NCBI GenBank assembly: GCA_964358505.1
Contig: CAYHOS010000002.1
Coordinates: 9,561 to 73,560, forward strand
Source: an uncultured Candidatus Peribacteria bacterium
Lineage (GTDB): Bacteria > Patescibacteriota > Gracilibacteria > Peribacterales > Peribacteraceae
Direction: 5' to 3'
Length of the DNA stretch: 64,000 nt
A program made the translations under genes and the position numbers. Every line of letters starts with the position of its first letter. Position 1 is the first letter of the stretch. The notes beneath the pieces were generated by a model that did no database searches, was not told where the DNA came from, and was given only the letters and a program-made list of their open reading frames with translations. Of this stretch, positions 1 to 64,000 are shown one piece after another.

Positions 1-219
1 TAGGGTATCGCAGCCGATCACCCACGCGCCGGGATTGTCCCGCGCAACTTCCTTTGCCTTGAGTTCCGCCAAGAGCCGCGCGCGGCGTACGGGATCGTCC
101 CACTCCGGATGCCCCCCCTCATCCAACGTGCTCGGGATCACCTCGAAGGACAGCCCGAGGCCCTCGAGAAGCGCCTTCCTTTGCGGGCTGGCCGACGCAA
201 GAATCAGCTTCTCTTTCAT
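1..219 (-). CDS. maf: Maf-like nucleoside triphosphate pyrophosphatase (N-terminal part; gene runs off window start)
   Basis: Own minus-strand translation from ATG at 217-219: MKEKLILASASPQRKALLEGLGLSFEVIPSTLDEGGHPEW..., which fits the Maf N-terminal LASxSPRR signature. Absent from the ORF track because there is no stop in the window. Confidence 0.7.
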   Translation of the reverse strand, partial: MKEKLILASASPQRKALLEGLGLSFEVIPSTLDEGGHPEWDDPVRRARLLAELKAKEVARDNPGAWVIGCDTL

Positions 220-315
220 CGGAATACTACTTGAAGCAAGAAGGAGTATGCCCTCTCCTCGAAGACCCTGAGCGAAGTCGAAGGGCGGGAGAGGACTAGG
301 GTGAGGGTGAGGGTT

Positions 316-1293
316 TCAAAGAAGTCCTACCCTCTCCCTCACCTTCCCCATCGTCTCTTCCGCAATCCCTTTCGCCTTCGCCGCCCCCTCCTCCAGGATC
401 TGCCGGACCGTATCCTTCTTTTTGGCATACTCTTGCCGTTTCTTACGCATCGGCGCGAAGAAGTCCAGGTACGTCCGGAGCAGCTTCTTCTTCCCCTCCC
501 CGTAGGGCAGCCCATTGCGGTACTCCGCCGCCAGCGCTTCCTGTTCACTGTGGGCAAGGAACAGCTTGTGGACCCGGTAGATGACGCAGGTCTCGGGGTC
601 CTTGGGGTCGTTGGCGCCCTTGGAATCCGTCACGATGCCCATGATGGCCTTCTTCGCCGCCCCTGAGCCTGTCGAAGGGCCGTCCCCGAAGAGCGGGATG
701 GTGTTGCCGTAGCTCTTGCTCATCTTCTGGCCGTCGGTACCGGGCACCACCGCCACCTCCTCCCGGATCACCGGTTCCGGCACCGTGAAGGTTCGGCCGT
801 ACAGGTTATTGAACTTCACGGCGATGTCCCGCGCGATTTCCAAATGCTGCTTCTGGTCCTTCCCCACGGGGACCTGGTCCGCCTGGTAGAGGAGGATGTC
901 CGCCGCCATGAGGACGGGGTACGTGAAGAGCCCGGCCGATGCCGCCACCCCCTTCTCCACCTTCTCCTTATAGCTCACCGCCCGCTCAAGCAAGCCCATG
1001 GGCGTGACGGTGGAGAGGATCCACATCAACTCCGTGTGCTGCGGCACCTGCGACTGGCAGAAGATGACCGATGCCGCCGGGTCGAAGCCGCAGCCGAGGT
1101 AGTCCAGCACGATCTCCTCCCGCGCCTTGCGCAGCGTCTCCCCCTTCTGGACCGTGGTGAGGGCGTGGAGATCGGCGATGAAGAAGAAGCCCTGGTCCGC
1201 CTCCCCTTGCAGTTCAAGGTTGGGCTTGATGGAACCGAAGTAGTTGCCCAGGTGGAGCTGGCCGGAGGGCTGGATGCCGGAGAGGACGCGCAT
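316..1293 (-). CDS. trpS: tryptophanyl-tRNA synthetase
   Basis: ORF 316..1329 has GIQPSGQLHLGNYFG (HIGH-class) and KMSKS motifs. Start set to ATG 1293 (MRVLSGIQPSG), which has TACACT 6 nt upstream; the longer start at 1329 is possible. Confidence 0.93.
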   Translation of the reverse strand: MRVLSGIQPSGQLHLGNYFGSIKPNLELQGEADQGFFFIADLHALTTVQKGETLRKAREEIVLDYLGCGFDPAASVIFCQSQVPQHTELMWILSTVTPMGLLERAVSYKEKVEKGVAASAGLFTYPVLMAADILLYQADQVPVGKDQKQHLEIARDIAVKFNNLYGRTFTVPEPVIREEVAVVPGTDGQKMSKSYGNTIPLFGDGPSTGSGAAKKAIMGIVTDSKGANDPKDPETCVIYRVHKLFLAHSEQEALAAEYRNGLPYGEGKKKLLRTYLDFFAPMRKKRQEYAKKKDTVRQILEEGAAKAKGIAEETMGKVRERVGLL

Positions 1294-1344
1294 ACGCGCA
1301 GTGTAGCGATGGTAAGGACTCCGTGCCATGTCGTCCTTGCCATC

Positions 1345-2001
1345 TCAAGTCCTGAGCTTCCCCAACACCTCCTCAAACGCCCCCGGCAACGGCGCCTCCA
1401 CCCTCACAAGCTCCCCGGTGACGGGATGCGGGAAGGCCAGGACGGACGCGTGGAGGAAGAAGCGGTGGTAGCGGTACGCGTGGGAGAATGCCCGGTTGAA
1501 CTTTTCGTCCCCGTAGACGGCATCCAGGACGAGGGGGTGGCCGATCATGGCCAGATGGCGCCGGATCTGGTGGTGGCGGCCTGTGACGATCTCCACCTCC
1601 AAAGAGGTGACGCCGGAGAGGCGCTCCAGGATCCTGTAGCGCGTGAGGGCGTGCGCCTCCCCTCCCCCCATACGCGCCGGCAGCGGCTTGGTGATCTCCC
1701 CCTGATCCGCCTTCATGTGACCCATCACGATGGTACGGTACGTTTTGATCCACGCGCCCTTCTTCTGCTGCGCCATGGCCGCCGCCAGGGCCGCCTTGGT
1801 CTTGGCGAACAGGACGACGCCCGAAGCCTCGAAATCGAGCCGGTTGGCGGGACGGAGGCCTGGATGGCTCTTCTTGAGGAAATCCAGGAGCGGGAGCCGC
1901 TCCACGGGGCCGCTCCCCTTGACCACCAGCTCCCGCGGGAGCTTGGCGACGGCGAGGAAGTGGTCATCCTCGTACAGGATCCGGTCCGGGTGGATGGGCA
2001 T
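1345..2001 (-). CDS. RluA-family pseudouridine synthase
   Basis: ORF 1345..2037 has ILYEDDHFLAVAK and HQIRRHLAMIGHPLVLDAVYG motifs. ATG 2001 is preceded by TACACT-cggggc. Confidence 0.85.
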   Translation of the reverse strand: MPIHPDRILYEDDHFLAVAKLPRELVVKGSGPVERLPLLDFLKKSHPGLRPANRLDFEASGVVLFAKTKAALAAAMAQQKKGAWIKTYRTIVMGHMKADQGEITKPLPARMGGGEAHALTRYRILERLSGVTSLEVEIVTGRHHQIRRHLAMIGHPLVLDAVYGDEKFNRAFSHAYRYHRFFLHASVLAFPHPVTGELVRVEAPLPGAFEEVLGKLRT

Positions 2002-3724
2002 GCCCCGAGTGTACAGACACCGCCTGCCCGAATACATCCGCTGCGGGAAGGCGCCGGGGCAGGATCACGGTGAACGTTGTCCCCTTCCCCTCCCGCGAGA
2101 CGAACATCACCTTGCCCTGGAGGGTACGGACGAGGAGGGAGACCAGGTACAGCCCCAGCCCCGTCCCCTCCGCCAGCGCCCGCACCGCGTTTTCCCCCCG
2201 ATAGAACTTGTCGAACACCTTATCCTGCTCGTGCCGGGGAATGCCGTACCCCTCGTCATGAATATCCAGCCGCACCCGCGTGTTCGAGACGCTCGCCTCG
2301 ATGGCGATGGTCGTGCCTTCCGGCGAATACTTCACCGCGTTACTGAGCAGGTTCATCGCCACTTCGCCGAGGAGCTTGGGGTCCGTGCGGAGCTTGAGGA
2401 CGGAAGGGCAGCGGAAGAGGATGCGCTGCTTGCGCTGCGCGCACTCCGCCTTGAGGGTGTCCTTGACCTGCTGAAGCAGGGAACGCAGCCGGACCTCCGC
2501 CACGGTCAGCGACACCGTCCCCGCCTCGATGCGCGCGATGGAGAGCATGGTATTGATGGTTTCCGCCATGCTCTTCGCGCCCCGGTGCGCCGCGTCCACA
2601 AGCCCCAGGAGTTCCCTGTAGTGGGGTTCCTCCAACGGCATGGCCCTGCGGAGGCGGCCGAGCGCCCAGCGGATGGCGGTGAGGGGAGTGCGGAGCTGGT
2701 GGGAGGCAAAAGACATGAAATCGGACTTCGCCGCGTCCACGCGCTTCTCCCGCGTAATGTCGCGGAACAGGCCGACGCTCCCCCGGTAGACGCCCTCGTC
2801 GAAGATGGGAAGGTAATCACGGGAGATCGTCCGCCCGTCCCTGAGCTGCACTTCCGAACCGCGGACAGGCAGATGGCGCAGGGCATTGTCCACCGTCCGC
2901 TCCACTTCCTCCGGCTGCACGAAGGTCCCCCGGAGCGTTTTGACGAGTTTCCGTATGTGCATGCCGAGGATCGGGTGCCGGCCGCTGAGGCGGAACATGT
3001 CACGATAGTGGTTGTTCACGTGGAGGATCATGCCGTTCTCATCGATGGCAAGCATTCCCACGTGGACATTGTTGATCATGTCATTGAGGCGCTTCAACGT
3101 CGTGCGGTCGCGGTTGCGCAGGATCTCGATTTCCTGCATGCGCTCCTCCACCCTCCGCTCCAGTTCCTCGTTGAGCCGCCGGATCTTCTCCTCCGCAATC
3201 TTCCGCTCGGTGATGTCCATCACCATCCCCACGGAACGGATGATCTTGCCCTTCGCATTGCGGATATGGTGGCACTTCTCACGCACCCAGCGGATTTCGC
3301 GTGTCCCCCTGCGGACGATACGGTGCTCGATCTCGTACGTGTCCTTCCCCTCCCGCAGGGATCCGCTGTAGGCGGCGTCCACGGCCGCGCGGTCCGCCGG
3401 GTGCACCCGCTCCAGGAAGCCTTCATAGGTGGCCTTGAACTGTCGCGGCTTGAGGTTGAAGATCCGGTACACCTCATCGGACCACGTGAGGTCGCCACCG
3501 ACAAGGTCCAGTTCCCAACTCCCCAGGTGGGCGATCTGCTGCGTGCGGGAGAGGCGCCTCTCACTCTCCCGCAGCGCCTTCTCTGTCTCTCTGATGTCGT
3601 GGACGACCATTCCTCCCCGACCTGACCCGTCTTCGCCAAGGCTTCGCCGGGCAGGCGGCCGGGTCCTCCCGGTGCGCGGGTGAACGGCGCGTCTCTTGTG
3701 GCGGCTCTTGAGTGTGGAAGGCAT
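1964..3724 (-). CDS. PAS-domain sensor histidine kinase
   Basis: ORF 1964..3853 has PAS-like repeats, H-box FMSFASHQLRTPLTAI and G-box GTGLGLYLV. The start is uncertain: ATG 3724 has TTTAAT 9 nt upstream, and ATG 3610 is the alternative. Confidence 0.85.
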   Translation of the reverse strand: MPSTLKSRHKRRAVHPRTGRTRPPARRSLGEDGSGRGGMVVHDIRETEKALRESERRLSRTQQIAHLGSWELDLVGGDLTWSDEVYRIFNLKPRQFKATYEGFLERVHPADRAAVDAAYSGSLREGKDTYEIEHRIVRRGTREIRWVREKCHHIRNAKGKIIRSVGMVMDITERKIAEEKIRRLNEELERRVEERMQEIEILRNRDRTTLKRLNDMINNVHVGMLAIDENGMILHVNNHYRDMFRLSGRHPILGMHIRKLVKTLRGTFVQPEEVERTVDNALRHLPVRGSEVQLRDGRTISRDYLPIFDEGVYRGSVGLFRDITREKRVDAAKSDFMSFASHQLRTPLTAIRWALGRLRRAMPLEEPHYRELLGLVDAAHRGAKSMAETINTMLSIARIEAGTVSLTVAEVRLRSLLQQVKDTLKAECAQRKQRILFRCPSVLKLRTDPKLLGEVAMNLLSNAVKYSPEGTTIAIEASVSNTRVRLDIHDEGYGIPRHEQDKVFDKFYRGENAVRALAEGTGLGLYLVSLLVRTLQGKVMFVSREGKGTTFTVILPRRLPAADVFGQAVSVHSGHAHPPGPDPVRG

Positions 3725-3818
3725 CGGAGTGCCATTAAACCCGTTTCCGCGGAAAAGGGAAAGGAAGTCCGCCATCCGCGTGCCTGTCGCCCCCTCACCG
3801 CGTACCATGGGAAAATCC

Positions 3819-4301
3819 ATGTGCGGCGGCATCACGGTCCACTGGCGCAGCATCCCCCAGGAATTGGCGCAACAGTACGGCTTGCTGCCCGTCAGCGTCG
3901 GATCGGAGGAGCGCGTCCTGCGCTTCCACTTCCGCGACCCCGTCCCCCGCCTCCCCGCCCTCTTCCGGGGGAAACTGGGCCTCTACGCATGGGGGAACCG
4001 GGACAATAAGGAATCGCGCCTGCCCAAGACGGGGTGGGCCAAGGCCGAGAGCGTGGACGCCGGCAAATGGAACTGGCTGCATCCCGAGCCCGTGGAGATC
4101 CCCGCCTCGCGGGGGGTGGAGAAGGGCGTGTGGTTCCCCATCGCGGAGGGCATCCGCGGCATCCTGGTGAAGGACGAGAAGGACCTCCCCCACGTCTACA
4201 TGCTCACCCAAGCCGCCTCGCCGAAATACGCTGCCATGACAAAGCACGAGCGTATGCCGGTGTTCCTCACGGGGCAGTACGAACCCCGGACGGTAACATG
4301 A
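3819..4301 (+). CDS. short SRAP (YedK/HMCES)-like protein
   Basis: ORF 3696..4301. An internal ATG at 3819 gives an N-terminus of MCGG (Cys2), and a C-terminal HERMPVFL motif resembles the SRAP HxRMPV motif. TACCAT lies 10 nt upstream of this ATG. Confidence 0.5.
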   Translation: MCGGITVHWRSIPQELAQQYGLLPVSVGSEERVLRFHFRDPVPRLPALFRGKLGLYAWGNRDNKESRLPKTGWAKAESVDAGKWNWLHPEPVEIPASRGVEKGVWFPIAEGIRGILVKDEKDLPHVYMLTQAASPKYAAMTKHERMPVFLTGQYEPRTVT

Positions 4302-4358
4302 ATGCCCGGTACCAGCTGCTCACAAGTCTCGTATCGAAAGGGGGCTTCTTGCCTTTGT

Positions 4359-5351
4359 TCACGAAGCGACTGTTGGGGTTTCGATGTACTTCTTATTCAG
4401 GTAAAAAGCGAGATAGCCGACGGCAATGAGGGCGAAACCGGCGAGCACCAAAGAGAGAGGCCAGCCCAGACCTTCCTTGAAGTACTCACTGGTGATTTTC
4501 AGGATATACAGCATGAGATAGAGGGAGCCGAAGACGAGGAACGATTTGCTCTTGAAATGGATACTGAGAAACATTGCCCCGAAGACCAGGCCGGGGAAAA
4601 TGAGTTCCCAGAAGTAATATTGCCGCGGAGACCACCCGCCAAGGGCAAGCGCCGCTCCCAGAAAACCAAAAATTCCCAATCCATACAAGAATCCCGTAAA
4701 TTCTTCTTTGTCGGAATGCTGGAAATAGTATCCAAGGCAGATGTAGGAAATTCCTGTCACCACAATACGGTAACAATAGAATCTCCACCTCTCAAACAAC
4801 GGATTCGGGCCAAGAAGATAGCTGGTGAAAGCGAAGAACAGCCATGTGGCAAAGAGAATAGTGAACAAGAGGAAGAGATTCTGGCGAAAGAGGAAGTAGG
4901 AGGCGAAAAACATGCCAGTAAGAATGAGGGAGATTACGACATTTGTTCCTGGAGAACTCGTTTCCCATCCCGCCTGATGGAGCGTCACAAAAAGACCAAG
5001 CGGCATCACTAAAGCGGAAATGAAGAAGAAGGCCTGCGCTACTTTCACGAGTCGTTCATCCCGCATGAACAACAGGCCGACGACGTACGCCGCAACACCG
5101 GAGCCAAGCGTCGTGAGAACCTTGGTGAAAACGTTGAAAACGCTCCAGTTCTGCTGAATGAGAATGGCAATGCCGAAAAAGACAATAGCCCCTCCGATGA
5201 AATACATGATCTCGGAGAGCGAAACGCTGTGTTTCGTAGCGTCGCCGGTTGTCGCAACGCCACTTTCATAAGCTCCAAGGACTTCCTGCTTGGTAAGCAC
5301 TTTGTCCTTCGCAAAGGCTGTAATTTGGTCGAGTAGTTCTTGTTTTTGCAT
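4359..5351 (-). CDS. polytopic membrane protein, function unknown
   Basis: 330-aa ORF with about 9 hydrophobic segments and visibly lower GC than its neighbours. Confidence 0.6.
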   Translation of the reverse strand: MQKQELLDQITAFAKDKVLTKQEVLGAYESGVATTGDATKHSVSLSEIMYFIGGAIVFFGIAILIQQNWSVFNVFTKVLTTLGSGVAAYVVGLLFMRDERLVKVAQAFFFISALVMPLGLFVTLHQAGWETSSPGTNVVISLILTGMFFASYFLFRQNLFLLFTILFATWLFFAFTSYLLGPNPLFERWRFYCYRIVVTGISYICLGYYFQHSDKEEFTGFLYGLGIFGFLGAALALGGWSPRQYYFWELIFPGLVFGAMFLSIHFKSKSFLVFGSLYLMLYILKITSEYFKEGLGWPLSLVLAGFALIAVGYLAFYLNKKYIETPTVAS

Positions 5352-5362
5352 AGGAGGAGGGA

Positions 5363-5893
5363 TTACAGAATCCAGCCAAGGAACTTGAAGCGGTTGTAAT
5401 AGGAGGAAGATTCCCCCTCTTTGTGCAGGTCAATATTCCTGCTTACGTTATGGCCTCGCAAATATGTTGCATTGTAATCCCGGCTCCCGACATCGAAGAA
5501 GAAGAGAAAACTACCGCCACCACTACCGCGTGTAATTTCGAATCCGTCAGGTGACGTGGGAGAATTGTCCAATGTGAATCGCTGCGCTTCTTCCAGCGAC
5601 ACCTGGCGGTTGGTGTTATTCCTCACGTCGTAAACCCATAACGTAACACTGCAATATTGCTGACGATAGTTCTGGTTCAATGGGGGAAGGTTCGCTCTTG
5701 GCACGAGATGCTGCCCCTCAACTTCGTAACGCCATTGGCAGGAATACTGAGAAGTATCACCATTCAAATAGAGAAAACCGTACTTCGGTTGCACAAATAT
5801 CCCTGGCAAATAGATGCTAGCCGCGACGAAGAGGATCATCGCCAGAGGGATGGATATGCCAGCGATAAGCGGAACATTCTTTACAGCTTTCAT
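5363..5893 (-). CDS. membrane-anchored hypothetical protein
   Basis: ORF 5363..5968. ATG 5893 (MKAVKNVPLIAGISIPLAMILFVAA, an N-terminal TM) is preceded by TACAAT-acctcctc. Lower GC. Confidence 0.55.
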   Translation of the reverse strand: MKAVKNVPLIAGISIPLAMILFVAASIYLPGIFVQPKYGFLYLNGDTSQYSCQWRYEVEGQHLVPRANLPPLNQNYRQQYCSVTLWVYDVRNNTNRQVSLEEAQRFTLDNSPTSPDGFEITRGSGGGSFLFFFDVGSRDYNATYLRGHNVSRNIDLHKEGESSSYYNRFKFLGWIL

Positions 5894-6076
5894 GAGGAGG
5901 TATTGTAGCGTGGCTGCCCTCTTCTGAAAGTGACTTTTTGAATGACAGAGCCTGGATTGATGTTTCATTCATTGGTGAAGGATGACTGCATCACAAAAGA
6001 AGAGCGCTCTTTCGGCAAACACTGTTCGTCAAATCCACAACAAACACACCCGAAATGAAACGCTTGTCGAGTTGGA

Positions 6077-6152
6077 TGGTGGGCGGCATAGGAGTTGAAC
6101 CTACGACCTTTCGGATGTGAACCGAACGCTCTAACCACTGAGCTAGCCGCCC
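6077..6152 (-). tRNA. tRNA-Val (anticodon CAC)
   Basis: Minus strand reads GGGCGGC-TA-GCTC-AGTGGTTA-GAGC-G-TTCGG-TTCACAT-CCGAA-AGGTC-GTAGG-TTCAACT-CCTAT-GCCGCCC-A-CCA. This is a full cloverleaf with encoded CCA. Confidence 0.9.
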
Positions 6153-6251
6153 AAAGCAATCAAGGAACCAGCTGCCTGCCCTCCGTAGTCCCGAGCGGAG
6201 CGAGGGCGAAGGAGGGAGCTAATCGTCCGAACGGGCGCCACTATAGCATAG

Positions 6252-6283
6252 GGCGTTCCATGCGGTCATGGAACGCCTTTTTT
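6252..6283 (+). terminator. intrinsic terminator-like hairpin with no obvious upstream plus-strand gene
   Basis: GGCGTTCCATG-cggt-CATGGAACGCC forms a perfect 11-bp stem and is followed by TTTTTT. Confidence 0.6.
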
Positions 6284-6391
6284 GGCTTATGGATGAGAAG
6301 AAGTTGATCTCCCCCAAAGTTTCCGTTCGGGGAGGCCTGCTGCCGTGCAGCCTGCACGCTTACAGTGGAAGCGTCTTTCCCCCCTCCCCCC

Positions 6392-7504
6392 ATGCGCGCC
6401 ATAGCAGCCGCACTCCTCCCGTTCATCGTCCTGGGCACCCTCATTGCGGGCACAGTACCGACATACGCCGGCGGCGTTTCCCAGTGCATCCGCATTTCTT
6501 CCCCGCAGAAACCCTTACGGTTTTCCTCTTCCTCCACACCGGCAGCCACCATGAGCCGCAAAGAGAAAGCCGCCGCGCAGAAAGCGGCACGCCTGGCACG
6601 CCGGAAGGGACGTTCAACCTTCCGTTCCGCATCTTCGGCAGCCCCGTCCATCGACGTGGGAATAGTGGTCCACAAGAACGGCGGAGCGCTGTACATCAGC
6701 TCCCTCACGCCGGGGGGCGCCGCCGACCAGGCGGGGTTCCTCTTGGGTGATGAGATCCGCAAGCTGGACGGCAAAGATGCGTACAAGAAATATTCTCCGG
6801 AAGCACTCATGAAAGCCCTCAACGGCCCCGAAGGGAGCAGTGTGACGCTGGAAATCGCCAGGCAGAAGGACGGTGGGATACTCTCGATCACGCTGGTGAA
6901 GAAGAAAGCGGTGGAGAAAGCGGAGTACGCGCTGCAAATGACCGATGGTCTGCTCCTCCTCAAGATCGAAGCGTTCAACGGCGCCACCTCCAAGCCCCTG
7001 CGGGAAGCCTTGGGCGCGGTCCAGTGGAAAGACGTGAAAGGGGTGGCCGTGGATCTCCGCACGCCCCCAACCGGCACCCTGACGGGGATGGATCCCATCA
7101 TCAGCGCGTTCCTCCCCAAAGGGACGCCGTTCGCCACCCTCCAGTTCACAAACGCCCGCAAGGAAACCATGGTGACGGGCGCCGACCCCCTCGTACCCGC
7201 CACCCTCCCCCTCTTCGTCCTGCTGCCGAGCAGCGGGTCCTTCAGCGAGGGCGCCGTCCTCTTCGCCCACAACCTGGAAGAGAAGCGGAACGCCACCCTC
7301 CTGCGGGAAGAGAAAGGCGTCGGCTCTCAACACGCGTACCTCTCCTTCGGGGACATGCCGGCTGGCTTGGAAGCGTTCTGCGCCGACCGCATTGACGTGA
7401 ACCTCTACAACGTCGGCGCAAGGAGCATCGCCGTCACTCCCGTGCCGGGGATGGATTCCGCGGTGGAAAAGGCGAAGTTCTTCATCCAGTATCCCCCGCG
7501 CTGA
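6392..7504 (+). CDS. PDZ-containing S41 (C-terminal processing) peptidase-like protein
   Basis: ORF 6365..7504 has a signal/TM N-terminus, a PDZ-like segment LYISSLTPGGAADQAGFLLGDEIRKLDG, and S41-like VDLRTPPTG plus SSGSFSEGAVLFA. Confidence 0.7.
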   Translation: MRAIAAALLPFIVLGTLIAGTVPTYAGGVSQCIRISSPQKPLRFSSSSTPAATMSRKEKAAAQKAARLARRKGRSTFRSASSAAPSIDVGIVVHKNGGALYISSLTPGGAADQAGFLLGDEIRKLDGKDAYKKYSPEALMKALNGPEGSSVTLEIARQKDGGILSITLVKKKAVEKAEYALQMTDGLLLLKIEAFNGATSKPLREALGAVQWKDVKGVAVDLRTPPTGTLTGMDPIISAFLPKGTPFATLQFTNARKETMVTGADPLVPATLPLFVLLPSSGSFSEGAVLFAHNLEEKRNATLLREEKGVGSQHAYLSFGDMPAGLEAFCADRIDVNLYNVGARSIAVTPVPGMDSAVEKAKFFIQYPPR

Positions 7505-7575
7505 ACGGGCGGCACTGTCTTCCCTTCCCCTTTCCGCCATCCGGGGTACGCCCTGTGCCTACACGACAACGTAAC

Positions 7576-7613
7576 GACAATGTATTGACATTGTCATGAT
7601 CCTCCCCTATCCT
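7576..7613 (+). promoter_or_regulatory. promoter with overlapping palindromic operator upstream of dinJ-yafQ
   Basis: TTGACA (7585-7590), 17-nt spacer, TATCCT (7608-7613), then 6 nt to ATG 7620. The inverted repeat GACAATGT-attg-ACATTGTC (7576-7595) overlaps the -35. Confidence 0.55.
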
Positions 7614-7619
7614 GGATGC

Positions 7620-7892
7620 ATGACTGCCACCATCCAAGTCCGCACGAACCCGGCCACGAAGAAGAACGCGCAGAGGATCCTGGCGAAGTTGGGGTTGGAC
7701 CTCAGCACGGCCATCAATATCTACCTCGTCCGCATCATCGCCACGCGGGGCATCCCCTTCCGGGTGGTGACGGAGAACGGGTTCACGCCGGAGGAGGAGC
7801 GGAAGATCCTCAAGGAAGAAGCGTGGGCGATGAAACATGGGAAGAGATACTCTTCAGTGGAAGAAATGATGAAAGACATCTTGAAAAACTGA
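7620..7892 (+). CDS. dinJ: DinJ/RelB-family antitoxin
   Basis: MTATIQVRTNPATKKNAQRILAKLGLDLSTAINIYLVRI... is a typical RHH DinJ N-terminus, and the gene sits immediately upstream of a YafQ-like toxin. Confidence 0.8.
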   Translation: MTATIQVRTNPATKKNAQRILAKLGLDLSTAINIYLVRIIATRGIPFRVVTENGFTPEEERKILKEEAWAMKHGKRYSSVEEMMKDILKN

Positions 7893-8176
7893 GGAGTTAC
7901 ACACTCAAACCTACGAAACGTTTCCGGAAGGATGTGCGCCGCTTGAAGCGGGCAAACGTCGATCTTCGGAAAATGGAACGCGTCCTCCAAATCCTGGCAT
8001 CCGGCCGAGCGCTTCCCGCAAACTATCGTGACCATGCGCTGCACGGGCCATTGGCGGGAAGGAGGGAGTGCCACATCGCACCGGACTGGCTTCTCCTCTA
8101 CCGGAAAGATGATGACAGGCTCCTGCTTCTCTTGCTACGAACGGGAGACCATCGGAGGGCGTTGGGGGTGGAATGA
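7889..8176 (+). CDS. yafQ: YafQ-family (RelE/ParE superfamily) toxin, non-canonical start
   Basis: Frame of ORF 7616..8176 reads LRSYTLKPTKRFRKDVRRLKR...YRDHALHGPLAGRRECHIAPDWLLLYR...RTGDHRRAL, which matches YafQ motifs. The only start at the homologous position is CTG 7889, which overlaps the dinJ TGA. GTG 7823 is the alternative. Confidence 0.7.
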   Translation: MRSYTLKPTKRFRKDVRRLKRANVDLRKMERVLQILASGRALPANYRDHALHGPLAGRRECHIAPDWLLLYRKDDDRLLLLLLRTGDHRRALGVE

Positions 8177-8181
8177 TTGAG

Positions 8182-8766
8182 TCATGCACCGAACTCCGCG
8201 TCCAGATCCAGACGGCTCTCTTCCGGCATCATCTGCCCCTGGTACTTGCTCCCCGGCTTGCGGTGGTAGGGCGTCTGCGCGGGGCCGGTCATCTGCTCGA
8301 AGGCGATCTGGCACACGCGCATGCCGGGATAGAGGGCGACGGGCATGCGGTTGAGGTTGCTGATCTCCAGCGTGATCGTGCCGGAGAAGCCGGGGTCCAC
8401 GAAGCCCGCCGTGGAGTGCACGATGATGCCCAGCCGCCCCAGGGAACTGCGCCCTTCCACCCGCACCACAAGGTCATCCGGCACGGTGATCTTCTCCCGG
8501 GTGACGCCCAGGATGAATTCCCCCGGCTGCACGATGAACGGCTCCCCATCCCCCACGGTGATGAGGCGCATATTCCCCGTGAACGTCTCGGGATGCTTGG
8601 GGTCCAGCACCGCGAACTTGCTGTGCTCGTAGAGCTTGAACGCGTTGCCCAGGTGGAGATCCATGCTGGAAGCGTGGATGTGCGGGAAGAGCTCGCCCTG
8701 CACCGACTCGATCTTCACCCTGCCGGATTCCAGTGCTTTCTTGATGTCCGAATCGGAGAGAATCAT
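8182..8766 (-). CDS. dcd: dCTP deaminase
   Basis: The C-terminal 194 aa of ORF 8182..9471 read MILSDSDIKKALESG...VEGRSSLGRLGIIVHSTAGFVDPGFSGTITLEISN. ATG confirmed at 8764-8766. Confidence 0.92.
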   Translation of the reverse strand: MILSDSDIKKALESGRVKIESVQGELFPHIHASSMDLHLGNAFKLYEHSKFAVLDPKHPETFTGNMRLITVGDGEPFIVQPGEFILGVTREKITVPDDLVVRVEGRSSLGRLGIIVHSTAGFVDPGFSGTITLEISNLNRMPVALYPGMRVCQIAFEQMTGPAQTPYHRKPGSKYQGQMMPEESRLDLDAEFGA

Positions 8767-8806
8767 AGAGACACAGGGTACCACGTGGTACAATGCGTGT
8801 CCCCTC

Positions 8807-10669
8807 ATGGCCACGTTTCCGAGCGCAGCAACGGCGGAGGATGTTCTCCCTTCCCTTCGAGGTGGTGAGAGGGAGGAGGCGTGGGAGGAGGCGGGGAGGG
8901 AAGATGGCCAGTACCGGGTGCGGGAGCGGATCCGCACGGAATGCCGCGCCGCGCTTGCGGAATGCGCGGCCAACCGTCGCACCGCCATGAGCTGGGAGGA
9001 CGTGCAGGAGTACGAGCGGACGGGGCTGAGGGAAGAGACCCTGGCGTTTACGCAGTCGGAAGAGGAGAAAACGCAGGTGCTCCTCCAGCATAAGGCCGAG
9101 TACGTCCCCCTCTTCATCCGGCAAACGGAGGAAGCGGGCGCCAAGGCCCTGGCCTCCATCGATGAGGCAGTGGAGAAGAAATGGATCACCGCGGAGAGCG
9201 GCAGGCGGTGGGGAGAGCGCCTCAAGAGCGGCGGCGCCGGATGGCTGGAGAGGCGGCACTTCATCGAGAACCAGCTCCCACAGTTCGTGCAGAACTGGAA
9301 AGCGGTCGCGGAGGACTGGAAGAACATGGAGAAGCTGGCGCAGGAGCTGGGGGTGACGGCAAAGGAGTGGGAAAACGTACCGGAGTTGGCAACGCTGAAG
9401 GGGAAGGACTTCACCGAGAAGCACTTCCACCTCCGCCGCGGTGCGCTGGACAGGGCAATCGCGTATCTCAACGCGCTCAGGAAGGATGGGGGGAAGGGGG
9501 TGGAGGGGGAGACGCAGCGGCTCTACAAGATTGCGGAAGCCAAGCTGACGCGCGCGGCGCAGAACGGCTTCCTGGCAAACTGGAAGGTGGGCACCTGGCT
9601 GCGACGCATCTTCCAGAGCGAAGCAAGGCAGGACCTGATCAGGAAGTTCGTCGAGGGTGGGAAGAAGGACGGGACCACGCTGGAAAAGCTCATCGACAAC
9701 TGGGCGAAGGTGAGCATGGAGTACATGGACATCGAGGAGACGCGCAAGGAGAAGGGCACCCCCCGCAGCTTCCACTTCGTGAAGCTGGAGGTGTTCCTGG
9801 GATGGGATTACGAGAAGCGCAGGGCATACGTGCGGGAAGCCAGGAACCGCTTCTCCGACCCCGAACAGGAACGGGAAGGCTTCTTGTACATCCGCCACGC
9901 ATTGGACACGAAGGATTGGGAGGAAGCCGAAATGATGCTGGCCGAAGAGCGGAAACACCTGGAGGAAATGACGCCCGAAGAAGTGCAAAAATTCCACTCA
10001 TTGGAGCAATTCCTGCACACGCACCGGCTGGCCGGATCCCCCTCGAAAGAACAGAACAACCCCTCGGACCGCGAAATCGTCGAGCAGGCGCGGGAGCTCG
10101 TGGGGCCTCTCCCCGTGTCATTGCAGCAACTCTACATCCATTGCATGCAGTACGATTACGGGACGTTCTGGCGGTTGACGAGCATCATCTACAACCGCGT
10201 ATGGCTCCGCCGCCACAAAGGCGTGGATACGAAGCGGGAGATGCAGTGGCTAGAGGAAGCGGAGCTGTTCACGGCTCAGCGGGCCAAAGAGGGGCATGGG
10301 AGGGGATTGGAAGCGAACGATACCCGGGGAACCAACAGCAAATCGAGTTCCATCCGCGACCAGGAACGATTGGTTGCCCCCCAAATACTGGTGATGGGCG
10401 CCGATGAAGGAAGTGCGCGGCTGAACGCGCAGACCATCCATCGGAATACCTGGTGGAGTTACTGGTACTGGACCAACGGCCTCCCCGTGGAGAACGGCGT
10501 GCCGCTTGCCTACGGCAGGCAGGAAGAGATCGTGGACAGCGTCAATCCGCAACTCAAGCGCCTGATGCGGGAAACGGAAAAACGTGGGATCCTCTACACC
10601 CAGAGCGGGGATATCCGGTACAAACCTACGGGTAAGGCAAAGCCTCTCCCTACCCCATCGCTGAATTGA
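8807..10669 (+). CDS. large (621 aa) soluble hypothetical protein, no recognisable domain
   Basis: ORF 8636..10669. ATG 8807 lies just past the divergent dcd start and has TACAAT 12 nt upstream. The protein is charged and Trp/Glu/Lys/Arg-rich, with coding-like composition throughout. Confidence 0.6.
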   Translation: MATFPSAATAEDVLPSLRGGEREEAWEEAGREDGQYRVRERIRTECRAALAECAANRRTAMSWEDVQEYERTGLREETLAFTQSEEEKTQVLLQHKAEYVPLFIRQTEEAGAKALASIDEAVEKKWITAESGRRWGERLKSGGAGWLERRHFIENQLPQFVQNWKAVAEDWKNMEKLAQELGVTAKEWENVPELATLKGKDFTEKHFHLRRGALDRAIAYLNALRKDGGKGVEGETQRLYKIAEAKLTRAAQNGFLANWKVGTWLRRIFQSEARQDLIRKFVEGGKKDGTTLEKLIDNWAKVSMEYMDIEETRKEKGTPRSFHFVKLEVFLGWDYEKRRAYVREARNRFSDPEQEREGFLYIRHALDTKDWEEAEMMLAEERKHLEEMTPEEVQKFHSLEQFLHTHRLAGSPSKEQNNPSDREIVEQARELVGPLPVSLQQLYIHCMQYDYGTFWRLTSIIYNRVWLRRHKGVDTKREMQWLEEAELFTAQRAKEGHGRGLEANDTRGTNSKSSSIRDQERLVAPQILVMGADEGSARLNAQTIHRNTWWSYWYWTNGLPVENGVPLAYGRQEEIVDSVNPQLKRLMRETEKRGILYTQSGDIRYKPTGKAKPLPTPSLN

Positions 10670-10724
10670 GACAGCTTGAGCCGGAGCCGATTCCCCACTA
10701 GAATACGCCCTCTTCCCCCTTTTC

Positions 10725-11309
10725 ATGCGCCGCGGCATCCTCCTCTCCCTCCTCCTGCTGCCCCTCGCCTCCTGCACTGCCCCGCGGGGGACGGCGATAC
10801 AGGACGTGGACCGCGACCACCTGATGCGCAACCCCCTCTACGCCGAGCGCTACTGGGACGACCTCACGGACCGCATGGTGGAGATCGTGCTGGAAGAGAA
10901 GGATACATTGGACGCGCGCGCCATGGCGGCCGTGGACGAGGTGCGCCGGGGAGCGCTGCAGCAAGCCCAGGAAGCATCCCGCCGCAAGCGCGAGGGAATA
11001 TTCGGTTCCTTCGTCTCCATCAAGGAAACCACCCTGGGCATCGCGCTCCTGCGGGGACGCACCGTGTCGCTCTCACCCGATTTCGAAACCTCCCCCGGCC
11101 CCAACCTCCACCTCATCCTCACCACCATGCTCGACCCGCGCGATGGCGAGTTCCCGGACAAGACGAGCGTGGACGCGGGAGGCTTGGAATCGCCCTACGG
11201 CGCGCAGGAGTACGCCCTTTCGGAGAGCGCGACAATGGAAGGTTTGCGCACCGCGGTCATCTACGATACCAAGTTGAAGCGGATGTACGGGTTTGCGCAA
11301 TTACAATAG
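10725..11309 (+). CDS. lipoprotein, possible DM13-like beta-sandwich domain
   Basis: Signal peptide with lipobox LLLLPLASC. The C-terminal segment LSPDFETSPGPNLHLILT resembles a DM13 motif (recognised from memory). Confidence 0.55.
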   Translation: MRRGILLSLLLLPLASCTAPRGTAIQDVDRDHLMRNPLYAERYWDDLTDRMVEIVLEEKDTLDARAMAAVDEVRRGALQQAQEASRRKREGIFGSFVSIKETTLGIALLRGRTVSLSPDFETSPGPNLHLILTTMLDPRDGEFPDKTSVDAGGLESPYGAQEYALSESATMEGLRTAVIYDTKLKRMYGFAQLQ

Positions 11310-11318
11310 GGGGTTCGT

Positions 11319-11942
11319 TCACAGACGCCTCCCTTCCTCCCGCGCCAGCGCGTCCGTGATGGCCTTCTCCACCACGGCCAGGTCCAGCGTCTCCAGAGGA
11401 ACCTTGACGCCGTTGACGAAGAACGTGGGCGTGCCCTGCACTTCCAATTGCCGGCCCTGCTCGAACTCTGCCATCACCGCGTTCTTCTTGATACGGGAGT
11501 CGGTGCAACGCTTGAAGAGAGCGAGGTCCAGGTTGAGGTCCTGCGCCCAGGTGGTGATGTCGGCCGGCGCCACCTTCCGTTCCTCCTGGTCCATCTCCAG
11601 CTGCCGCTCGAAGGCCATGTCCACGAACTCCCAGAACTTCCCCTGGTCCGCCGCGCACTCGGAGGCTTCCGCCAGCGGCAGGGCGAGTTGGTGGATGGTG
11701 AGGAGCGGGAACTGGCGGAACGCGAACTGCACCGTATCCGCGTACTTCTGCTGGAGCGGCTTGAGGATGAGGACGTGCGCCGCGCGGCACGCGGGGCACT
11801 CGAAGTCGCTGTACTCGGTAAGCGTGACCGCTGCGTTGGGGTTCCCCTTGGGCGGCTTACTGGACTCCGCCGAAAGGCCCGTAGAGTCCACGCAGGCAGT
11901 AAGGAGAAGGAAAAGGGATGAGACGATGAGGAATTTTTTCAT
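11319..11942 (-). CDS. DsbA-family thiol:disulfide oxidoreductase lipoprotein
   Basis: Lipobox LLLTAC and a thioredoxin-fold active site, FECPACR. Confidence 0.85.
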   Translation of the reverse strand: MKKFLIVSSLFLLLTACVDSTGLSAESSKPPKGNPNAAVTLTEYSDFECPACRAAHVLILKPLQQKYADTVQFAFRQFPLLTIHQLALPLAEASECAADQGKFWEFVDMAFERQLEMDQEERKVAPADITTWAQDLNLDLALFKRCTDSRIKKNAVMAEFEQGRQLEVQGTPTFFVNGVKVPLETLDLAVVEKAITDALAREEGRRL

Positions 11943-12138
11943 AGGCGGCTATGATGACAGAGCTTGGGCCGGTGATCAATGAAACCATGAACGGAGGATG
12001 CCGAGGAGTCCGAGGATAGTGGAGAAGGATATCATGCTTTCCACTATCTCTTCGTCGGCATCGTCGGATCCTTCGGAATCCTCCCTCGAGAACCAACAGC
12101 TATACACTCCTCCTGAAACGACGCTATACTTCTCCCCC

Positions 12139-13659
12139 ATGTCCCTCTACCGGAAATACCGGCCCCAGACCCTCGCCGACATGGTGGGCCAGGAACACGT
12201 GGTAAGCACGCTGGAGCACGCCATCACGCAGGGGCAGGTTGCCCATGCGTACCTCTTCGCCGGATCCCGTGGCACGGGGAAGACATCCGTCGCGCGCATT
12301 CTCGCAAAGCATCTGCTCACGAAGGGAATGGCAGACGAAGCGCTCCGGCGGCAGACGGAGAACGGCGTCATCGAGGGGACCATCGTGGACCTGGTGGAAA
12401 TCGACGCCGCAAGCAACACCGGCGTGGACAACATCCGTGACTTGATAGAGAAAGTGCAGTTCTCGCCCGTGGTTTCCAGTGCCAAAGTCTACATCATCGA
12501 CGAGGTGCACATGCTCTCCAAGGGGGCGTTCAACGCCCTCCTCAAGACCCTGGAGGAGCCCCCGCCCTATGCGTACTTCATCCTGGCAACGACCGAGCTC
12601 CAGAAGATCCCCTCCACCATACAGTCGCGCTGCCAACGCTTCTCGTTCCACCAGATACGGGAGGAGGACATCATCCGCCGGCTCCAGTACATCGCGGACC
12701 GCGAGGGCATCGTAGCCGACCGCGCCGCCCTGCGCGCCATCGCCCGCCATGCGCAGGGAGGGATGCGGGACGCCATCTCCCTCCTCGACCAACTGCGCTC
12801 CCTGGAGACCGTGACAGTGGAGGAGGTGCAGCGGCGGCTGGGGGAATCCGGCCAGGAACACGTGCTCCCCCTCCTGCAGGCGTTGGAGGATGGGAACCGC
12901 GAGGAGATACTGCGCATCGTGCAGCACTTGGAGGAAGCCGGCATCGCGCTGGAAACATTCGTCCGTCAGCTCCTGGGCGAAGTGCGCACGCGGCTCCATA
13001 CCGCCGTGGAGGCGCGCGGCCCCGTGGAAAGCCAGGTTGGGCTGATGGACACGCTCCTCAGGGCAATCCGCGACATCCGCATCGCCCCCGTGCCGGGGCT
13101 GGTGCTGGAATCCGCACTCCTCCGCCTGTGCGGCGCGCAGGAGGAAGAAGCCCACCCGCCCAAGAAGGAGTTCCACCTCCTCAGGAAGCCCAAGGAAGAA
13201 CAAGCGGAGGGGAAGCCGGCGCCTTCCAGGAAGGAAGCGCGCACGGAAGCAGTGGAAGAAGCCAAGAACCAGGCGCTGCGCGCCGATTCATGGCAGGCCA
13301 AGAACCAGGCACTGGGAAAGGAGAGCCTCATTGAGGCACCGGAAGTGTCGCTTTCCGCCGTGGCAGCCGCCTGGCCGGAGATCGCAGCCCAGGCTTCGCC
13401 CGCCGCACTCAAGATCTCCCTCAAGAACGGGCGCGTGATGGCCGTGGCCGGCAGAACCGTGACCCTCAGCTTCGCCAGCAACTTCCACCGGGAGCGCGTA
13501 GCGCAGAAGGAAGGCCTCCACATGCTGGAGAAGCTCCTCTTCGACCACTTCAAGCGCCCCCTGCGCCTGGAGTGCGTACTGGACGAAGAGAAGGACGTGC
13601 GGCCGATGGCGGACGAAGCGCTTGTGGACCTGGCGGAGGCGGTGAATGAGATCTTCTGA
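12139..13659 (+). CDS. dnaX: DNA polymerase III subunit gamma/tau
   Basis: MSLYRKYRPQTLADMVGQEHV...FAGSRGTGKTS...IIDEVHMLS. ATG 12139 is preceded by TATACT-tctccccc. ORF track start is 11998. Confidence 0.9.
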   Translation: MSLYRKYRPQTLADMVGQEHVVSTLEHAITQGQVAHAYLFAGSRGTGKTSVARILAKHLLTKGMADEALRRQTENGVIEGTIVDLVEIDAASNTGVDNIRDLIEKVQFSPVVSSAKVYIIDEVHMLSKGAFNALLKTLEEPPPYAYFILATTELQKIPSTIQSRCQRFSFHQIREEDIIRRLQYIADREGIVADRAALRAIARHAQGGMRDAISLLDQLRSLETVTVEEVQRRLGESGQEHVLPLLQALEDGNREEILRIVQHLEEAGIALETFVRQLLGEVRTRLHTAVEARGPVESQVGLMDTLLRAIRDIRIAPVPGLVLESALLRLCGAQEEEAHPPKKEFHLLRKPKEEQAEGKPAPSRKEARTEAVEEAKNQALRADSWQAKNQALGKESLIEAPEVSLSAVAAAWPEIAAQASPAALKISLKNGRVMAVAGRTVTLSFASNFHRERVAQKEGLHMLEKLLFDHFKRPLRLECVLDEEKDVRPMADEALVDLAEAVNEIF

Positions 13660-14296
13660 AGAGGATGTCAAAGATGTCGACGAACCACTACCCTCTTTCT
13701 CCCCCGTGACGACCGTTGAACAGAAACATGCGTTGCGGCAGTGCATCTCCATGGAACTCTCCCGTCTCGATGCGCGGCGGAAGGACGAGGAGAGCACTGC
13801 GGTTTGTGGACATATCCTTCCATCGTTTCCACCCGAGAGTGCAGGGATCTGCGCCTACGTCCCCCTTCCCGACGAAGTCGATCTCCGGTCAGCGATGGAG
13901 GAAATCCTCCGCCGCGGGATTCCCCTGTTCCTCCCTCGATTTGACAACCACGAGGTGACGTTCCACCGCGTGGATTCCTTCGAAAGCCTTCAAACCGGCA
14001 CGGGGGGCATCCTCGAGCCGCCTCCGGATGCGCCGCAGCCTGATCCACAGAAGATCACCGTTGTCCTCGTCCCCGGGCGCGCGTTCGACCGTCAAGGGAA
14101 CCGTTTGGGGCGCGGCAAAGCGGGGTACGACCGGTGGATCGCGGAGCATCGGAAGGCGAACCCCTCCACGCGGTTCTGGGGCATCGCCTTTGCGGAACAA
14201 TTGGTTGACCGCGTGCCGGTGGATGGGCATGACGAAAGGATGGATACAGTTGTCACGCCGGAGGGAATGCTGGATGTGGAAGAGTCCGTGCGCTAG
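13646..14296 (+). CDS. 5-formyltetrahydrofolate cyclo-ligase
   Basis: VLVPGRAFDRQGNRLGRGKAGYDR motif. Overlaps the dnaX stop by 14 nt. Confidence 0.8.
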   Translation: MRSSEEDVKDVDEPLPSFSPVTTVEQKHALRQCISMELSRLDARRKDEESTAVCGHILPSFPPESAGICAYVPLPDEVDLRSAMEEILRRGIPLFLPRFDNHEVTFHRVDSFESLQTGTGGILEPPPDAPQPDPQKITVVLVPGRAFDRQGNRLGRGKAGYDRWIAEHRKANPSTRFWGIAFAEQLVDRVPVDGHDERMDTVVTPEGMLDVEESVR

Positions 14297-14323
14297 TCTT
14301 GAAGCCCTTCACCATTCCACCCC

Positions 14324-15589
14324 ATGACCCATTTGCCCGCATTGCAGCAGACGGATCCCGAGATCCACGGCATGATCATCGGGGAAGAGCAGCGGGAATG
14401 GAACACCATCCGCCTCATCCCCTCTGAGAACTACGCATCCGATGCAGTCCTGGAGGCTTCGGGGAGCGTCCTCACGAACAAGTACTCGGAAGGCTACCCG
14501 GGGAAGCGGTACTACGAGGGACAGCAGTTCACGGATGCCATTGAGACGCTGGCTATTGAACGCGCCAAGAAGGCGTTCGGTATGGACCATGCGAACGTCC
14601 AGCCGTACTCCGGCAGCCCGGCGAACATGGCCGTGTACCACGCACTCCTGCAGCACGGGGACACCATCATGGGGCTCACGCTGCCCCATGGCGGCCACCT
14701 GACGCACGGCTGGAAAGTGAACTTCTCGGGGAAGACCTACCATTCGGTTCCCTACGAGCTGGATCCCAAGACGGAAACGCTCAATTACGAAGACCTCTGG
14801 AGGCAGGCGAAGGAAGCGAAGCCGAAACTCATCGTGGCAGGGTATACGGCGTACCCCCGCATCATCGATTTCGCCAAGTTCCGCGCCATCTGCGACGACG
14901 TGGGGGCGTACTTCCACGCCGACATCTCCCACATCACGGGATTGATCCTGGGCGGTGTCCACCCCAGCCCCTTCCCCGCGGCCGACACCGGCATCACCAC
15001 GTCCCACAAGACCCTCCGGGGGCCCCGCGGCGCCCTGATCGTCTGCAAAGCGCAGTACGCGCAGGCCGTGGACAGGGCGATCATGCCGGGCTTGCAGGGG
15101 GGGCCGCATAACCACACCACCGCGGCCATTGCCGTGGCATTCAAGGAAGCGGAGAAGCCGGAATTCAAGGCCTACGCGACGCAGATCGTGAAGAACGCCA
15201 AAGCGCTCGCCGAGCGGTTGAAGAGCCACGGCTTCCGCCTGGTTTCCGGCGGTACGGACAACCACCTCATCCTCTTCGAGACGACGAAGAGCAAGGGCAT
15301 CCCGGGGAAGGAAGCCGCCAAGGCCTTCGACAAGGCGGGGATCGAGACCAACTACAACACGATTCCTTTCGATGACAGTCCGCCGGCCAACCCGGCGGGC
15401 GTCCGCATCGGCACCCCCGCCGTCACGAGCCGCGGCATGAAGGAAGCGGAGATGGCGCAGATCGGTGACTGGATGAACGATGCAGTCGCCAACGCCAAGG
15501 ACGACAAGGTACTCGCGCGGATCAAGGGTGAAGTGACGGAGCTCTGCAAGGGCTTCCCCTGCCCGGGCATCCATCCGAGCGATTGGTAG
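14324..15589 (+). CDS. glyA: serine hydroxymethyltransferase
   Basis: 421 aa with LIPSENYAS, GYPGKRYYEG and TTSHKTLRGPRG (PLP-lysine region). Confidence 0.95.
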   Translation: MTHLPALQQTDPEIHGMIIGEEQREWNTIRLIPSENYASDAVLEASGSVLTNKYSEGYPGKRYYEGQQFTDAIETLAIERAKKAFGMDHANVQPYSGSPANMAVYHALLQHGDTIMGLTLPHGGHLTHGWKVNFSGKTYHSVPYELDPKTETLNYEDLWRQAKEAKPKLIVAGYTAYPRIIDFAKFRAICDDVGAYFHADISHITGLILGGVHPSPFPAADTGITTSHKTLRGPRGALIVCKAQYAQAVDRAIMPGLQGGPHNHTTAAIAVAFKEAEKPEFKAYATQIVKNAKALAERLKSHGFRLVSGGTDNHLILFETTKSKGIPGKEAAKAFDKAGIETNYNTIPFDDSPPANPAGVRIGTPAVTSRGMKEAEMAQIGDWMNDAVANAKDDKVLARIKGEVTELCKGFPCPGIHPSDW

Positions 15590-15617
15590 GGCAGCACGGA
15601 TCCGCTACACTCTCCCC

Positions 15618-16205
15618 ATGCATCATCCTCTCTCCCACTTTACCCTGAGATTCGTCGAAGGACTCCTCTCCACGACGGTCCTTGTGACGCTCCTGGCTCC
15701 CTCCGCGGGCTCGGCGCGCCGCATCGATTCCCTTCCCGGCGCCAGTTCATCGTCGTCCTCCAGCACCAGCGGTGCGGTGAAGACCACGGGGCGGCAGACC
15801 AGCCACCGCGCCGTACTACGCGCGAAGCGGCTGGAGTGGAAGGAACGCGCGGAAGGGAAACGGCCCCTTCCCTCCTCCAGCTCCTCCGCGAAGGCCGGTT
15901 CGTATGTCTACGCGCCGTTCGCGGAAGGGGTGTTGGGCAGGGGGGAGAGCGCGCTCCTGTATTTCTGTAGCAACTGGTCACGCCAGTGCCAGGGCTTGGA
16001 TACGATTCTCGAGGAATGGTCGGAAGCCCGCAAGTTCGTGATCCCCGTGTACCACGTGGAGTACGACACCTCCAGGGAACTCCGCACCACCTACGGCGTG
16101 AAGCATGTCAACACCTACGCGCACGTGGACGGCAAAGGGAAGCTCATCCGCCTCTACCGCAACCCGCCGGAAGCGGCGGTGCGGCACATTGCATACGATG
16201 AGTGA
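15618..16205 (+). CDS. secreted thioredoxin-fold protein with degenerate active site
   Basis: N-terminal hydrophobic segment and Ser-rich linker. The C-terminal Trx-like domain has FCSNWSRQC where WCxxC is expected. TACACT-ctcccc-ATG. Confidence 0.5.
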   Translation: MHHPLSHFTLRFVEGLLSTTVLVTLLAPSAGSARRIDSLPGASSSSSSSTSGAVKTTGRQTSHRAVLRAKRLEWKERAEGKRPLPSSSSSAKAGSYVYAPFAEGVLGRGESALLYFCSNWSRQCQGLDTILEEWSEARKFVIPVYHVEYDTSRELRTTYGVKHVNTYAHVDGKGKLIRLYRNPPEAAVRHIAYDE

Positions 16206-16345
16206 GATGACTGCCGCGTGATGTCCCTACCCCATCACGGATTGCCCTGTATGTCCAAGATGGAAATACAGAGAGACAATCTTTTTGCACAATAGTGTTT
16301 TTTTTGGCTTTTGCATCACCTATTTCATTAGTCCATATTTGTACT

Positions 16346-16912
16346 CATATTGTATTCGAGTCATACCCTGTCGCATACGCCACTCCAGCTAGTTGCTTGA
16401 TCCTGTGTGTTCGATAAGATGACATGATTTCTGCCGATGGCAGGAATCATCCTCACACAAAGGAGAGACAAACACCCACAGTACCCCGGGGTACCTACTC
16501 TCCCGCTCCTTCCCACCACCGTTCCACACACGTAGAGAGGAGGAAAGCCATGGACTAGCTAAACGTTCCTCCCGGCCACAATTCGCTTCACTTGCGCTTT
16601 CTGGGCACAGTGATCGTCTTGGCTTACCGTGGCTTGCCTCCTCTCTGCTCTGCAAAATCGCTTTCCCGTGCCGAGGACGCACGGGAAGTCGTCCCCCTCT
16701 TCCTCCCCTGTGCCTCCTCTGATCCCTCAGGGATCGTATGGCTGGCCGTCCCGGGGACCTCGTTCGGTTGCGAGGCTAATCAAGAACCATCGCAGGGCAG
16801 CAGAAGAAGCTCCTCCTTCACTCCTTCACTCTGTCGTTTCCGAGGCCAAACGAGCCTGCTTAAACACAGAGACAAACAGAGAGAAGACCGAACCTCACCG
16901 TTCGGTCTTCTC
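16346..16912 (+). ncRNA. candidate large structured non-coding RNA, unclassified (paralog 1)
   Basis: 730-nt gap between convergent genes with no credible ORF. Promoter-like TTGCAT-17-CATATT (16311-16339), many strong hairpins, and a 22-position long-range helix 16542-16563/16627-16648. Shares ordered blocks and covarying helices with the minus strand of 47068-47740. Confidence 0.45.
16881..16912. terminator. 13-bp hairpin downstream of convergent transcription units
   Basis: GAGAAGACCGAAC-ctcacc-GTTCGGTCTTCTC. On the minus strand it is followed by the T-rich tctgtttgtctctgtgttt, 22 nt after the stop of the 16935..18302 gene. Confidence 0.6.
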
Positions 16913-16934
16913 TTCATCTACAGAGCCAAACAAC

Positions 16935-18302
16935 TCATGCGCCTGGCACGGTGATCAGCCTCAGGGCGGTGAAAGGACCGGTCCGGTTGTCGCGCACGAT
17001 GATCTCGTCCGTTTCGTCCACCAGCGTGTTGCGGTCGAAGTCGTAGCGGTCGTCCATCGGCGCGGGGTCGGACGATGCGCGCGGATTGTTGCGCACGCCG
17101 ATCTCGTCGGTGGCATTCACCAGCGCGTCGGTCGCCGAGTTGCCCGCTTCCCCCACGGCATTGCCGGCGTACCACACGTCATCCGCCGCGAGTCCCGTGT
17201 TCTCCGTGGCCAGCAGCGTCACCTGGAGCCAGGAATTGCGGATAGCCCCGTCGGTCCAGACGAGCGTGATGCGATCGCTGCCGCCTTCACCGGCTCCCGC
17301 ACGCACGGAAATGCTCACCGGGGTTGGGGCTGCGGTCCACGCGGACAGGTTGTTCGCGTTGCCGGCCTTGAAGGTGAAGTCGCCGGCCGTGGGAGTGCCC
17401 GGCAAACCGCGGACGTCGATCATCAGGCCGTTGATGCCCTTTGCGTAGCCGGTGTAGTTGACGAAGGAGGCGGTCTCACCCGGCAAGAGCGGCGTTTTGT
17501 CGGGGGCAATGGCGTTGTCGTCGAAGGCATTGGCAGTCGGGTCGCCCTCGGGGAAGCCGGTGTGCGCATCCCACGTGGAGTTGTTGTAGAACATCCGGCG
17601 GCTCACAACGGTGCTGTACGCGGGGCCCCTAGGCGCGGTGTCCCGGACCCGTGAAGGCTGGTCGTCAGGGACATTCCCTGACGGAAGGTTCCGCTGCACT
17701 GCACTGGAGGATGAAGCCCCGACGGATGCCGACGAGGACTGGGAGGACGAAGAGGCTTGGGAAGATGAGGAGGAAACTGCGGAGGAGGAGGAACTTTGAG
17801 ACGGTGCTGTTCCGAGCGATGAAGAATATCCGGACGAAGAAGAACCGGAGGAATCAGCCGAGGAGACGTTGAATGTCTCGGAACAAGCCTGCCCGAACGC
17901 CTCCCCTCTTTCATTGAACATCTGAACCGTGAGCGTATGGGCGCCCGCGCCCTGGGGGATTCCTGACCGCAGGGTGAAGGTGACGGGCTGGCGCGGCCGT
18001 ATCGCCCGCCGGCGAAGGGAAACCTTGGTGGCGGAACCGGAGGAAACGTCATCCCAGGAATACGCGAGTGCATGCGTGCCGTTCTTCCAGACGGTTTTGC
18101 CGGTGTTCTTCAGTTTCATGCGCGCAACGAGCAATGCAGGCTCTTTCGCATCCACGAAGATGCGTTGCAGTACGCATACGGCATCTTCCCGCTGCAAACG
18201 GGAGATTGGGATGGTTTGGGAATCCGCCGCAAGGGCGGGAGTTGTGCTTGCGATGGAGAGAGCGCACAAACCGAAGGAAACAAGGCGTTTTATGCTACGC
18301 AT
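16935..18302 (-). CDS. secreted protein with long Ser-rich linker and C-terminal Asp-rich (dockerin-like) segment
   Basis: Signal peptide MRSIKRLVSFGLCALSIASTTPALA and a poly-Ser/Gln/Ala tract of about 60 aa. The C-terminus has DFDRNTLVDETDEIIVRDN. TTGACA-16-TATAGT promoter upstream. Confidence 0.65.
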   Translation of the reverse strand: MRSIKRLVSFGLCALSIASTTPALAADSQTIPISRLQREDAVCVLQRIFVDAKEPALLVARMKLKNTGKTVWKNGTHALAYSWDDVSSGSATKVSLRRRAIRPRQPVTFTLRSGIPQGAGAHTLTVQMFNERGEAFGQACSETFNVSSADSSGSSSSGYSSSLGTAPSQSSSSSAVSSSSSQASSSSQSSSASVGASSSSAVQRNLPSGNVPDDQPSRVRDTAPRGPAYSTVVSRRMFYNNSTWDAHTGFPEGDPTANAFDDNAIAPDKTPLLPGETASFVNYTGYAKGINGLMIDVRGLPGTPTAGDFTFKAGNANNLSAWTAAPTPVSISVRAGAGEGGSDRITLVWTDGAIRNSWLQVTLLATENTGLAADDVWYAGNAVGEAGNSATDALVNATDEIGVRNNPRASSDPAPMDDRYDFDRNTLVDETDEIIVRDNRTGPFTALRLITVPGA

Positions 18303-18405
18303 AGACAGAATGGTAAGAGTATGCGGTGACTATACAAGCTTGCAAAGCATTGTCAATATGATTTGACATTGTGGGGTTTGTACACGAGCGGAACGCCCCT
18401 CGCTT

Positions 18406-21096
18406 CTACATTTTCGCCGCCATCATCGTTTTGCTCGGTGGGGGCACGCCACCCGACTCGACTAATTTCTTCTCCAGATCGGAGAGGTTCTTCTGTTCTT
18501 CCACCGTCAACGTCTCCCCCACGAACTGCTTCTTGCGCAACGCATTGAACTCGTTCGTCCAAAGCTCCCTATCCCTCCACTTGCGGTACTGCGCCAGGCT
18601 CATCCCCTTCTTGCGGGCTTTCTTGAGCTCTTCCTCCTCCTTCTCCTTGGCCTTCCCCTCCGCCCTGGCCTGCGTCTTGGCCGCCTTGCCGGAGGCCAGC
18701 CATTTGGCGATCTTCTCCTCCACCACGGAAACGCGCTCGGTGTAGCGCTCCCGCGAGAGCTTGCGGATCACGTCCACGCGCTTGGGATCCTCCTCCGCTT
18801 CCGGAGGCGGCAGCGTGCTCACGGAGAAGGGCTTGCTTGGCACCCCGTGGATCATGAGGCGGAGGTAGGCGTGGTACTTGGGGAGGCTGAGGATGTCCTT
18901 GGGCAAGACGACTTCTTCGAACTGCTCGCTGAGCGGCTCGGCGTCGTCGGAGCCGATCTGGAAGCACAGGAGCGAGCCCACGTTGCCGAAAATGGCGTCC
19001 TTGAGGGTGGTGTTGTTCCTCTCGCCGAAGAGGAGCTGGTTCACGTATTGGTTGGCCATCGTCAAATTGAGGCGGTACTTCCGCGCCTCGGAGAGGATGG
19101 TGGCAAAGGACTCCGTGGCGAAGTTCTGGAACTCGTCCACGTAGAGGTAGAAATCCTTCCGATCGCTCTCGGGAACGTCCGCCCTGCTCATGGCGTCCAG
19201 CTGGAACTTGGTGACCATCATGGAGCCGAGGAAGGCGGCGTTATCCTCCCCCAGCTTCCCCTTGCTGAGGTTCATGAGGATGATCTTCCCCGTATCCATG
19301 GCGTGGCGGATATCCAGTGTGGAGGTGACCTGGCCCACGATGTTGCGGACGAGGGGCGTGGAGACGAGCTGCCCGATCTTGTTCTGGAGCGCCGCGATGG
19401 CCTCGGTGCGGTACTTCTCGGACCAGTTTGTATACTCGTCCTCCCAAAAGCTCTTCACCAGGTGGTTCGTGGTCCGCTCCAGGATCTTGGCCCGGAAGGG
19501 GTCGTCCACGAAGATGCGGAGGATCCCCAGCATGGAGTTGTTCTCGGCTTCGATGAGCGCAAGGAGCGCGTTGCGGAGGATGTACTCCATGCGGCCGGAG
19601 AAGGCTTCCGGCCACAGCTTCTTGAAGATGCTCATGAGGCCGGAGGCCACGAGCGCGTGCTGCTCGGGGTTAGGGCAGTTGAGCATGTTGAAGGAGACGG
19701 GGAACTCGCGGTCCGCGGGGTCGAAGAGGATCACGTCGTTCGTGCGGCTTGAGGGGATGCACCGCAGCGCCGCGTCCACCAGATCCCCGTGGGGATCGAT
19801 GACGGCAACCCCTTTCCCCGCAAGGATGTCCGAACGGATCATGTTCTCCAGGAGGACGGACTTGCCCATCCCCGTCTTCCCGATGATGTACATGTGGCGG
19901 CGGCGGTCATCCGTGCGGATGCCGAACTTCTTGCGTTCCCCGCGGAACACCGCCTCCCCAAGGACCGTGAGTTCAGGATCCGGTACGTCGCCGACGATGG
20001 GGAGATCCACGGGCGGCTCCGCCTTGCGGTATGCCACCCAGTCGAAATTAGGGGTTTTGACGAGGATATTGGGCACGTGCCAGAGGGTGGCAACCTCCTC
20101 CACCGAGAGGACATACGGCCGCTCGCGGAAGCCGTGGGGTAAGCTGGAGACGTTCCGCGTGGCCCCTTCTTGGAAGCCGTTGGACTGGGGGAGGGTGAAG
20201 GGGCGGAAGCTGGAGATGATCTCGTCCGCCTTCGCCTCCGCCTGGGCATGCGCCTCCGCGGGCGCCATCACGCTCACGCGGACGTTGGCGAGGAAGAGGA
20301 GCCGGTTCACCTTGTCCACGGCGGCCGTCTCCGCGTCCTCCCGCTCGTGGCTGCGCATGCTCACCCGGTGGTCCTCGTCCGCTTCCGCCGCGTGGGCATC
20401 TTCTTCCGTGAGCGTTGCCAATGCCATGGGATTGATGAACCAGGTGCGGAACCCTCCCATGACCATATCGAGCGGAAAGAGGAGGAGCCGCCGCCAGCCC
20501 CGGGCAAGGTGGACGGAGCAGAAGAGCTTGGCGTACCAGGGGAAGTGCTTGGGGAGCCCTTTGACGAGGAACGGGATGAACGCCAGCGCCCGACGGCGGA
20601 AGCGCGGCCCCAGCGGCTTGATGGCCACTTGGATGTGGCCGCGCATGCCCGCGGCGGGGTAGCGGACGAGGGAGGAGGCCATCCCCGCGATGGTGTCCAC
20701 GTGCTGCCGCGTCACGAGGTCGATGAACTGCGGATAGCGCTTGATGGGCTGCACTTCCGGCCCCGTGGGCAGCAGATCGCAGAAGACCGCTGTCTCCCCC
20801 TCTTGGGGATCCAGGAGCCCCGCGGGCACCTCTTCGATCTCCGCGTCGGGATACTGCGCGTAGAGCTGGCTCTCGATGAGGGCGGCGGCTTTGCGGCTGG
20901 AGCGGACGTAGAGCGAGATCTTCCCCTCGCTCACGCCCATTTCCAGGCATACCGTCCCGTCCGCTCCCTTGAGCGAGTGCACAGCCGAGAGCACGGCCTC
21001 CATCATCAGGGGGCCGCGCGCGGCGCTCAGCGTATCGTCCGGATCGGGAAGGGAGGGGCGGATTCTCAGGAGAACTTCTTTCGGGCGTGATGCCAT
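18406..21096 (-). CDS. VirD4/TraD-like (type IV coupling protein family) P-loop ATPase, orphan
   Basis: Walker A IIGKTGMGKSV, Walker B FYLYVDEFQNF, an N-terminal domain of about 390 aa of unknown function and a Lys/Glu-rich C-terminal tail. ATG 21096 is preceded by TATACT-acccattg. The ORF track start at 21174 is a TTG. Confidence 0.8.
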   Translation of the reverse strand: MASRPKEVLLRIRPSLPDPDDTLSAARGPLMMEAVLSAVHSLKGADGTVCLEMGVSEGKISLYVRSSRKAAALIESQLYAQYPDAEIEEVPAGLLDPQEGETAVFCDLLPTGPEVQPIKRYPQFIDLVTRQHVDTIAGMASSLVRYPAAGMRGHIQVAIKPLGPRFRRRALAFIPFLVKGLPKHFPWYAKLFCSVHLARGWRRLLLFPLDMVMGGFRTWFINPMALATLTEEDAHAAEADEDHRVSMRSHEREDAETAAVDKVNRLLFLANVRVSVMAPAEAHAQAEAKADEIISSFRPFTLPQSNGFQEGATRNVSSLPHGFRERPYVLSVEEVATLWHVPNILVKTPNFDWVAYRKAEPPVDLPIVGDVPDPELTVLGEAVFRGERKKFGIRTDDRRRHMYIIGKTGMGKSVLLENMIRSDILAGKGVAVIDPHGDLVDAALRCIPSSRTNDVILFDPADREFPVSFNMLNCPNPEQHALVASGLMSIFKKLWPEAFSGRMEYILRNALLALIEAENNSMLGILRIFVDDPFRAKILERTTNHLVKSFWEDEYTNWSEKYRTEAIAALQNKIGQLVSTPLVRNIVGQVTSTLDIRHAMDTGKIILMNLSKGKLGEDNAAFLGSMMVTKFQLDAMSRADVPESDRKDFYLYVDEFQNFATESFATILSEARKYRLNLTMANQYVNQLLFGERNNTTLKDAIFGNVGSLLCFQIGSDDAEPLSEQFEEVVLPKDILSLPKYHAYLRLMIHGVPSKPFSVSTLPPPEAEEDPKRVDVIRKLSRERYTERVSVVEEKIAKWLASGKAAKTQARAEGKAKEKEEEELKKARKKGMSLAQYRKWRDRELWTNEFNALRKKQFVGETLTVEEQKNLSDLEKKLVESGGVPPPSKTMMAAKM

Positions 21097-21116
21097 CAAT
21101 GGGTAGTATACAGGAA

Positions 21117-21209
21117 ACGGACTTCGGACATCGGACTTCGGGCTAGACACTAGGTGGCCAAAGACCGCCTTCAAGAAACTTCAACCGAAGTCCGAATGCC
21201 GAAGTCCGT
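21117..21209. repeat. inverted repeat of GAAGTCC-type heptamer words (family A)
   Basis: acggacttcggacatcggacttcgg (21117-21141) pairs with ccgaagtccgaatgccgaagtccgt (21185-21209). The arms are 25 nt and near-perfect, with a spacer of about 43 nt, between the hrcA stop and the ATPase promoter. Confidence 0.8.
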
Positions 21210-21210
21210 C

Positions 21211-21924
21211 TCACGCCGCCCGCCGCAGCATGTCCGCCACCAGTTCCAGCGCCACCGTGTTGTACGCGTAGTCCATGCGCAGCGGACCCAGGATCCCGAT
21301 GGCCCCCCCGTTCCCCCGCAGCCGGTACGCCGTGACCATCAGGCTGCAGCTCTGGAGCTGGGGGAGGATGTGGTCTTCGCCGATGTAGTAGCGCGTCTTC
21401 TCGTCCACGTCCACGATGTCCAGGAGGTCCGTGAGGCGCTTCTCCAGTATTTCGATGACGCCGGCGGCCAGCAGAGGATTCATTTGGAAATCGGGTTGGC
21501 GCAGCGCGTTGGCCAGGCCCATGAAGTACACGCCCGGCTTGTGGGGGACCGTGACGAAGGCGACGTTGGGGATCATGCTGGAGAGGAGCGCCACGGCTTC
21601 GTAGGCGTACTCCTGGTCCTTGCGCTGGAAGTACTGCTCCCGCAATCCATCGAATTTCTGGCGCACCTTCCGCTCCGTCGCCGTGGGCTCCATGAACTCC
21701 TTCACGAAGGCGCGGTAGCCCTTGGCGGTGGGGATGCGCCCGGCGCTGATGTGGGGCTGCTCCAGGTACCCCTCGTCCTCCAGCACGCCCATCTCCGTGC
21801 GGATCGTTGCGGAGGAAACGGCGAAGTCCCCGCATTCCAAGAGCTTCTTACTGCCTACCGGAAGCGCCGTGTGGATGAATTGGTCGATGATGGCCGCCAG
21901 AAGCCTGCTTTGCCGGTCATTCAT
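21211..21924 (-). CDS. hrcA: heat-inducible transcription repressor HrcA (short form, 237 aa)
   Basis: MNDRQSRLLAAIIDQFIHTALPVGSKKLLE...SSATIRTEMGVLEDEGYLEQPHISAGRIPT is the HrcA winged-helix N-terminus. A CIRCE element lies directly upstream. Confidence 0.85.
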   Translation of the reverse strand: MNDRQSRLLAAIIDQFIHTALPVGSKKLLECGDFAVSSATIRTEMGVLEDEGYLEQPHISAGRIPTAKGYRAFVKEFMEPTATERKVRQKFDGLREQYFQRKDQEYAYEAVALLSSMIPNVAFVTVPHKPGVYFMGLANALRQPDFQMNPLLAAGVIEILEKRLTDLLDIVDVDEKTRYYIGEDHILPQLQSCSLMVTAYRLRGNGGAIGILGPLRMDYAYNTVALELVADMLRRAA

Positions 21925-21933
21925 GCGGAAAGC

Positions 21934-21960
21934 GTAGCACTCCGCAGAGTGGAGTGCCAG
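21934..21960. promoter_or_regulatory. CIRCE operator
   Basis: gTAGCACTC-cgcagagtg-GAGTGCcag compared with the consensus TTAGCACTC-N9-GAGTGCTAA. It lies 10 nt upstream of the hrcA ATG. Confidence 0.8.
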
Positions 21961-21975
21961 CAAGGGGCGTCCTTC

Positions 21976-22485
21976 CTACCTCCGAACGCAGGCAACCGCC
22001 GTGGTCACGGCGGACCGGTTATTCCCCTCGTCCCCGTCGTGCCCCCGCTCGCCTTGCACCAGGACGGTATTGGCAAGCGTGATGCGGCAGCCTGCGGCTG
22101 CGGGAACCGTGAAAGCCACCGCGAATTCCCTCTCCTCGCCGTTCCCGAGCGCGAATCCCTTCCCGTCCCGACCGTTCCCGCAGAAGACGATACCCTCCGA
22201 GACAACGCAGGAGGGATCGGACTGCCCGGCATCGAACCGGAGGCCGGGGGGGACCACGTCGCTCAGGACCACGCCCGCCGCGGCATCCGGCCCCCCGTTG
22301 CGGACGAGGATCGCATAGATTGCCGTCCCTCCCGGCGCCACTTCCTCGGGCCCTTCCTGGCTGACGGAGAGATCGAACCGCTGCAGGATCACCTGCGCGG
22401 AGAGGAACGCCCTCCTGCCATAGAGGAGAGTGAGGACGAGGAGGAACAGGAGGAGCACCCAGAACAGCGCGCGCGGCCGTGCCAT
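21976..22485 (-). CDS. membrane-anchored DUF11/CARDB-like repeat protein
   Basis: N-terminal TM followed by APGGTAIYAILVRNGGPDAAAGVVLSDVVPPGL, which is typical of the DUF11 conserved repeat. Confidence 0.6.
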   Translation of the reverse strand: MARPRALFWVLLLFLLVLTLLYGRRAFLSAQVILQRFDLSVSQEGPEEVAPGGTAIYAILVRNGGPDAAAGVVLSDVVPPGLRFDAGQSDPSCVVSEGIVFCGNGRDGKGFALGNGEEREFAVAFTVPAAAGCRITLANTVLVQGERGHDGDEGNNRSAVTTAVACVRR

Positions 22486-22575
22486 GGGGAGAGGGGGAGG
22501 AGACCATCCCGCATTCTACGGTGCACACTGCAAAACACAATTGCGCGGCCGCGCAGGACATCCCTGCTGCACGAT

Positions 22576-24090
22576 CTACCGCTCCATCACGAACGGCAGC
22601 TCCCGCGTGAGGATGTTCTTGGCCACCACGACGTGGAGCATCTTCGGCTCACCCCGGAAGAACGCCTGCACCGTGCCCTCGTTTTCGTTCCCGCCGGCAG
22701 TGAAGCCGTCCACGGGGACCACCTGTCCCTTGCCGTCGAGCCCCAGTATGAACACGTTCTTGTAGCTGACCCCCTTGATCGCGAAGGACGCGCCGCTCCC
22801 CCCCTCGGTGAGCGCCACCTCGGCGTTCCCCACCGTCCGCGCTGCCCCCGCTTCCCCCGCCTCGAACGACGCGACGTTCATGCCCACGGGAAGCCGGACG
22901 ACCACATCCCCTTCCGCCTTCCCGATCTCCGCATCCTTCACCTTCCGCAGGAGCCGGACGTTCCCGTACGTCCCCTCGAACGCACCATCGCGTGCCGTGA
23001 AGTCCTCCACCTCGTTGAATATCTCCTCACGGAACTTCTCGGTCTCCGCCATCTCCTGCCCCTGCGTATCCTGCACGCTCCGAACGGTGACGAGGACGGT
23101 AGCCATGTGGCGGACCGCCGCGGGGAGGAAGGGCGCCATGCGCACGGTGATCCCGTGCCGCGCGGAGGTTCCCCACAGGAGCGGCTTCAATTGCAGGGCG
23201 AATGGCCCCGCCTGGCCGCGCAAACCGTCCGTGAAGGGCAACGCGGGCACGGCGAGCATTTCCTCGTAATCCGCAACGCTGATGCCCGGCAGGGCGGCGA
23301 GGTTGATCACTTCGGACGTTTCTTCTTCCTCGGAAAACTCCTCCCCCTCCCGGTTTGGCAATACCTCCACGGGTTCGTGGAAGAGGGAGGTGGAACCGAG
23401 CCACTTCTCCAGGAAGGGAAGGGCGCCCCCTTCTTCACCGAGAACCTCCACCAGCCCCTTCCCCAGCGTGCGCTGCATCTTCATGGATGCCATCGTACCG
23501 CCCCCCGCGCCCAAGCCCCCGAAGAGGATGAGGAGAAGGAGGAACGCCGGCCAGAACCGGGACTTGCGGTAGGAGAGAACGTAGCACCCGGCGATCTTGT
23601 CGTGGAGGCCCTGCTTGCGCTCCGTCATACCGATCATCAGGTACCCGATGCCGAAGAGGAGCGTGGAGAGGATTTTGGCGAGGGTGCGGAAGAAGGAGCG
23701 GAAAAAGGAGAGGCGGGCGCCCGCGCTATTCGTCACCCGCACGCCGGAGATCCACTTTCCCGCCGTCCCCTGTATGGGTGACCATTCCATAAGGAAGAAA
23801 TAGGGAATCGGAATGACGCAGAGCGCGACGACGAACGCCACCGTCTGCCCCAAAGACGGCGTGAACGGCCCCAGGAACACCACGATGGCGGCGATGCCCA
23901 TGATCAGGGAGAGGAGGAGGCAGTCTACAAGGTACGCCCCCAGGCGCAGCCAGAACCCGGCGTATTCCAACTCATACTCCTGCCCCTCCGGCTTGGACGG
24001 AGGATGGGAAGGCAACACAACCTCTGGCCTTTTCTTGGCCTCAGGCTGCGCGGATTCCGGCTTCTGCGTGAGGAGGACGGAGTGGAGCAT
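22576..24090 (-). CDS. RDD-family membrane protein with large C-terminal extracytoplasmic domain
   Basis: The YAGFWLRLGAYLVDCLLL...RKQGLHDKIAGCYV segment is an RDD domain, followed by a TM and about 300 aa of unknown domain. Extended -10 TGGTATAAT upstream. Confidence 0.7.
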   Translation of the reverse strand: MLHSVLLTQKPESAQPEAKKRPEVVLPSHPPSKPEGQEYELEYAGFWLRLGAYLVDCLLLSLIMGIAAIVVFLGPFTPSLGQTVAFVVALCVIPIPYFFLMEWSPIQGTAGKWISGVRVTNSAGARLSFFRSFFRTLAKILSTLLFGIGYLMIGMTERKQGLHDKIAGCYVLSYRKSRFWPAFLLLLILFGGLGAGGGTMASMKMQRTLGKGLVEVLGEEGGALPFLEKWLGSTSLFHEPVEVLPNREGEEFSEEEETSEVINLAALPGISVADYEEMLAVPALPFTDGLRGQAGPFALQLKPLLWGTSARHGITVRMAPFLPAAVRHMATVLVTVRSVQDTQGQEMAETEKFREEIFNEVEDFTARDGAFEGTYGNVRLLRKVKDAEIGKAEGDVVVRLPVGMNVASFEAGEAGAARTVGNAEVALTEGGSGASFAIKGVSYKNVFILGLDGKGQVVPVDGFTAGGNENEGTVQAFFRGEPKMLHVVVAKNILTRELPFVMER

Positions 24091-24174
24091 GGCAGATAGT
24101 GTCTTGTGTATATTATACCATTTTTTTAACTAATTGTATACTCCCTTCTATGACCTGCCTGTCACCATGTTCCT

Positions 24175-24966
24175 TCATTTTTCTCCCCCTCCTTTCCGAA
24201 CCGCCATTCTCTCCACGATCCATCCCTCCAGATCCCATCCGGTCCAGCGCTCGAAGCGATGGAATACGCGCCGGACCATTTCATCCCTGTGCTCTTTCCT
24301 CTCCGTCTCCTTCGTCGGTTCACAGATGCGGATCGCGTCGATGAGAAACTTTTCATTCGGCTGGACCTTTGGACCCCGGATATCCCACGCCCGCGCGATC
24401 TCGCTTGGGGTGAGGACTGTTGGCTTTGCTTCGCCTTCGCGCTCCGCGAGATATGCTCCGATCATTGCAGCGCGACGTTGGTGGTACGGATGCGTGACGG
24501 CGGATACCGCATGGAGATTCTGCTCGTGTGCAATACGCAGCGCCTGTGCACATTCATCACGGGTACGTTTCGTAAGGCGTTCGACATGCGGCTGGAGAAG
24601 CTCACAACGAATGTCCAGGGGAACGTTGCCGTAGATGGTTTCTGCAATTTCCGCGCCATACCGCCATTGGCCGTCCCACATCCACTGGCATCCCTCCAAG
24701 AACAACGGCCGTGCGCGCGTACCCCTGTCGTCTCTCCTGAGGCCTAGCCCGTGCAACGCCGCCGCGAACACGCGCGCCACGTTCTCCGCCACTTCTCTCT
24801 GCACTGCAACGACTTGCTGAAGAACCTCCAGGTATTGTGTCCTCTCCATAGGCTCCCCCGATACTGTATCGATCCCCCGGATCGCCTTCCTGAGGAGGCT
24901 TTGCTTCTGCGAATCCAGCACCGGGGGAACATCCCTTTTGAAGAGCGGAATGACACCGATTTTCAT
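24175..24966 (-). CDS. hypothetical protein, possibly YdcF/DUF218-like
   Basis: AVTHPYHQRRAAMIGAY resembles the DUF218 TsxyHmxRa motif. Lower-GC segment. Confidence 0.45.
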   Translation of the reverse strand: MKIGVIPLFKRDVPPVLDSQKQSLLRKAIRGIDTVSGEPMERTQYLEVLQQVVAVQREVAENVARVFAAALHGLGLRRDDRGTRARPLFLEGCQWMWDGQWRYGAEIAETIYGNVPLDIRCELLQPHVERLTKRTRDECAQALRIAHEQNLHAVSAVTHPYHQRRAAMIGAYLAEREGEAKPTVLTPSEIARAWDIRGPKVQPNEKFLIDAIRICEPTKETERKEHRDEMVRRVFHRFERWTGWDLEGWIVERMAVRKGGGEK

Positions 24967-24994
24967 AGAGATGGTATGGATATGTAAACTGACC

Positions 24995-25219
24995 TCACCC
25001 CTTCGGCTTGGGGGACCCGGCAGCCATCCTCTTCCTGAACCGTTCCACCCGTCCGCCGCGCGCTTCCTTGTTCGCCTTTCCGGTGTAGACGGGGTGGCAG
25101 CTGCGGCATACTTCCACGCTCTGCTCTTTGACCGTTGAGGGGATCAAATACACCGTCCCGCAGGTGGAGCAGGTCGTTTTTGCGTCCTTGATCATTGCTG
25201 GATGGATACCGGATTTCAT
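24995..25219 (-). CDS. rpmE: 50S ribosomal protein L31
   Basis: The C-terminal 74 aa of ORF 24995..25453 read MKSGIHPAMIKDAKTTCSTCGTVYLIPST...CRSCHPVYTGK. TACACT-actcccatc-ATG. Confidence 0.9.
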   Translation of the reverse strand: MKSGIHPAMIKDAKTTCSTCGTVYLIPSTVKEQSVEVCRSCHPVYTGKANKEARGGRVERFRKRMAAGSPKPKG

Positions 25220-25333
25220 GATGGGAGTAGTGTAACAGAGTACTGGTATACGAGAATACGGGATTACGGGTATGGAGGAAAGTGCATTGTTATTGATTTT
25301 GACTCCAAATGCAAGTACTGACATAATCCTTCT

Positions 25334-25972
25334 ATGAGCCCGCGTAAATACCCTTCGGACAACAACCAAAACGAATTCGAACGGCAACGATGGAACGGCG
25401 GTGCCGAGGTGGAACTCTCGGTACTCCTGCAGCAACTCCAATCCATAGGCCATTCTCCTACCGAAATCGACCTCATCATGAATTTAGCTTCCACTTCTCT
25501 GGCAGCCGAGGGATATCATTATGCGCTGCAACAACAGAGCTGCGCTACCACTGTGATCCGACTCCTGGAAGAGCACAAAAAATGCAGAATATGTGCTTAC
25601 GAAATTATACCAACTCTCCAGCATATACATTCCCTGGACGTCCAGAAAGCGCAAGCACATGCCACAGCATGCGAGGAAGGCCACTACGATACGCTCAAGC
25701 AACTGTCAGATCTTCTCTCCTATCAAGTATCGCCTGATGAAGTTCCTCTGAAGCCGGGAGACATGGAACGATTCGCGGGATGTCAGCACCTTCAACAAGC
25801 ACAAACCCTCCTGGATTCATGTCGGTCAGGCTCAACATTCATGAACGGCCGCGAACTTTGGCAATGCGTGTGCCAGTACAAGATATCACCGGAATCTATC
25901 GGCTCAACGCCGGAGGAAATCCAACAGCTTGCCGATGCGTCCTTCCACTTCGGCATCAAGGGAAACAACTAG
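25334..25972 (+). CDS. hypothetical protein (212 aa), no recognisable domain
   Basis: Full promoter TTGACT (25299-25304), 17-nt spacer, CATAAT (25322-25327), then 6 nt to ATG 25334. Lower GC. Confidence 0.5.
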   Translation: MSPRKYPSDNNQNEFERQRWNGGAEVELSVLLQQLQSIGHSPTEIDLIMNLASTSLAAEGYHYALQQQSCATTVIRLLEEHKKCRICAYEIIPTLQHIHSLDVQKAQAHATACEEGHYDTLKQLSDLLSYQVSPDEVPLKPGDMERFAGCQHLQQAQTLLDSCRSGSTFMNGRELWQCVCQYKISPESIGSTPEEIQQLADASFHFGIKGNN

Positions 25973-27063
25973 AAAAACTCCACTTCGCCTGCAGGCGAAC
26001 CACAGGAATGAGATTCACTCCGTTTTGTAAGAGCTGGTCTCAAGCCCTCATTCTTCTCCAATCCGAAAAGGAGATTCATATTCTGCACTGCTTGGCCGGA
26101 TGCGCCTTTCCGGACATTGTCTATAACGGATATGAGCTTGATAGCCCCGTCCTGGACCCATGCTGCAATTTGGCAGAGATCCGTATGGATGACATCGCGC
26201 ACGTCCGGCTCATGGTCAACCACCTGGATGAGTCTTTCGCCGGCATATGCCTGCTCCAACACATCCCGCACTTCACCCTCCTCGATCCGCCTTTTCGGTT
26301 GGACGGTGACGTGCGCTTCGATGCCGCGTTCCACGTCATCATTGATGTGGGGAGAAAAGAGGACTCGAATTTCCCCGCTTACGTCTTGCCGTTGCAGGGC
26401 TACATAGTCGTTGCATATTTGTTTGATCTCCGGCCGATGCCGATGCTCGGCGGTCTTGTAAGGACGCACACCATGCGTAGGTTGATAACTGCCTCCGGCT
26501 CCGGAGTACCCGCTGATGGCCACCACCCCGATGGCTTGCCGGGTATCGACAATGCCACACTTGAGTAAGGGTGAAACGGCAAGCAGGACTGCCGTAGGAT
26601 AACAACCGGGATTGGCGATGAGCCGTGCCTTCCGAATCTGATCCGGGAACAGTTCCGGTTGTCCGTAGACGGCCTGTGCAAGCACTTCCCGGTTGGTGTT
26701 CTTGTACCACTGCTCGGCCAACGCGGGATCCCTCAGGCGGAATGCGCCGCCGAAATCGATGAATTTCTTTCCGGCAGCAAGCGTCGCAGGCGCATAGTCC
26801 ATTGCTACAGCATCTTCGGCACAGGAAAACACCACGTCGCCCTTGTCCGCAGCATCTTGAGGATCAAGGTTCTCGTACTGCACGGCCAAGCCGTCGAGGG
26901 TCCCTGCGGGTAAGCCGACTACGGCACGGCTGCTCCGAAGACCCGTCAACCGTACGTGCGGATGTTTCTTGAGGATCGAGATCAGTTCGACAGCGGTATT
27001 CCCGCTGCCAAGGACGACTGCTTTGACCTCCCTTTTTTCTTGCGTGGGCAATGCATTGAGCAT
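25969..27063 (-). CDS. argC: N-acetyl-gamma-glutamyl-phosphate reductase family (ArgC/LysY)
   Basis: VVLGSGNTAVELISIL (NAD-binding) and the catalytic LIANPGCYPTA motif. ATG 27063 is preceded by TTGTCA-18-TATAAA-gcgtgcct. Confidence 0.85.
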   Translation of the reverse strand: MLNALPTQEKREVKAVVLGSGNTAVELISILKKHPHVRLTGLRSSRAVVGLPAGTLDGLAVQYENLDPQDAADKGDVVFSCAEDAVAMDYAPATLAAGKKFIDFGGAFRLRDPALAEQWYKNTNREVLAQAVYGQPELFPDQIRKARLIANPGCYPTAVLLAVSPLLKCGIVDTRQAIGVVAISGYSGAGGSYQPTHGVRPYKTAEHRHRPEIKQICNDYVALQRQDVSGEIRVLFSPHINDDVERGIEAHVTVQPKRRIEEGEVRDVLEQAYAGERLIQVVDHEPDVRDVIHTDLCQIAAWVQDGAIKLISVIDNVRKGASGQAVQNMNLLFGLEKNEGLRPALTKRSESHSCGSPAGEVEFF

Positions 27064-27122
27064 AGGCACGCTTTATAGAGCATCTTGCCTATCATTGACA
27101 AGTCATAAAGATACACTTCCCG

Positions 27123-29759
27123 TCACTTCTTCGCCGCCTCCGCCTCTTTCGCCGCCGCCCGTGCCGCGCGTTTGACCTTCCTCTCCTCCTTCTCGATCGC
27201 CTCCACCTCTTCCACGCGGAGCTCCGCCGCCGCCTGGAGCACCGCCTCCTCGGCCTCCTTGTCCTCCATCACCACGCTCATGGTGGCCACTTTATCCCGC
27301 GCGTTGAGCCGCATGACGATCACGCCCTGCGTGGCGCGGCCGCGGCTGGGGATATCGGAGAGGCGCATGCGGATCATTTGGCCTTGCTTGCTGATGCAGA
27401 GGAGGTCGCCGTCCGTCCCCTTCTCCAGCACGAACCCGCCCACAATGTCTCCCGTCTTGGGGGTGAGCTGCGCGGCCTTGACGCCCGTGCCGCCGCGTCC
27501 CTGGAAGCGGTACTCCGTCACCGGCGTCATTTTCCCAAGGCCGTTCTCCATCACCACCAGGAGCTGGCTCGTGGAAGGGGTTTGGATGAGCGCCGCCTCC
27601 ACCACAAAGTCGCCCTGCCCCAACAGGATGCCGCGCACCCCCGCCGCCGCGCGCCCCATGTCCCGCACGTCGTCCTCCTTGAAGCGGATCGCCTTGCCCT
27701 TGCGCGTGAGGAGGAAGATCTCGTCCTTGCCGCTCGTTGCCACCACCCACTTGAGCTCGTCGCCCGGGGGCAGCTTCTGCGCAATCAAGCCTGACCGGCG
27801 GATGTTTTCGAATTCCGCGGAGGCGGTGCGTTTCACCGTGCCCTTGGACGTGGCCATGAAGAGGAACTTCATGCCGCTCATGTCCGCCTTGAGCATGGCC
27901 GTGATGCGCTCTTCCGGCTGGAGCTGCAGGAGGTTGACGATGGCCTGCCCCTTGGCCGCCCGGCTGGTCTGCGGCAGCTCGAAGACGGGGAGCTTGAACA
28001 CGCGCCCCGTGTTGGTGAAGTACAGGATATCGTCGTGGTTCATGGCATGGAGGAGCGAGAGCACCTCGTCGTCGTCCTTCGTCGTCATGCCCTTCACCCC
28101 CTTGCCGCCGCGGTGCTGCGCGCGGAACTGCACGGGGCTGAGCCTCTTGACGTACCCGCCCATCGTCAGCGTGACGATCATGGGGGCGTTGGGGATGGTG
28201 TCCTTGGCGGAGAATTCCCCCACCGCGCCCGGCACGATGGTCGTCCGGCGGCCGTCGTCGTAGGAAGCCTTGAGCTGCAGGATCTCCCCCTTGATCTGCA
28301 GGTCCATCTTCTTCTGGCTCTTGAGGAGCGCCTCGCACTCCGCGATGAACTTGCGCTTCTCCGCCAATTCGTCCTCGATCTTCTTGCGCTCCAGGCCGGC
28401 GAGCGTCTGCAGGCGCATTTGGAGGATGGCGTCCGCCTGGATCTCCGTGAGCTTGAACTTCTTCACCAGGTTCTCCTTGGCGATCTCCTTCGTCTCGCTC
28501 TTCTTGATGGTCTGGATGACGGCATCGATGTGGTCGAGCGCTTTCTTGAGCCCCTCCAGGATATGCGCCCGTTCCTTGGCACGCGCGAGGTCGAAGGTGA
28601 TGCGGCGGCGGACCACCACGCGGCGGTGCTCCACGAAGATCTCCAGCAGTTCCTGCAGGTTGAGGAGGCGCGGCTGCAGGCCGTCCGCGAGCGCGATCAT
28701 GTTGTAGCCGAAGCTCGTCTGCAGGTCCGTGTGCTTGAAGAGCTGGTTGAGGACTTTCTGCGGGTAGGCGTCCTTCTTCAACTCGATGATCACGCGCACC
28801 GTCTGCTCGCGGTCCGATTCGTCCCGGATGTCCGCAATCCCCACGATCGCCTTGTCGTTCACGAGCTGCGCCATGCGCTCGATCATGGCGGACTTGTTGA
28901 CCTGGTACGGGATCTCGCTGATGTGGATCCTGTAGCGGCCCTTGTCCTCCTCGATCTCCGCCTTGCCGCGGATGACAACGCTGCCGCGCCCCGTGAGGTA
29001 GGCCTGGCGTATGGCTTCCGTATTGTAGACGATGCCTCCCGTGGGGAAATCCGGCCCCTTGACGAACTGCAAGAGGTCTTCCACGGTTGCATCGGGGTTG
29101 TCGATGAGGTGGACGGCGGCATCCACGATCTCGCCAAGGTTGTGGGGCGGGATGTTCGTCGCCATTCCCACGGCGATCCCCACGCTGCCGTTGACGAGGA
29201 GGTTGGGGAACTTGGCGGGGAGCACCGTGGGCTCCAGCCGGGTGTTGTCGTAGTTGCCGATGTAATCCACGGTGTCCTTCTCCAGGTCCTGCAGCATCTC
29301 CTGCGCCACTTTGGACATTTTCGCTTCCGTGTAGCGCATGGCGGCGGGCTGGTCCCCGTCGATGCTCCCGAAGTTCCCCTGCCCGATGACGAGCGTTGAA
29401 CGCATGGAGAAGTCCTGCGCCAGGCGCGCGAGGGAGGGGTAGACGATCGCCTCGCCGTGCGGGTGGTAGTTGCCGGAAACGTCGCCGCAGATCTTTGCGC
29501 ACTTGCGGAACCGCCCTCCGGGGCTGAGTCCCAGGTCGTTGAGCGTGACGAGAATGCGGCGATTCACCGGCTTGAGGCCGTCCCGGGCGTCGGGAAGGGC
29601 ACGGGCCATGATCACGCTCATGGCGTAGCTCAGGTAGCTCTCCTCCATTTCCGTCACGATGGGCCGGGGCGCCAGGCGCCCGATGCTGGAAATACTCTCC
29701 CCTCCTCCGGAGAGGGGCTGCTGCTTGGGGTTCTCGGAATTCGCGTTCTTGTCGGCCAT
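27123..29759 (-). CDS. gyrA: DNA gyrase subunit A
   Basis: 878 aa with [31 protein letters not shown] and C-terminal beta-pinwheel repeats. Confidence 0.97.
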
Positions 29760-29831
29760 AAGGAAAACGGCTGGGGAAGGGTTTCTGATGCATCATAGCG
29801 AATTTCCCGGTTAATGGAAGGGGGTGTGAGG

Positions 29832-29870
29832 ACGTTTCTTCGTTGATTCGTTTATGGGTTTATTCGTATA
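29832..29870. repeat. CGTTTATT-type word repeat (family E)
   Basis: acgtttcttcgttgattcgtttatgggtttattcgtata uses the same words as the inverted arrays at 34591-34691. Confidence 0.6.
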
Positions 29871-29984
29871 TCATGTCCCTATGCTCTCCATCGTCGCCAC
29901 ACCCACCCTTCGGCTCGTCCGCCTTGGCGGACGCGCCCAGGGTGGGCTTCCCTGTTGCCCCTCTCCTCTCTAATCCTCACGTCT

Positions 29985-30728
29985 ATGTTATCGATAGTCG
30001 CAACGCCCATAGGCAACCTGGGTGATATCACTCTCCGCGCCATCGAGACGTTGAAACAGTGCGATGCGATCGTGTGTGAAGACACCCGCGTGACGGGGAA
30101 CCTCCTCAAGCAGTTGGACATCGCAGCGTGTCATGGTGAGCCCCGTCGAACCATGGCACGCGTATTCCCCCTCGACGGGGCTCGGGGTGACACGCCTCGC
30201 AAGCCTCTCCTCAGCTTCCACGGCCACAGCGATCCAGGAACAGTCGAACACATCCTTAATCTTCTCAAAGCGGGAAAGCACCTCGCGCTCGTTTCCGACG
30301 CCGGCACGCCGGGCATCAGCGACCCGGGATATGCGATTGTCAAACGCGCGCGGGAAGCAGGGGTGAAGATTGAAGCGGTGCCCGGGCCTTCCGCTTTCCT
30401 CGCCGCCCTCTCCGTCTCCGGCCTCCCCATCAACCACTTCGTGTATCTGGGGTTCCTCCCGCTCAAGAAGGGGCGGAAGACGCTCCTCGATTCGTTCAAG
30501 GAAGAAGAAAAGACGATCGTCTTCTACGAGTCCGTCCACCGTATCGGGAAGACATTGACGGAACTTGCGGACGCGCTGAAGGACCAACCGGAGCGTCCCG
30601 TGGCGATAGCGCGGGAACTGACGAAGCTTCACGAGGAAGTTGTGCACACAAATGTGTCCTCAATTCCCCAGGTCCTCCCCCGCCTCACGCAGAAAGGTGA
30701 GTTTGTGGTCATCATCGGCGCACGATAA
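29985..30728 (+). CDS. rsmI: 16S rRNA (cytidine1402-2'-O)-methyltransferase
   Basis: MLSIVATPIGNLGDITLRAIETL...CEDTRVTG...LVSDAGTPGISDPG. It contains an extra segment of about 26 aa (see repeat 30126-30198). Confidence 0.88.
   Translation: MLSIVATPIGNLGDITLRAIETLKQCDAIVCEDTRVTGNLLKQLDIAACHGEPRRTMARVFPLDGARGDTPRKPLLSFHGHSDPGTVEHILNLLKAGKHLALVSDAGTPGISDPGYAIVKRAREAGVKIEAVPGPSAFLAALSVSGLPINHFVYLGFLPLKKGRKTLLDSFKEEEKTIVFYESVHRIGKTLTELADALKDQPERPVAIARELTKLHEEVVHTNVSSIPQVLPRLTQKGEFVVIIGAR
30126..30198. mobile_element. double-hairpin repeat element inserted in frame inside rsmI (family F)
   Basis: gtgtcatggtgagccccgtcgaaccatggcac...ccccctcgacggggctcggggtgacacgcc aligns block for block with the reverse complement of the intergenic element at 57270-57347. 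Confidence 0.65.
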
Positions 30729-30765
30729 ACAACGAGGAGGCTTGCGCCTCCCCGCTTCTGATCAT

Positions 30766-31017
30766 TCAGGACGGCAGTGTTTTCCGCCTGGCGGAATAGA
30801 ACAGCGCCATGGGTAAGAAGATCATCACACCAAGACCAAAGGACAGCGCGGCTGCGGGCGATGGTTTCGCCCAGCTTTGCCACACAAACAATGCTGTGCA
30901 AGCGATCAAGATCATGAAGCCTGCAATGTATATCACGACGTTTCCGTCGCGCAGGGCCATGAACGCGCCAAGCGTTGCCATTGCCCCCACGATGGCCCAA
31001 CAGACGATCATCAGCAT
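30766..31017 (-). CDS. small membrane protein (83 aa)
   Basis: MLMIVCWAIVGAMATLGAFMAL... has three hydrophobic helices. This is one of the few genes here with a canonical AAGGAGA 7 nt upstream of the ATG. Confidence 0.45.
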   Translation of the reverse strand: MLMIVCWAIVGAMATLGAFMALRDGNVVIYIAGFMILIACTALFVWQSWAKPSPAAALSFGLGVMIFLPMALFYSARRKTLPS

Positions 31018-31110
31018 AGTGTCTCTCCTTTCATGAATGGAAATGATCAGTGCGCCGTTTATAGCACTGTAAAGTTTTTTGAACAATACAAACTTCTCCT
31101 CATCCGTCTA

Positions 31111-31138
31111 ATTCTTCATTCTTCATTTTTCATTTCAC
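31111..31138. repeat. CATTCTT-type heptamer array (family C)
   Basis: aattctt-cattctt-cattttt-catttca, between two minus-strand genes. Confidence 0.6.
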
Positions 31139-31165
31139 ATCTCAGTTTTCCTTTTCCCATGCCGC

Positions 31166-32461
31166 CTACGGCAGGACGCTCAGCGGATTGATGTTCGTGC
31201 CGCTCTTGATCACTTCGAAGTGGAGATGCGGACCCGTGGTAAGGAGGCCCGCGCCCGGGGTGCCCGGCTGCCCGCCCGAGAGGCCGATGGCCTGCCCTTG
31301 CGCCACGTCATCCCCCGCCGTGACAACCACGGAGGAGAGGTGTCCGTAGAGCGTGGCATAGCCGTCGCGGTGGGCGATGAGGACGTAGGTGTACCCCTTG
31401 GCACCGCCATCGCGGACGAGGAACACCACGCCGTCCGCCGCGGCATGCACGGGCGACCCCTGCGGCTGGGCGATATCCGTGGCGTAGTGGGGAACCCCGA
31501 AGCGCTTGCGGTACGCGCCGTCCTGGAACCCCGCCGTGATGGGTCCGAACACCGGCCACGTGAAGCGCAGCTTGGCGAGCCGCGGCACGCCCGCGGAACC
31601 GCCCTGGCGGGGATCCATGAGGCCCTTCTCGATGAGGTCGCGCTCCGCCTTGGCGCGGATGCGCGCGTCGAACCGCGCCATCTCCGCCTGGAGCCGCAGC
31701 ACGTCCGCCTGCACGCGCGCCATCTCCGCCTTGTATGCCAGAAGTTTCTCTTCGCTCACCAGAGCTTCCTTCTCCGCTTTGTCGTAGACCTTGTCCGCCT
31801 CGCGGTACTGGGCGATGAGCTGCTCGTGGCGTACGCGGAGCGTGGCGAGGTCTTCCTCCGCCGTCACGCTCTCCCTGCGGAACACCGCCAGGCGGCCTTC
31901 CGCCGATTCCCTTGCTCGCAGGAGCGAGACGAGGAATTCCTCCCGCGCGCGCGCGACGAAGCTCTCCTGGAATTCCCGCTCCACCCCCGCGCCCAGCGAA
32001 AGGCTGAGGAGGCGGCGGAAGAGGAACGTGATGCCGCCCTGCTGCCGGACCGTGACGAAGGCCTGCAGCTTGTTGCTGCGCAGGAGCGAGAGGAAGCGCT
32101 CTTCATCGGTCTGCGCGATGCGGTCCAGGCGGTGCTGCTCCGCCTCCACCTTGGCGATGCTGTTGCGCAGCGCTTGCAGTGTGGCGCGCGCCCGCACGAT
32201 GGCGTACCGCACACGCTGCTTTTCCTTCCCCACCGTCACGAGCTGCTTCCCGGCCTCCGCTGCGGTCTGCTGCGTCACCTTCTGGGCCGTATCCACGCCC
32301 CTCCGCTGCAGGTAACTGGATTTTGCGCGTGCCAACACCTGCTCGAACTCCCCCTGCATCTGCCCCCGGATATCCGCCCGCAACATGGCCGCGCCGCCCG
32401 TGAACGAGGCGGTCGCCACGCAGAGGATGAGGAGCGTTAAGAGACGGCGGCGGAAGTGCAT
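31166..32461 (-). CDS. M23-family metallopeptidase with coiled-coil N-terminal region (EnvC-like)
   Basis: Signal/TM MHFRRRLLTLLILCVATASF, long coiled coil, and M23 motifs HYATDIA...HLHFEV. Extended -10 TGGTATAAT lies 12 nt upstream of ATG 32461. Confidence 0.85.
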   Translation of the reverse strand: MHFRRRLLTLLILCVATASFTGGAAMLRADIRGQMQGEFEQVLARAKSSYLQRRGVDTAQKVTQQTAAEAGKQLVTVGKEKQRVRYAIVRARATLQALRNSIAKVEAEQHRLDRIAQTDEERFLSLLRSNKLQAFVTVRQQGGITFLFRRLLSLSLGAGVEREFQESFVARAREEFLVSLLRARESAEGRLAVFRRESVTAEEDLATLRVRHEQLIAQYREADKVYDKAEKEALVSEEKLLAYKAEMARVQADVLRLQAEMARFDARIRAKAERDLIEKGLMDPRQGGSAGVPRLAKLRFTWPVFGPITAGFQDGAYRKRFGVPHYATDIAQPQGSPVHAAADGVVFLVRDGGAKGYTYVLIAHRDGYATLYGHLSSVVVTAGDDVAQGQAIGLSGGQPGTPGAGLLTTGPHLHFEVIKSGTNINPLSVLP

Positions 32462-32520
32462 GTTTGTATGGTTATTATACCATGTTTTTGTGATTATTGG
32501 TAGTTGACCGGATCGTGAAA

Positions 32521-32613
32521 GAAACCGAGGTAACCGAGAAAGCCGAAGAAACCAAAGAATGACTGACGATCTCCCCCTAGGTTTCCTCGGTTTCATCGGA
32601 TTCCTTGGATTCC
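32521..32613. repeat. inverted arrays of a 9-nt word, GAAACCGAG / CTCGGTTTC (family B)
   Basis: Left: gaaaccgag-gtaaccgag-aaagccgaa-gaaaccaaa (32521-32556). Right: ggtttcctc-ggtttcatc-ggattcctt-ggattcc (32580-32613). Confidence 0.8.
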
Positions 32614-32670
32614 TTCCCCAAGCCCTTCAACAGCTTCCTCTCGCTCCGACGGATCTGCTACCCTCCCTCC

Positions 32671-33249
32671 ATGATCTCCCATTTGAGAGGAACGGTGCAG
32701 AAGCTCGGCGTCGGCGAGGTGATCATGGACGTGCAGGGCGTGGGGTACCGCGTGAGCGTGCCGCTGGACGCGTGGGAGAAGTTGCAGGACTTCACCCCGG
32801 GGAGCCTTTGGATCTCCTCCTACATCCGCGAGGACCGCTTTGACCTCTACGGCTTCCTGGACCGCGCGGGGCTCTTGCTCTTCGAGGAACTCCTCAAGGT
32901 TTCTGGCATCGGGCCGCGGCTGGGGCTGGAACTGTGCGCCGTTCCCAAGGCGCTCCTCCAGCGCGCCGTGCAGGAACAGGACGGGGGGATGCTGAAGAGC
33001 GTGAAAGGCGTGGGGAAGAAGACGGCGCAGAAAGTGCTGCTGGAGCTCAAGTCCCTCCTGGAGAAGAACCCCCTGCTCCTGGGGCAAGCCTCGGCGGAGG
33101 AACTGCCCCATGAGTTCGACCAGGACGCCATCGCCGCGCTCACCTCGCTCGGCTACGACGCGCCCGCCGCCACCCGCGTGCTGCGCGACCTCCCCCCGGA
33201 CCTGCGGACGACGGAGGAACGCGTGGCGGCCGCTTTACGTGCGTTGTGA
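32671..33249 (+). CDS. ruvA: Holliday junction branch migration complex subunit RuvA
   Basis: MISHLRGTVQKLGVGEVIMDVQGVGYRVSVP... with HhH region KSVKGVGKKTAQKVLLEL. TACCCT-ccctcc-ATG. Confidence 0.9.
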   Translation: MISHLRGTVQKLGVGEVIMDVQGVGYRVSVPLDAWEKLQDFTPGSLWISSYIREDRFDLYGFLDRAGLLLFEELLKVSGIGPRLGLELCAVPKALLQRAVQEQDGGMLKSVKGVGKKTAQKVLLELKSLLEKNPLLLGQASAEELPHEFDQDAIAALTSLGYDAPAATRVLRDLPPDLRTTEERVAAALRAL

Positions 33250-33302
33250 CGGTTACCGGACATGGGTCGCGCCCCGACCCCTGGAGGTATACGATGTGAC
33301 AC

Positions 33303-34586
33303 ATGCTCCACCTCGACGTCTCGCAAACGCTCGCCAAGTCCATCACGCCCTCCATGGGGATCCCGGACCAGGAGATCGCCGGGTTGCGCAGTCCCGTGCG
33401 CCGCTACGCGGAGGAGTGGCTGGCGGAGCGCGGGCGGGGTGAGCACGCGTGGTCCATGGACCCCTACAACAAGCAGATGGTCGAGCGGGTGAAGGAGGCG
33501 GCCATCCGCGTGAAGGCGGAGGGGATAGAAACGGTGGTGTGGATCGGCATCGGGGGATCGGGATTGGGGCCGCGGCTGATCCAGGAGGCGTTCGAAGGGC
33601 CGAACACCGTGGAGTTCATCGTTCTGGACACGCTGGACCCCGCCGTGCTGGATAACTACCTCTCCATCATCAACTGGAAGGCTACCCTCCTCGTCATCGC
33701 CAGCAAGTCCGGCGACACCCTGGAGCCCATGAGCATCTTCTTCCTGTGCTGGGAGCACTTGCAGAAGGCGCGGCGCGAGCGGGCGGCCGAGCGCGTGATC
33801 GCCATCACCGACCCCGAGCAGGGGTTCCTGCACGGCTTCTGCCTGGATAACGGCATCCAGATGCTCCCCATCCCGCCGGGGGTGGGCGGCCGCTTCTCCA
33901 TCTTCACCCCCATCGGACTCCTGCCGCTGGGGCTTTTGGACGGGGACTTGGACAGCTTCGCGCGGGGGGCGAAGGAGATGGATACGCTCTGCCAGCAGCC
34001 GATCCTGGACGAGAATCCCGCCGCCCTCCTGGCCAGCATCCAGTACCTATTGGACATGAAGCGCGGCTACAACGTGCGCGTGATCATGCCGTACGGCCAG
34101 AGGCTGGCGCAGCTCGCGCGCTGGAACCAGCAGCTCATCGCCGAGAGCCTGGGGAAGAAGGAGACCCTGAACCCCATCCCCCTCGCCGCCGTGGGCACGC
34201 AGGACCAGCACTCGCTCCTGCAGCAGTGGATGGCCGGCCCGCGCCGCACGTGGCACCTCTTCGTGCGGGAGCTGGAGAAGCCCCGCCTGTACCTGCCGGA
34301 GAGCCTCCCGGGCCCCTGGAAGTACATCGCGGGCAAGACCACGGGACAGCTCCTGGATGCCTGCTACGAGGGCACCAGCCGCGCCCTCACAAGCGTCAAA
34401 CGCCCCCATGCCACCATCTCCCTCACCCGCCTGGACAGCTACCACCTGGGCCAGCTCTTCTTCCTGCTCCTCGCGGAGGTGGTGTTCCTGGGCAAGCTCT
34501 ACCGCCTGGACCCCTACGGCCAGCCGGCGGTGGAGGCCGGGAAGCAGATCACCAAGGAGATCCTTTCCCGGGGGAGAGAGGATTGA
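33303..34586 (+). CDS. pgi: glucose-6-phosphate isomerase (short SIS-type)
   Basis: VVWIGIGGSGLGPRL and LVIASKSGDTLEPM motifs, 427 aa. Confidence 0.9.
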   Translation: MLHLDVSQTLAKSITPSMGIPDQEIAGLRSPVRRYAEEWLAERGRGEHAWSMDPYNKQMVERVKEAAIRVKAEGIETVVWIGIGGSGLGPRLIQEAFEGPNTVEFIVLDTLDPAVLDNYLSIINWKATLLVIASKSGDTLEPMSIFFLCWEHLQKARRERAAERVIAITDPEQGFLHGFCLDNGIQMLPIPPGVGGRFSIFTPIGLLPLGLLDGDLDSFARGAKEMDTLCQQPILDENPAALLASIQYLLDMKRGYNVRVIMPYGQRLAQLARWNQQLIAESLGKKETLNPIPLAAVGTQDQHSLLQQWMAGPRRTWHLFVRELEKPRLYLPESLPGPWKYIAGKTTGQLLDACYEGTSRALTSVKRPHATISLTRLDSYHLGQLFFLLLAEVVFLGKLYRLDPYGQPAVEAGKQITKEILSRGRED

Positions 34587-34590
34587 ATGA

Positions 34591-34691
34591 CGAACGAGAA
34601 CGTTTATTGGTTTATTCGTTTCTTTGTTCTTGAGCACAGAACGTCTGCAGCACGAAGACGAATAAACGAATCAACCAATAAACGAGAAACG
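34591..34691. repeat. inverted arrays of 8-nt TTTATTSG words forming a long hairpin (family E)
   Basis: Left: tttattgg-tttattcg-tttctttg (34603-34626). Right: cgaataaacgaatcaaccaataaacg (34658-34683). Lies between pgi and trxA. Confidence 0.75.
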
Positions 34692-34750
34692 TCTGTTTGG
34701 AAAACCAACGGCTTCCACCTATACTCCTACTCCCATCTTCTCCCCACTCC

Positions 34751-35071
34751 ATGCCCCACGACATCACCGATGCGCAGTTCGAAGGCGAAGTCCTCAAGTC
34801 CCCCGTCCCCGTGCTGGTGGACTTCTGGGCTCCCTGGTGCGGCCCCTGCAAGGTGATGGGCCCCGTGATCGACGAGCTTTCGGCGGAGTACGGCCCCGCG
34901 GTGAAGTTCGTGAAGATGAACGTAGACGAGAACGGCGACGTGGCCGGCATGTTCAGCGTGATGAGCATCCCCACGTTCATCCTTTTCAAGGGCGGCCAGC
35001 CGCAGAAGGCGTTCATCGGCGCGCGGCCGAAGGAAGATATGAAGAAGGAGATCGACGGAGCGATCGCGTAA
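34751..35071 (+). CDS. trxA: thioredoxin
   Basis: VLVDFWAPWCGPCKVMGPVIDEL active site, 106 aa from ATG 34751. Confidence 0.93.
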   Translation: MPHDITDAQFEGEVLKSPVPVLVDFWAPWCGPCKVMGPVIDELSAEYGPAVKFVKMNVDENGDVAGMFSVMSIPTFILFKGGQPQKAFIGARPKEDMKKEIDGAIA

Positions 35072-35109
35072 GTTGATTCACGACCCTCCTTCCGGAATGA
35101 TACGTTCCG

Positions 35110-35367
35110 ATGGGCATCATCTTCCCCATCATCGGCATCGTCGCCTCATTCTTCCTCCTCAAATACCGCGAGAGGGTTGGCGACATGGTCGGTGAAGGCG
35201 AGTGGATGAAGAAGATCGGAGGCGTATACATGGTGGTCATCGTTGTTGCGGTCTTCCTCTTCTTCTGGAGCGTGGCGGAACTCACGGGGACCACGGACAT
35301 CCTCTTCCGTCCGCTCACACTCCTCATTCCGGGCTACCGACAGCCGGAGGTCCCGCCCGCTTTTTGA
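35110..35367 (+). CDS. small membrane protein (85 aa)
   Basis: Two hydrophobic helices, MGIIFPIIGIVASFFLL and VYMVVIVVAVFLFFW. Confidence 0.5.
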   Translation: MGIIFPIIGIVASFFLLKYRERVGDMVGEGEWMKKIGGVYMVVIVVAVFLFFWSVAELTGTTDILFRPLTLLIPGYRQPEVPPAF

Positions 35368-35387
35368 ACGTATCAGAAACCTTCCAT

Positions 35388-35415
35388 GTCATGGTTCGAC
35401 GGAGCTCACCATGAC
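35388..35415. repeat. REP-like hairpin (family F, solo copy) between convergent genes
   Basis: GTCATGGT-tcgacggagctc-ACCATGAC. The 27-nt core atggttcgacggagctcaccatgacac is identical at 57319-57345. Confidence 0.8.
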
Positions 35416-35425
35416 ACACTTTCCC

Positions 35426-35698
35426 TTACGCGGCGAAAACTTCCGTCCCTTCCTTGACGGGCATATCCACCTTCATCCCCACCTGGTCGCCCTTCTTGGC
35501 CTTGTCCACCTGTGCGTGCTCGACCTGCAGCGACGTGACCGGCTGCGTGAATTCCTGTTCGCCGCGGCGGAACACCACGGCATCACCCACCTTGAGGGGG
35601 GCCTTGAGTTCCACGATGGCCACGCCGATGCGGTCGAAGTAGTGATCGACGGTGCCGATGATTTTTTCCTTCTTCTTGGCGGGGGTTGTTGCTGGCAT
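35426..35698 (-). CDS. small EF-Tu domain-2-like beta-barrel protein (90 aa)
   Basis: The C-terminal part of ORF 35426..36028 reads MPATTPAKKKEKIIGTVDHYFDRIGVAIVELKAPLKVGDAVVF...GDQVGMKV. Confidence 0.5.
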   Translation of the reverse strand: MPATTPAKKKEKIIGTVDHYFDRIGVAIVELKAPLKVGDAVVFRRGEQEFTQPVTSLQVEHAQVDKAKKGDQVGMKVDMPVKEGTEVFAA

Positions 35699-35849
35699 GG
35701 GAGAAGGGGGGAAGCAACCTGGCATTGTACTCTTCCCCTTGCCCCGCAAAAAGAATGGACGTTTTCCGCTTCGGATGGCCATGGAATTGAAGGGTACGGA
35801 GCAAGAAGAAGATCGAGCAGATTGGAGCATCTTGTGGTATACCATCACC

Positions 35850-36059
35850 ATGCAGCACCCTCCGTCAGCAGCAGAGCAATGGGCGGAATTCTTGAAGAAT
35901 CCTATGGTCCAGAACACCCTTGAGAGTGCATTGAGTGACACAAGCAGCGAACGTCCAGACGTACAGCCGGCTTCCGACTGGACCGAATTCATCAGTGACC
36001 CGGCGGTGCAAGAGTTCCTTGCACGCAATCTCCCCTACGAGGGGAAAGAGAAGGTTTGA
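35850..36059 (+). CDS. possible small protein (69 aa) with an internal WxEF(L/I)xxPxVQ duplication
   Basis: MQHPPSAAEQWAEFLKNPMVQNTLE...SDWTEFISDPAVQEFL. TATACC-atcacc-ATG upstream. Confidence 0.3.
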   Translation: MQHPPSAAEQWAEFLKNPMVQNTLESALSDTSSERPDVQPASDWTEFISDPAVQEFLARNLPYEGKEKV

Positions 36060-36083
36060 TGATGGCAAGCCTCCTGCGAAGGT

Positions 36084-36159
36084 TGGTGGAGCATGCCGGA
36101 TTCGAACCGGCGACCTTCTGGTTGCAAACCAGACGCTCTACCAACTGAGCTAATGCCCC
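36084..36159 (-). tRNA. tRNA-Ala (anticodon UGC)
   Basis: GGGGCAT-TA-GCTC-AGTTGGTA-GAGC-G-TCTGG-TTTGCAA-CCAGA-AGGTC-GCCGG-TTCGAAT-CCGGC-ATGCTCC-A-CCA. The G3:U70 identity pair is present. Confidence 0.92.
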
Positions 36160-36293
36160 GATCGCCATCCAATTCTACCTCATAGGGGCCTGGTAAGAAC
36201 AAGATAATTTACGCGTGTCCGACGAATGTACGCCGATCCTTCCATCATATTTATGTATTGCATTCGTATGACAATTGATATACACTTTACCCG

Positions 36294-36572
36294 ATGCCCA
36301 AGCGCCCCACCACTATCCGCCTCGATCCCCTTCTCTACAAAAAAGTGCTACGGGAAGGGAAGAAAGCGGGGTTGAGTTTCAGCAACATCGTACAGCTGCT
36401 CCTCGGTGAATTCGCTGCGGGATCGCTCCGCATCGGCGTGACGAGGTACCCCCAGGGATATCTGAGGAAACTGGAACGGGAAGCCGAAGAACTCCAGCGC
36501 CTCTACCGTGCGGGAAAAGTGAAGGGCTATACATCCGCCAAGGAAATGTTTCGTGATATACTTGGGGAGTGA
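36294..36572 (+). CDS. RHH (CopG/RelB-like) antitoxin
   Basis: MPKRPTTIRLDPLLYKKVLREGKKAGLSFSNIVQLLL is an RHH N-terminus. The stop overlaps the toxin GTG in a GTGA arrangement. Confidence 0.7.
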   Translation: MPKRPTTIRLDPLLYKKVLREGKKAGLSFSNIVQLLLGEFAAGSLRIGVTRYPQGYLRKLEREAEELQRLYRAGKVKGYTSAKEMFRDILGE

Positions 36573-36874
36573 CATACGTGGTCATCCCTTCACGTCATTT
36601 CCGCAAGATCCTTCTCAAAATCCGAAGGAGCGGTAAGACACATCTTGTCACGACTTTGACTGAAGTCATTGATCTCCTCGCGGCGCATGATCAACGGGCG
36701 CTTTTCGTCCTCAGCAAACGATGGCGGGACCACGTCTTGCAGGGGAGTATGGAAGGCATCCGCGAACTGCATCTGGATCAAGACGATCTCCTGTTGTACT
36801 CCGTGAATGAACAACACGGCCTGATCAAGCTCCTGGACATCGTGAGCCACGAACAGCTTCGAAAAAAGCGGTAA
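36569..36874 (+). CDS. YafQ/RelE-family toxin
   Basis: RHFRKILLKIRRSG...WRDHVLQGSMEGIRELHLDQDDLLLYSV. GTG start at 36569. Confidence 0.75.
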   Translation: MTYVVIPSRHFRKILLKIRRSGKTHLVTTLTEVIDLLAAHDQRALFVLSKRWRDHVLQGSMEGIRELHLDQDDLLLYSVNEQHGLIKLLDIVSHEQLRKKR

Positions 36875-38047
36875 TCACGCCACAATCTCCCCCACTCTTC
36901 CTTCCTCCACCGCCTTCCGTATTTCCATCCCCACGCGTTCCCCCACGCTCATGGATTGGCCGTAGAGGTACCCGGAGTACGGGGTTGCCATGATTCCGGG
37001 GGAGCCGGGGATGCGGAGGCTGACGTCGAAGATCACGATGTCCTCCTTCCCCTCCTCCGCCACCACCGCCCCCTGCAGAGCGAACGGCCCGATGATCCCC
37101 TTGCCGGAAGGGTCGAGCTCCGGATGCTTGGCGTGGAGGTCCTGCGTGGCTTTGACGAACTTCTCCCCCAGGTCGAACGCCTTCTCCAGGAGCGACTCCT
37201 TGACGGTGCAGGCGATGTGCCCGGTTTCGATCATTTTCAGGTCCACGTGCGCCAGCGCTTTGGCCTGCTCCCTCGCCGTCATGCGGAGGAAGCCGTCCAG
37301 GTTCGTCTGCCGGCGCGTATCCGTGCCGAGCAGTTCCAGCTCCTTCGTGAGCGGCGAGTAGAAGAAGTTGAAGTTGACGGGCGCACCCACAACGAACTCC
37401 TCCAGGGGGGCCTGCCGCCACTTGGCCGTGACCTTCCCCTCTTTCTCCAGGCGGGACCCCTCCGCTTCCCATGAATGCCGGTCCTCCACGAGGAAGAACG
37501 CCCTCTCGTACCCCCGCTGCGCTTCGCTGGCCTTGACGAGGACGGGGCGGTCAATCTCCTCGGGCTTTGCGAAGATCGTGGGCGTGCGGATGCCGGCGTC
37601 CCTCAGGAGATGGTACTGGTTGTACGGTTGGTCACGCTCCTCCAGCTTGAGGAGCGTCCGCGACCCGAAGATCGGCACGTTGAACCCGTTCTCGACCTTC
37701 GAAAAATCATCGAAGTAGACCCAGAAGTAGCGGTTGTGGACGAAGATCGTACTCATCTCCCGCAGCTTCTTCTGGACATCGTCCCGCAAGACATCGGCAA
37801 ACTTCTCCACGAGAATCACCTCATCAATACAACCCTTGGAAATCCCTTCGTCCGAAGTCCGAGGTCCTAATTCCTTCGTCCTAAAGTACTCCGTATACGT
37901 CCTCTCCCTCCCCTTGCGCGCCACGCAGAGCGTCCTGAACCCCCACTGCCTGGCGCCGTGGCACACGTCCAGGGCGCTATGGCCGCCGAGGACGCCGATG
38001 GCGAGGTTCTGCAAATCGTAGCCGGAGAGGAGATCCTTTGTATTCAT
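36875..38047 (-). CDS. purP: PurP-like ATP-grasp enzyme (archaeal-type FAICAR synthetase family), paralog 1
   Basis: IGVLGGHSALDVCHGAR...PEEIDRPVLVK...EEFVVGAPVNFNFFYSP...GPFALQG. TACAAT-ctctcc-ATG at 38047. Confidence 0.85.
   Translation of the reverse strand: MNTKDLLSGYDLQNLAIGVLGGHSALDVCHGARQWGFRTLCVARKGRERTYTEYFRTKELGPRTSDEGISKGCIDEVILVEKFADVLRDDVQKKLREMSTIFVHNRYFWVYFDDFSKVENGFNVPIFGSRTLLKLEERDQPYNQYHLLRDAGIRTPTIFAKPEEIDRPVLVKASEAQRGYERAFFLVEDRHSWEAEGSRLEKEGKVTAKWRQAPLEEFVVGAPVNFNFFYSPLTKELELLGTDTRRQTNLDGFLRMTAREQAKALAHVDLKMIETGHIACTVKESLLEKAFDLGEKFVKATQDLHAKHPELDPSGKGIIGPFALQGAVVAEEGKEDIVIFDVSLRIPGSPGIMATPYSGYLYGQSMSVGERVGMEIRKAVEEGRVGEIVA
37852..37874. repeat. family-A heptamer repeat embedded in frame in purP1
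   Basis: ccgaagtcc-gaggtcc-taattcc compared with ccgaagtcc-gaagtcc-taagtcc at 56184-56206. It encodes KELGPRTSDEG, which the adjacent paralog lacks. Confidence 0.65.
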
Positions 38048-38108
38048 GGAGAGATTGTAATGCAAAATGGATAATGAAGAACGCAAAAAGTGAGGAGCTC
38101 GATCGCCC

Positions 38109-39167
38109 CTATCCCAAGATCTCCCTGAGCCTCCCCTTCTCTATCGCCTGCTTGATGTCCCGCGCGATGCGCCTTCCCGTACTCATGGGAACGTCATACT
38201 TGAGCGCCGTATAGGGTGACCCTTCGATGAAGGGATTGGTGCCGGCCACGATGCGGGCGGAGATTTCGAACACGTAGATCTCCAGCTTGCGCGTGATGAT
38301 GGCCTCCAGGCAGAAGGGGCCGTAGAGGCCTTTGCCCGCGCCCTTGAGCGTCTTGCTTACCTTCACCACCTTCTCCCCCATCCGGAAGAGCTGCGGCAGT
38401 AGGGATTCGCGGACGACCACGGGGATGTTGCCCACGATGGTGTACGACGTATGGATGTTGGCGGCCAATTGGTCTTCCGCGCGTATGCGCCCGATGGAGT
38501 CGGCGTTGCTCTCGTACCGCTTGTCCATGCTCATGATCTCCAGTTCCCTGGTGATCGGGGAATAGAAGTAGTGGACGTAGAGCGGCGCCCCCACGATGTA
38601 CTCCTGGATCACGAAATCGTTCTCCTCGGGGTACTTGCGGTTCTTCACCTCATAGAACTGCTCCGCGGACTTGACCACGAAGTACCCGAACCCCCCGCCC
38701 GCGCCGTGGAACTTGATGATGACGGGGCGGTCGATCTCCTCCGGTTTCTCGAACACCTTGGGGAGCAAAAGCCCGGACTTGAGCAGCCACTCGCGCTCCA
38801 TGTCCCGGTCGCTCTCCCACTCCAGGATCTCCTTGGCGCCGTAGTACAGGGCGCGCATCTTCTTCACGCGCTCGTGGCCGAGGTACGCGATGAAGGAGCC
38901 GTGCGGGATGAGGATGGCCTTGCGCTTGATCAGTTCCTTCTCCAGCCCTTCGTCCCATTCGCTCCAGTCCTCCACGGTGATGACCTCGTCGGCCACGGGG
39001 AAGCGCTTGTAGATCCGCTCCGTCCCCTTCTTGCAGATGACGAGGTTGCGCATCCCCTCGTCCCGCGCCCCCTTGAGGATCTGCAGCGCCGAATGGCTGC
39101 CCATGGTGGCAATGACGAAGTTTTCGGGGTTTTTGGTAGCCGGTATCTTGAAAGACGGGCGCGGCAT
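38109..39167 (-). CDS. purP: PurP-like ATP-grasp enzyme, paralog 2
   Basis: IATMGSHSALQILKGARDEG...PEEIDRPVIIKFHGAGGGFGYF...QEYIVGAPLYVHYFYSP...GPFCLEA. Confidence 0.85.
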   Translation of the reverse strand: MPRPSFKIPATKNPENFVIATMGSHSALQILKGARDEGMRNLVICKKGTERIYKRFPVADEVITVEDWSEWDEGLEKELIKRKAILIPHGSFIAYLGHERVKKMRALYYGAKEILEWESDRDMEREWLLKSGLLLPKVFEKPEEIDRPVIIKFHGAGGGFGYFVVKSAEQFYEVKNRKYPEENDFVIQEYIVGAPLYVHYFYSPITRELEIMSMDKRYESNADSIGRIRAEDQLAANIHTSYTIVGNIPVVVRESLLPQLFRMGEKVVKVSKTLKGAGKGLYGPFCLEAIITRKLEIYVFEISARIVAGTNPFIEGSPYTALKYDVPMSTGRRIARDIKQAIEKGRLREILG

Positions 39168-39226
39168 GGTATTTGGGAGACTGTAGCAGAGGGAAAGCGT
39201 GGTTTCAAATGAGGAGCGAGATATTT

Positions 39227-39300
39227 GGCCAAAGAAACTGTAGAATCCAAGGATAGAAACCTCCTTGGTTTCTTCGGATTCCTCGGTTTCTTCGGATTCC
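39227..39300. repeat. inverted arrays of the 9-nt GGWTTCNTC word (family B, second locus)
   Basis: Right arm ggtttcttc-ggattcctc-ggtttcttc-ggattcc (39267-39300) matches 32580-32613 at 28 of 34 positions. The left arm contains gaatccaagg...gaaacc. Confidence 0.8.
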
Positions 39301-39879
39301 CTAAATCCTCGACTGCTTCGAGGGCGTGGGGTACGGGCGCCCTGCGTTCTCCTCGATCTTGCAGGTGGTGTAACGTGCCGTCTTCACACCGTACTGCTCG
39401 CACTTGTTGTCCACGGGCTTTGCGGAGCTTTGGACGGAAGAGCGGGATGAGGAAGACTCAATTGCGCAGTAGTCCTTGATCACCCGTTGCACGGTGCCGA
39501 GCAAGCCCTCGCGCATGCCCGAGGACTCGAAGTCGCGGGGGATGTGGCGGTCTACCGCGGCCGTGAAGGTGGCGGCAATTTCGGTGGCCACGGCACATTC
39601 CGTCTTCACGGGAATGGCGGGGGTGGAAGAGGTGGAACTTGATGCGGCGGATGCGGCGGAAGAAGCGGGGGCCGTGAGGGAGGTGGAACCGGGACGGCGC
39701 AGCGCGTCGGCGCGCTCCATCACGCCGTCGGGGCGTACGTCCCACCGCATGGCGAAGATATCGCTTAGCGTGGTGGCACTGAGGGGGGCGTTGCCCGTGA
39801 GAAGCGTTCCCGCCGTGAGGATCACTCCCCCCACGAGGCTGCAGAGGGCAATGGTGACATCGCGCTTATGGTTGGGCAT
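39301..39879 (-). CDS. membrane-anchored secreted hypothetical protein
   Basis: MPNHKRDVTIALCSLVGGVILTAG (TM), a Ser/Ala-rich linker and a Cys-containing C-terminal domain. TATAAT promoter upstream. Confidence 0.5.
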   Translation of the reverse strand: MPNHKRDVTIALCSLVGGVILTAGTLLTGNAPLSATTLSDIFAMRWDVRPDGVMERADALRRPGSTSLTAPASSAASAASSSTSSTPAIPVKTECAVATEIAATFTAAVDRHIPRDFESSGMREGLLGTVQRVIKDYCAIESSSSRSSVQSSAKPVDNKCEQYGVKTARYTTCKIEENAGRPYPTPSKQSRI

Positions 39880-39997
39880 GGAACAGGCGGGAAGGGATGT
39901 TTGTGACACCACTATTATAGGACAAAACGGCTATTCCTACAATGGATGGAAAGATACCGAAGTATCCTTCCATACCATTTTTTGCTGAATGCAATCC

Positions 39998-40444
39998 TCA
40001 GTGCGACTGCCGCATGAGCCTCAAGATCCCCTCCGCAGCCTGGCGTATCCCCTCTTGGACCGAAGACTCATGCGCCTCCGCCTCGCGGTGCAAGGCAGTG
40101 ATGATCGCTTCCCCCTCTTCCCGCTGGGGAGGCCATTTGTCCCTGAAGTGCCTCGCAAACACACGACTGGCAATCGCTGCATTCCTCTCGCTTTCTCCGG
40201 GAAAATGATCCGGGAAATGCGGCGGGAGATCCATGGTCCCCACGATGATCCCGGCAATCTGCCTGGCGATCTGTTGCGCATCCGCAGGTATCGCTCCGTC
40301 ATCAAGGGGAGCACTGCGTTCCGCTTGCCCGGCATAGAGTGTCCGCGACTGTTCAAGCATCGCCTGTTCCGTCTGATCGTAGGTGGCATAGCGGCGTTCA
40401 CTTTCCGGAATGCCTCCGGCATGCGGTTCAAAAGGATGGGACAT
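39998..40444 (-). CDS. hypothetical protein (148 aa)
   Basis: Part of ORF 39998..40519, starting at ATG 40444 (MSHPFEPH...). No motif recognised. Confidence 0.45.
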   Translation of the reverse strand: MSHPFEPHAGGIPESERRYATYDQTEQAMLEQSRTLYAGQAERSAPLDDGAIPADAQQIARQIAGIIVGTMDLPPHFPDHFPGESERNAAIASRVFARHFRDKWPPQREEGEAIITALHREAEAHESSVQEGIRQAAEGILRLMRQSH

Positions 40445-40779
40445 TGTTGAAAGGGGAATAGAAATGAAAAACCTACGCCACCTCGGGGAAGGGGCGCACG
40501 TGTGCGAAGACATTCTCACACGCGGGACCCTTCCGCCCTAAGGCAAGGAAGAAGGCCGAGAGTGAGGAGTGGTGAGCGCATGACGCGGCCTAGTGTTGCG
40601 GAAGCAAGGGGGGAACGTCAAAAAAATAGGAAGAAGCATGTGGATTGTGGCTTCCATTCCAAGGAATATTTGGATCGTCATATACATGTCCCATGAATAT
40701 TCCCTTGTGACGCTGGCTCAACATCCATTGCCCTTCAGTGCGCGGGAAAAATCCCTATACTGAGACGCGCAGGTATGTC

Positions 40780-40854
40780 CGGTGCCGTAGCCAAGGAGTA
40801 AGGCAGGGGTCTGCAAAACCCCCATACGTGGGTGCAATTCCCACCGGCACCTCC
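40780..40854 (+). tRNA. tRNA-Cys (anticodon GCA), atypical T-loop
   Basis: GGTGCCG-TA-GCC-AAGGAGTAA-GGC-A-GGGGT-CTGCAAA-ACCCC-CATAC-GTGGG-TGCAATT-CCCAC-CGGCACC-T-CCA. The U73 discriminator fits Cys. The T-loop has G where U55 is expected. Confidence 0.8.
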
Positions 40855-40859
40855 AATTT

Positions 40860-41444
40860 TCATTCCGTTTGTGACTCTGGCTCCACGAACGTGAGGGACT
40901 GCACCATGGCCAGCTCCTGGTTCTCCAGGGTGGCGGTGACGGAGAGGGGCGCGAACGCCGTGACGGTGTAGCCGGCGCCCGAGGGTGACACGGCGCTCGC
41001 CTGGGTGAAGCGCGTCTTGGGCTGGTCCGCGGCCGGCTGGGCGGTATAGGTGTGGAGGTTCGATTCCTGCTCATCGATGCGGATGGGACGGGTATCGATG
41101 AGTTCGTACCCAGGAAGCACGCTCACGGCCCGCACGTTCGCGCGGCTGTAGACCGGGGTCTCCATGGGCTGCGCCAGGGGCTCCTCGGTGATCACCACCG
41201 TGGGGTACTGGCCGGAGACGGGCTTCTCCGCCTGGAACGCCGCCACCACGTCCTGCGGGATTCCCTGCTGGTCCAACCGCTCCCGCTCCACTACCGCCCA
41301 CCCGTCGGGAAGGCAGATGCCCACCTGCCCGTTCCAGAACTGCTGCGTACACACGGTCTTACCCCCCCCGCCCCCGCAGGCGGCGAGGAGCAGGAGGAAC
41401 GCGAGGGGGAGGAGGCGGGAGAGGATCGGGGTGGGGGTGTTCAT
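40860..41444 (-). CDS. lipoprotein, function unknown
   Basis: MNTPTPILSRLLPLAFLLLLAACGGGGG (lipobox). TATCAT-acctcc-ATG at 41444. Confidence 0.6.
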   Translation of the reverse strand: MNTPTPILSRLLPLAFLLLLAACGGGGGKTVCTQQFWNGQVGICLPDGWAVVERERLDQQGIPQDVVAAFQAEKPVSGQYPTVVITEEPLAQPMETPVYSRANVRAVSVLPGYELIDTRPIRIDEQESNLHTYTAQPAADQPKTRFTQASAVSPSGAGYTVTAFAPLSVTATLENQELAMVQSLTFVEPESQTE

Positions 41445-41591
41445 GGAGGTATGATAGCCATTTGTGAAGGGAGGGAATATTCGCAGCCCAATGGGCAGGG
41501 GAAAAGTTCTGGACACTCTTCATTTCACAATTCTAATACTAGTCATAGGATTGAGGAAATGGCCGTTTTTTGGTAGGATAGTAGGAAACAC

Positions 41592-43979
41592 ATGAACACC
41601 ATTTCCCGGACCCTGGCCTTCCTGGTCGCCTTGGTGCTGCCGCTCCAGGCCTTGAGCGCGGTGGCGGACTCCGCGGACTACGGTTCGCTACGCGTGGACG
41701 ACTCCATTGCGGGGTTGGGATTGGACGCGGAGGTGGAGGGATTCTCCGCCATGGGGAGCGTGGACATCGTGGTGATCCCCCCCGCGAAGAACTTCCTCAT
41801 CTTCCCCGCCACGCTGGACCGCACGGGGAGCGTGCGCATCCGCGTGCCAGGCACGAGCGCGGAGGAAGCGGGGACGTACCACGCCTTCGTGGGGAAGAAC
41901 GGCAAGCGCCTCTCGCCCGAGACATCGTTCGAGGTGCTGCCGGACACGGTGGATCCCCGGGCTTCCACCCTCAGCGTCCTCAACCCCTCCGTCCTCGCCG
42001 ATGGCAGGGATACGGCCGGCGTGCTGGTGACAGTCACTGACCGGTACGGCAATCCCCTGCCGGGCCGCCCCGTGGAACTGCGGAGCGACGACGCCGGCGC
42101 CGTGGTGACGGCGGACGCGGAGGGGACGGATGCGGAAGGAGCCGTGCGCTTCACGGTGGCGGCGACGCGGGCGGGGACGGTGACGCTCCGCGCCGTGGAC
42201 CTCCTCACCGGCATGGCGCTGGCGCAGGAAGGGACGGTGGCGGCCGGGGGCGCCATGGGCGGTTCGCCCTACGCCGCGCAGTTGATCGGCCCCGCGTACG
42301 CCGCGGATCCCGCGTTCGATGCCGCCGACCGCTTCGAGGTGACCCTGACCGACACGGTGCTCGCCGTGCACGACATCACCGGCATCACCATCCGCGCGGT
42401 GGACGCCAGCGGCAATACGGCGCAGGACTACACCGGCACCGTGCGCATCACCACCACGGACCCCGGCGCCACCCTCCCCGGCCTCAGCGGCATGGACGGC
42501 GTGGGGCAGGCGACCTTCACCTCCCGCCACCTGGGGACGCGCTTCATCCCCTTTTCCGTGAGCTTCAAGGCCACGGGCAGGCACACGGTCACCGTGGAGG
42601 ATGCCGCCAACCCCGCCCGCGTGATCACCGGCAAAGCCACGGTCGTGGTGTCGAGCAGCACGGGACCCCTGGTGCAGCGCCTCACGGTGACGTCCCCGCC
42701 GCAGAATGGCACGGTGAACGGCGCAAGCGTGACGGTGGAGGGCGCCACCCAGCCTTACACGAACATCCAGGTGAAGGGCGGCGTCCAACCCGCCACGGGC
42801 GAGAGCGACGACGCCGGCCGCTTCGCCATCGCCGTCCCCCTTGACCCCGCCTACAACGAATTCACGCTGCTCGTGACGGATGACGGCGGGGGCGAAGTGA
42901 CCCTCCACCTCGTGCGCGACACCGACCCCCCCGTCATCACCGCCGCCAAGCTCTCCCCCGAGCGGCCGCAGGAAGGCGAGAACGTCCTCCTCGTGGTCCA
43001 GAGCGAACCTGCGCTCAAGGGCATGGAACTCAAGCTGGGCGACGAGCGGATCCCCCTGCAGGAGGATTCCTCGCGCCCCGGCACCTACCAGGCGCTCTTC
43101 ACCGCGCCGCGCGGTGGCGAGTACCAGCCCGCCGTGGAAGCCAAGGACCAGGCCGGGAACACCGCGAACTTGCTCGTCCCCCTCGCCGTGACGGCCAGGA
43201 AGCTTGCCGTCCTCACGAACCTGCGCGCCCAGCCGAAGAACGGCGCCGTGGAACTGCAGTGGGACCCGGCGGAGGAAGCGGTGGACCTCTACCGCGTCTA
43301 CGTGGGGGAGAAGCCGGGAGAGTACGCCTATACCTTGGAGACGCCTGATGCCTCCCGGTCAGCGGCCACCGTGACGGGCTTGAGCACAGGCATGCCCTAC
43401 GTCTTCGCCGTGACCGCCGTCCAGGGGGACCGCGAGAGCGAGAAGAGCATCCCCGTGAGCGCGCATGTGCTGGGAGTGCTCCTGGAGGTGACCCCACAGG
43501 ACGAGGCGCTGGCCGTCGAATGGTCCCTCCCGGTCGACATCACCTTCCAGTCGTTCCTCGTGGAGTACGGCGCGGAACCCGACCGTATGACGGAGAAGCG
43601 GACGGTACCGGGCGGCGACATCAAGGCGGAGGAGAAGCGCGCGCTGGTGCTGCGTGACCTCCTGCCCGGCATCACGTACTTCGTGCGCATCACGCCCGTG
43701 GACACCACGGGGGAAGCGCGGGAGGACCTGGTGGCCACGGGGCAAGGCACCCCCGGCGGCGATGGCGCGCACTACGCCGCCCCCGACCAGATTCCGCCAT
43801 TCCAAGAGGACCCCGATTTCCGCCCCCCCCGCCAGACCGGGAGCGGGCTCCCCCATCTCTCGTGGTGGATCGCGGGGAGCGTGGCGCTATTCCTCCTCCT
43901 GCTCCAATGGCACAGCCGCAGGAAGCTCCGCCGGGCGCATCAGTTCCTACGGATGATGGAATCACGGTACCATCGGTAA
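41592..43979 (+). CDS. large cell-surface protein with Big_1/invasin-like Ig and fibronectin-III domains and a C-terminal TM anchor
   Basis: Signal peptide, VTDRYGNPLPGRPVELRSDD...VRFTVAATRAGTVTLRAVD (Big_1-like), FN3-like LQWDPAEEAVDLYRVYVGE, and C-terminal WWIAGSVALFLLLLQW. Confidence 0.75.
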   Translation: MNTISRTLAFLVALVLPLQALSAVADSADYGSLRVDDSIAGLGLDAEVEGFSAMGSVDIVVIPPAKNFLIFPATLDRTGSVRIRVPGTSAEEAGTYHAFVGKNGKRLSPETSFEVLPDTVDPRASTLSVLNPSVLADGRDTAGVLVTVTDRYGNPLPGRPVELRSDDAGAVVTADAEGTDAEGAVRFTVAATRAGTVTLRAVDLLTGMALAQEGTVAAGGAMGGSPYAAQLIGPAYAADPAFDAADRFEVTLTDTVLAVHDITGITIRAVDASGNTAQDYTGTVRITTTDPGATLPGLSGMDGVGQATFTSRHLGTRFIPFSVSFKATGRHTVTVEDAANPARVITGKATVVVSSSTGPLVQRLTVTSPPQNGTVNGASVTVEGATQPYTNIQVKGGVQPATGESDDAGRFAIAVPLDPAYNEFTLLVTDDGGGEVTLHLVRDTDPPVITAAKLSPERPQEGENVLLVVQSEPALKGMELKLGDERIPLQEDSSRPGTYQALFTAPRGGEYQPAVEAKDQAGNTANLLVPLAVTARKLAVLTNLRAQPKNGAVELQWDPAEEAVDLYRVYVGEKPGEYAYTLETPDASRSAATVTGLSTGMPYVFAVTAVQGDRESEKSIPVSAHVLGVLLEVTPQDEALAVEWSLPVDITFQSFLVEYGAEPDRMTEKRTVPGGDIKAEEKRALVLRDLLPGITYFVRITPVDTTGEAREDLVATGQGTPGGDGAHYAAPDQIPPFQEDPDFRPPRQTGSGLPHLSWWIAGSVALFLLLLQWHSRRKLRRAHQFLRMMESRYHR

Positions 43980-43982
43980 ATC

Positions 43983-44990
43983 ATGGCCATGAAGCAACCC
44001 CATGTGATGACCGTCGGCGGCGCGACCTTCGACCTCTTCGTGCGGACGGGAGGGGCCGTCGCAACGGGGGAGGGCGGACGGAGCCTCTGCTTCCCCGTGG
44101 GGGCAAAGATCGGCGTGGAGCAGATCATCGAGACGTGCGGCGGGGGGGCCTCCAACACCGCCGTGGGGCTGGGCCGCCTGGGCTGCGCCGCCGCCTTCTG
44201 CGGCGTCGTGGGTAATGACCAATGGGGCGAGCGCATGCTCCGGAACCTGCAGGAGAATGGCGTGGATGTTTCCCCCGCGACCGTCGTGGAGGGCGAGAAC
44301 AGCAGCTCCTCCATCATCCTCTCCGTGGGAAGCGGCGAACGCATCATCCTCTACAACGCGGGCAGCAACATCCACCTGCACGACGTGACCTTCGACAAGG
44401 CGAAGGCGCAGGAACAGGACTGGATCTACCTCACGCACCTCCAGAAGCTCAGCAGCCAGATCCTGGATGACCTGGCGGCATTGACGGAAGGGAATGACCG
44501 CATCGGCATCACGTGGAATCCCGGCGGCACGCAAGTAAAGGCCGGATGGGATGCGGCGGACATCCGTCCCCTCCTGGCCCGCACGGATATCCTCCTCCTC
44601 AACAGGGAGGAGGCACTGGGCTTCACTCATTCTGCATCGGTGGACGAGGCTTTGAAAACCCTCCTCGGCGCGGGCGCGAAGACCGTGTGCGTGACGGACG
44701 GGAGGGAGGGCGCCACGGCGACGGACGGCACGCAGGTGTTCCACTGTCCCCCGCTGGAGGACGCCGAGGCGGTCGATACCACGGGCGCCGGGGACGCCTT
44801 CGGCACCGGCCTCACGTGGGCACTCCTGACCGGTTTGGACTTGTCAACCGCGCTCAGAGCAGGTACGATAAACGCTACAAGCGTCCTTGGATCTATCGGC
44901 GCGCAGGCAGGCCTCCTCACCAACACCGAGATGACGAAGCGGCTCTCCTCCCTGGACCTTCCTGTGCAGTCACGTCCATTGCACGCGTGA
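43983..44990 (+). CDS. PfkB-family carbohydrate kinase
   Basis: GGGASNTAVGLGRLG and DTTGAGDAFGTG motifs. Confidence 0.85.
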   Translation: MAMKQPHVMTVGGATFDLFVRTGGAVATGEGGRSLCFPVGAKIGVEQIIETCGGGASNTAVGLGRLGCAAAFCGVVGNDQWGERMLRNLQENGVDVSPATVVEGENSSSSIILSVGSGERIILYNAGSNIHLHDVTFDKAKAQEQDWIYLTHLQKLSSQILDDLAALTEGNDRIGITWNPGGTQVKAGWDAADIRPLLARTDILLLNREEALGFTHSASVDEALKTLLGAGAKTVCVTDGREGATATDGTQVFHCPPLEDAEAVDTTGAGDAFGTGLTWALLTGLDLSTALRAGTINATSVLGSIGAQAGLLTNTEMTKRLSSLDLPVQSRPLHA

Positions 44991-45010
44991 TATCCATCCC
45001 CTCACCCGCC

Positions 45011-45628
45011 ATGTCCGACGACTCCCTCGTGCACGTTCAGGAACTCATCGATAGCGCGATGTCCTCGCTCAAGACCGCCCACGCCATGCTGCGGGAGATG
45101 ACGGGCGTGGTGGATTCCTCGCGCGAGCGCCACATGATGCGCGCCAACGCCATCTCTTCCGCCGGCCCCGTGAGCGGGCGCGTGGTGGAGGGCGTGTTCG
45201 ACGGGCAGAACATGGTGGATGCCAACGGCCAGACATACCCCGTTCCCGCCAACTACGCCAGCAAGAGCAAGCTCGTGGAGAGCGACGGCATGAAGCTCAC
45301 CATCACCGACGAGGGGAAATTCATCTACAAGCAGATCGCCCCCGTCCCCCGCCGCACCGCGCTGGGCGTGCTCATCCAGGAAGACGGCCAGTACAAGGTG
45401 CTCGCGGAGGGCAAGGCGTTCCGGGTGCTGCTCGCTTCGGTGACGTTCTACCGCGCCGAAGTGGGCGACCAGGTGACGATCCTCCTGCCCCAGGGCGTTG
45501 ACGCAAAATGGGGCGCCGTGGAGGCCGTGATCCCCAAGCACATCGCCGAGGCCGCCGCCCGCGCCACGGTGGAAGGCGGGACGACGCACGGGGAGGATGG
45601 GGAGATGAGCCCGTCACTCGGGAAGTAA
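45011..45628 (+). CDS. conserved-looking hypothetical protein (205 aa)
   Basis: ATG 45011 within ORF 44513..45628 (MSDDSLVHVQELIDSAMSSLK...). The C-terminal half is beta-rich. No motif recognised. Confidence 0.55.
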   Translation: MSDDSLVHVQELIDSAMSSLKTAHAMLREMTGVVDSSRERHMMRANAISSAGPVSGRVVEGVFDGQNMVDANGQTYPVPANYASKSKLVESDGMKLTITDEGKFIYKQIAPVPRRTALGVLIQEDGQYKVLAEGKAFRVLLASVTFYRAEVGDQVTILLPQGVDAKWGAVEAVIPKHIAEAAARATVEGGTTHGEDGEMSPSLGK

Positions 45629-45735
45629 GGACACGGCATGCCGCGTCCTTACGATGATCCATGGAGCCATGCTTTTCTGCATGTCATGGGAAGCGCGGTA
45701 GCGCTTCCCCCCGCCCTGCGCTACCCTCAGCCCAC

Positions 45736-47031
45736 ATGAAGGTCGCCCGCGTCCTCCTCCCCCTCACCCTCGCCCTCCTGCTCGTGGCGGGGTTGCTTGC
45801 GTACCTGTGGCTGAACCTGGGCAACGCCGCGCAGGCTTTTCGCGTCCGCCCCATCCAAAACCCCCTCACCGCCAGCGTCCAGGACTTCTCCCCGGATGCC
45901 GGGGAAGGGACGGAAGGCGCCGCGCTCACGCATGTGCGGGAAGGCGACCGCAGTGCGCTCGCGGGGGATTGGAAGGGCGCGCAGGAAGCGTACGAGGCTG
46001 CCGTGGCCGCGGACGGCGGCGTGACGGCGCTCAAGAAACTCGCCCTCGCGCAGCTCCAGCGTCGTGACCTCAAGGCCGCTTCCCACACCGTCGAGCGCCT
46101 GCGGCGGGAGGGCGCCCGCGCGGAGGACATCCTCCTCCTGTCCGTCACCCTCGCCCTGCACCAACAAGACCTCACCCGGGCGGCAACGCTCCTCGGCAAG
46201 GCCGGCGAATCCCCGCACCGCCACTACGCCTCCGCCCTCCTGGCCATCGTGCAGGGGGAGCATGCACAAGCCCAGGCGGAGCTGCGCCTGGCCATGGACG
46301 GATGGGATCCGGTATTACGCACCTACGCCCGCACACTCCTGGACGCCTACGAGGAGTACGCGCTCTTCCCCCAGAGCCCCCCCATCCACCTCTCCACCCT
46401 CCTCGCCCGCAGCCTGGCGCAAGTGCAGGAATGCGCCCTCGCCCTCCCCTTCCTCAGCCGGGTGACGCAGCAGCAGGATGACTACCGCGACGCGTGGATC
46501 GTGCAGGGCTACTGCCAACTGGTCACGGAACGGACGCAGGAAGCACTGGCCTCCTTTGAGCGGAGTTACACCCTGGACCCCCAGAAGCCGGAGATCCAGT
46601 ACTTCCTGGGACGGACGTACGGCGCCATGGAGGACCACAAGAACGCCCTCACCTTCCTGCAGTACGCGCTCATGAACGGCTTCAATCCGGAGAAGGACGT
46701 GCGCCGCGCCATCGCCGCGGAGGCGGAGAAGGCAGGGAACGTGCAGCTGGCATTCGAGCAGGAGAAGATCCTCGCCACCGCTTCCGGCTCCGACCTGGCT
46801 TCCATCGCAGCGTTCGTCGCGTTGGCCCTCCGGGCGGAGCGGCAAAATGACGCCTTTGAAGCCGCGGAGAAGGCCACCCTCCGCTGGCCCGATTCCGCGC
46901 AGGCGTACGCCCTCCTGGGCTCCGCCGCGGAGGCCGCCGGGAAGAAGGATGAGGCGCGTTCCGCCTACGGGCGCGCGCTGGAGCTGGATGGCTCCCTGGA
47001 CGAGGTGAAGGAAAAACTCCTGAACTTGTGA
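45736..47031 (+). CDS. membrane-anchored TPR-repeat protein
   Basis: MKVARVLLPLTLALLLVAGLLAYLW (TM) followed by multiple TPR-like repeats. TACCCT-cagcccac-ATG. Confidence 0.75.
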   Translation: MKVARVLLPLTLALLLVAGLLAYLWLNLGNAAQAFRVRPIQNPLTASVQDFSPDAGEGTEGAALTHVREGDRSALAGDWKGAQEAYEAAVAADGGVTALKKLALAQLQRRDLKAASHTVERLRREGARAEDILLLSVTLALHQQDLTRAATLLGKAGESPHRHYASALLAIVQGEHAQAQAELRLAMDGWDPVLRTYARTLLDAYEEYALFPQSPPIHLSTLLARSLAQVQECALALPFLSRVTQQQDDYRDAWIVQGYCQLVTERTQEALASFERSYTLDPQKPEIQYFLGRTYGAMEDHKNALTFLQYALMNGFNPEKDVRRAIAAEAEKAGNVQLAFEQEKILATASGSDLASIAAFVALALRAERQNDAFEAAEKATLRWPDSAQAYALLGSAAEAAGKKDEARSAYGRALELDGSLDEVKEKLLNL

Positions 47032-47067
47032 TACCAGCATGCAATGGAAAGTGGTGTGCTGACGAAC

Positions 47068-47105
47068 AAAAAGACCGGCTTTCACCGATCTTTTTGTTTT
47101 TGTCT
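47068..47105. terminator. bidirectional intrinsic terminator
   Basis: AAAAAGACCGG-ctttca-CCGATCTTTTT followed by tgtttttgtctttt. The A-tract and T-tract allow termination in both directions. Confidence 0.7.
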
Positions 47106-47740
47106 TTTCCTCCCTGCGGACTATCAACGCCGAGTCACATGAGTCGAGCGCTGAGCCCCGTAATTGGAGAGGAGGACAGTGGGGGGAGGAGCCCCCGCTC
47201 CCTGCCTTGCTCGGGTTTCTTGTTTCTCCTCGGAACCCTCCGAAGTCCCCGTACCGGCCTGCCGCGAAGTGACGTGAGTCTCTTGGGAGGCACTGGGGAG
47301 AAGCAGGATGCACGCCGCTGGAGCGTCCTCACTTCCGCGGCGTGACATTGCAGAGCAGAGAGAATGGTAGCCGCTTGGTGTCCCGGGCACGCCCGCGCAT
47401 GCGGACGATACCGGAGGACAGGAACGGTCCGCACATCCCCGGATGCGCGGAAAGTCTTGAGCTTATGGGAAGGGACGGACCTCGGGAGCACAATGGATTG
47501 TGCGGAGGAGCGTGTTCCAGCCAGGGTGCCGTTTGGGACGGCCACCACCCTCTCTGCGGGAATCAGGGATCGATCCGCTCTCTCTTTCCGATTCCTGATT
47601 CCTTTCCTGTGTGTGTCAATGATCTGTTTTTGGGTTCTGTTTCCCTCTGTTTGTGCGCCCCGGGGCGCTTGTGTGTTTGTCTGTTTCTGTTGGTGATTTG
47701 CTCCCCACCCTTCGTTGGTACTCCAGGCGAGGAACAAATC
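47068..47740 (-). ncRNA. candidate large structured non-coding RNA, unclassified (paralog 2)
   Basis: 830-nt gap with no credible gene. Minus-strand promoter-like TTGCAC-16-TACGAT (reverse complement of 47746-47773). 18-bp helix 47540-47557/47355-47372 with 3 G-U pairs on the minus-strand reading. Block-wise homology to 16346-16912. Confidence 0.45.
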
Positions 47741-47865
47741 TGGGCATCGTACTCCGTATTGGATAACGTGCAAGATTTTGCGCTGGCGTAGAGCGGTGTA
47801 TTGTTTCACGAATACATTTTGTATTCAGGGAGACAGGAACCGATTATCCGCTAGAATCCCACAAA

Positions 47866-49263
47866 ATGACCGCTCCCCCACGCCTCCCGCGCCTCCTCCT
47901 CCCCCTTGCCATAGCCCTCCTCTTGGCTGTGTTGGGAACGGCACTCGTTTTCGCGGCTTTTCTCTTCCCTTCCAGGCAGAAGACGACGGCTGAGCTCCTG
48001 CCGGCGCGTGAAACCGTTGCCCTCTTCCACAATCTCACGACGGAGGATGCCGAGCGCTTCGCCCCGCGCTTCCCCATCCTGCAGGAAATCCCCCTCCCCC
48101 GGGAAGGCGGAACGGACGTTGCCATTGTGCGGCACCAGAACGGCAAGTACGGCTGGGTGGTGTTCCTCACGGGTGAGGCGGCAAAGGCCGTCAGCTCGCG
48201 CTTCCCGCTCGATACCGAGGACCTCGTGGTACGCGGCTCATCCGGCGCCCTTGCCCTGCTCGCAAGGCCCAATGTCCCCTCCCTCGCGAAGCTTGCAGAT
48301 TACCGAACACTCGTCCGGCTGGCGCCGCAGGAGAGGACGTGGCTGTTCCTCTCGGGCAACGTGATCCTTTCCGGGATCACGGAGGAGGACCGGCAGCTGC
48401 TGCAGCGCCTCAAGGACCATCCTTCCCTCCTCATCCAATGGGAGGATACCCGCGCCACCCTCTCCTTCGTGTCCCCCGCCTTGGGCGCCGTCCGGCTCTC
48501 CATGCCGCCCCCCGCGCTGGAACCCTCCCCCTCGTTCTCCGCCGCATTCACGCATCCTCAGAGGACGACGGAAGACCTGGCTTCCCTGTTCTCCCCTGCC
48601 GCCTCCCTCCTGTTGGAGGGGATAGTGCAACGGGAATGGGAACGGCTCATAGGAACGGAGGCGAGCGGGCGCTACGACCTCCTCCCGCTGCTGGGGAGGG
48701 AAGCCTCCGTGAGCGTCCTGCGGAGCCAGAGCGGGAGCCTGCGCTTCCTCCTGCAAACGCACACGCAGGACCCGGATGCGGCCAAGCGCATCGACCGCCT
48801 CCACCGCAGCGTCAAGCAGGCGCTCTCCACGCAGCGCATCGTGAGCCGGAACCTCCCCGAAGGCTTCGCGGTGACCACGATCGAGGATGACCCGGCGGTG
48901 ATCAACGAGGTACGGTCGCAATCGGGTGCATGGGCGATGCGGATGACGCGCCGGACGGACACGGGGGAGGGACTATGGACCGCTACGAACGGCCGCCGCC
49001 TCTTCCTCTCCAATGATCCTGCATGGTTGCTGCAGGTGATGATGAGGAATCCCGTCCCCTCCCTCACCCTCTCCCCGGGGCCGGGCACGCCGACCATGGG
49101 CGGGATCGTGGAGCGCACCGCTCTCCGGGGCTTCTTCAAGAACACCCTCAACCTCACCCTCCCCTCCACCCTCCTCTCCACCTTCGGCCCGCAGGGCGAC
49201 CGGTTCCTCTGGTCCGTTTCCCACACAGGGCTTGTGGCGACGGTGACGGTGGAAGGCGAATGA
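47866..49263 (+). CDS. membrane-anchored hypothetical protein (465 aa)
   Basis: N-terminal TM LLLPLAIALLLAVLGTALVFAAFLF followed by a large extracytoplasmic domain. TAGAAT-cccacaaa-ATG. Confidence 0.65.
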   Translation: MTAPPRLPRLLLPLAIALLLAVLGTALVFAAFLFPSRQKTTAELLPARETVALFHNLTTEDAERFAPRFPILQEIPLPREGGTDVAIVRHQNGKYGWVVFLTGEAAKAVSSRFPLDTEDLVVRGSSGALALLARPNVPSLAKLADYRTLVRLAPQERTWLFLSGNVILSGITEEDRQLLQRLKDHPSLLIQWEDTRATLSFVSPALGAVRLSMPPPALEPSPSFSAAFTHPQRTTEDLASLFSPAASLLLEGIVQREWERLIGTEASGRYDLLPLLGREASVSVLRSQSGSLRFLLQTHTQDPDAAKRIDRLHRSVKQALSTQRIVSRNLPEGFAVTTIEDDPAVINEVRSQSGAWAMRMTRRTDTGEGLWTATNGRRLFLSNDPAWLLQVMMRNPVPSLTLSPGPGTPTMGGIVERTALRGFFKNTLNLTLPSTLLSTFGPQGDRFLWSVSHTGLVATVTVEGE

Positions 49264-49413
49264 ATTCGCATATTCAGATGCCCGGTAGCCGGCGGTTTAC
49301 CTGCCCACCATAGCCTTGGCGAAGGTGGGAACCGCCGGCTACCGATGGCACGGGGCCGGGAATTCATTCCCATAGCTAGCAATATCGCCCGGGAACCGTT
49401 ACTCTCCTCCCCG

Positions 49414-50316
49414 ATGTCATTCCAACGCCTCTCCCTCTTCGCCCTGATCCTCTCCGCCCTGGCGGTCGTGGCCTCGGGCATCCTCCTCTTCAAGCCCGGC
49501 CCCAAGTTCAGCATCGAGTTCACGGGCGGGACATTGATGGAAGTGGAACTCCCGGCGGGGGAGACCAAGGCCGACCTTTCCACGGCGATGGCCGCCTATG
49601 TGCCCAAGGACGGGGAAGGGACGGGGCAGTATGCCGTCTCCGCCGTGAAGAGCGTGGGCGGCGGGAGCTCCTTCGTCATCCGCATGCGCCCCATCGATAA
49701 CGAGGAACACGTGGCGCTGCTCGGGCACCTGGGGCAGGCGTTCCCGGGGATGAAGGAACTGCACTTCAACACCATCGGGCCGAGCGTGAGCAAGAGCCTG
49801 AAGAACAAGACCTTCCTGGCCATCGGCGTGGCGTCCGTGGCCATCATCACCTACCTCGCATTCTCCTTCCGCAAGCTCCCCCGCAGGCTCAACCCCTGGA
49901 AATTCGGCTTCCTGGCCGTGGTGGCCTTCATCCATGACGTCATCGTGACCGCGGGCGTGTTCGTGGTCATCGGGCAGTACACCAGCTTCGAGTTCGATAC
50001 CCTCTTCGTCACGGCCCTCCTCACCATCCTCGCCTACTCCACGAGCGACACCATCGTGATCTTCGACCGCATCCGCGCCAATCTGGGCTACGAGAACCGC
50101 TCGGAGAGCTTCGCCACAACGGCTGCCCGCGGCCTCAGGGAGAGCGTGGCGCGCACCATGGGGACGGGCATCTCCACCCTCATCATGCTCACGGCCCTCT
50201 TCTTCCTGGGCGCGGAGAGCATCCGCTGGTTCATCCTCGCCCTGATCTTCGGGATCATCATCGGGACGTACTCCTCGTACTTCGTGGCGTCGGCCTTGTT
50301 GATACGATGGAAGTGA
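49414..50316 (+). CDS. secF: protein translocase subunit SecF
   Basis: FSIEFTGGTLMEVEL followed by a six-TM SecF topology. ATG 49414. Confidence 0.85.
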   Translation: MSFQRLSLFALILSALAVVASGILLFKPGPKFSIEFTGGTLMEVELPAGETKADLSTAMAAYVPKDGEGTGQYAVSAVKSVGGGSSFVIRMRPIDNEEHVALLGHLGQAFPGMKELHFNTIGPSVSKSLKNKTFLAIGVASVAIITYLAFSFRKLPRRLNPWKFGFLAVVAFIHDVIVTAGVFVVIGQYTSFEFDTLFVTALLTILAYSTSDTIVIFDRIRANLGYENRSESFATTAARGLRESVARTMGTGISTLIMLTALFFLGAESIRWFILALIFGIIIGTYSSYFVASALLIRWK

Positions 50317-51578
50317 AGAAACTCCCCGCCGGCCGCACCCAAGCGATGATCATGTTCGGCGAGAACGAGGTGACGCAGGCGGAGGAAATCGCCCTCAAGC
50401 GCAGGGCTGCGGGTGTTACCGTCCCCGGCTTCCGCCCCGGCAAGGCTCCGCTGGACGCGGTGCGGACGAAGACCGACCCGGAGGACGTTTTCGATGACGT
50501 CGTGCGCTCCCTCGTCTCCCCCTTCCTCCGCACCATCGCGGAGGAACACAAGCTCAAGCCCATCATCCCCCCTTCCGTCACGGTCGAGACCGTCAAGCCG
50601 CTGAAGGTGACCCTGACCTTCGTGGAGCGCCCCCCCGTGAAGGTGAAGGGCGGCAACAAGATGACAGTCAAGAAAACGGAACCGAAAGTTGACGGGAAGG
50701 ACGTGGAGCGGATGGTGCAGTACCTGCTGGAGCAGGAACGGACCTTCACGCAAGTGGACCGCGCCGCCAAGGAAGGCGACCAGGTGACCATGGACTTCCA
50801 CGCCACGGACAAGGAGGGCGCCGACGTGCCGGGCACGCGCGCCAGGGGCTACGCGAACATCCTCGGGAGCAAGACGCTGCTCCCGGGCTTCGAGGAGGCG
50901 CTCCACGGCCTCAAGAAAGGCGGGAAGAAGAGCTTCCCCCTCACCTTCCCGGAGAAGTACCACGCCGGGCACCTGCGGGGGAAGCCCGTGACATTCCACG
51001 TGGACGTGACGAAAGTGGAGGAGACGCACACGCCGGAGCTCAACGAGGAATTCGTGAAGAAGCACGAGTTGGGCAAATCACCCGAGGACTTGAGGAAGCG
51101 CATTGAGGACTCCCTGCGCGCGCAGGAGGAGGATGCCGAGCGGCACCGCCGCGAGCGGGAGCTCTACGACGCCATTGTCAAGGCCACCCAGGCGGACCTG
51201 GCGCCGGAACTGGTGTCCCGGGTGGAACGCTCCCTGTCGGCGGAGATGGAGGAGGAGCTGGGGAAGAAGAACACGACCCTCCGGGACTGGATGGAGAAGA
51301 CGAAGAAGACGCCCGAGGCGCTGCACAAGGACCTGGAGGAACAGGCCAAGCGCCGCTTGCTCCTGCGCTTCGGCATCGAGCAGCTGATGGAGGAGCGGAA
51401 GATCACGGTGGAGGATGGCGACGTGGAAGCGCTCGCGGGGGAGATCCTGGCTTCCGTCCCCCCGGAGCAACAGGAAGAGGCTAAGCGCCGCCTGGCGAAA
51501 GGGGGCGAGGAATACGAGCAGCTGCGGTGGAAGAAGATGGTGGAGAAACTTATTGAAGAGATGCTCAAGGCGAAATAA
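50307..51578 (+). CDS. tig: trigger factor
   Basis: VTVPGFRPGKAP motif, an FKBP-like middle domain and a helical C-terminal domain. Overlaps the secF stop. Confidence 0.9.
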   Translation: MEVKKLPAGRTQAMIMFGENEVTQAEEIALKRRAAGVTVPGFRPGKAPLDAVRTKTDPEDVFDDVVRSLVSPFLRTIAEEHKLKPIIPPSVTVETVKPLKVTLTFVERPPVKVKGGNKMTVKKTEPKVDGKDVERMVQYLLEQERTFTQVDRAAKEGDQVTMDFHATDKEGADVPGTRARGYANILGSKTLLPGFEEALHGLKKGGKKSFPLTFPEKYHAGHLRGKPVTFHVDVTKVEETHTPELNEEFVKKHELGKSPEDLRKRIEDSLRAQEEDAERHRRERELYDAIVKATQADLAPELVSRVERSLSAEMEEELGKKNTTLRDWMEKTKKTPEALHKDLEEQAKRRLLLRFGIEQLMEERKITVEDGDVEALAGEILASVPPEQQEEAKRRLAKGGEEYEQLRWKKMVEKLIEEMLKAK

Positions 51579-51701
51579 TGCCACCACCCGCACAAAAGAG
51601 GCAGGCATCCGAAACCCTCCGAAGCTTTCCCCCGGTTTACTCGGTGTCACCGCTGCCTCCAGAGGAAAGCCATCAGGGGCGAAGGAGGGTTGAGGAGATG
51701 C

Positions 51702-53414
51702 TCAAAGGTTGACATCCTCGATCTGCGGAACCTTCCGCAGGATCTCCTCCCGGAACTCCGGGTTGAACTCCATCACGCGCATGTACTCCTGGAGCCCCTC
51801 CCGGTACATCCCCTTCTTGCCGTAGGCATCGGCCAGGTTGATGCGCGTCTGCGCGAAGTTGGGCTTCACCTCCAGCGCCCCGCGGAACGCCGCGATGGCG
51901 CCGTCCAGGTTCCCCCGGTCCTGCAGCAGGCTCCCCAACGCGTTGTAGGCGGCAAGGAAGCGCGGATCCGCTTCCGTGGCCTCCCGGTACAGCGCCAGGG
52001 CGCGCTCCCCATCCCCCGTCGCCTGAGCCAGTTTCCCCAGGCCGTAGAGGGCCGGGGCGAACGACGGGCGGACGCGCAGCGCATCCTCGTACCGGCCTCG
52101 CGCACCCTCCAAGTCCCCGTCCTCTTCCCGGAGAATGCCCATATTATTGCGCAGTTCGGCGCTCGCGGGATTCCGCGCCAGTGCGGCTGTGAAGAGTGTT
52201 TCGCTATCGTGCCACAGGAGGCTCCGACGCCATGCTCCCCACCCCGCGATGATGAGGACGGTCGAAACGGCAGCCGCGGTGATGCCCCGGACGGTACGGG
52301 AGGAATGGAGAAGGCGCATGAGGAGGATTCCCAGCAGGAACAGGAAGCCGACCTGCGCCAGGTACATGTACCTGTCGGAGGTGACGTACACGGCGCCGGC
52401 CTTGGAGAAGTTGGCGAAGGAAGGGAGGAGGAAGAGCGCCGCAATCCCCAGACCGAACGCGACATCCCTCGTGCGACGGAGAGACCACCGGACGGCCACG
52501 GTGACGGCGAGAAGAAGGAACAGCGGGAGGAAGAATTCCGCGGAACGGAGCGCTACCGGCGTCGCCTGGAGGAAGAGGAGGGAGAAGCGCGGGAAGAGGA
52601 AAAGGGAGGTGGAGAGGACGGTGCTCTTCGCGGAAAGGAGGGCGGTCTGCAGGAGCGTGAGGGACTGGATATTCTCCGCCTTCCCGAAGAACCCGATGGC
52701 CAGGAAGACGCTGCTGAGGAAGAAGAACGGGAGTGCCTCCTTCAGCGCCTTTCCCTTCGGCGATGTTCCCTCGCGCCAGTGCAGGAGGAGGAAGACGAAG
52801 GGAAGGACCATTGCCGTCGGCTTTGCGAGGAGCGAGAGGAGGAGGGCTGCGAAAGATCCGCGGAACGCCGCGCGCGACCCCCCTTCCCGGAAGCGGAGGT
52901 AGAGGAACAGCGACACGAGCGCCAGCGCCCCGCTGAGCACGTCTTTCCGCGCGCTCGCCCACGCCACGGCCTCCGCGTTGAGCGGATGGACGGCGAAGAG
53001 GAGCGCGCAGAGGAGGGCCGCGATCTCCACCGTGCCTTCACTCCCGGATGCAGGCTTTCTATGACCATCGGGTGCGGGCCTCCGGCCAGCGGAAAGCAGC
53101 ATGCGCAGGACCAGGAACACCAGAAGGGACGCGACGCCATGCAGGACGAGGTTCGTGAGGTGGAAGAAAAACGGCCGGAAGCCGAAGAGCGCGTGCTCCG
53201 CCTGGAACGTGAGCGTTGTGAGCGGCACGTAGAGTTCCGGGTCGTAGGAGGTGAAGGCCGCGCGCACGGCGGAGCGCGAGAGGGACCGGACAATGGGGTT
53301 CTCCGTAATGAGCTCATGGTCATCCCACAGGACGAAGCCGTTCCCCAGCGACTGGCCGTACACGAGAAGCGCGGCGAGCGGCGGGAGCAACGGGAGCAGC
53401 CTGTGACGCGTCAT
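51702..53414 (-). CDS. polytopic membrane protein with C-terminal TPR repeats (TMTC/PMT-like putative glycosyltransferase)
   Basis: YGQSLGNGFVLWDDHELITENP N-terminus, about 10 TM segments and about 5 TPR repeats at the C-terminus. Confidence 0.75.
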   Translation of the reverse strand: MTRHRLLPLLPPLAALLVYGQSLGNGFVLWDDHELITENPIVRSLSRSAVRAAFTSYDPELYVPLTTLTFQAEHALFGFRPFFFHLTNLVLHGVASLLVFLVLRMLLSAGRRPAPDGHRKPASGSEGTVEIAALLCALLFAVHPLNAEAVAWASARKDVLSGALALVSLFLYLRFREGGSRAAFRGSFAALLLSLLAKPTAMVLPFVFLLLHWREGTSPKGKALKEALPFFFLSSVFLAIGFFGKAENIQSLTLLQTALLSAKSTVLSTSLFLFPRFSLLFLQATPVALRSAEFFLPLFLLLAVTVAVRWSLRRTRDVAFGLGIAALFLLPSFANFSKAGAVYVTSDRYMYLAQVGFLFLLGILLMRLLHSSRTVRGITAAAVSTVLIIAGWGAWRRSLLWHDSETLFTAALARNPASAELRNNMGILREEDGDLEGARGRYEDALRVRPSFAPALYGLGKLAQATGDGERALALYREATEADPRFLAAYNALGSLLQDRGNLDGAIAAFRGALEVKPNFAQTRINLADAYGKKGMYREGLQEYMRVMEFNPEFREEILRKVPQIEDVNL

Positions 53415-53448
53415 GGCGGGATTCTACACTGCGGGACTTCCGTCGGTA

Positions 53449-55404
53449 TCACGGGCGCTTCTGCTTCCTGCGCATTGCGGAGGCTGTCGCCTTCCGGACA
53501 GGCACGGCTTCCTCCTTCTCCGTCCGCCACCAGACGTTAATCCGCCGGTCGGGATTCGCCTGCCGGACCATGCCGCACGCCTTGCGGTGGACGATCACTT
53601 CGCCCTTGCGGGAGATGGAACCGACGATGTCTTCCCTGGCCCCTTCCTGGGGCTTGCAGCACTTGGCGAAGCGGATGGGCATGGGGACGCCCCCTTCCAC
53701 TTCGATCGAAACCAGGGACGGCCGCGCCTGCCCCACACGCCGCGGCATGTGGAGGGCGCGCACCCGCTCCAGCGCGTCAACGTGCAGGAGCATGGCTCCC
53801 GTCTTCTCCGACCCTTGCCCCACCTTGAGGAGCAGGTCCTCCCGCTCGGTGAACGGGAGCTCCCGCCCGTCGTAGAGCTTGAGGAGCGTAAGGTCGTTAT
53901 CCAGCGGCGACTGGCGCCACTTGCGGAGCTCCTCGTTGACGGCCTCGCGCCCCCGCGCCACGTACTCCTCCCGGTGCAGGGCGTACAGGTACCGCTTGAG
54001 GCGGGAGCGGGAGGAAGCCATCTTGAGGAGCTGGAGCCACTCTTCCGAAGGCTGCGGCACGCGGTGCGTGGCGATGTCCACCACGTCGCCGTTCTCCAGC
54101 TCGTACGAGAGGGGGACGATGGAGCCGTTCACGCGCGCACCCTTGAACCCCAAGCCCAAATCGGTGTGGATCTGGAACGCGAAATCCAGGGGAGTCGCCC
54201 CTTCCGGCAACTCGACGATATCCCCCTTGGGCGTGAGGACGAAGATGTGGTCGGCCAGCTGCGGTTGCGTGCCACCCCCCTCCAGCGCCTGCTGTTGGGT
54301 GAGCACCTGGTGGAGCTGCAGGCGCTGCATCGCTTGCGCCGCCGTGCCGCCCTCCTTGTAGCTCCAGTGCGCGGCGATGCCGAACTCGGCCTCGCGGTGC
54401 ATGGCGAACGTGCGCAGCTGCACCTCCACCAGCACCCCCTCTGGGACGCCGTGGAGCTTGGCGAGGGTCGTGTGGAGGCTGCGGTACCCGTTGGGCTTGG
54501 GGAAGGCGATGTAATCCTTGAAGCGGTTGGCCATGGGCACCCCCATGCGGTGGAGGAACCCGAGCGTCTGGTAGCACTCTTCCTCGGTGTGGACGAGGAC
54601 GCGCAAGCCGAAGAGGTCGGGGATGCGGTCCGCCTGCGACATGGCTTTGATGCGCATCTTATGGAAGACGCTGTACGGCTGTTTCTCCCGCGCCGTCACC
54701 TCCGCGGCGATCCCCTGCTGCGCCAGCGCGGCCTGCAGGCCCTCGGCCGCCGAGGGGAGGAACATGCCGTGTTTTTTTCGCACCTGCTGCAGCTGGACAT
54801 TGATGGCCTCCGCATCATCGGGGTACACCACGGGGAACGCCAGGGCCTCCAGACGCTGCTTGAAGGTGTGGATACCCAGGCGGGCGGCCACGGGCGCAAA
54901 CAGGTTGAGCACGTCGCGGGCGAGGTGCTTCTTCTCGTCGGGGGGGAGGAGGAAGAGATGGTCAAGCGCGTACTGCCGCTCGGCGAGCACCACCAGGATC
55001 ACCCGCACGTCGTCGCTCACGGAGACGAGCATCACGCGCAGGTCCTCCACGGAATTGCGCTTGCCGCGCATGGTGACGTGGGAGAGGAGGTGGATGCCGG
55101 AGACGAGGTGGCGCACGTCGGGGCCGAACTGCTCCTCGATCTCGGAGAGGGAGATTGCGCGCGTCTGGAGCGCATGCTGCAGGAGGCAGGCGATGATGGT
55201 GTCCTCGTCCGGCCCGAAGGGCGCCAGGAGCTGCGCCACGCCCAGCGCGTGCGCCACCAGCGGCACCTCCGTCCAGTGCTCCCTCTCCCTGTAGAGCTGC
55301 TCGGCCAGCTGGAAGGCGGATTGGAGCCTGGCTTCGTTGTACGTCACTCCGGGCCCATTGAGCTTCTTGAGCAGGGGCGCAACGGTGGAAAGCCAGAGTG
55401 ACAT
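53449..55404 (-). CDS. relA: bifunctional (p)ppGpp synthetase/hydrolase, RelA/SpoT family
   Basis: HD domain (LVAHALGVAQLL...CLLQHAL), synthetase motif GYRSLHTT, TGS domain (IFVLTPKGDIVELPEGATPLDFAF) and an ACT-like C-terminus. Confidence 0.92.
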   Translation of the reverse strand: MSLWLSTVAPLLKKLNGPGVTYNEARLQSAFQLAEQLYREREHWTEVPLVAHALGVAQLLAPFGPDEDTIIACLLQHALQTRAISLSEIEEQFGPDVRHLVSGIHLLSHVTMRGKRNSVEDLRVMLVSVSDDVRVILVVLAERQYALDHLFLLPPDEKKHLARDVLNLFAPVAARLGIHTFKQRLEALAFPVVYPDDAEAINVQLQQVRKKHGMFLPSAAEGLQAALAQQGIAAEVTAREKQPYSVFHKMRIKAMSQADRIPDLFGLRVLVHTEEECYQTLGFLHRMGVPMANRFKDYIAFPKPNGYRSLHTTLAKLHGVPEGVLVEVQLRTFAMHREAEFGIAAHWSYKEGGTAAQAMQRLQLHQVLTQQQALEGGGTQPQLADHIFVLTPKGDIVELPEGATPLDFAFQIHTDLGLGFKGARVNGSIVPLSYELENGDVVDIATHRVPQPSEEWLQLLKMASSRSRLKRYLYALHREEYVARGREAVNEELRKWRQSPLDNDLTLLKLYDGRELPFTEREDLLLKVGQGSEKTGAMLLHVDALERVRALHMPRRVGQARPSLVSIEVEGGVPMPIRFAKCCKPQEGAREDIVGSISRKGEVIVHRKACGMVRQANPDRRINVWWRTEKEEAVPVRKATASAMRRKQKRP

Positions 55405-55505
55405 GGCGATAGGAAATCGGGGGGAGACGGGCATTCTAGCATGCTCCGGAAAAGGAGAGACAGCAGAGTAGGGGCTTTTTAGAATCCCCCTGTACTCCTG
55501 TACTC

Positions 55506-55955
55506 CTATTCATCCGTATCCAGAACTATCGTGACCGGCCCGTCATTCACCAAACCCACCTCCATCATCGCCCCGAACTCCCCCGTTTGCACCTTGGGAA
55601 CACCCAGGGAGCGCAGTTTCTCCACGAAGTAGCCGTACACCCTCTTGGCCTCCTCGGGCGCCGCGGCGGCGGTGTAATCCGGCCTGCGGCCTTTCCTCAA
55701 ATCCGCCGCCAGCGTGAACTGCGAGACGACCAACGCCTCCCCGCCCACGTCCAGGAGCGACCGGTCGTTGACCTTGCCATCGGGACCATCGAACAGCCGC
55801 AAGCCCGTCACCTTCTCTGCCAGCTTCTCCGCTTCCGCGACCATGTCCCCCTTCATCACGCAGAGGAGGACCAGGTACCCCTTGCCGATCGTGCCGATGA
55901 CGGAACCGTCGACCGTGACGGATGCCCGGGAGACGCGCTGGAGGACGAGGCGCAT
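55506..55955 (-). CDS. dtd: D-aminoacyl-tRNA deacylase
   Basis: MRLVLQRVSRASVTVDG...LVVSQFTLAAD...NDGPVTIVLD. ATG confirmed at 55953-55955. Confidence 0.92.
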   Translation of the reverse strand: MRLVLQRVSRASVTVDGSVIGTIGKGYLVLLCVMKGDMVAEAEKLAEKVTGLRLFDGPDGKVNDRSLLDVGGEALVVSQFTLAADLRKGRRPDYTAAAAPEEAKRVYGYFVEKLRSLGVPKVQTGEFGAMMEVGLVNDGPVTIVLDTDE

Positions 55956-55982
55956 GGGGGGAGTATAGCGTGATGAATCCTC

Positions 55983-56010
55983 TTGACATACAAACCGAGA
56001 GGGATACACT
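55983..56010 (+). promoter_or_regulatory. promoter of the rplJ-rplL operon
   Basis: TTGACA (55983-55988), 16-nt spacer, TACACT (56005-56010). Confidence 0.6.
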
Positions 56011-56160
56011 GCCCCTGTCCGAAGACCGAGGGCACAAGGCCGCAGGCCGAAATAAGCCCCTCCGAGGAATACAGCATCGGTCACTCGGCCCCGGCTTGGT
56101 GCTTCGTGCCGTGTTCCTCGCTGGTCTCCCGGACAAAGAAGGGAGACCTTTTTTTATCCC
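56011..56160 (+). promoter_or_regulatory. rplJ leader with transcription attenuator (L10-leader-like)
   Basis: Leader of about 210 nt ahead of rplJ. It contains an intrinsic terminator at 56123-56155, the arrangement known for L10(L12)4 autoregulatory leaders. The family assignment is not verified. Confidence 0.5.
56123..56155 (+). terminator. leader terminator/attenuator upstream of rplJ
   Basis: GGTCTCCC-ggacaaagaa-GGGAGACC followed by TTTTTTT. Confidence 0.75.
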
Positions 56161-56185
56161 GCAACTTCCCCATCCTCTCATTCCC

Positions 56186-56226
56186 GAAGTCCGAAGTCCT
56201 AAGTCCTAATCCCCAATCCCTAACCC
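56186..56226 (+). repeat. six-unit heptamer array abutting the rplJ start codon (family A)
   Basis: GAAGTCC-GAAGTCC-TAAGTCC-TAATCCC-CAATCCC-TAACCC, then ATG 56227. Confidence 0.85.
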
Positions 56227-56766
56227 ATGGCCCTCACCAGAGACCAAAAGGCAGCCCAGCTCACGGACCTCAAGGACAAGCTCTCCAAGTCCCAATCCGT
56301 CATCTTCACCCACTACATCGGCCTCACCGTGGCCGAGGCGAGCGACCTGCGCAAGAAGCTCAAGGACGCCGGCGCGGAGATGAAGGTGGCCAAGAAGACG
56401 CTCATGGCGATCGCCGCCAAGGAACAGTGTTTACCGGAACTGCCGGCAACGATGATGGCCGGCCCCGTGGCATGCATCTTCAGCTACAGAGACCCCCTCA
56501 CGGGAGCGCAGGTTGCCTTTTCGTACGCCAAGGACCACCCGCAGGTGGCGTTCGTGGGCGGCTTGTTCGAAGGGAAACTCCTCTCCCAATCCGACGCCAC
56601 CACGCTGGCCAGGATCCCCGGCCGCCAGGTGCTGCTGGCGCAGTTCGCGGGCATGATCCGCTCCCCGCTCGTCTCGTTCGCGAGCATGTGCTCCTCTCCC
56701 CTCTCCGGCTTCGCCCGCGCCCTCTCCGAGAAGGCGAAGAAGATGGCCCCCACCCCAACCGCCTAA
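56227..56766 (+). CDS. rplJ: 50S ribosomal protein L10
   Basis: MALTRDQKAAQLTDLKDKLSKSQSVIFTHYIGLTVAEASDLRKKL... Confidence 0.93.
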   Translation: MALTRDQKAAQLTDLKDKLSKSQSVIFTHYIGLTVAEASDLRKKLKDAGAEMKVAKKTLMAIAAKEQCLPELPATMMAGPVACIFSYRDPLTGAQVAFSYAKDHPQVAFVGGLFEGKLLSQSDATTLARIPGRQVLLAQFAGMIRSPLVSFASMCSSPLSGFARALSEKAKKMAPTPTA

Positions 56767-56770
56767 CCTG

Positions 56771-56819
56771 TCATCCTTCATTCTACATTCTTCATTCTAC
56801 ATTCTTCATTCCCCCTCCC
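56771..56819 (+). repeat. seven-unit heptamer array upstream of rplL (family C)
   Basis: TCATCCT-TCATTCT-ACATTCT-TCATTCT-ACATTCT-TCATTCC-CCCTCCC, then catc and ATG 56824. Confidence 0.85.
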
Positions 56820-56823
56820 CATC

Positions 56824-57228
56824 ATGGCAGACGCAACCATTACCCTCGGCGCCGACGAGCAGGCGGTGATCTCCGCCCTCGAGAAGCTCAACGTTATCCA
56901 GGTCAATAACGTGGTGAAGTACATGGAAGAGACCTACGGCATTTCCGCCGCCGCCCCCGTTGCCGTTGCCGCCGCTCCCGCCGCAGGCGGAGGGGCCGCA
57001 GCCGCCGACGAGGAGAAGACCTCCTGGAACGTGGAGCTCACGGATTCCGGCGCGCAGAAGATCGCCGTGATCAAGGTGGTCCGCGAGATCACCGGCCTCC
57101 CCCTGGGCGAAGCCAAGGCCAAGGTGGATACCCCGCCCCAGGTGCTCAAGGAAGACGTGCCCACCGACGAGGCGAAGAAGATGAAGGAGAAGCTGGAGGC
57201 CGCGGGTGCGAAAGTCGCCCTCAAGTAA
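56824..57228 (+). CDS. rplL: 50S ribosomal protein L7/L12
   Basis: Ala-rich hinge followed by KIAVIKVVREITGLPLGEAKAKVD...KEKLEAAGAKVALK. Confidence 0.95.
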   Translation: MADATITLGADEQAVISALEKLNVIQVNNVVKYMEETYGISAAAPVAVAAAPAAGGGAAAADEEKTSWNVELTDSGAQKIAVIKVVREITGLPLGEAKAKVDTPPQVLKEDVPTDEAKKMKEKLEAAGAKVALK

Positions 57229-57269
57229 TCTTGTATCTGCTGAGAGCATGCTGAAGAAGTCAAAGCCAG

Positions 57270-57347
57270 CATTTGTGTCACTCCGAGCATCGTCGAGGAG
57301 CGACACAAATGCGGGTGTATGGTTCGACGGAGCTCACCATGACACCC
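57270..57347. mobile_element. intergenic double-hairpin element (family F, full-length copy)
   Basis: CATTTGTGTCACTCC-gagcatcgtcga-GGAGCGACACAAATG (57270-57311, 14 of 15 bp) followed by GGGTGTATGGT-tcgacggagctc-ACCATGACACCC (57313-57347). Confidence 0.7.
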
Positions 57348-57360
57348 TTACCATCCTCCA

Positions 57361-57389
57361 TTGACATACACACCCAATACTCCTACAGT
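57361..57389 (+). promoter_or_regulatory. promoter for the zinc-ribbon gene
   Basis: TTGACA (57361-57366), 17-nt spacer, TACAGT (57384-57389). The leader is about 75-80 nt, pyrimidine-rich and ends in a T-rich run. Confidence 0.6.
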
Positions 57390-57469
57390 CTCCCCAGCAA
57401 TTCCTTCACCCCCCGGTCAAACAGCCTGGAAGAAGGAAACTGCGACCTTTATTCTTTTTTCTTCTTTCT

Positions 57470-57760
57470 ATGGCTGACCAGCAGCTACAGTGCCGCGATT
57501 GCGGCGGTTCCTTCACCTTCACGGACGGTGAGCAGGAATTCTACAACTCCCGTGGCCTCAGCGCCCCCCAGCGCTGCAAGGACTGCCGCCAGAAGCGCAA
57601 GAACGAGCGCCTCTCCACCCGGCAGATGTACCCCGCCGTGTGCGCCAAGTGCGGCAACCAGTGCGAGGTTCCCTTCAAGCCGCGCCCCGTGGAGGAGGGC
57701 GGCAAGCCCGTCCTCTGCAAGGACTGCTTCTTCAAGGAGAAGGACGCGATGGCGTCGTAA
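57470..57760 (+). CDS. zinc-ribbon protein (two CxxC pairs x2, zf-trcl-like)
   Basis: CRDCGGSFTFTDGEQEFY...CKDCRQKRK and CAKCGNQCEVPF...CKDCF. Confidence 0.7.
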   Translation: MADQQLQCRDCGGSFTFTDGEQEFYNSRGLSAPQRCKDCRQKRKNERLSTRQMYPAVCAKCGNQCEVPFKPRPVEEGGKPVLCKDCFFKEKDAMAS

Positions 57761-57804
57761 TTCAGCTTTCAGCTCCCAGTTGTCAGCTATCGGTACGCGC
57801 AAAG

Positions 57805-57830
57805 AAAGCCCCGTCGAAAGGCGGGTTTTT
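57805..57830 (+). terminator. weak intrinsic terminator after the zinc-ribbon gene
   Basis: AAAGCCCcgtcgaaaggcGGGTTTTT has a short GC stem flanked by an A-tract and a T-tract. Confidence 0.4.
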
Positions 57831-57872
57831 CTTGTGGAAGCCAATTTCATTGAATTGACTTTCTATCAATTA

Positions 57873-58406
57873 ATGTATTATTATATCAAAGTTTCCCCCC
57901 CTCCCTTGAACTACCTGGAACAAAGAGAAAACCGCAAGGCGGAACTCTACATTTCCATCCTGGAAGCGATACCCAAACTCCAGCAATTGATCAAAGTAAG
58001 AGGAAAGGACAGCGAGGGATACGTTGTGAAGGACCGTCTATACGTCGGGAACATGCGCGTGGAACTCGTTGCCTCCTTCCTGAATCGTCTCCGATCCCTC
58101 ATGGGAGGACACGTTGCATCCAAACAACTCAAGGTGAGTGGGGTCGAGGGGAATGATATGAATGAAGTCACCCTGAGTACGTGGGAAGGCCCGAAAAGCA
58201 GCGGCATACTGTATACGGATCCGCAAGGCGTCCGACACACTGCAGTGGGAATGGAACATGTTGAGATTCTCTTGCCGGCACTGCAGAAGATCATCCGGGA
58301 GTTGGATATGCTCTTGGAAAGGCATGAGAATGAACAATACAAGATCCAGAACGTGATCCAGGAATCAGTGGCACAGAGTATGAGGGATACATTCGGTCAT
58401 CACTGA
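57873..58406 (+). CDS. hypothetical protein (177 aa), low-GC segment
   Basis: The tail of ORF 57273..58406 starting at ATG 57873. No motif recognised, and the start is uncertain (in-frame TTG at 57906). Confidence 0.45.
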   Translation: MYYYIKVSPPPLNYLEQRENRKAELYISILEAIPKLQQLIKVRGKDSEGYVVKDRLYVGNMRVELVASFLNRLRSLMGGHVASKQLKVSGVEGNDMNEVTLSTWEGPKSSGILYTDPQGVRHTAVGMEHVEILLPALQKIIRELDMLLERHENEQYKIQNVIQESVAQSMRDTFGHH

Positions 58407-58507
58407 TTGCTCATGCGACGAAAACCCTCCATCCTCGGGGGGTTCTTGTCGTTGCCGGAATGATATTCGTTTAGACGCCCCAACGCGACAACCCTACAAT
58501 GCCTCCA

Positions 58508-59254
58508 ATGGCCATGAGGACAGACCGCTATCTCGAACTCGACCTCCTCCGCACGATCGCGATCGTGATGATGGTCATCTACCACGCCGCCTTTGACCTC
58601 TCCTTCTTCTTCGAGTTGCCCCTCAACGCCCTTTCCGGCGGCTGGTTTCTTCTCCAGCGCATGACGGCCAACCTCTTCCTCCTCCTCGTGGGCGTCAGCT
58701 TCGCGGTATCGTACGGGCGGATGGAGGCGAGGGGGGCTTCACGGAGGGAAATCTTGATGAAGTATGCGCGGCGGGGAGCCTTCGTCTTCCTGTGCGGCAT
58801 GCTCGTCACCGCCGTGACGGCATACGTCGTCCCCGACGCGTACGTGCGTTTCGGGGTGCTCCACCTGATCGGCGTCTCCATCGTGCTCCTCCCCTTCCTC
58901 ATGCCGCTGCGGGAAGGGAACATCCTCGCGGCCACACTCGTCTTCTTGATCGGACGCTTCACCGGTACCGCACCCACGAATGGGTGCAGCTTGTGTGTAC
59001 TTCCGTTGGGATGGATGCCTTCGGGCTTCGTCTCGGTGGATTACTATCCCCTCTTCCCCTGGATGGCAACGATCCTCCTCGGGGTAGCGGCGGGGAATGC
59101 GTTGTACAATCGGGGATGGTTACGGTGGCATGTGAGGGAGAGCCGGTGGATGCGGATGATGACGGCGCCTGGGCGGCACGCGCTGGCGATCTACCTGATA
59201 CATCAACCGGTTCTGCTGGGAATCCTCGGGATGATATTTGGCCCGCGTGGATGA
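58508..59254 (+). CDS. DUF1624 (heparan-alpha-glucosaminide N-acetyltransferase-like) membrane protein
   Basis: RYLELDLLRTIAIVMMVIYHAAFDL... with multiple TM segments. TACAAT-gcctcca-ATG at 58508 (ORF track start is 58499). Confidence 0.75.
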   Translation: MAMRTDRYLELDLLRTIAIVMMVIYHAAFDLSFFFELPLNALSGGWFLLQRMTANLFLLLVGVSFAVSYGRMEARGASRREILMKYARRGAFVFLCGMLVTAVTAYVVPDAYVRFGVLHLIGVSIVLLPFLMPLREGNILAATLVFLIGRFTGTAPTNGCSLCVLPLGWMPSGFVSVDYYPLFPWMATILLGVAAGNALYNRGWLRWHVRESRWMRMMTAPGRHALAIYLIHQPVLLGILGMIFGPRG

Positions 59255-59306
59255 GACGCGGCATGCCGCGTCTCTACGAGGACGGCTATTCCGGCATCGA
59301 TGACTG

Positions 59307-59349
<43 letters not shown>

Positions 59350-59352
59350 CCG

Positions 59353-61038
59353 ATGTCTTTCCAGACACGTCGGATTGGCGATGCCGAGAAGCCGCCGCGC
59401 TCGTTTTCCAGGCTGCGCCACGTAGGCGGCAGCTTTACGTGGCTGCGCTACCTTTCCCCATGGCGCATTGCAGGCACGGTGGGCTTCCTCCTGGCCTCCC
59501 CCCTCCTCTACGTCCTGCACAAGCGAAAAGAACGGCAAGAACAGGCCGAAGAGCAGGAAAGGCGCACGGGGGTGCTCAAGCGCACCTTGGTCATCCTGCT
59601 GGCCGTTTTCCTGTGCCTGGCGGTGCTGGCAGGCGTGGCCAAGGCGCTCGTCGCGCTCGACGTGGTGAACGTCCGCACTATCCTGAACGTTGCCGGCGCG
59701 GACCTGCCGCGGGATGGGGACGGCTTCACGAACTTCCTCCTCCTGGGGAAGGGCGATGACGACCACGACGGCATTGATTTGACGGATACCATGATGGCGG
59801 CGAGCGTGGACCCCAAAACCAAGAGCGTGGTGCTGCTCAGCATCCCGCGCGACCTGTACGTGAAGTCCGCCGTCATGGGGGAAGGGCGCATCAACACCCT
59901 CTACCGCGATTACAAGGCTTCCCTCGTCCGCAAGCAGGGGATGACGAAGGAGGAGGCGTCCAAGCAGGCGCTCCGGGAACTGCTGCGGGAAGTGGGGCAC
60001 AAGCTGAACGTGACGCTCCACCACGCCGTGATGGTCAATTTCAGCGGCTTCGTGGACGTGGTGGACGCGCTGGGGGGGCTGGACGTGGAGGTGCCTTACG
60101 ACATCGTGGACACGCAGTACCCGGGACCGGACTGGACGTACCAGACGTTCTCCATCGGCGCGGGGCTGGCGCACTTGGACGGTGAAACGGCGCTCAAGTA
60201 CGCCCGCAGCCGCCATACCACGAGCGACTTCGGGCGCAGCGCGCGCCAGCAGCAGCTCATCCAGGCGCTGGGGGAGCGCGCGAAGAGCGTGGGCATCGCC
60301 AAGAGCCCCCGCAAGATCCTGGCGCTCCTGCGCATCCTCTCCGAAAACGTGGAGACGACGATGACCGGCCAGGAGCTCCTGGGTGCGGCCAAGCTTGGCG
60401 ACCGCATCGAGCGCTCCCGCATGGTTTCCATGCAGCTCAACGACGTGAACGGCGTGTACACCGGCTTCGTGGAAGCCGGCGGCTTCCTGTACACCCCTCC
60501 GCGCGAGGAGTTCGGGGGCGCCGCCGTGCTCCTGCCCATCTCCGCATCGGCTCTGCCGGGCAGCAGTACCGGGCTTGCCCGGCGCAGTCCCGCGGAGCGG
60601 GACGAAGACGGGTGGCGGCAGATCCGTCTCTTCTTCTCCCTGCTCACCCACACCCGCACCCTGTACCTCCAGAACCCCCGCATTGCCGTGCTCAACGCCG
60701 GCGCCAAGACGGGGTTGGCCGGGCGACTGGCAACGGAACTCATCCGCTACGGATTCACCGTGGAGAGGGCCGAGAACGCCGAACTCCCTCCCCCGCCCGA
60801 TTCCACCGCCAAGCGCGCCTCGCTGCCCGCCTCCTCCGTCTCCCCCCAAATTCCGGAAGACCCGACCGCGGCGGCCTTCTTCTCTGCCCTCCTCAACCTC
60901 CCCTCCGCTCCCCTCCCCACGGACCTGCCACTGGAACAGCAAGGCCAGGTGACGATCTTGCTGGGGGAGGACTATACTTTCCAACCCTTTCATGAATTAC
61001 TGAGGGAGCCGGGATCCCCTTCCTCCTCCGTTCCATGA
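59353..61038 (+). CDS. LytR-CpsA-Psr (LCP) family protein with LytR_C-like C-terminal domain
   Basis: N-terminal TM, FLLLGKGDDDHDGIDLTDTMMAASVDPKTKSVVLLSIPRDLYV and ETALKYARSRH. Confidence 0.88.
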   Translation: MSFQTRRIGDAEKPPRSFSRLRHVGGSFTWLRYLSPWRIAGTVGFLLASPLLYVLHKRKERQEQAEEQERRTGVLKRTLVILLAVFLCLAVLAGVAKALVALDVVNVRTILNVAGADLPRDGDGFTNFLLLGKGDDDHDGIDLTDTMMAASVDPKTKSVVLLSIPRDLYVKSAVMGEGRINTLYRDYKASLVRKQGMTKEEASKQALRELLREVGHKLNVTLHHAVMVNFSGFVDVVDALGGLDVEVPYDIVDTQYPGPDWTYQTFSIGAGLAHLDGETALKYARSRHTTSDFGRSARQQQLIQALGERAKSVGIAKSPRKILALLRILSENVETTMTGQELLGAAKLGDRIERSRMVSMQLNDVNGVYTGFVEAGGFLYTPPREEFGGAAVLLPISASALPGSSTGLARRSPAERDEDGWRQIRLFFSLLTHTRTLYLQNPRIAVLNAGAKTGLAGRLATELIRYGFTVERAENAELPPPPDSTAKRASLPASSVSPQIPEDPTAAAFFSALLNLPSAPLPTDLPLEQQGQVTILLGEDYTFQPFHELLREPGSPSSSVP

Positions 61039-61042
61039 CCCC

Positions 61043-61133
61043 CCAAGGATCAAGGACCAAGTACCCAAAACCAAGATCCAGTGACCGAACCCTGATGACA
61101 TCATTGATCATTGGTACTTGGGATTTGGTACTT
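61043..61133. repeat. inverted heptamer arrays CCAAGGA / GGTACTT (family D)
   Basis: Left: CCAAGGA-TCAAGGA-CCAAGTA-CCCAAAA-CCAAGAT-CCAGTGA (61043-61084). Right: GATCATT-GGTACTT-GGGATTT-GGTACTT (61106-61133). Confidence 0.8.
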
Positions 61134-61159
61134 GCCTCCCGCTTCCCATCGCATCCGTC

Positions 61160-62065
61160 ATGACTCCTCGAGAAATCATCGCCGAAGCCTGGGCCATCAC
61201 CAGGCGGGAGAAGCCTCTCCGCCGCTGGGGCATCGCCTCATCATTTTTGGAGACCCTCTTCGCCACCAAGCTCCTCATCTACCAGGTGTGGTTCCTCGTC
61301 TCCTACCTTCAGGGAAGGCCCATCGGCTTCTTCGATGACTTCCTGTGGCTCAGCGCGCACGTCTCCACCACGGCGCTCGTGACCATCGTCACCGTCTTCC
61401 TGGTACTCCTGGCCATCGAGTGGATCTTCCCCAACCTCGCCCGCGGCGCCATCATCGGCCTCGCGGCAAAATCCCACCGGAAGGAGGAAGTGAAGGGCGG
61501 CCTGGTGCTGGCGATCTACAACTTCTTCCCCATGCTGGGCCTCCACGAGCTCTTCGTCCTTGCCAGCCTGGCCAACACCGTCACCATCGTCTCCCTCATC
61601 CTCCGCTACATCACCGGGGACGTGAAGTTCGCCATGATCGGCTTCGTGGCGTTTTTCTGGCTCATTTCCAACGTCCTCAAGTTCATGGCCAGCTTCGCGG
61701 AGCCGGCCGTGGTGGTGAAGCGCGTGAGCATCTTCGCGGGGCTCGGCTCCAGCTTCAAGATGATCCTCAGCTACTTGAACCACGTGATGTTCCTGTGGCT
61801 CCTGCTCCTCGTCATCACCATCCGCGTGGCCTTCAACGCACTCCTCGTCCTCCTCATCCCCGCCATCGCGGTGGGCATCGGCATCCTGTTCGCGCACATC
61901 CTCTCCCCCCTCTACGCCCTCCTCATCGGCATCGGCATCGGCGTCATCCTCCTCTTCGTCGCCAGCTACTTCTTCGCCTACCTCCACGTGTTCAAGGAAG
62001 CCGTGTGGACCGTGACGTACTTCGAACTGAAGAAGCACCGGGACCTGCTGGTGATTGAGGAGTGA
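61160..62065 (+). CDS. polytopic membrane protein, function unknown
   Basis: MTPREIIAEAWAITRREKPL... followed by about 7 TM segments. Confidence 0.6.
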   Translation: MTPREIIAEAWAITRREKPLRRWGIASSFLETLFATKLLIYQVWFLVSYLQGRPIGFFDDFLWLSAHVSTTALVTIVTVFLVLLAIEWIFPNLARGAIIGLAAKSHRKEEVKGGLVLAIYNFFPMLGLHELFVLASLANTVTIVSLILRYITGDVKFAMIGFVAFFWLISNVLKFMASFAEPAVVVKRVSIFAGLGSSFKMILSYLNHVMFLWLLLLVITIRVAFNALLVLLIPAIAVGIGILFAHILSPLYALLIGIGIGVILLFVASYFFAYLHVFKEAVWTVTYFELKKHRDLLVIEE

Positions 62066-62077
62066 GGGACGAAAGAA

Positions 62078-62152
62078 CCAAGTACCAATGACCAATGACC
62101 AATCTTCGCAAGACGAATGACGGTGGTCATTGGATATTGGTCATTGGTCATT
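62078..62152. repeat. inverted heptamer arrays CCAATGA / GGTCATT forming a hairpin between convergent genes (family D)
   Basis: Left: CCAAGTA-CCAATGA-CCAATGA-CCAATCT (62078-62105). Right: GGTCATT-GGATATT-GGTCATT-GGTCATT (62125-62152), then tt. Confidence 0.85.
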
Positions 62153-62158
62153 TTCCCT

Positions 62159-62953
62159 TCAATACTCCGCCAATAAGTACCGATCCACCATTGCGAATCC
62201 CAAGGATTGATACAGCCGTTGCGCAGGAATGTTCTCCTCCGCCGTGAAGAGGATCATCTTTTCGATTCCTGCATCGAAACATTTCTTGCACAGCGCGCTC
62301 ACGCACCGGCGGCCGTACCCGCGGCGGCGGAAATCCGGATGCGTGACAACGCCGCCGATCTGGCCGTAGTGGAGGGAACGCCCCGCCAGGATGGCCTTCG
62401 CCACGACCCGTCCCTCTTCGTGCATGACGAACGTTTTTCCCGGAACCGCGCGCTGCCTCTCCGCTTCAGTGAAGGGATCAGCCAGCGGCTGACGATGGAG
62501 AATCCTCTGGAGCACCATCAATGCTACAACATCTTCCGGACACGCCGGCACAGCCTGGCTCTCCGCCGGCCGGAAAGCCTGTGGAGAGAGAAGAAGGACG
62601 AGGGAGGGCTCCAGGCGCCGGGGGATGAAACCATGGGCTCTGAACCTGTCCACAGCGGGTTCCGCAAAACGCCGGAAGGCGGGAATGGCTTTCAAGGGCA
62701 ATGAGAGAGGCACGATGAAATCCACAAGCGCCTGAACGGTCTCCTCTTCCCCATGCGCGATAAAAGATCCCCAGAGGTCGAATGATACCGCAAGCCCCTT
62801 CATTTCCCCTCCCTCGAAGGCTCCGAAGTAGCGGTTCTCCCCGAAGGGGCGCGTTCCATTGAAACTCTCGATGATGAACATGTTCTCCGCCTCCTGCCTG
62901 TAGGCATAGGAGAGGATCTTTTCCCGATCCGATGGTCCACATTCGCGGATCAT
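62159..62953 (-). CDS. GNAT-family N-acetyltransferase
   Basis: QIGGVVTHPDFRRRGYGRRCVSAL is an acetyl-CoA-binding motif. TATACA-atcccgcc-ATG at 62953. Confidence 0.8.
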   Translation of the reverse strand: MIRECGPSDREKILSYAYRQEAENMFIIESFNGTRPFGENRYFGAFEGGEMKGLAVSFDLWGSFIAHGEEETVQALVDFIVPLSLPLKAIPAFRRFAEPAVDRFRAHGFIPRRLEPSLVLLLSPQAFRPAESQAVPACPEDVVALMVLQRILHRQPLADPFTEAERQRAVPGKTFVMHEEGRVVAKAILAGRSLHYGQIGGVVTHPDFRRRGYGRRCVSALCKKCFDAGIEKMILFTAEENIPAQRLYQSLGFAMVDRYLLAEY

Positions 62954-63013
62954 GGCGGGATTGTATACCAATACGGACTCTCCCCTGAGTCCCGGGGGAA
63001 ACACGCAAGGAGA

Positions 63014-63280
63014 TCAGGAACGTGTGATCCTGGAAAGCGTTGCCGCATGCTTGCCCTGAACCCGCATGGTGGCTTCCAGGTCATCCTGCAACGCCTGGCG
63101 GTGCAAGCGGGCATCCTCAAACCCCTGGCGCATCTCCTGGGCAAGGTTCGTGAATTGCCCTTGCAGTCCATTCTCCACACCATCGATCCGTTGCCGCAGC
63201 CCGCCTATCTGCTCCTGCAGGTCATTCTTCATGCCCTGCATGTGCTCTAACAGAATCGTATTGGTGATCTCATCGGCCAT
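63014..63280 (-). CDS. small coiled-coil protein (88 aa)
   Basis: MADEITNTILLEHMQGMKNDLQEQIGGLRQRIDGVENGLQGQ... TACCAT-gtgcctccc-ATG at 63280. Confidence 0.45.
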   Translation of the reverse strand: MADEITNTILLEHMQGMKNDLQEQIGGLRQRIDGVENGLQGQFTNLAQEMRQGFEDARLHRQALQDDLEATMRVQGKHAATLSRITRS

Positions 63281-63456
63281 GGGAGGCACATGGTAGGGAA
63301 GAGAGGATGAAGATGCAATCGCGGGGATGGGACAGGACTGAAGATTCCGACGAAGAGATGGAAAGGAACCCATGAGGTTCTCCCAACTATCTTCGGAATC
63401 CTCTCCTCTATTCCACCCATATACAACGATCCCACAAGTCGATCTGTGCGATGGTA

Positions 63457-63485
63457 TTGACTGTGTACACTCGTACACCTATGAT
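63457..63485 (+). promoter_or_regulatory. lexA promoter with candidate operator palindrome in the spacer
   Basis: TTGACT (63457-63462), 17-nt spacer, TATGAT (63480-63485). The spacer contains GTGTAC-actc-GTACAC (63463-63478). Confidence 0.6.
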
Positions 63486-63543
63486 GGTGGACGATTGTCC
63501 AGCACCCATTGGCATAGATGCTGGACACGTCCCCTCTCCCCCT

Positions 63544-64000
63544 ATGGCCGATATCACCCCCCACCAACGGACCGTCCTCAGCTACATCCGGGAATTCCAG
63601 GCCAAGCGCGGGTACTCCCCTTCGCTCGCGGACTTGGCCATCGCCTTCGGCGTACGAAGCAAGAACGCCATCGCCAAGGTGGTCAACGCCCTCACGCGGG
63701 GCGGGCACATAGAGAAGGACCCCAAGGGGCGCATCAAGATTCTGGAGCAGGAGGGCACGGGTCCCCTCCTTCTCCCCCTCTTCGGCCCCATCGCCGCCGG
63801 CTTCGCGGCTCCCGTGGAGGAGCAGGCGGAGGAGACGGTGACGCTGGATGACTACCTGGTGCGGGACAAGGCCTCCACGTTCCTCCTGCGCGTGAAAGGC
63901 GACAGCATGATCGACGCGGGCATCAACGAAGGCGACATGGTGATCGTGGAGCGCGGTGCGGAGCCGCGGACGGGGGACATCGTGGTGGGGGTGCTGGACG
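63544..64000 (+). CDS. lexA: LexA repressor (N-terminal about 152 aa; runs off window end)
   Basis: Own translation from ATG 63544: MADITPHQRTVLSYIREFQAKRGYSPSLADLAIAFGVRSKNAIAKVVNALTRGGHIEK...LRVKGDSMIDAGINEGDMVIVE. Confidence 0.88.
   Translation, partial: MADITPHQRTVLSYIREFQAKRGYSPSLADLAIAFGVRSKNAIAKVVNALTRGGHIEKDPKGRIKILEQEGTGPLLLPLFGPIAAGFAAPVEEQAEETVTLDDYLVRDKASTFLLRVKGDSMIDAGINEGDMVIVERGAEPRTGDIVVGVLD

Follow-up and report, generated by a model that had tools for sequence, protein, structure and literature searches.

Only a few large (>400 nt) and intricately folded bacterial RNAs are known, to our knowledge, beyond rRNA, RNase P RNA, tmRNA, and group I/II introns. OLE, GOLLD, ROOL, HEARO, and raiA each opened a research line of its own. 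ROOL and GOLLD are often associated with phages or prophages, and their oligomers are held by intermolecular RNA-RNA contacts. OLE RNA occurs as a dimer, and the gene next to it, oapA, encodes a membrane protein (PMC12286853, PMC12265935); ROOL and GOLLD assemble as homo-oligomers (PMC12286853).

The window, that is, the whole stretch of 64,000 nt analyzed here, originates from a groundwater Peribacteraceae bacterium (CPR/Patescibacteria). It includes two copies of an element of which no description was found in the literature searched. Copy 2 is probably a stand-alone gene for a large structured non-coding RNA, one of two ancient paralogues of a Peribacteria family, and the RNA would act in trans and possibly self-associate. 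As far as could be found, the family would be undescribed, and its RNA would be the first large ornate RNA described for the Candidate Phyla Radiation. Four findings described below go beyond the original prediction, which was made for this locus from the sequence alone: the breadth across the phylogeny, the pseudoknot, the loop-loop contact, and the palindromic hairpin.

Locus, predicted transcript limits, and reading strand

The gene-free interval between the TPR gene (45661-47031, plus strand) and the 465-aa membrane-protein gene (47866-49263, plus strand) is real and measures 834 nt. The 465-aa protein shows no match in Pfam, NCBIfam, or PDB; its identification as SecD was rejected, as it shows no similarity to SecF either. 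The features of copy 2 are listed below in the direction of transcription.

47810-47826, no strand: inverted repeat GAATACATTTTGTATTC, upstream of the RNA promoter, between the divergent genes
47746-47773, minus strand: sigma-70-like promoter, TTGCAC (-35, 47768-47773), 16-nt spacer, TACGAT (-10, 47746-47751); read directly and conserved
47066-47740, minus strand: whole transcript of copy 2 (synteny type 2), ~670 nt, from the predicted start to the terminator U-tract, with ends inferred from motifs; promoter/terminator conservation, nhmmer, fold z-score
47695-47740, minus strand: S1, 5' hairpin, GAUUUGUUCCUCGCC ... GGGUGGGGAGCAAAUC; minimum free energy (MFE) fold
47669-47694, minus strand: linker 1, A/C-only and single-stranded, ACCAACAGAAACAGACAAACACACAA; read directly
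47655-47668, minus strand: S2, perfect 14-nt palindrome GCGCCCCGGGGCGC; hairpin with a self-complementary CCGG loop, or intermolecular duplex
47608-47654, minus strand: linker 2, A/C-rich, with GAUCAUUGACACAC, the local form of the family motif GAUCMUUCACAYCA, which is found in both synteny types
47559-47602, minus strand: lineage-specific hairpin before the stalk; MFE fold only, conserved only among close relatives
47540-47557, minus strand: stalk, 5' strand, GCAGAGAGGGUGGUGGCC; covariation test
47373-47539, minus strand: variable apical domain, 167 nt, with hairpin CCGCGCAUCCGGGGAUGUGCGG; the enclosed length is 4 to ~240 nt across the family
47355-47372, minus strand: stalk, 3' strand, GGCUACCAUUCUCUCUGC; covariation test
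47066-47354, minus strand: conserved 3' core domain, ~290 nt (~300 nt across the family); blastn, tblastn, covariation
47311-47344, minus strand: core hairpin H1, loop GAGGA at 47325-47329; up to six pair types per position
47257-47299, minus strand: nested helices UCCCC/GGGGA and GCCU/AGGC and a small hairpin; 100%, 90%, and 69% paired, with two-sided changes
47210-47250, minus strand: H-type pseudoknot, hairpin CUUCGG/CCGAGG (47240-47245 with 47228-47233), whose loop GGGUU (47234-47238) pairs with AACCC (47213-47217)
47218-47227, minus strand: strongly conserved A-rich strand of the pseudoknot, AGAAACAAGA, between the GGGUU hairpin and AACCC
47181-47196, minus strand: core hairpin H4, loop CUCCUC; its UCCUC (47186-47190) pairs with the H1 loop
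47108-47173, minus strand: 3' sub-domain, closing helix UCCUCU/GGAGGA around GGCUCAG...UGAUAGUC and an inner hairpin
47065-47095, minus strand: intrinsic terminator, A-tract, stem GAUCGG/CCGGUC, U-tract; read directly and conserved

The promoter proposed originally is present. In 97 of the 111 elements, a promoter of the form TTGC-N17-TAnnAT lies exactly 5 nt upstream of the conserved GATTT start; T, A, and the final T of its -10 box are invariant. The terminator had been described as bidirectional, and its hairpin with A-tract and U-tract is indeed usable both ways, with a U-G pair on the minus strand that becomes a C-A mismatch on the plus strand. Such a hairpin and U-tract end the element in the aligned homologues, the terminator is kept with a covarying apex in a 41-sequence alignment, and where other genes lie between the RNA and the TPR gene, the terminator stays with the RNA. 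A promoter/terminator scan tool detected neither signal of the element, because the consensus match of the promoter is too weak and the pairing of the A-tract with the U-tract consumes the U-run; therefore, both were established through conservation instead.

The minus strand for copy 2 and the plus strand for copy 1 are supported as the predicted RNA strands by this conservation and by the G-U pairs, in agreement with the original prediction. The 18-bp stalk helix includes 15 Watson-Crick and three G-U pairs when the minus strand is read, and on the plus strand the latter three would turn into C-A mismatches; two G-U pairs were counted on the plus strand of copy 1. At one stalk position, 37 of the 60 sequences have a U-G pair, and G-U pairs outnumber A-C cells in the 3' core (272 vs 126). 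When the proposed strands are folded, copy 2 has a z-score of -7.8 and copy 1 one of -7.6, compared with -4.1 and -4.7, respectively, for the opposite strands.

The inverted repeat GAATACATTTTGTATTC is conserved in L004, L009-L012, L014, and L015, and a half-site together with TACGCCA precedes copy 1 at an equal distance. The repeat may act as an operator shared by both sides or as an upstream promoter element.

Two paralogues and their distribution in Peribacteria

Copy 1 lies 31 kb from copy 2, and the two had been proposed to be paralogous. The nhmmer search recovered copy 2 (e-value 9e-68) and copy 1 (16426-16914, plus strand; e-value 1.5e-30), which is a true homologue, and revealed no third copy in the window. 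Copy 1 has the same layout:

16393-16914, plus strand: copy 1 (synteny type 1), promoter to terminator
16393-16420, plus strand: promoter TTGCTT/TAAGAT
16426-16448, plus strand: S1 hairpin
16481-16494, plus strand: palindrome GUACCCCGGGGUAC
16532-16553 with 16627-16648, plus strand: stalk
16881-16914, plus strand: terminator, 3' of its 3' core

The search for further copies recovered 111 distinct homologues from 93 Peribacteria genomes through synteny and one DNA-pattern scan. In GTDB genomes, the scan returned 103 loci from 93 genomes, 10 of which had two matches, and nearly all are labeled Peribacteria, Peribacteraceae, or Peregrinibacteria; the pattern itself dictates that three motifs do not vary in these 103 loci. 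In all 10 species that were reached only through a flanking protein, the element occupies the same site, and its motifs are spaced by 119-123 and 8 nt. As a query, the 465-aa flanking protein found only two relatives, and SecF did better. A metagenome scan with TCTGCAA...GAGGAC...CCCCNGTGCCTCC yielded one true relative (L008) and one chance match inside a coding region (L007); GAGGAC is not universal in the family. The family was found in at least 93 Peribacteria genomes and is apparently restricted to the class Peribacteria.

The paralogues sit in two conserved contexts: TPR/465-aa/SecF (type 2) and SHMT/VirD4-like. These two genomic positions are conserved across the family, and therefore the duplication is ancient. 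A mobile or phage-borne element would show a variable location or occur on viral contigs; the two positions are fixed and syntenic across the class, and no match to the element was found in the IMG/VR viral contigs. The sub-domains of the paralogues differ: the closing helix UCCUCU/GGAGGA is missing in copy 1, L028, L030, L076, and L100.

Architecture of the RNA

The sixth pair of S1 is G-C, C-G, or A-U in the homologues (GAUUUG/CAAAUC, GAUUUC/GAAAUC, and GAUUUA/UAAAUC). A/C-only runs, noticed originally as shared, are present in both copies. The position of linker 1 is A/C-rich in both synteny types, and the positions of the A/C-rich linkers as a whole are conserved in both, while their sequence and length vary. 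The 5' motif UUCACAYCAAC was considered as a partner of the 3' GUUGAUAG or of the apical loop UGUGA, and this pairing was rejected, as the changes judged by eye in L001, L003, and L013-L015 are uncompensated.

At the S2 position, 66 of 103 homologues have a perfectly palindromic sequence of 8 nt or more, with varying arms. The lengths are 8-14 nt (10-14 nt in 63 of the 66), and the centers are CCGG (48), GGCC (12), CGCG (4), and GCGC (2). The perfect palindrome is absent from about a third of the members, several type-1 copies (e.g., L028 and L076) among them. The predicted dimer of S2 has -39.5 kcal/mol compared with -18.8 for two hairpins, and is 20 kcal/mol more stable. Self-association, which rests on the palindromy, may occur; the palindromy would also suit an ordinary hairpin looped by CCGG or a site that acts in the DNA.

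The copy-2 stalk extends from 18 to 20 bp, within the family range of 18-22 bp. It covaries across 60 distinct homologues, where 90.3% of cells are paired, compared with 80.1% in shuffles and 38-58% with slid partners, and two-sided changes are seen at 13 of 20 pairs. An alternative pairing from RNAalifold, CUCUCUGCU/GGCAGAGA, competes with this strongly covarying stalk and varies only by mismatching, and was rejected. The scheme of a conserved scaffold with a variable domain holds across the family. The enclosed 167 nt of copy 2 was measured as predicted, but the 63 nt given for copy 1 was not: the loop is 81 nt in the 18-bp register, 77 nt with 20 bp, and 73 nt with 22 bp. The stem of the inner apical hairpin CCGCGCAUCCGGGGAUGUGCGG covaries in close relatives, with compensation in L009, L012, and L014.

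The 3' core shows 95% nucleotide identity in a species whose flanking protein is 68-69% identical in amino acids, and 86-87% where the flanking protein is 32-37% identical (blastn and tblastn). By these comparisons, the core is evolving more slowly than the neighboring proteins. In alignment A3 of the core, 85.2% of cells are paired, compared with 74.8% in shuffles and 44-49% with slid partners. Two-sided changes occur at 56 of 82 pairs, doubly changed cells number 398 vs 134, and the observed covariation score was reached by none of 500 shuffles.

The loop-loop contact between H1 and H4 changes on both sides at all five pairs, with compensation to AGAUGAGC/GCUCAUCU in L017, GAAUGAG/CUCAUUC in L047, and AAGGAG/CUCCUU in L020. 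The mean duplex length is 4.54, compared with 4.26 +/- 0.06 in permutations, none of 200 being as high; H4 itself is poorly aligned by MAFFT (61% paired). A mimic of the Shine-Dalgarno and anti-Shine-Dalgarno sequences, directed at ribosomes or mRNAs, was rejected as the main reading of these loops, because they covary mutually and the GAGG/CCUC identity is lost in L017, L047, L052, and L062. The contact could be purely intramolecular.

One pseudoknot pair (columns 164-181) occurs as C-G and as U-A, in 18 sequences each, and unbiased mutual information agrees. Helices 10 and 11 of the 3' sub-domain are 74.5% and 91.4% paired, with 15 of 16 pairs changing on both sides. A proposed 5-bp core helix, UCUGC/GCAGR, is almost invariant and competes with the alternative pairing preferred by RNAalifold; it was retained alongside the stalk in the structure model. 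Conserved unpaired stretches are CUCUGCUCUGCRA, CCAGUG, AGAAACAAGA, GCAAGGCAG, CUCAG, and GAUAG, and the 3' A/C tail ACAAAYACAAAAAG before the terminator is highly conserved.

Possible roles and comparison with known systems

The fold is modular: a hairpin at the 5' end is joined by A/C-only linkers, a palindromic G/C hairpin, and a long stalk with a tolerant apex, and the 3' core of ~300 nt is held by nested helices, the H-type pseudoknot with its A-rich third strand, and the covarying GAGGA-UCCUC contact. It is likely to act in trans as an RNA or RNA-protein particle rather than as an antisense or cis-regulatory RNA. The compact, slow-evolving core would be the functional center, serving as a binding or catalytic platform, and the stalk apex and the 5' linkers would be a tolerant periphery. 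The palindromic hairpin, and possibly the loop-loop pair, would let the molecules self-associate, by analogy with the homo-oligomers OLE, ROOL, and GOLLD.

That this element encodes a protein (through the 224-aa or a small ORF), or serves a neighbor in cis as its leader or riboswitch, is hardly credible. The ORF at 47135-47809 (minus strand) exists, encodes 224 aa with 14% Arg and 8% Pro, and covers most of the element, and public annotations place hypothetical proteins on homologues. It is the longest ORF, but not the only long one as claimed originally, since plus-strand ORFs of 149 and 110 aa are also present. It was called unconvincing with good reason: it shows no Pfam match, conservation of a reading frame is not seen (over the 270-nt core, any one of the six is free of stops in just 7-17% of members), and the substitutions in the helices are compensatory. 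A leader would form the same-strand 5' UTR of the gene it regulates. Type 2 is divergent from the 465-aa, secF, and tig genes, with the RNA transcribed away from the 465-aa gene, and in both types the terminator that closes the element faces a gene converging on it; therefore, there is no downstream gene to control. A very divergent universal RNA (RNase P RNA, 6S RNA, tmRNA, or SRP RNA) from a deep-branching lineage, missed by the Rfam models, is very improbable, even though CPR RNAs are often atypical. Rfam 15 (4227 covariance models, including OLE, ROOL, GOLLD, HEARO, raiA, RNase P, 6S, tmRNA, SRP, and the known ribozymes) identified only three tRNAs in the whole window. Copy 2 gave only unrelated sub-threshold noise at an e-value of up to 10, the best model for copy 1 was Thr_leader, located on the terminator (28 bits against a threshold of 55), and eight other loci gave nothing at an e-value of up to 1. 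In RNase P RNA, P1 pairs both ends, and the long-range P4 helix includes CR-I and CR-V; folds and consensus show here a local 5' hairpin, with no end-to-end pairing or P4-type arrangement, and no RNase P model matched at an e-value of up to 10. The words GAGCAAGGC and CCAGUGC are presumably shared with E. coli M1 RNA, but with CAGAGAG their order is wrong relative to M1 RNA, and this resemblance was rejected. 6S RNA is a rod of ~180-200 nt with a large central bubble mimicking an open promoter, whereas this element has no 6S match in Rfam and no such rod, but a multi-domain fold of 500-700 nt, its length across the family, with a pseudoknot. The 5' and 3' ends of tmRNA form a tRNA-like domain, and tmRNA carries a tag reading frame; ARAGORN found no tRNA or tmRNA in the 111 elements. 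The retention of two ancient paralogues with different sub-domains also argues against a universal RNA.

It is rather unlikely that the RNA titrates proteins or is otherwise regulatory, with the A/C-only runs, including ACAAAYACAAAAAG, as repeated protein-binding sites that the core stabilizes and presents, as in CrcZ/CrcY and RsmY/RsmZ. The conserved positions of the variable linkers in both types, the highly conserved 3' A/C tail, and the retention of two paralogues are in favor of this role, but the slowest-evolving part is the folded core and not the linkers. Sponge RNAs are strings of simple hairpins or motifs, and we know of no pseudoknots or long-range loop contacts in CrcZ or the Rsm RNAs. 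The A/C runs would serve equally well as plain non-pairing spacers, because A and C cannot pair mutually. A ribozyme or catalytic RNA-protein particle of a new activity, with the conserved unpaired core nucleotides as its active site, is quite improbable. Such unpaired stretches are found in the core, and the pseudoknot, the tertiary contact, and the tolerant periphery are shared with RNase P and group I introns; however, no known ribozyme model in Rfam 15 matches, there is no hint of a substrate or cleavage site, and the conservation of several unpaired motifs is inflated by the search pattern.

Within the preferred reading of a stand-alone structured RNA acting in trans, a more far-reaching proposal is made only tentatively. 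The family might be a new class of large ornate RNA with a new core fold, unique to the host-dependent and genome-reduced Peribacteria. Its members might form homo- or hetero-oligomers (type 1 with type 2), RNA-only or RNA-protein, via the palindromic G/C loop and the loop-loop contacts, and take a structural or catalytic role done by proteins elsewhere. Peribacteria and other CPR genomes are ~1-1.4 Mb and keep little that is dispensable; two paralogues are nevertheless kept class-wide, with a core slower-evolving than the neighboring proteins. The family yields a specific hypothesis of oligomerization, its pseudoknot, loop-loop contact, palindromic hairpin, and tolerant apex are testable, and more than 100 natural variants are available for structure determination. 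On the practical side, spurious "hypothetical protein" calls in public Peribacteria annotations are flagged, and a lineage marker is provided.

Like this family, OLE is a stand-alone RNA of ~600 nt that is confined to one lineage and combines a conserved, intricate fold with numerous conserved unpaired nucleotides, and the type-2 copies likewise adjoin, divergently, an uncharacterized membrane-protein gene. The genomic setting of OLE is marked by the genes oapA, oapB, and oapC. However, the OLE model in Rfam does not match, its host is Bacillota instead of Peribacteria, two paralogues per genome are found here, and the A/C-only linkers and the G/C palindrome are features of this family and not of OLE. 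ROOL and GOLLD are also large ornate bacterial RNAs, and the covarying loop-loop pair and the self-complementary loop could allow oligomerization here; it is a potential read from sequence, and this RNA has no Rfam match, is chromosomal and strictly syntenic, and is absent from IMG/VR. A slow-evolving pseudoknotted core and helix apices with lineage-specific insertions are shared with RNase P RNA, whose defining conserved regions and P1/P4 topology are absent from these paired paralogues. CrcZ/CrcY and RsmY/RsmZ are similarly paralogue pairs with their own promoter and terminator and with repeated single-stranded A/C-rich or GGA motifs, but these sponges are shorter and simply structured, while the folded core is the most conserved part here. 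The HIV-1 dimerization initiation site is an analogy of mechanism only: its hairpin loop is also self-complementary and G/C, permitting a kissing dimer or an extended duplex, although that loop has 6 nt rather than 4 nt and its context is wholly different.

Copies in the window

Copy 2 of the RNA element lies in a gap of 834 nt (predicted as about 830 nt) between a TPR gene and a divergently promoted gene for a 465-aa membrane protein. A search of the window with a profile built from homologues recovered exactly two copies, copy 2 and its paralogue, copy 1. Rfam matches in the 64-kb window were limited to three tRNA genes.

Features in the window
6080-6152, 36087-36159 and 40781-40852 (strand not given): tRNA genes (Rfam)
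16624-16908, plus: copy 1, profile match, E = 1.5e-30
18406-21174, minus: gene for a 922-aa VirD4/TraD-like coupling ATPase with TrwB_AAD_bind and T4SS-DNA_transf domains, convergent with copy 1
45661-47031, plus: TPR gene
47065-47095: terminator of copy 2, a hairpin between an A-tract and a U-tract
47068-47377, minus: copy 2, profile match, E = 9e-68
47135-47809, minus: 224-aa ORF
47540-47557 with 47355-47372, minus: long helix (stalk) of copy 2
47746-47773, minus: promoter of copy 2, TTGCAC-16-TACGAT
47810-47826: inverted repeat GAATACATTTTGTATTC
47866-49263, plus: gene for the 465-aa membrane protein

The promoter and the terminator of the original prediction were both found in the sequence, and the helix has 15 Watson-Crick pairs and the predicted three G-U pairs on the minus strand, the latter becoming C-A mismatches on the plus strand. 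Its loop is variable as claimed, but measures 73-81 nt in copy 1, depending on register, and not 63 nt. The 224-aa ORF, rich in Arg and Pro, is real and is the longest in the interval, but not the sole long one, as had been stated; it showed no Pfam match.

The inverted repeat GAATACATTTTGTATTC has the RNA promoter on one side and the divergent 465-aa gene on the other, and is kept in the homologous loci L004, L009-L012, L014, and L015. Upstream of copy 1 (16340-16390), a TTGTATTC half-site and TACGCCA are found at the same distance from the promoter. These may represent a shared operator or an upstream promoter element of both paralogues.

Distribution and synteny of the family

The RNA core evolves more slowly than the adjacent proteins. 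The nearest species keeps the order TPR, gap, 466-aa protein, SecF, and trigger factor; there the 465-aa protein is 68-69% identical, while nucleotide identity is 95% over the 3' ~310 nt of the gap and the 5' half is far more diverged. SecF homologues of 53-86% identity led to nine more species, Candidatus Peribacter riflensis among them, eight of which had DNA on file. The element was present on the same strand in all eight of these SecF-anchored loci, with core identity of 77-87%, whereas identity of the 465-aa protein fell to 26-37%.

The protein-anchored loci, which are the unbiased evidence for the family, all carry CUCUGCUCUGCRA, AANCAAG, and GCANGGCAG with spacings of 119-123 nt and 8 nt; the second spacing is 7 nt in copy 1 of the window. 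Scanning one genome per GTDB species with these three motifs yielded 103 loci from 93 assemblies, a lower bound in which motif invariance is imposed by the search pattern. Ten assemblies had two matches. The labels of nearly all loci read Peribacteria, Peribacterales, Peribacteraceae, or Peregrinibacteria; other labels are "Patescibacteria group" (three), "bacterium" (one), and "Uhrbacteria" (one, a MAG). The motif scan of IMG/VR viral contigs gave no match. After duplicate removal, 111 distinct elements were retained.

Using the flanking proteins from the window as tblastn queries, two conserved contexts were recognized. In type 2 (~63 loci, like copy 2), the element is convergent with the TPR gene and divergent from the 465-aa and secF genes. 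In type 1 (~23 loci, like copy 1), it lies 3' of glyA on the same strand and is convergent with the 922-aa ATPase gene, which is kept beside type-1 copies in other genomes. Two matches that share a contig are separated by 24-32 kb, as on CAZHQF010000001.1, CAZVOK010000002.1, and JAGOTD010000003.1; the window copies are ~31 kb apart. This spacing on three other contigs indicates that the segment between the paralogues is syntenic across the class. Paralogues within one genome share only 54-68% core identity, and the nearest sequence neighbour is of the same synteny type for 73 of 81 elements; the duplication is thus older than the spread of the class. At locus L033, a complete type-1 element is immediately preceded on its 5' side by a truncated second copy, of which part of the stalk 3' strand and the beginning of the core remain.

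The 465-aa gene is syntenic with type-2 copies in more than 30 loci. Its product is fast-evolving (26-37% identity among Peribacteria) and occurs on Hainich groundwater contigs, and its relatives are labelled only Patescibacteria or Candidatus Peribacteraceae. Searches of Pfam, NCBIfam, and PDB gave no match for it, and it does not resemble SecF. The gene occupies the place expected for secD, directly 5' of secF and tig.

Transcription unit and structure

In 97 of 111 elements a TA(C)(G/A)AT box, in which T, A, and the final T are invariant, lies exactly 5 nt 5' of a conserved GATTT, with TTGC 16-17 nt farther 5'. This fixed distance places the putative copy-2 transcript start near 47740, the boundary originally predicted. 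In aligned homologues a hairpin with a covarying apex and a U-tract closes the element, and this terminator remains with the RNA when genes are inserted between the element and the TPR gene. Just 3' of the terminator in L009, L011, L014, and L015 is a conserved hairpin-like stretch, CATGGAAGGGCCAC.TACGGTGTCCCTCCCATG..., which the window lacks and which may be either another small element or the terminator belonging to an inserted neighbour gene.

The assignment to the minus strand for copy 2 and the plus strand for copy 1 is well supported by promoter, terminator, and pairing. In the core, G-U pairs outnumber A-C cells (272 vs. 126) and 85.2% of cells pair when the given strand is read, compared with 80.6% for its complement; the second stalk pair is U-G in 37 of 60 sequences. 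The assigned strands greatly outperform dinucleotide shuffles in folding (z = -7.8 for copy 2 and -7.6 for copy 1), and the reverse strands fold less well (-4.1 and -4.7).

Features of the 5' half were read directly in homologue sequences. The 5' hairpin S1 (GAUUUN.../...NAAAUC), whose sixth pair is G-C, C-G, or A-U by member, is followed by linkers of A and C only and then by S2, which in 66 of 103 elements is perfectly palindromic over 8-14 nt (10-14 nt in 63 of these). S2 centres are CCGG (48), GGCC (12), CGCG (4), and GCGC (2), and the arms vary between species. The motif GAUCMUUCACAYCA and optional hairpins precede the stalk.

Essentially all members have the stalk, in which 8 nearly invariant proximal bp (GYAGAGAG/CUCUCUGC) are followed by 10-12 distal bp that covary freely; as the register was set from the invariant half only, the distal pairs are an independent test. 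Of all cells, 90.3% are paired, compared with 80.1% for shuffles and 38-58% when partners are slid; 13 of 20 pairs change on both sides, and none of 500 shuffles reached the covariation score. The ninth pair (47549 with 47363; columns 9 and 36 of the stalk alignment A4) is G-C in 20, G-U in 8, and A-U in 8 of 60 sequences, and non-standard in 24, mostly A-C by eye, which suggests a conserved wobble geometry where the invariant half meets the variable half. The enclosed length at the apex ranges between 4 nt, where the stalk is a plain hairpin, and ~240 nt, so that the predicted conserved scaffold with a variable inserted domain is correct and general. The 167-nt insert of copy 2 contains the hairpin CCGCGCAUCCGGGGAUGUGCGG, its stem compensated in close relatives; another apical module, CGUUCCUCCCGGCCA...CUGGGCAUAGG, occurs in several members of both synteny types.

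The helices of the 3' core emerged without prior structure from an unbiased mutual-information scan of 107 sequences aligned with MAFFT, and RNAalifold concurs on the nested ones. An 82-pair structure was tested on the core alignment A3 (41 sequences, mostly below 80% identity). Pairing reaches 85.2% of cells, compared with 74.8% for shuffles and 44-49% when partners are slid; two-sided changes occur in 56 pairs (39 expected), and doubly changed cells number 398 against 134. None of 500 shuffles reached any of five measures. In an H-type pseudoknot, the GGGUU loop of the hairpin CUUCGG/CCGAGG pairs with AACCC ten nucleotides downstream, beyond a strongly conserved AGAAACAAGA strand; at one of its pairs, C-G and U-A occur in 18 sequences each. 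The loops of core hairpins H1 (GAGGA) and H4 (UCCUC) form a long-range pair, compensated in several lineages (AGAUGAGC/GCUCAUCU, GAAUGAG/CUCAUUC, AAGGAG/CUCCUU, GAGAA/UUCUC, GAGGUG/CACCUC). Its mean duplex is 4.54 bp, against 4.26 +/- 0.06 with loops permuted among sequences (reached in 0 of 200); this pair may be intramolecular. The 5-bp helix UCUGC/GCAGR is almost invariant and therefore beyond the covariation test. The final sub-domain has no closing helix in copy 1, L028, L030, L076, and L100.

Nature of the RNA

The element is a self-contained, strongly constrained, and compactly folded RNA gene; the original observation is confirmed and its interpretation supported. It is neither coding nor cis-regulatory, nor a known RNA. 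A coding or cis-regulatory element is given lower weight. The public gene calls of 76-203 aa that overlap the RNA in relatives (L010 7345-7863; L014 7913-8470; L016 8017-8628; L009 7185-7415) had no Pfam match and are probably spurious hypothetical proteins; whichever of the six frames is taken, only 7-17% of members lack a stop in the 270-nt core. As for cis-regulation, RNAs of both synteny types end facing a convergent gene, and thus nothing lies downstream to regulate. A divergent housekeeping RNA is likewise given lower weight: Rfam 15 gave no RNA-family match to the element at gathering thresholds, only unrelated noise for both copies at E <= 10, and nothing for eight other loci at E <= 1, and ARAGORN found no tmRNA among the 111 elements. 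Full-text literature searches turned up no paper that connects such an RNA with Peribacteria, Peregrinibacteria, or the CPR. Every test of membership run against known families came out negative, and the element is therefore filed as a new RNA family.

The RNA probably works in trans, alone as a folded molecule or in an RNA-protein particle, with the core as functional platform and the stalk apex and linkers as tolerant periphery. A ribozyme, or a protein sponge acting through the A/C runs, is given lower weight. The perfect S2 palindrome is hard to explain as a simple hairpin, because hairpin loop bases need no self-complementarity. RNAcofold favours an intermolecular duplex of copy-2 S2 by ~20 kcal/mol (-39.5 vs. 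2 x -9.4), and copy 1 is similar. This modelling suggests, as a hypothesis, that the molecules self-associate via S2, although about one third of members have no perfect palindrome. Self-association of OLE, ROOL, and GOLLD was shown by cryo-EM (PMC12286853).

In kind the element resembles OLE, ROOL, and GOLLD, as a large, ornate RNA of unknown function that is confined to one lineage. RNAs of this sort are rare, and this is one from the CPR; a detailed, testable structural model already follows from the data.

Follow-up and report, generated by a model that had tools for sequence, protein, structure and literature searches.

Heptanucleotide repeats of the STRR type were reportedly described from heterocystous cyanobacteria by Mazel et al. 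in 1990, and intervening sequences that carry a PF05635 ORF are found in the 23S rRNA of Leptospira and Coxiella. In marine Beggiatoaceae, and in some Cyanobacteria and Bacteroidetes, the direct heptamer TAACTGA occurs in 2–6 or more tandem copies, mostly intergenic, in 'forward' orientation and a few nucleotides from start codons, where the repeats overlap the expected ribosome-binding site, without an SD sequence, before essential genes and with strains differing in steps of 7 nt; S1, Csp and CsrA have been proposed as their readers (MacGregor 2015, PMC4679880). The heptamers GGGAATC and GGGGA(C/T)T of Xanthomonas and Nostoc are in intergenic excess, often occur as inverted pairs and favour a length of about 4 units. 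Most of them are transcribed, and they are not unstable. Their G-rich strand is the non-coding strand up to 50 bp upstream of ORFs and the coding strand up to 50 bp after stops, some copies overlapping stop codons, and the authors saw no association with mobile elements and did not mention PF05635 genes (Rehm et al. 2015, PMC4692102). At Nostoc recO, a run of eight GAC(C/T)AAT units overlaps a start codon, and its deletion altered the access of a regulator to a promoter in reporter assays (Pradhan et al. preprint). Repeats of this kind next to starts or stops, reported in cyanobacteria, Xanthomonas, Beggiatoaceae and Bacteroidetes, have long gone unexplained.

The arrays of the present study, which centre on a 64,000-nt stretch of a Peribacteria genome (the window), are an example from a new phylum (Peribacteria, CPR) of bacterial heptamer repeats already in print. 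Like TAACTGA, they are tandem heptamers that are intergenic and polar and lie near starts, without an SD and before essential genes. They differ in that TAACTGA is one unit whereas at least four families of heptamers and two of octamers are found here, in that inverted pairs are common (TAACTGA has 169 direct sets and 1 indirect; PMC4679880), and in belonging to a CPR genome with essentially no SD signal; nor does MacGregor (2015) mention a 23S intervening sequence. With the Xanthomonas and Nostoc repeats they share intergenic excess, the same polarity and inverted pairs, and with the cyanobacterial heptanucleotides a 7-nt period, an intergenic location and one identical unit, GACCAAT/TTGGTCA, which is family B of this study. 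The small genome offers an unusually clean case, in which several families are paired with their own PF05635 genes and counts track across relatives; that pairing gives the repeats a candidate partner protein, and with it a puzzle so far only descriptive becomes a testable binding question. It also shows how essential genes (those for L10, L7/L12, DnaK, ClpP and Obg) are led where the anti-SD has eroded, which matters for predicting gene starts and for models of how CPR bacteria initiate translation independently of an SD.

Arrays ahead of rplJ, rplL and the LCP gene

Three arrays with a period of 7 nt stand before gene starts in the window (Table 1), and their sequence is exactly as the first-pass annotation had described it, with TRF, which detects all three, and Pfam in agreement. 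The rplJ array reads GAAGTCC GAAGTCC TAAGTCC TAATCCC CAATCCC TAACCC and is directly followed by the ATG. The rplL array reads TCATCCT TCATTCT ACATTCT TCATTCT ACATTCT TCATTCC CCCTCCC (to 56819), then catc and the ATG; the 53 nt of array and catc contain no G, and TRF gives a period of 14 with 96% matches. The array of the LytR-CpsA-Psr (LCP) family gene reads ATTTTCC ATTTTTC ATTTTTC ATTTTCC ATTGTAC ATTTCCC (to 59349), then tccg and the ATG, and is flush with the start only if 59353 is the true one, start refinement having favoured 59479. No GGAGG precedes any of the three starts. In the MFE folds, neither the rplJ nor the rplL array is base-paired.

A search within 400 nt of these arrays found neither an inverted partner nor an ORF between arms; they are solo arrays and not PF05635 cassettes. 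Readings of them as hairpins, terminators or RNase III sites were dropped because inverted partners are absent. They differ from 23S intervening sequences also in lying in presumed mRNA leaders and not in rRNA, and RNase III excision cannot apply to a solo array in such a place.

The consensus scan for promoters, which returned 3 sites against 0.3 expected in shuffles, found a promoter-like site upstream of the rplJ leader, and this would put the rplJ array within a transcribed leader; between rplJ and rplL the scan found no promoter. The structured part of the rplJ leader is conserved in Peribacteria, its block gtgccgtgttcctcgctggtctcccgg being shared with eight loci (L001, L002, L007, L014 and L017–L020), and it is different from the L10 leader RF00557: a search of Rfam over 55950–56900, at the gathering cut-off and at E <= 1, found neither that family nor any other.

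Four independent public assemblies from Hainich groundwater, chosen by identical L10 and L12 proteins, have an rplJ–rplL region of identical length (885 nt, both arrays included) with a single substitution; since they agree, the arrays are not assembly artefacts. Between species, heptamer arrays come and go. Those of the close relatives at L001 and L002 are unlike those of the window, and arrays of the form CATTYTN recur in the rplJ–rplL spacer of at least five species whose L10 identity is only 57–80%. Many related species have orthologous rplJ and rplL leaders with no array and keep a G-poor, CU-rich tract, which does not support the notion that the array is needed there.

Table 1. Repeat arrays and neighbouring features of the window
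Feature	Position	Strand	Description
Family A array	21118..21144	-	Minus-strand AAGTCCG, 21 nt before a gene on that strand; TATACT box between array and ATG (entry A_C2_30678)
Octamer array, ATACGGGA x2.9	25248..25270		Unit of the C13 IVP cassette arms (GGAATACG ... CCCGTATT)
Octamer array, CGTTTATT x4.9	29833..29871		More copies at 34601-34621 and 34658-34685; unit of the C24 IVP cassette arms; TRF
Promoter-like site, TTGACA-16-TACACT	55983..56010	+	Upstream of rplJ leader; consensus scan
Conserved structured rplJ leader	56063..56155	+	Inverted repeat I3 and fold
Terminator-like hairpin at end of rplJ leader	56123-56130, 56141-56148, 56149-56155		GGTCTCCC, loop, GGGAGACC, then T7
rplJ array	56186..56226	+	Five heptamers and one hexamer; family A (GAAGTCC), then TAATCCC, then TAACCC; flush with ATG
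rplJ (ribosomal protein L10)	56227..56766	+	ORF; Pfam Ribosomal_L10 PF00466; relatives found
rplL array	56771..56823	+	Six family C units (CATTCTA/CATTCTT alternating, 14-nt period), then CCCTCCC, catc, ATG
rplL (ribosomal protein L7/L12)	56824..57228	+	Pfam PF00542, PF16320
LCP-gene array	59308..59352	+	Family C variant, core CATT; TRF
LytR-CpsA-Psr (LCP) family gene	59353..61038	+	LytR_cpsA_psr PF03816, PF13399
Gene-less family B hairpin	61043..61134		CCAAGGA-type arm 61043-61065, TTGGTAC-type arm 61111-61134; between LCP stop and next gene start; TRF
Gene-less family B hairpin	62084..62152		ACCAATG x3 and TGGTCAT x4; between convergent genes; TRF

Heptamer families and PF05635 cassettes across the genome

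Period 7 is the dominant period of extragenic tandem repeats in the 1.25-Mb genome. At a threshold of at least 3 units and at least 85% self-identity there are 99 such arrays against 0–1 in shuffled intergenic DNA, with 15 arrays at period 8 and 11 at period 9, and non-coding DNA, which makes up 22.5% of the genome, holds 68 of the 99. When merged, the period-7 arrays number 134; 89 fit a named family and 74 belong to the four recurrent families A (GAAGTCC), B (TTGGTCA), C (CATTCTA) and D (AGCTGAA). Units have an invariant core of 4–5 nt and about two free positions, array length has its mode near 4.5 units, and arrays grow by duplicating 7- or 14-nt units. An invariant core together with a preferred length fits sequence-specific recognition better, and neither would be needed by a mere unstructured spacer. 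None of the four units contains GGG on either strand, so the G-tracts of a G-quadruplex are lacking, unlike in the Xanthomonas and Nostoc units, which have such tracts and do form G-quadruplexes; only the complement of the TAATCCC variant would have one.

The arrays occupy intergenic spacers genome-wide in three forms, namely cassettes around PF05635 genes, gene-less hairpins and solo arrays, and they are not a device special to ribosomal-protein genes. With genes and starts taken from a crude gene caller built for this analysis, the arrays of families A–D that end no more than 30 nt before a start number 20 in one orientation and 2 in the opposite one (p = 1.2e-4), and several arrays end 0–4 nt short of the ATG. 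The genome-wide enrichment before starts that the annotation had looked to is thus present and strongly oriented. The same families are just as common shortly after stop codons, with orientation reversed (24 against 3), and solo arrays are oriented to the nearer gene boundary in a ratio of 35:12. The purine-richer arm lies behind stops and the complementary arm, G-poor in most families, ahead of starts; start-codon polarity therefore follows automatically from hairpin topology and is by itself no evidence for selection on leaders. A −10-like box lies downstream of many arrays, which may for that reason be outside the mRNA. Low G content, which the first-pass annotation had counted among the shared features, holds for the rplJ, rplL and LCP arrays but cannot be the whole rule, since arrays of family B are not G-poor and yet sit at the same position before starts. 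Arrays after stops in the opposite orientation, inverted pairs and the arms of PF05635 cassettes are features that it did not include.

All seven genes for PF05635 proteins ('23S rRNA IVS protein', IVP) are bracketed by inverted arrays, each with a distinct unit, e.g., GGACTTC...GAAGTCC at C53 and GAATGTA...CATTCTA at C11, where the arms abut the start codons of obg and dnaK. As in 23S rRNA intervening sequences, one of the seven (C44) lies inside a 23S rRNA gene, between short inverted heptamer arms, and the remaining six are likewise built of an arm, the ORF and an inverted arm. One distinct arm unit per IVP is also the pattern in most of about 70 loci of relatives. The unit of the rplJ array is that of the C53 arms and the unit of the rplL array that of the C11 arms, while the architecture of the rplJ array is that of the clpP array (C11:5653-5705). 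The rplJ or rplL array unit is likewise an IVP arm unit in two relatives (G008, locus L064, and G017, locus L101). Arm units recur about 10-fold more in the DNA of their own genome than in other genomes (here, GAAGTCC 18 against 0 and TTGGTCA 16 against 1), and the octamer CGTTTATT has 9 dispersed copies in its own genome and 0 in the others. Across 17 Peribacteria genomes, array density per 100 kb follows the number of IVP genes per Mb (Spearman 0.79, p = 1.7e-4, uncorrected for phylogeny). A literature search found no paper linking heptamer repeats to IVP genes. As a separate observation, GGGATT-type repeats flank the only PF13366 nuclease gene (C3:32290) on one side; the sequence on the opposite side is masked by N.

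Leaders in a genome without an SD signal

GGAGG precedes 19 of 759 genes (2.5%), with no sign of SD use, and the G fraction falls to 0.11–0.15 at positions −13 to −10. The 16S rRNA ends in ...AUCUCCUUA, so that the anti-SD reads UCUCC; it is eroded also in seven of the nine relatives with a match, and such erosion has been published for Ca. Peribacter riflensis (PMC10783764). Start regions led by an array have a median predicted MFE of −3.75 against −11.6 kcal/mol (p = 2e-9), and the genome encodes a multi-domain homologue of S1 (C9:41608-42663; TIGR00717, model positions 4–347, E = 5e-79, under the equivalog cut-off). The first-pass annotation had suggested an unstructured, S1-type enhancer that replaces the SD. 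The first half of this is borne out in prediction, with an unstructured, G-poor tract beside the start codon of the kind expected of an S1- or standby-type leader, and the homologue is at hand; replacement of the SD is rejected, because the whole genome is without one and genes that have no array lack it too.

On balance, the arrays before rplJ, rplL and the LCP gene are probably solo copies of dispersed families that also form IVP arms, and serve as permissive leader material. The rplJ array would belong to family A (GAAGTCC) and those of rplL and the LCP gene to family C (CATTCTA/CATTTTN), both being families that also furnish cassette arms. The arrays would form the last 40–50 nt of the presumed leaders, and their immediate effect would be a start region that is G-poor and almost free of predicted structure. 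In a lineage with an eroded anti-SD and no SD signal, such a leader may suit SD-independent ribosome loading of the S1 or standby type, and for this reason the arrays might be tolerated, or mildly favoured, before housekeeping genes. They would then be permissive, and neither a dedicated substitute for the SD nor a slippage switch. That the arrays are transcribed, as well as any effect on translation, we infer from the sequence.

Readers, relics and other explanations

A periodic platform for an oligomeric protein had also been proposed for these arrays, and the cognate IVP paralogue is now a concrete candidate for that protein. Each IVP, a small four-helix bundle and probably a pentamer, would bind its own 7–8-nt tandem unit on RNA or ssDNA; the arrays before rplJ, rplL, dnaK, clpP, obg, gatA and other genes would be operators of IVP regulons, and the arms that flank the IVP genes would serve autoregulation. 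We regard this as possible though unlikely. Consistent with it are the distinct unit of each IVP (7 of 7 here, and most of the relatives' loci), the match of dispersed arrays to the IVP units of their own genome, the way in which array density follows IVP gene number, the invariant cores with free positions, which resemble recognition sites, and the preferred array length. The entry of the closest solved homologue, 2RLD, contains five chains, and PF05635 is similar to the DGR accessory protein Avd (PMC10053308). However, cassettes, hairpins and solo arrays of common descent would be just as likely to share units, and orthologous leaders of sister species are without arrays. For the families ACCGCTG, AATACTC and ATACGCA and one nonamer family, this 97%-complete assembly contains no IVP gene, and a strict one-to-one pairing of arm unit with rplJ or rplL array unit failed in three relatives (G009, G005 and G011), where no IVP with matching arms was found. 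A wider version is more doubtful still: every IVP would recognise its own tandem unit of 7–8 nt in a sequence-specific manner, probably as a pentamer, arrays at rplJ, rplL, dnaK, clpP, obg, gatA and murD would be operators for translation or mRNA fate, and the same pairing would explain the STRR-type repeats of cyanobacteria, Xanthomonas and Beggiatoaceae.

It is improbable that the arrays are nothing but decayed halves of selfish, IVS-like hairpin cassettes, with no effect on expression, that survive because SD-less leaders tolerate G-poor filler. Gene-less hairpins and solo arrays do share the topology of the cassettes, close species differ in their arrays (L001 and L002 against the window), and Rehm et al. 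(PMC4692102) likewise saw no functional class bias in neighbouring genes. Against this, IVP has no recognisable mobilising enzyme, unit cores are invariant even in solo arrays, the recurrence of CATTYTN arrays in the rplJ–rplL spacer spans at least five species with L10 proteins only 57–80% identical, and the regularity of the rplL array at period 14 means that it is either young or maintained.

A promoter role is very unlikely. The arrays would offer the downstream gene −35-like boxes (TTGGTC or TTGGTA) in 7-nt steps, or a −10 box in the form of TACATT. Several arrays of families B, A and D are indeed followed, after about 17 nt, by a TATACT, TAGTAT or TACAAT box near the ATG, in a genome with many leaderless-type promoters. 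At rplJ and rplL, however, the consensus scan gave no site of at least 9/12 between the array and the ATG that follows it. About 175 nt, with the conserved leader among them, separate the rplJ array from the only promoter-like site, which is upstream of it, and rplL is inside the rplJ operon.

Least credible of all, and close to negligible, is a contingency locus, in which slippage changes the number of units and so tunes expression, as the first-pass annotation suggested, or switches it. Although tandem repeats can slip and the 14-nt super-period of long arrays records past duplications, the arrays are imperfect with mixed units, their targets are essential housekeeping genes, and Rehm et al. 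(PMC4692102) saw no greater instability in the analogous repeats. Heptanucleotide SSRs at phase-variable loci, among them the hmw1A promoter repeats of Haemophilus influenzae, are also tandem 7-nt repeats upstream of a gene, but they are perfect, often change in copy number and control surface genes (PMC8262952, PMC12721329). At the rplJ and rplL arrays, copy number does not change across the four Hainich assemblies, and the sole difference among these is a T to G substitution at window position 56200, which turns TAAGTCC into GAAGTCC.

Arrays before rplJ, rplL and LCP and their repeat families

The genome under study (G000; 1.25 Mb in 70 contigs, 61.5% GC) carries arrays of 7-nt units immediately before the start codons of rplJ, rplL and a LytR-CpsA-Psr (LCP) gene. 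Their sequences and placement read in the window (C2:9561-73560) exactly as given in the first-pass annotation; TRF detects all three, and Pfam backs the gene identities. Every relative of the L10 protein carries a Candidatus Peribacteria, Peribacteraceae or Peregrinibacteria label, which makes the organism a CPR bacterium. The rplL array contains no G at all. Four public assemblies, obtained independently from one aquifer, share a stretch of 885 nt covering the rplJ and rplL arrays, so these arrays are not assembly artefacts. The only difference is a T to G substitution at 56200, by which the third unit of the rplJ array, TAAGTCC, becomes GAAGTCC like the first two. Since the four assemblies otherwise agree, unit number at rplJ and rplL is stable in the aquifer population, which counts against the earlier idea of slippage-prone tuning and leaves phase variation an unlikely role for the rplJ, rplL and LCP arrays.

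Among tandem repeats of four or more copies, a period of 7 is the most frequent in the genome (68 TRF arrays, compared with 24 at period 6 and 17 each at periods 8 and 9). Our own detector (at least three units, at least 85% self-identity) found 99 period-7 arrays versus 0-1 in shuffled intergenic DNA, and 68 of the 99 fall in non-coding DNA, which makes up 22.5% of the genome by our own gene calls. They occupy tandem, divergent and convergent spacers. The recurrent units define families A (GAAGTCC, 26 arrays), B (TTGGTCA, 26), C (CATTCTA, 16) and D (AGCTGAA, 6), alongside minor heptamer families and two octamer families, and inverted pairs are frequent, with 10-70 nt between the partners. Family A includes the rplJ array, and family C those of rplL and LCP, which is why the unit words of the three differ.

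Features of the window and of other contigs (C-numbers) of G000
Feature	Position	Description
Promoter-like site	55983-56010	upstream of rplJ array
Structured rplJ leader	56063-56155	conserved across Peribacteria (gtgccgtgttcctcgctggtctcccgg...); 5' of rplJ array
Terminator-like hairpin and T7	56123-56155	closes rplJ leader
rplJ array	56186-56226	GAAGTCC GAAGTCC TAAGTCC TAATCCC CAATCCC TAACCC, ATG directly after
rplL array	56771-56823	TCATCCT TCATTCT ACATTCT TCATTCT ACATTCT TCATTCC CCCTCCC catc, then ATG
LCP array	59308-59352	ATTTTCC ATTTTTC ATTTTTC ATTTTCC ATTGTAC ATTTCCC tccg, then ATG
Hairpins (inverted array pairs)	61043/61111; 62084/62124	
Nonamer family sites	window 32583-32614, 39262-39300; C9:32344/32422; C5:19999; C48:1863	
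IVP cassette	C53	arms GGACTTC...GAAGTCC
IVP cassette	C11:30361-30904	arms GAATGTA...CATTCTA; between divergent dnaK and obg
IVP cassette	C3	arms AATGACC...TTGGTCA
IVP cassette	C27	arms TTCAGCT...AGCTGAA
IVP cassette	C13	arms GGAATACG...CCCGTATT
IVP cassette	C24	arms CGTTTATT...AATAAACG
IVP cassette	C44:4400-4960	short heptamer arms TTGGCTA...TAGCCAA; inside 23S rRNA gene

Linkage of the arrays to PF05635 genes

Seven genes of G000 score over the Pfam cut-off for PF05635 ('23S rRNA IVS protein', here IVP), and all seven lie in cassettes, flanked by inverted arrays with a different unit for each. The arms of four cassettes are exactly the four most abundant dispersed families, which had been defined before the arm units were known, and both octamer cassettes have dispersed copies too, those in the window being at 25248, 29833, 34601 and 34658. 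The rplJ, rplL and LCP arrays are solo members of these IVP-linked families, without an inverted partner within 400 nt or an ORF between arms. The families keep to one polarity, their arrays are gained and lost from one species to the next, and copy number is constant within a single population.

The link extends across relatives. In a set made up of G000 and samples of about 100 kb from each of 16 related genomes, the density of period-7 arrays (per 100 kb) rises with that of PF05635 genes (per Mb; Spearman rho 0.79, p = 1.7e-4, kinship among the genomes being ignored): array density is 0-6 (median 1) where there are at most three IVP genes, and 3-23 where there are at least five. Arm units are about 10 times more frequent as dispersed arrays in the sample of their own genome than in other genomes, with 10 valid self matches versus about 1.6 expected when samples holding the cassette itself are left out; for G000 units, own versus other counts were 18 versus 0 (GAAGTCC), 16 versus 1 (TTGGTCA) and 9 versus 0 (CGAATAAA). 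The rplJ or rplL array unit also matches an IVP arm in the relatives G008 and G017. Such an arm was not found in G009, G005 or G011, where the assemblies may be incomplete or the arrays may have outlived their cassette.

In the C11 cassette each arm stops 3-4 nt short of a start codon, as the rplL array does, and a good promoter-like site for dnaK (TTGACG-18-TAATAT) lies inside, reading outward through the arm; with this layout, dnaK and obg both receive a CATTCTA-sense leader. The PF05635 gene within the 23S rRNA gene is a classical intervening sequence, and a weak eighth PF05635-like match occurs at C3:29282. A nonamer family (GAGGATTCC / TTCCTCGGA) likewise forms arrays and inverted pairs, and no IVP gene with arms of this type was found in G000. 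Directly 3' of ssb, a single PF13366 gene (PDDEXK_3, GxxExxY-type; C3:32290-32631) is preceded by GGGATT-type repeats of 8-9 nt and has a run of N on its other flank.

Polarity and published heptamer repeats

With families A-D alone, and arrays oriented as the 3' arm of their cassette, those ending within 30 nt upstream of a start codon are in 3'-arm orientation in 20 cases versus 2 (p = 1.2e-4), one of the latter being an IVP gene's own 5' arm. Past stop codons, the sense strand carries the 5'-arm version in 24 cases versus 3 (p = 5e-5). This rule arises from one fixed topology, in which the arm richer in purines leads and its complement follows. The arrangement is identical on either strand, and therefore any intergenic hairpin or half-hairpin obeys the rule. 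The polarity is real; alone it is no proof of selection on leaders. G-poverty is ruled out as a placement rule, as family B arrays (TTGGTCA) also precede starts.

In Beggiatoaceae, cyanobacteria and Bacteroidetes, direct repeats of heptamers are known to face start codons that lack a Shine-Dalgarno (SD) sequence (PMC4679880), and the present arrays resemble them in this placement. Polar, paired intergenic heptamers of about four units occur in Xanthomonas and Nostoc (Rehm et al., PMC4692102); the G000 arrays obey the identical polarity rule, and the family B unit (GACCAAT/TTGGTCA) is shared with Nostoc. The Peribacteria arrays thus belong to an already published type that is new for the phylum; repeats of this sort go unmentioned in the Peribacteria genome paper. 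What G000 adds is the link to PF05635 genes, tested in three ways, and our literature search found no paper that ties heptamer repeats to these genes.

Translation starts and the role of the arrays in leaders

Across the 759 ATG genes, GGAGG occurs at -20 to -3 in only 19, G drops to 0.11-0.15 at -13 to -10, and C reaches about 0.5 at -2 and -1. Words of the -10 box (TGCTATACT, TATAAT) are enriched 10-19-fold within 20 nt of start codons, so many mRNAs are presumably leaderless or very short-leadered; maxima of A and T fall at -11 and -7, and leaders of the other genes are rich in C (TTCCC, CCTCC), with C at -1 and -2. The 16S rRNA 3' end (C38:7400-7600) reads ...GGAUGGAAUAUCUCCUUA, with UCUCC as anti-SD core instead of CCUCC. 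Nine relatives (L192-L200) have UCUCC in six cases, UUUCC in G007 and CCUCC in G010 and G018; the core is eroded in G000 and in seven of these relatives. Candidatus Peribacter riflensis is listed among SD-scarce organisms without CCUCC (PMC10783764). The two relatives with the canonical core are also poor in IVP genes and arrays. Because the genome is without an SD signal and its anti-SD is UCUCC, the arrays are no substitute for an SD used by other genes, and the replacement role suggested earlier falls away.

The rplJ and rplL leaders of 20 related species are all poor in G and rich in C and U, with ...CCC or ...TCC as the last bases ahead of the ATG, and only some contain arrays. CATTYTN arrays precede rplL in L002, L012, L017 and L018 and rplJ in L009 and L010, other units are found in L006, L007 and L020, the closest species (L001) has a decayed trace only, and none were found in L003, L005, L011, L013-L016 or L019. 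Predicted folding of start regions (-45 to +15) agrees with the earlier suggestion of unstructured arrays, the array-led regions having a median of -3.75 versus -11.6 kcal/mol for those of other genes (p = 2e-9), and MFE folds leave the rplJ and rplL arrays unpaired. The IVP-linked arrays thus render the start region G-poor and, by prediction, unstructured in a lineage without an SD signal. They would probably be leader sequence that permits initiation of the S1 or standby type, and not a dedicated enhancer; an S1 homologue with several domains is encoded in the genome.

The invariant unit cores with about two free positions (..AAGTCC, TTGGTnn, CATTnTn and AGCTGnn for A to D) and the array length mode of about 4.5 units fit poorly with a role as plain spacer. 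Both would suit the binding of each IVP paralogue to its own arrays, as would the five chains in the PDB entry of the nearest solved homologue (2RLD) and the resemblance of PF05635 to the DGR protein Avd (PMC10053308); this is a tentative and rather doubtful reading. That the rplJ, rplL and LCP arrays act as promoters is unlikely; at rplJ, a promoter-like site lies upstream of the array.

The structured leader 5' of the rplJ array, which no Rfam family matches, the L10 leader included, may represent an autoregulatory L10 attenuator confined to this lineage. In the MFE fold of 56768-56830, CUGUCAU, just past the rplJ stop, and AUGGCAG at the rplL start codon form a 7-bp helix with the entire 49-nt array as its loop; the fold is not better than shuffles (z = +0.85) and the helix may be chance. 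A perfect 11+11 palindrome (GAGACGCGGCA/TGCCGCGTCTC; 59253-59274) overlaps the stop of the gene 5' of the LCP array and looks like a terminator or REP element, but without a T-run. Genes with a flush array include those for ClpP, a Mur ligase, a DegT aminotransferase, Obg, DnaK, GatA, LCP, L10 and L7/L12.
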